From Naegleria gruberi (lineage: Eukaryota): a DNA stretch of 8,169 bases. The notes beneath the pieces are model-generated. The model had not been told where the DNA came from. It was given only the letters and a program-made list of their open reading frames with translations, and ran no database searches. The position numbers and the translations under genes are program-made. Positions 1 to 8,169 of this stretch are shown here, in pieces. The first letter of the stretch is position 1, and each line of letters opens with the position of its first letter. Location of the stretch: NCBI GenBank assembly GCA_000004985.1, contig GG739085.1. The stretch is one strand, 5' to 3'.

Positions 1-1
1 T

Positions 2-772
2 GCTGGAGTGGTTGCCTATGCCATTACTGATTATTCNAGTTCATTCTTCTCCTCTGCTGTTTTCATGTTGTGTTTGGTTGTAATTTTTGTTTGCGTAATT
101 ATTGGACTTTTCATTTATGGATTTAAAATTTATTGGAATTTGAGAAAGGTTTCGAGAATTAATTTTTTCCAATTCAGATTTACTAGATTTTTGGTGGCTT
201 CTTCATTCTTTGTAATATTTCCAGCATTTTACATGGTTTTTGATATTGCCACAAGTATTTATCAGAGTGAGAGTGGTCTGTATCCAAGTAATCGATTCTA
301 TTACTTGTATTCTCCATTTATTACAAGTATTTTCCTTCTAGCTTATGGATCTTCATTGATTTATGTTTTGTTTCCATCAATGAAATTATTAATGGAAAGT
401 TACCGATTGTTTGTGTATTGTACATTGTGTTGTTGTGGAAAATCACCAAGAGTTAAGGCATTTATGAAGAAACATCAAGAATATAGAGATGAATATGAAG
501 GTTCTTGGGATAATTTGTCTGAAAATGGAAGTGTACAAGTTGGAAGATTACCTTATTTAGTAACTAAGAGTCAAAAATCCTTAAAATCAGTCGAAGGAAC
601 AACATTTGACGATCTGAGCATTAATTTGAATCATTCCAGTATTACAATTAATGGAGAAAATTTACAAAATTTGGATGCCATTCCAGTAGATGATTCAATT
701 TATTATGAAAATCAAATTGATTCATCTCCAAAAACTGAAAAACAAAAAGAACTTTCACAACCACTTCTCTAA
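2..772 (+). CDS. multi-pass (7TM-like) membrane protein, C-terminal portion; 5' end is outside the window
   Basis: The frame is open from the window edge and ends at TAA 770-772. Three strongly hydrophobic ~22-28 aa segments (SAVFMLCLVVIFVCVIIGLFIYGF; FLVASSFFVIFPAFYMVFDIATSIY; YYLYSPFITSIFLLAYGSSLIYVLF) are separated by short loops. A Cys cluster (CTLCCCGKS) follows the last helix, consistent with a palmitoylation-type site. The ~120 aa hydrophilic tail is rich in Ser/Asn/Asp/Glu. Base 37 is an ambiguous N (one X in the protein). Family assignment (GPCR-like versus microbial-rhodopsin/Hsp30-like 7TM) is not resolved. Confidence 0.6.
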   Translation, partial: AGVVAYAITDYXSSFFSSAVFMLCLVVIFVCVIIGLFIYGFKIYWNLRKVSRINFFQFRFTRFLVASSFFVIFPAFYMVFDIATSIYQSESGLYPSNRFYYLYSPFITSIFLLAYGSSLIYVLFPSMKLLMESYRLFVYCTLCCCGKSPRVKAFMKKHQEYRDEYEGSWDNLSENGSVQVGRLPYLVTKSQKSLKSVEGTTFDDLSINLNHSSITINGENLQNLDAIPVDDSIYYENQIDSSPKTEKQKELSQPLL

Positions 773-774
773 TA

Positions 775-790
775 GACTTCCGGAAAAGTC
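775..790. repeat. left terminal inverted repeat GACTTCCGGAAAAGTC (contains the 8-bp palindrome TTCCGGAA)
   Basis: Direct reading. Its reverse complement GACTTTTCCGGAAGTC matches 1611-1626 apart from one extra T. Confidence 0.5.
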
Positions 791-800
791 AAAAAGAAAT

Positions 801-816
801 AAAAAGGCGCCTTTTT
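801..816. repeat. perfect 16-bp palindrome AAAAAGGCGCCTTTTT (left subterminal motif)
   Basis: Self-complementary on direct reading. The same GGCGCC core with a T-run recurs at 1554-1565 near the other end. Confidence 0.6.
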
Positions 817-998
817 AAAAAAGTGGTTTGAAAAATGTTTGAGCAATTTTTGAAATTTGTTTGAGCATAATTCAAGAAATGTTTAAACCTTTCCTGCACA
901 TTTATTGAAGCTTTCTTTTTCCTGATGTCAACCTTTTCTTTACTGCATTTGCTGAAGTTGAAAGGTTCCCTAATCTTGCTGATTCTATTGTTGATGGA

Positions 999-1310
999 AT
1001 GGAAGATGTTGAGGAAGTGGAAGAAAATCTTAATGAAACACCATATTCTGAATTAAGCATGAAACAGGAACAAGAAAAAAGTGTGAAACAAGAAAAAATC
1101 CAGAAGAGGAAGAGATCTGATTTGAACATCACTCCACCCAGAAAGAGAAAAAACCTGAACCTTATCAAAAAGAAAACAATCATCATGCCAAGAAAAGTTG
1201 AGGAGCCCAAAAGACCAGAGCTTTCGAAAGATTTCGTGATTGATGTAAAAAAATCCATCAAAACTACAGTGACCCGAGATGGTGACATTCAAAAACCTTG
1301 GATCTCTTAA
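999..1310 (+). CDS. small hypothetical protein (103 aa), acidic N-terminus and Lys/Arg-rich remainder with NLS-like KRKR and PPRKRKN motifs; lies inside the TIR-bounded element
   Basis: ATG at 999 in GGAATGG context, TAA at 1308-1310. The + strand is strongly purine-rich (GAA/AAG codons), consistent with the sense strand. There are no TM segments and the protein is low-complexity and charged. The frame is actually open back to 909 without another ATG. The antisense ORFs 902-1288 and 1053-1292 are low-complexity shadows. Small size and composition mean it could be spurious. Confidence 0.3.
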   Translation: MEDVEEVEENLNETPYSELSMKQEQEKSVKQEKIQKRKRSDLNITPPRKRKNLNLIKKKTIIMPRKVEEPKRPELSKDFVIDVKKSIKTTVTRDGDIQKPWIS

Positions 1311-1531
1311 GGAATTGGTGGATTTTTTGGAAAAGGATATAGTTAAGAAAGAGAGTGAGTTCAGAAGTTTGAGGGCCCTTGGGGTTTTTTCAGCAAATAC
1401 TTGAGCGTTTTGAGAATTTGGTTGAGAAATAATTAATCATTCTTGAGGAATTGTTTGAAAACAGTTTGAAAGTTGCTCAAGATTTTCTTGAACAAACTTT
1501 GGATGTGTTTCAAGTAGTTTTTAGGTAAAAA

Positions 1532-1565
1532 AGGCACCTTTTAGGCACCTTTTAGGCGCCTTTTT
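1532..1565. repeat. three tandem ~11-bp units AGGCACCTTTT / AGGCACCTTTT / AGGCGCCTTTTT (right subterminal repeats)
   Basis: Direct reading of 1532-1542, 1543-1553 and 1554-1565. The arrangement resembles reiterated binding-site motifs at transposon ends. Confidence 0.55.
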
Positions 1566-1590
1566 GCAAATTAGCGTGAAAGTACCTTAA

Positions 1591-1604
1591 AAAAGTCGAC
1601 TTTT
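1591..1604. repeat. perfect 14-bp palindrome AAAAGTCGACTTTT
   Basis: Self-complementary. It reiterates the AAAAGTC / GACTTTT half-sites of the element termini. Confidence 0.55.
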
Positions 1605-1610
1605 AGCAAA

Positions 1611-1626
1611 ACTTTTTCCGGAAGTC
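1611..1626. repeat. right terminal inverted repeat ACTTTTTCCGGAAGTC
   Basis: Direct reading. Pairs with 775-790 in inverted orientation. It is the second TTCCGGAA in the window, whereas about 0.1 occurrences are expected by chance. Confidence 0.5.
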
Positions 1627-1725
1627 TAATATTTAACAATATTTAAATACTAATTTGTAAACCACGTACTAATACACTCTAATATTATTACATTCAACCA
1701 TGTTCCGATTTCTTCTATCAAAAAA

Positions 1726-2463
1726 ATGTCTCTCGATCAAACTTCATCTCCACCACCTCCAGAATCCAACAATTTACTCTCCTGTTGTTCCTTCAATGTT
1801 CATCACTTCTCCACTGCATACGGAAGGAGTAACCTCACCGAATTATACAAATATTTGCATAAAAACAATTTCGACATTGTCTGCCTGAATGAAGTTTATG
1901 AAGATAGCGAGTATTCTCATCCTCTGAGAGATTTGGTTTATGCATTGAATTCATCATTACCTGAGGAGGTGGAAGTGGCTCGGCCCTATCAATATCGGTC
2001 TGGACCCACTAATTATGAGTCGAATATTATTCTGAGTAAATATCCAATTCTATTTCAGGAAAAGAAAGATGTTGGAAGAGGTGAAAGATCAGTACTTGGT
2101 ATTAAAATTGATCATCCATTGGTGAGGAATGTATTTGTGACTCATTTGGATCATGTGAGTGAAAATAAGAGAGTGTTACAATTGAAGAGAGTCTTGTCTT
2201 TTATGAAACACTTTATTGATAGGAAATTGGTGGATTATCCAAACGATGAGAATAAGAATTTCATTCTTCTTGGAGATTTTAATTCAATGAGAATGGATGA
2301 TTATACGGATAAGTTTTGGGATTATCTCATTAAGCAGAGAATTCAATATGGTTGGGAAGCTCCAGATACCCAAGTTACCTCCCTATTATTTAATGAACCA
2401 ACACCAGAAAGTCACTCCACAGAAGAAGCTGACGAACCTAAACTAAAAATGCCACTCGGGATG
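1726..2463 (+). CDS. endonuclease/exonuclease/phosphatase (EEP, DNase I-like superfamily) domain protein; 3' end lost in the assembly gap
   Basis: It is the first ATG after an in-frame TAA at 1651, in the context AAAAAAATGTCT, which matches the yeast consensus. EEP signature blocks appear in the correct order: CSFNVHHF (metal-binding Asn), DIVCLNEV (catalytic Glu), SNIILSKYPI, VFVTHLDH and ILLGDFNS. The C-terminal motifs (RIDY-like and SDH) are not visible and are presumably within the N run. Confidence 0.75.
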
Positions 2464-2779
2464 NNNNNNNNNNNNNNNNNNNNNNNNNNNNNNNNNNNNN
2501 NNNNNNNNNNNNNNNNNNNNNNNNNNNNNNNNNNNNNNNNNNNNNNNNNNNNNNNNNNNNNNNNNNNNNNNNNNNNNNNNNNNNNNNNNNNNNNNNNNNN
2601 NNNNNNNNNNNNNNNNNNNNNNNNNNNNNNNNNNNNNNNNNNNNNNNNNNNNNNNNNNNNNNNNNNNNNNNNNNNNNNNNNNNNNNNNNNNNNNNNNNNN
2701 NNNNNNNNNNNNNNNNNNNNNNNNNNNNNNNNNNNNNNNNNNNNNNNNNNNNNNNNNNNNNNNNNNNNNNNNNNNNNNN
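2464..2779. other. assembly gap (316 N)
   Basis: Run of n; the size is probably an estimate, so reading frame across it is not meaningful. Confidence 0.99.
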
Positions 2780-3523
2780 GATTCTGATTTTAAAAGATAT
2801 TTGGGATTGGGAGGTTTTGTTAGAGTGAGCATGTTTAAACCATGTGAATTGTTACAGATATTGATGAGAAATTTACACATCAAGGAGTGTGAGAAAATTC
2901 ACAAAGTGCCATTCCACAAGTATTTACTCATTTCTTCTCTATTTCCAGTATTGGATTGTCATGGGATTCAAATCAGAATGGATGGTGAATGGAATCAAGC
3001 TTATTCCAATTCTAATAATTGTAATAGTGAAATTGAAAATGAAATTGCAGAGCTAAAAGTTTCACCTGGAAAATTACTCCTCTGGATGTGTAATCGTCCA
3101 GTGCATCCAAATGATGAATTGGAGGGATCTAGCGATGAGGAGGAAATTTACATAGATGGAGAGTATGAGAGTAGTAGCAGTGATGATGAGGAATATGCCT
3201 ATGTGGAGACTATCGAGAATATCAAATATAATCCTCCATGTGAAATATCTTTCAAACTAAAAGATGCTAAATGGAATCCATATGGAGAGAAATCATTGAA
3301 ATACCACTTGATTTCCAATAAGCCACATGAGGAAAGAGTGGAAGATTACAAAATGTGTGACATTTTTACATTTTGCTCAAGACCTCCAAGTAGTAACTAT
3401 GTTAGGAAGGGTCATGAAAAGAATTTTGAATTGGCTGTCAAGAAATTGAGAAGTAACTTGTTCAATAACTTTGAGAATATCTATACTCTCGATTGGTCTG
3501 GTACTATTTCAAGAAATAGGTAA
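2780..3523 (+). CDS. hypothetical protein with an acidic Ser/Asp/Glu cluster; the frame is open from the gap edge, so this is either the C-terminal part of the EEP gene or a separate gene starting at ATG 2831
   Basis: There is no stop between the gap edge (2780) and TAA 3521-3523. The TTG start at 2801 in the ORF track is only an ORF-caller convention. The protein contains DELEGSSDEEEIYIDGEYESSSSDDEEYAYVE (about 3111-3210), a textbook acidophilic-kinase (CK2-type) phosphorylation cluster, and codon usage is consistent with the neighbouring genes. No recognisable catalytic domain is present. VLDCHGIQI only weakly resembles the EEP SDH motif. Confidence 0.5.
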   Translation, partial: DSDFKRYLGLGGFVRVSMFKPCELLQILMRNLHIKECEKIHKVPFHKYLLISSLFPVLDCHGIQIRMDGEWNQAYSNSNNCNSEIENEIAELKVSPGKLLLWMCNRPVHPNDELEGSSDEEEIYIDGEYESSSSDDEEYAYVETIENIKYNPPCEISFKLKDAKWNPYGEKSLKYHLISNKPHEERVEDYKMCDIFTFCSRPPSSNYVRKGHEKNFELAVKKLRSNLFNNFENIYTLDWSGTISRNR

Positions 3524-3962
3524 GTTGCATTGTATTATTTCAATGTCATACAAAGTACATTTCTAATATATTTTGGAATGTTTTGGAATAGATGCTGGAG
3601 TATCTTTTGGCAAAAAGGATTGGAATGGTGGGGTTGTTTTGCCTTTACCTTATACAATATTGAAAAGGGTGTATTCATTGTTACTCTTGCATCAGAATCT
3701 GACTAAGTTTTCAATTCAATTTGGATCTATTATTTCCAACCTTGCCAAGTTCATTCCCATCTCAGATTTGATATTCTTATTTAAGGAAACCATCTACGGA
3801 CGGTATTATCTCAACAAGCATTTGCATCTCTCATATTCGAAATTTGTATTCAAATGTAAATCTTACTCAACCCAATTTACAATCATTCCATTCAAATATA
3901 ATTCCATTCCTTCCAATATTAACTCTCCACTAGTGCTAGTATTGAACTTGCTCCAACGACTA

Positions 3963-3974
3963 TCTGATATCAGA
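3963..3974. repeat. perfect 12-bp palindrome TCTGATATCAGA in non-coding sequence
   Basis: Self-complementary on direct reading. It lies in the ~530-bp non-coding stretch between the 2780-3523 gene and the large gap. Confidence 0.6.
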
Positions 3975-4056
3975 CGATTCTACGTATGTGTTGACTTGAT
4001 TAAAAGAGCAGTCGTCAACCATCATATGATACATGAACAGTAGACTCACCAACATC

Positions 4057-6342
4057 NNNNNNNNNNNNNNNNNNNNNNNNNNNNNNNNNNNNNNNNNNNN
4101 NNNNNNNNNNNNNNNNNNNNNNNNNNNNNNNNNNNNNNNNNNNNNNNNNNNNNNNNNNNNNNNNNNNNNNNNNNNNNNNNNNNNNNNNNNNNNNNNNNNN
4201 NNNNNNNNNNNNNNNNNNNNNNNNNNNNNNNNNNNNNNNNNNNNNNNNNNNNNNNNNNNNNNNNNNNNNNNNNNNNNNNNNNNNNNNNNNNNNNNNNNNN
4301 NNNNNNNNNNNNNNNNNNNNNNNNNNNNNNNNNNNNNNNNNNNNNNNNNNNNNNNNNNNNNNNNNNNNNNNNNNNNNNNNNNNNNNNNNNNNNNNNNNNN
4401 NNNNNNNNNNNNNNNNNNNNNNNNNNNNNNNNNNNNNNNNNNNNNNNNNNNNNNNNNNNNNNNNNNNNNNNNNNNNNNNNNNNNNNNNNNNNNNNNNNNN
4501 NNNNNNNNNNNNNNNNNNNNNNNNNNNNNNNNNNNNNNNNNNNNNNNNNNNNNNNNNNNNNNNNNNNNNNNNNNNNNNNNNNNNNNNNNNNNNNNNNNNN
4601 NNNNNNNNNNNNNNNNNNNNNNNNNNNNNNNNNNNNNNNNNNNNNNNNNNNNNNNNNNNNNNNNNNNNNNNNNNNNNNNNNNNNNNNNNNNNNNNNNNNN
4701 NNNNNNNNNNNNNNNNNNNNNNNNNNNNNNNNNNNNNNNNNNNNNNNNNNNNNNNNNNNNNNNNNNNNNNNNNNNNNNNNNNNNNNNNNNNNNNNNNNNN
4801 NNNNNNNNNNNNNNNNNNNNNNNNNNNNNNNNNNNNNNNNNNNNNNNNNNNNNNNNNNNNNNNNNNNNNNNNNNNNNNNNNNNNNNNNNNNNNNNNNNNN
4901 NNNNNNNNNNNNNNNNNNNNNNNNNNNNNNNNNNNNNNNNNNNNNNNNNNNNNNNNNNNNNNNNNNNNNNNNNNNNNNNNNNNNNNNNNNNNNNNNNNNN
5001 NNNNNNNNNNNNNNNNNNNNNNNNNNNNNNNNNNNNNNNNNNNNNNNNNNNNNNNNNNNNNNNNNNNNNNNNNNNNNNNNNNNNNNNNNNNNNNNNNNNN
5101 NNNNNNNNNNNNNNNNNNNNNNNNNNNNNNNNNNNNNNNNNNNNNNNNNNNNNNNNNNNNNNNNNNNNNNNNNNNNNNNNNNNNNNNNNNNNNNNNNNNN
5201 NNNNNNNNNNNNNNNNNNNNNNNNNNNNNNNNNNNNNNNNNNNNNNNNNNNNNNNNNNNNNNNNNNNNNNNNNNNNNNNNNNNNNNNNNNNNNNNNNNNN
5301 NNNNNNNNNNNNNNNNNNNNNNNNNNNNNNNNNNNNNNNNNNNNNNNNNNNNNNNNNNNNNNNNNNNNNNNNNNNNNNNNNNNNNNNNNNNNNNNNNNNN
5401 NNNNNNNNNNNNNNNNNNNNNNNNNNNNNNNNNNNNNNNNNNNNNNNNNNNNNNNNNNNNNNNNNNNNNNNNNNNNNNNNNNNNNNNNNNNNNNNNNNNN
5501 NNNNNNNNNNNNNNNNNNNNNNNNNNNNNNNNNNNNNNNNNNNNNNNNNNNNNNNNNNNNNNNNNNNNNNNNNNNNNNNNNNNNNNNNNNNNNNNNNNNN
5601 NNNNNNNNNNNNNNNNNNNNNNNNNNNNNNNNNNNNNNNNNNNNNNNNNNNNNNNNNNNNNNNNNNNNNNNNNNNNNNNNNNNNNNNNNNNNNNNNNNNN
5701 NNNNNNNNNNNNNNNNNNNNNNNNNNNNNNNNNNNNNNNNNNNNNNNNNNNNNNNNNNNNNNNNNNNNNNNNNNNNNNNNNNNNNNNNNNNNNNNNNNNN
5801 NNNNNNNNNNNNNNNNNNNNNNNNNNNNNNNNNNNNNNNNNNNNNNNNNNNNNNNNNNNNNNNNNNNNNNNNNNNNNNNNNNNNNNNNNNNNNNNNNNNN
5901 NNNNNNNNNNNNNNNNNNNNNNNNNNNNNNNNNNNNNNNNNNNNNNNNNNNNNNNNNNNNNNNNNNNNNNNNNNNNNNNNNNNNNNNNNNNNNNNNNNNN
6001 NNNNNNNNNNNNNNNNNNNNNNNNNNNNNNNNNNNNNNNNNNNNNNNNNNNNNNNNNNNNNNNNNNNNNNNNNNNNNNNNNNNNNNNNNNNNNNNNNNNN
6101 NNNNNNNNNNNNNNNNNNNNNNNNNNNNNNNNNNNNNNNNNNNNNNNNNNNNNNNNNNNNNNNNNNNNNNNNNNNNNNNNNNNNNNNNNNNNNNNNNNNN
6201 NNNNNNNNNNNNNNNNNNNNNNNNNNNNNNNNNNNNNNNNNNNNNNNNNNNNNNNNNNNNNNNNNNNNNNNNNNNNNNNNNNNNNNNNNNNNNNNNNNNN
6301 NNNNNNNNNNNNNNNNNNNNNNNNNNNNNNNNNNNNNNNNNN
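4057..6342. other. assembly gap (2286 N)
   Basis: Run of n. ORF-track entries 4015-6366(-) and 4033-6375(+) are translations of N and are not genes. Confidence 0.99.
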
Positions 6343-7018
6343 ATCCTCCTTAAAGACTGTACTCATGTTAGCTGACCAAATGATTCAACGAGTTGAATTT
6401 ACACACCGTAGGAATTTTGTCCATCGTGATATTAAACCAGATAACTTTTTAATGGGAAGAAAACCATCATCTAGCGGACAAGTTTCTTCATCCACCAGCA
6501 CGACAGCAAATGGAAACTTGTCAAGTGATAACACTGTGTATATGATAGACTTTGGATTATCTAAAATGTACATTAGCGATAAAGGACACATTCCTTTAAG
6601 GAAAGATAAACACCTCACAGGTACTGCTCGTTATGCTAGTTTGAATAATCACAAAGGATATGAACAATCAAGAAGAGACGATTTGGAATCACTGGGATAT
6701 GTATTATTGTATTTCCTCCGAGGAACACTTCCATGGCAAGGTTTGACAGGAAAGACTAAAGAAGATCACTATAACAATATTTATAACAAGAAGAAGAATA
6801 TCAAGGTTGTTTCTCTTTGTAAGGGTTTACCTATTGAGTTTGCTACTTATTTGAATTATACCAGAGGTTTGAAGTTTTTCCAAGAACCTGACTATTTGTA
6901 TCTGAGGAATTTATTCCTTAATTTATTCGTGAGAGAAAGATACTCATTGGATTATGAATGGGATTGGATAGTTCAAGAACGAAAGCAACGCACGGAACAA
7001 CAATCACAACAAAGATAA
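6343..7018 (+). CDS. casein kinase I (CK1) family Ser/Thr protein kinase, C-terminal ~225 aa; the N-terminal lobe is inside the gap
   Basis: The frame is open from the gap edge ([19 protein letters not shown]) and ends at TAA 7016-7018. Diagnostic CK1 motifs are present: [12 protein letters not shown] (catalytic loop), [64 protein letters not shown] and [10 protein letters not shown]. It aligns block by block with human CK1 delta/epsilon and yeast Hrr25/Yck kinases. Confidence 0.92.
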
Positions 7019-7478
7019 TTGAATAATGCTATGGCTGTAAATATAGTTCTTAATGCGCGTTATATTCTCCATGACAATCAAACCCCTAAATCCCTTCCTT
7101 TCTCCCCTTTACCACCTTATTGTAATATCAATATAACTCACTTTGTGTTTTGTATTTTATTGTAAAATTAATAAGCTAATTGCTTTCTACAGTTCAAGTT
7201 GACTGAATCAATTTTGTTTGGTGAGATTGACATGTAATCTTCCAAACGAATCAACCTTTTGACATGTTTAGTTTATCATCTCGGATTGGATGGAGAACAT
7301 TTCTTCCTGCTTCTCCGTTGGATTTTTATAGTATCTCATGCTTTGACTTTGTAAAATTAAGCGCAAAACTAATTTGTCCTTAGATTACCAAGATATTCGT
7401 TCTCAATCTAGAAAAAGTTGGTGCGAAAGGATTCGTGAACTTCTAATATTTTTCACAAGAATTAGTACAACTATTAAT

Positions 7479-7496
7479 ATGTAAATGTAAATGTAA
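7479..7496. repeat. microsatellite (ATGTAA)x3 followed by (ACAATT)x2
   Basis: Direct reading of 7479-7510 within the intergenic region. Confidence 0.7.
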
Positions 7497-8090
7497 TACA
7501 ATTACAATTTATTCGAATATTTTGTAATAATTTACAACTATTGAAAAAAGGCCACTTTATATCATTATCGATTTTCTATTGCCCCATTTGAACCTGTAAA
7601 AACAGGCAATATTTACAGAACCAACCCTATCTCATTAATTTTTTGACACTTTCGTATTTGTGTTGAGTTTCGGCATCCTCTCTTACCACTAAAACATTTC
7701 TCATGCTCATCCATCATTTCCAATATTATCGTAAGAATCGAAAAGCGCCCAAACGTTTAAATCGTGGTTTCTAAAGGCAGTCCTTTATTCGAAATGGAAG
7801 AAACCCTACAATATTAGAGAACAATTTTCGATAACATTCACCAGTCCCGAGGGCACGATTGAAAAAAAACGAGCTAACTGATCCATCACCACCACATTAT
7901 CCTCTTCTATTCGAAACTAATTCTCTCTGATTCAATAGAAGAAGAAAAAATCACAAGGTATTTTCCTACTCCGAGAAGAACAATTATACAGTTTGCCTTG
8001 TTTTCCAAATTCACTCTTCATCCCATACAAACATAGTACCGTATTGTGTTTCACCGTAAAGTCTCCAACTTCATATAACAAAATCACACA

Positions 8091-8169
8091 ATGAGCATCA
8101 CCATTGACACGCTGCCTCAACAGCAACAACCTCATCATCAAATCGGCAGCACAAACACTCCAACAACAC
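8091..8169 (+). CDS. 5' end of a Gln-rich protein (MSITIDTLPQQQQPHHQIGSTNTPTT...), truncated by the window end
   Basis: ATG at 8091 in A-rich context (AAAATCACACAATGAGC) after ~1 kb of ORF-free sequence. GC content rises at the ATG. Only 26 codons are visible, so support is weak. Confidence 0.3.
   Translation, partial: MSITIDTLPQQQQPHHQIGSTNTPTT

What the first reader, a model, noticed from the sequence alone, without database searches (positions are those of the whole stretch)
770..1631. An ~850-bp inverted-repeat-bounded insertion with a target-site-duplication-like TAATA, placed 2 nt after a stop codon
The termini GACTTCCGGAAAAGTC (775-790) and ACTTTTTCCGGAAGTC (1611-1626) are inverted copies, and TAATA flanks both (770-774 and 1627-1631). 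Each end also carries inward subterminal palindromes with A/T-run arms: A5-GGCGCC-T5 on the left, three tandem AGGCRCCTTTT units and AAAAGTCGACTTTT on the right. These look like reiterated protein-binding sites of a DNA transposon end. TIR DNA transposons are rare in compact yeast-like genomes. This copy replaces the native 3' flank of the upstream membrane-protein gene and occupies almost all of the intergenic space before the EEP gene. At 852 bp with one small ORF, it would be a non-autonomous, MITE-like element. Because the terminal motifs are themselves palindromic around CCGG, inverted orientation rests mainly on the outer GAC/GTC and the T-run/A-run lengths (2/4 on the left versus 5/2 on the right).
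Basis: seen in the sequence. Interest (0 to 1): 0.65.

Follow-up and report, generated by a model that had tools for sequence, protein, structure and literature searches.

The report
Small non-autonomous DNA transposon in Naegleria
The flagged 852-bp stretch is a small DNA transposon that cannot move on its own, inserted just after a gene's stop codon in the amoeba Naegleria gruberi; a near-identical second copy beside an unrelated gene shows it is or recently was mobile, which is an ordinary kind of finding.

Summary
Window 775-1626 is bounded by inverted termini, GACTTCCGGAAAA on the left and TTTTCCGGAAGTC on the right. That is 13 nt perfect, or 15 nt if the adjoining TA is counted.

The window is Naegleria gruberi, not a yeast-like genome. 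The upstream ORF is 100% identical to an N. gruberi predicted protein.

A Logan contig (ERR1078381, L001) carries the same element with 3 substitutions and no indels. Homology to the window stops exactly after ...GGAAGTC-TAATA. It then continues into a different gene, an eIF2D/SUI1 homologue that lies on another N. gruberi scaffold. That contig begins exactly at TA|GACTTCC.

The element has no transposase. Its only sizeable ORF is an orphan in 1.84 billion representative proteins and does not fold confidently.

Best reading: a young, non-autonomous cut-and-paste TIR transposon moved in trans. Three points stay open:
- The duplication length: TA fits slightly better than TAATA.
- The superfamily and the autonomous partner.
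- The copy number: only two copies were seen.

This is an ordinary new member of a known kind. Interest is low to moderate.

The parts
2..772 (+). 3' end of the upstream multi-pass membrane-protein gene. The native stop codon TAA is at 770-772.
   Evidence: 100% identical to P0003, 'predicted protein [Naegleria gruberi]', 894 aa. The C-terminus ...KELSQPLL* is conserved in N. lovaniensis as ...RELSLPFL*.
770..774 (.). Left flanking direct repeat TAATA. The candidate target-site duplication is either the whole 5 nt or only TA at 773-774.
   Evidence: Contig L001 starts at the TA that corresponds to 773-774.
775..1626 (+). The element itself, 852 bp: a non-autonomous TIR DNA transposon.
   Evidence: Second copy in L001 with 3 substitutions, no indels and a different right flank.
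775..790 (+). Left terminus GACTTCCGGAAAAGTC. The perfect TIR arm is 775-787.
   Evidence: (I2).
801..816 (.). Left subterminal palindrome AAAAAGGCGCCTTTTT, a putative binding site for a dimeric protein.
   Evidence: (I13).
826..868 (+). Left subterminal short repeats: an 11-bp period of GTTTGAAAAAT-like units that contains TTTGAGCA twice. TTGAG-type motifs recur at 1369-1447.
   Evidence: (D1).
909..1310 (+). Orphan ORF, 133 codons from stop to stop with ATG at 999, lysine/arginine-rich. It is not a transposase and is probably not a functional gene.
   Evidence: No Pfam family above threshold. The only relative is P0001, from the second copy. AlphaFold2 pLDDT 63 and pTM 0.17. The ATG at 999 is lost in the L001 copy through T1000C.
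1384..1497 (.). Internal imperfect inverted repeat: 23-nt arms, 78% complementary, 68 nt apart.
   Evidence: I1.
1532..1564 (+). Three tandem 11-bp units AGGCRCCTTTT, the right subterminal repeats. They share their core with the left palindrome.
   Evidence: (D2).
1591..1604 (.). Right subterminal palindrome AAAAGTCGACTTTT.
1611..1626 (-). Right terminus ACTTTTTCCGGAAGTC. The perfect TIR arm is 1614-1626.
   Evidence: (I2).
1627..1631 (.). Right flanking TAATA. It is the last stretch shared with the second copy, and homology ends after 1631.
1726..2463 (+). Downstream ORF with an endonuclease/exonuclease/phosphatase domain. It runs into the N gap at 2464-2779 and is a neighbour, not part of the element.
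   Evidence: Pfam PF03372, E = 2.4e-12.

Best explanation
Window 775-1626 is one copy of a young, non-autonomous class II (cut-and-paste, TIR) DNA transposon of Naegleria gruberi.

Shown:
- It has 13-15-nt terminal inverted repeats.
- It is flanked by a short direct repeat.
- It has no transposase gene.
- It exists in at least two places, next to unrelated genes, at 99.65% identity.

Inferred:
- A transposase encoded elsewhere in the genome binds the termini and the reiterated subterminal palindromes (AAAAG-NCGN-CTTTT type, and TTCCGGAA at the tips).
- It pairs the two ends, excises the element and inserts it at an A/T-rich site, duplicating either TA or TAATA.
- TA is the slightly better fit. 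That would point to a Tc1/mariner-type partner, but the superfamily is not established.

Both known copies lie in the 3' flank of a gene: 2 nt after the stop codon in the window and about 27 nt after it in L001. They have opposite orientation relative to that gene. This is what surviving insertions in a gene-dense genome would look like. In the window, the element now supplies the whole 3' flank of the membrane-protein gene.
For: - Termini, flanking repeat and subterminal motifs are confirmed.
- A 13-nt inverted repeat plus a 5-nt flanking direct repeat appeared in 2 of 1000 simulated windows.
- The second copy is L001, from Logan run ERR1078381. It has 3 transitions and no indels across the element. 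Homology breaks exactly after GGAAGTC-TAATA, and the contig starts at TA|GACTTCC.
- The L001 flank is an eIF2D/SUI1 gene. Its first 38 residues are identical to N. gruberi P0002, on a 362,555-bp scaffold. The window gene is P0003, on a 418,085-bp scaffold. The two copies are therefore at different loci.
- The element appears in two independent data sets, so it is not an assembly artefact.
- No transposase is present: Pfam finds nothing. The ORF is an orphan among 5.8 billion clustered proteins and among 1.84 billion representatives. It gives no confident fold.
- The orthologous intergenic regions of N. lovaniensis and of a metagenomic Naegleria-like contig show no similarity to the element.
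- DNA transposons are reported in Naegleria genomes at low abundance (PMC6125883, PMC12344493).
Against: - Only two copies were seen.
- The left junction of the second copy is missing, because the contig ends there.
- No empty site, no excision footprint and no autonomous partner could be retrieved.
- Both right flanks begin TAATA. The flanking repeat may therefore reflect a target preference or be part of the element, rather than a freshly made duplication.
- The source of ERR1078381 (strain or sample type) is unknown.
- The TTGAG-type subterminal motifs are mostly in direct rather than inverted orientation at the two ends.
Confidence: 0.8

Rival explanations
1. Same kind of element, but the insertion signature is a 5-bp TAATA, either a site-specific 5-bp duplication or a target pentanucleotide. 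This would place it outside Tc1/mariner, in a superfamily that is not recognisable from the ends.
For: The window copy has a perfect TAATA on both sides. The second copy also has TAATA after its right end. Under a TA-only model the extra ATA must match by chance or by target preference in both copies, roughly 0.04 each in this A/T-rich DNA (my estimate).
Against: Contig L001 starts at TA|GAC, not at TAATA|GAC. If that break was caused by the repeat, only TA is shared between left junctions. From my own knowledge, the known superfamilies with 5-bp duplications have different termini: Transib has CACWATG and Tdd-4/Ginger2 has TG...CA. This element starts GA and ends TC.
Confidence: 0.25
2. It is not a transposon. 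It is a recent ectopic or segmental duplication of an intergenic fragment that happens to end in palindromic motifs.
For: Only two copies are known. One junction of the second copy is unseen.
Against: The homology breakpoint falls exactly at the inverted terminus plus TAATA. The contig start falls 2 nt outside the other terminus. The ends are inverted copies of each other with a flanking direct repeat, seen in 2 of 1000 simulated windows. The two flanking gene contexts are unrelated and in opposite orientation relative to the element.
Confidence: 0.05
3. It is native intergenic DNA. The palindromes would be promoter or terminator elements of the flanking genes.
For: It occupies nearly the whole space between two genes. 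A/T-run-flanked palindromes could be protein-binding sites of any kind.
Against: The same 852 bp sits beside a different gene in the second copy. There is no similarity in the orthologous intergenic regions of N. lovaniensis or contig L003, where other small genes lie instead. The motifs occur nowhere else in the window.
Confidence: 0.02
4. It is a tiny element that moves through single-stranded DNA, like IS200/IS605. It would insert 3' of a TAATA pentanucleotide, carry TAATA as its own right-end cleavage site, use hairpin ends, and encode its enzyme in the ~130-codon ORF.
For: The size (852 bp), a single small ORF, palindromic termini, and the same pentanucleotide at the left flank and the right end in both copies.
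Against: The ORF has no histidine at all, so it has no HUH motif, and it gives no Y1-transposase Pfam hit. The terminal hairpins are no more stable than in shuffled sequence, with z-scores from -0.07 to -1.3. The ends are genuine inverted repeats that abut the flank, without the spacing between hairpin and cleavage site that is typical of that family (my own knowledge). The start codon at 999 is lost in the second copy.
Confidence: 0.03

Closest known systems
Non-autonomous derivatives and MITEs of Tc1/mariner-type (TA-duplicating) transposons, for example Stowaway-like elements
   Same: Short TIRs, no transposase, and a TA dinucleotide immediately outside both termini. Insertion is in A/T-rich DNA next to genes. 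Mobilisation is presumed to be in trans.
   Different: The terminal sequence GACTTCCGG does not resemble the usual CAGT or TTAGG-type ends (my own knowledge). At 852 bp with long unique internal sequence, it looks more like a deletion derivative than a classic MITE. High copy number is not shown. A TA duplication is not proven against TAATA. No partner transposase was found.
Deletion derivatives with reiterated subterminal binding sites, such as Ds of Ac (hAT) or dSpm (CACTA)
   Same: Short TIRs plus several short repeated motifs within about 100 bp of each end. In those systems such motifs are transposase-binding sites.
   Different: No 8-bp (hAT) or 3-bp (CACTA) duplication fits the junctions. 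The termini are neither YARNG nor CACTA.
DNA transposons already reported in Naegleria: Kolobok (PMC9587614), and piggyBac and CMC-EnSpm as classified in N. lovaniensis (PMC6125883)
   Same: Same host genus and low-abundance class II elements. Kolobok ends are 5'-RR...YY-3', which GA...TC satisfies.
   Different: Kolobok and piggyBac make TTAA duplications, and there is no TTAA at either junction. CMC elements start with CAC.
IS200/IS605-type elements
   Same: Small size, palindromic ends, and the same pentanucleotide at the left flank and the right end.
   Different: No HUH/Y1 enzyme, hairpins that are not significant, and true inverted termini.

Membership tests
Class II TIR (cut-and-paste) DNA transposon, non-autonomous | Terminal inverted repeats at both ends | tested here: met
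   13 nt perfect, or 15 nt with the adjoining TA. The inverted alignment beats the direct one, 15 nt against 8 nt.
Class II TIR (cut-and-paste) DNA transposon, non-autonomous | Short direct repeat (target-site duplication) immediately outside the termini | tested here: met
   TAATA, or its TA, lies on both sides. A 13-nt inverted repeat with a 5-nt direct repeat occurred in 2 of 1000 simulations. The length of the duplication is unresolved.
Class II TIR (cut-and-paste) DNA transposon, non-autonomous | Copies at different loci that share the same ends and have unrelated flanks | tested here: met
   L001 has 3 substitutions over the element. Homology ends after position 1631. The flank is an eIF2D/SUI1 gene instead of the EEP gene. 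Only one junction of the second copy was seen.
Class II TIR (cut-and-paste) DNA transposon, non-autonomous | Empty (unoccupied) site in a strain or close relative | not testable with these tools
   The N. gruberi assemblies cannot be retrieved. N. lovaniensis and L003 lack the element but are too diverged, at about 46% protein identity, to read as empty sites.
Class II TIR (cut-and-paste) DNA transposon, non-autonomous | No functional transposase inside the element | tested here: met
   No Pfam family. The ORF is an orphan. No confident fold.
MITE in the strict sense | Small size (usually under 800 bp) and high copy number | tested here: inconclusive
   At 852 bp it is borderline. Two copies were seen. 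No other called ORF from any frame of the element exists in the protein collection. The genome-wide count is not obtainable.
Tc1/mariner/pogo superfamily | TA target-site duplication | tested here: inconclusive
   TA flanks both termini, and L001 starts at TA|GAC. TAATA fits the window copy equally well.
Tc1/mariner/pogo superfamily | An autonomous relative encoding a DD(E/D) transposase with the same TIRs | not testable with these tools
   No DNA search of the Naegleria genome is available. Scans of metagenome and viral contigs with the ends gave nothing or only chance hits.
Transib or Tdd-4/Ginger2 (5-bp duplication) | Characteristic termini: CACWATG for Transib, TG...CA for Tdd-4/Ginger2 | tested here: not met
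   The termini are GACTTCC...GGAAGTC. The family consensus sequences are from my own knowledge.
piggyBac or Kolobok | TTAA duplication | tested here: not met
   The junctions read CTCTAATA|GAC and GTC|TAATATTT, with no TTAA. The Kolobok features are from PMC9587614.
IS200/IS605-like (HUH, single-strand) elements | Y1/HUH transposase and stable subterminal hairpins in place of inverted repeats | tested here: not met
   The ORF has no histidine and no PF01797 hit. Hairpin z-scores run from -0.07 to -1.3.

The most novel reading that the evidence does not exclude
The element belongs to an undescribed transposon lineage that inserts specifically at the pentanucleotide TAATA. It would either make a fixed 5-bp duplication or use TAATA as both the target and the right-end cleavage site. 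It would recognise its ends through A/T-run-flanked 6-bp palindromes. No known eukaryotic superfamily combines a 5-bp site-specific signature with GA...TC termini.
Probability: 0.1. Interest if true: 0.65.

Novelty: new member of a known kind. Interest (0 to 1): 0.3.

Why it matters
Naegleria genomes carry very few transposons. One preprint classifies about 0.3% of N. gruberi as transposable elements (10.64898/2026.06.24.734286), and most of its repeats are unclassified (PMC12344493). A family whose copies differ by only 0.35% points to recent or ongoing DNA transposition in this model amoeboflagellate. It also gives a concrete handle, the ends and their binding-site-like palindromes, for finding the active transposase. 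The insertion replaces the whole 3' flank of a conserved membrane-protein gene 2 nt after its stop codon, so it may also affect how that gene's mRNA 3' end is formed. Beyond that, it is a routine annotation item.

Tried and rejected
1. Search for further copies. The protein collection was searched with the 103-aa ORF. It was searched again with a chimeric query that joined every ORF of the element in all six frames to parts of the flanking genes. Only P0001 and orthologues of the membrane protein came back.
2. Exact-product look-ups. The look-ups for the window ORF and for the N. gruberi proteins P0002 and P0003 failed. The reference assembly is not in that index.
3. Scans of public contig collections.
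   - JGI metagenome contigs, scanned with the left end and with the right end, gave 0 hits each.
   - IMG/VR viral contigs gave 0 hits for the 18-mer.
   - IMG/VR viral contigs gave 17 single hits for the 15-mer. None has any further similarity to the element, so they are chance matches.
4. Structured RNA. Rfam gave only sub-threshold chance matches.
5. Single-strand hairpin ends were rejected.
6. The bacterial promoter and terminator scan is uninformative for this eukaryote.
7. The ORF as a remnant of a DNA-binding or transposase domain: no family, no homologue and no fold.
8. Other duplication lengths. Lengths of 8 or 9 bp (hAT, Mutator) and 3 or 4 bp do not fit the junctions, except a 3-bp AAT if the TIR is taken to start at AGAC. 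That fits no known TWA-type target.
9. The truncated C-terminus of the reference eIF2D model (…LSRSST). I tested whether it is encoded in L001 or in the element. It is not.
10. Literature.
    - Searches for ERR1078381 found nothing.
    - A search for a set of guessed Repbase-style N. gruberi family names found nothing.
    - A search for papers linking Fanzor with N. gruberi found nothing.
    - The N. gruberi genome paper is not held.
Full report
**1. The observation**

- TAATA (770-774) precedes GACTTCCGGAAAAGTC (775-790).
- ACTTTTTCCGGAAGTC (1611-1626) is followed by TAATA (1627-1631).

The repeat finder reports the arms 770-787 and 1614-1631 as 94% complementary (I2). A local alignment gives 17 of 18 matches in the inverted orientation, of which 15 consecutive are perfect: TAGACTTCCGGAAAA. 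The core CTTCCGGAAG is itself palindromic, so I also compared the two ends by eye in the direct orientation. They share only TTCCGGAA there, so the inverted reading is the better one.

The subterminal motifs are confirmed:
- AAAAAGGCGCCTTTTT at 801-816;
- three tandem 11-bp units AGGCRCCTTTT at 1532-1564 (TRF, 95% matches);
- AAAAGTCGACTTTT at 1591-1604.

The degenerate pattern AAAGKCRMCTTT occurs 5 times, all inside the element, against 0.01 expected. CCGG occurs only twice in the 5.5 kb of non-N window, both times in the termini. GGCGCC also occurs only twice, both times inside the element.

A perfect 13-nt inverted repeat within 3 kb is common in sequence of this composition, at 445 of 1000 simulations. 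Together with a 5-nt flanking direct repeat it is rare, at 2 of 1000.

**2. Where the window comes from**

The window has about 32% G+C and contains two runs of N, so it is a draft scaffold. The ORF that ends at 772 is 100% identical to 'predicted protein [Naegleria gruberi]' (P0003, 894 aa, on a 418,085-bp scaffold). The host is therefore a heterolobosean amoeboflagellate, not a yeast-like fungus.

The stop codon at 770-772 is the native one. N. gruberi ends ...KELSQPLL* and the N. lovaniensis orthologue ends ...RELSLPFL*. The element starts 2 nt after it.

**3. A second copy**

The 103-aa ORF inside the element (999-1310) has one relative among 5.8 billion clustered proteins. It is an 83-aa product, 100% identical, on a 1,701-bp Logan contig of run ERR1078381.

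That contig (L001) begins exactly at TA|GACTTCCGG and runs through the whole element. It differs from the window copy by three transitions and no indels (window positions 1000, 1405 and 1429). It reads ...CCGGAAGTC-TAATA and then diverges completely from the window (99.65% over 859 nt).

The DNA that follows encodes, on the opposite strand, the C-terminal part of an eIF2D-type protein with WH_eIF2D and SUI1 domains. Its first 38 residues are identical to N. gruberi P0002, which lies on a different scaffold of 362,555 bp.

The same 852 bp therefore sits at two unrelated loci, and the breakpoint falls at the proposed terminus. In the window the left end abuts the stop codon of a + strand gene. 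In L001 the right end lies about 27 nt beyond the stop codon of a - strand gene. The orientation relative to the neighbouring gene therefore differs between the two copies. This rules out a gene-specific 3' module and an assembly artefact, because the two data sets are independent.

**4. What the element does not contain**

No ORF of the element matches a Pfam family. The stop-to-stop ORF of 133 codons (909-1307) has no relative other than P0001 among 1.84 billion representative proteins. It contains no histidine or cysteine. AlphaFold2 gives it pLDDT 63 and pTM 0.17. Its ATG at 999 is mutated in the second copy.

A chimeric query built from all six reading frames of the element found no further called proteins. 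Rfam finds nothing above chance. The element is non-autonomous.

**5. Orthologous loci**

In N. lovaniensis (L002) and in a metagenomic Naegleria-like contig (L003), the membrane-protein gene is followed by a conserved gene of 140-148 aa. N. lovaniensis has one further small gene there. Next comes the orthologue of window 2780-3703. Neither locus has any similarity to the element.

At about 46% protein identity these species are too distant to serve as empty sites. They show only that the element is not conserved intergenic DNA.

**6. The insertion signature**

Three readings fit the window copy:
- TIR from GAC with a TA duplication;
- TIR from GAC with a TAATA duplication;
- TIR from AGAC with an AAT duplication.

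Longer duplications of 8-9 bp and TTAA do not fit.

The second copy also has TAATA after its right end. A random 5-bp duplication is therefore unlikely. Either the target is specific (TA or TAATA) or the pentanucleotide belongs to the element.

Contig L001 starts at TA, not at TAATA. If that break marks the point where repeat copies begin to share sequence in the assembly graph, only TA is common to the left junctions. I therefore favour TA modestly, at about 0.55 against 0.25 for TAATA. This rests on one contig end and is an inference.

**7. Mechanism**

Shown: inverted termini, a flanking direct repeat, two nearly identical copies at different loci, and no transposase.

Inferred: a transposase encoded elsewhere recognises the termini and the reiterated palindromes. 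These have the form A-run, G, NCGN, C, T-run, and the tips carry TTCCGGAA. This is the layout expected for dimeric DNA-binding proteins. As single strands the ends form no hairpin more stable than shuffled controls. The transposase would excise and reinsert the element at an A/T-rich site.

The 0.35% divergence between copies implies recent movement.

**8. Comparison with known families**

The element works like a non-autonomous TIR transposon. The closest functional analogues are TA-flanked derivatives of Tc1/mariner-type elements and deletion derivatives with subterminal binding sites (Ds, dSpm). Membership of any superfamily cannot be claimed.
- The TA duplication is unproven and no partner was found.
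- piggyBac and Kolobok (TTAA) are excluded by the junctions.
- Transib and Tdd-4/Ginger2 (5 bp) are excluded by their termini.
- hAT, Mutator and CACTA are excluded by both junctions and termini.
- IS200/IS605-like elements are excluded by the lack of an HUH enzyme and of significant hairpins.

Naegleria genomes are known to hold a small complement of DNA transposons. In N. lovaniensis they make up 0.7-1.25% of the genome, with CMC-EnSpm and piggyBac classes reported (PMC6125883). Kolobok is reported in the genus (PMC9587614). In N. gruberi most repeats are unclassified and young ones are methylated (PMC12344493).

I could not check Repbase or Dfam, so this family may already be catalogued there.

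**9. Verdict**

The result is an ordinary one: a new or uncatalogued member of a known kind of element.

Four questions remain open: the duplication length, the superfamily, the copy number, and whether the family is still active. A whole-genome BLASTN of the element and a search for longer elements with the same ends would settle all four.

Noticed in passing
window 1628-1646: Directly after the right end of the element, the flank reads AATATTTAAC AATATTTAA, a 10-bp tandem duplication (TRF). It could be an old excision footprint of another element, or just A/T-rich slippage.
   Followed up: no
window 775-2463 compared with L002 11246-13124 and L003 6961-7647: Gene content between the membrane-protein gene and the F-box-like gene (window 2780-3703) differs between species. 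N. lovaniensis and contig L003 have a conserved 140-148-aa gene there (VLVEYSFRDFE...), and N. lovaniensis has one more small gene. N. gruberi instead has the transposon plus an EEP-domain ORF, and no trace of the small gene. The small gene could be hidden in the N gap.
   Followed up: partly
window 1726-2463 and 2780-3703: The EEP-domain ORF and the downstream region were read as one gene by the first stage. The N. lovaniensis orthologue of the downstream part has a different N-terminus with no detected EEP domain. They may therefore be two genes separated by the N gap at 2464-2779.
   Followed up: partly
window about 3521-3592: Probable short intron (gtaagt...atag) near the 3' end of the F-box-like gene. 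The reading frame resumes with CWSIFWQKGLEWWGCF..., and the N. lovaniensis orthologue is continuous there.
   Followed up: partly
window 1533-1549 compared with 806-811 and 1555-1560: Two of the three tandem units read GGCACC instead of GGCGCC. This is the change expected from deamination of a methylated CpG. N. gruberi is reported to methylate young repeats (PMC12344493). Both copies share the change, so it predates their separation.
   Followed up: no
window 1588-1626: The internal palindrome AAAAGTCGACTTTT has the sequence that a head-to-tail junction of the two termini (...AAGTC|GACTT...) would create. It may be coincidence, or a relic of an end-to-end junction.
   Followed up: no
L001 1-2: The Logan contig stops exactly 2 nt outside the left terminus but reads through the right terminus into unique DNA. 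This asymmetry is unexplained. It may reflect another family member that shares only the left end, heterozygosity, or low coverage.
   Followed up: no
P0002 (N. gruberi eIF2D model) compared with L001 889-1701: The reference gene model ends ...YLAARE-LSRSST and lacks the SUI1 domain. The Logan contig encodes that domain as a continuous ORF. The reference model is probably truncated or mis-spliced next to this transposon copy.
   Followed up: partly
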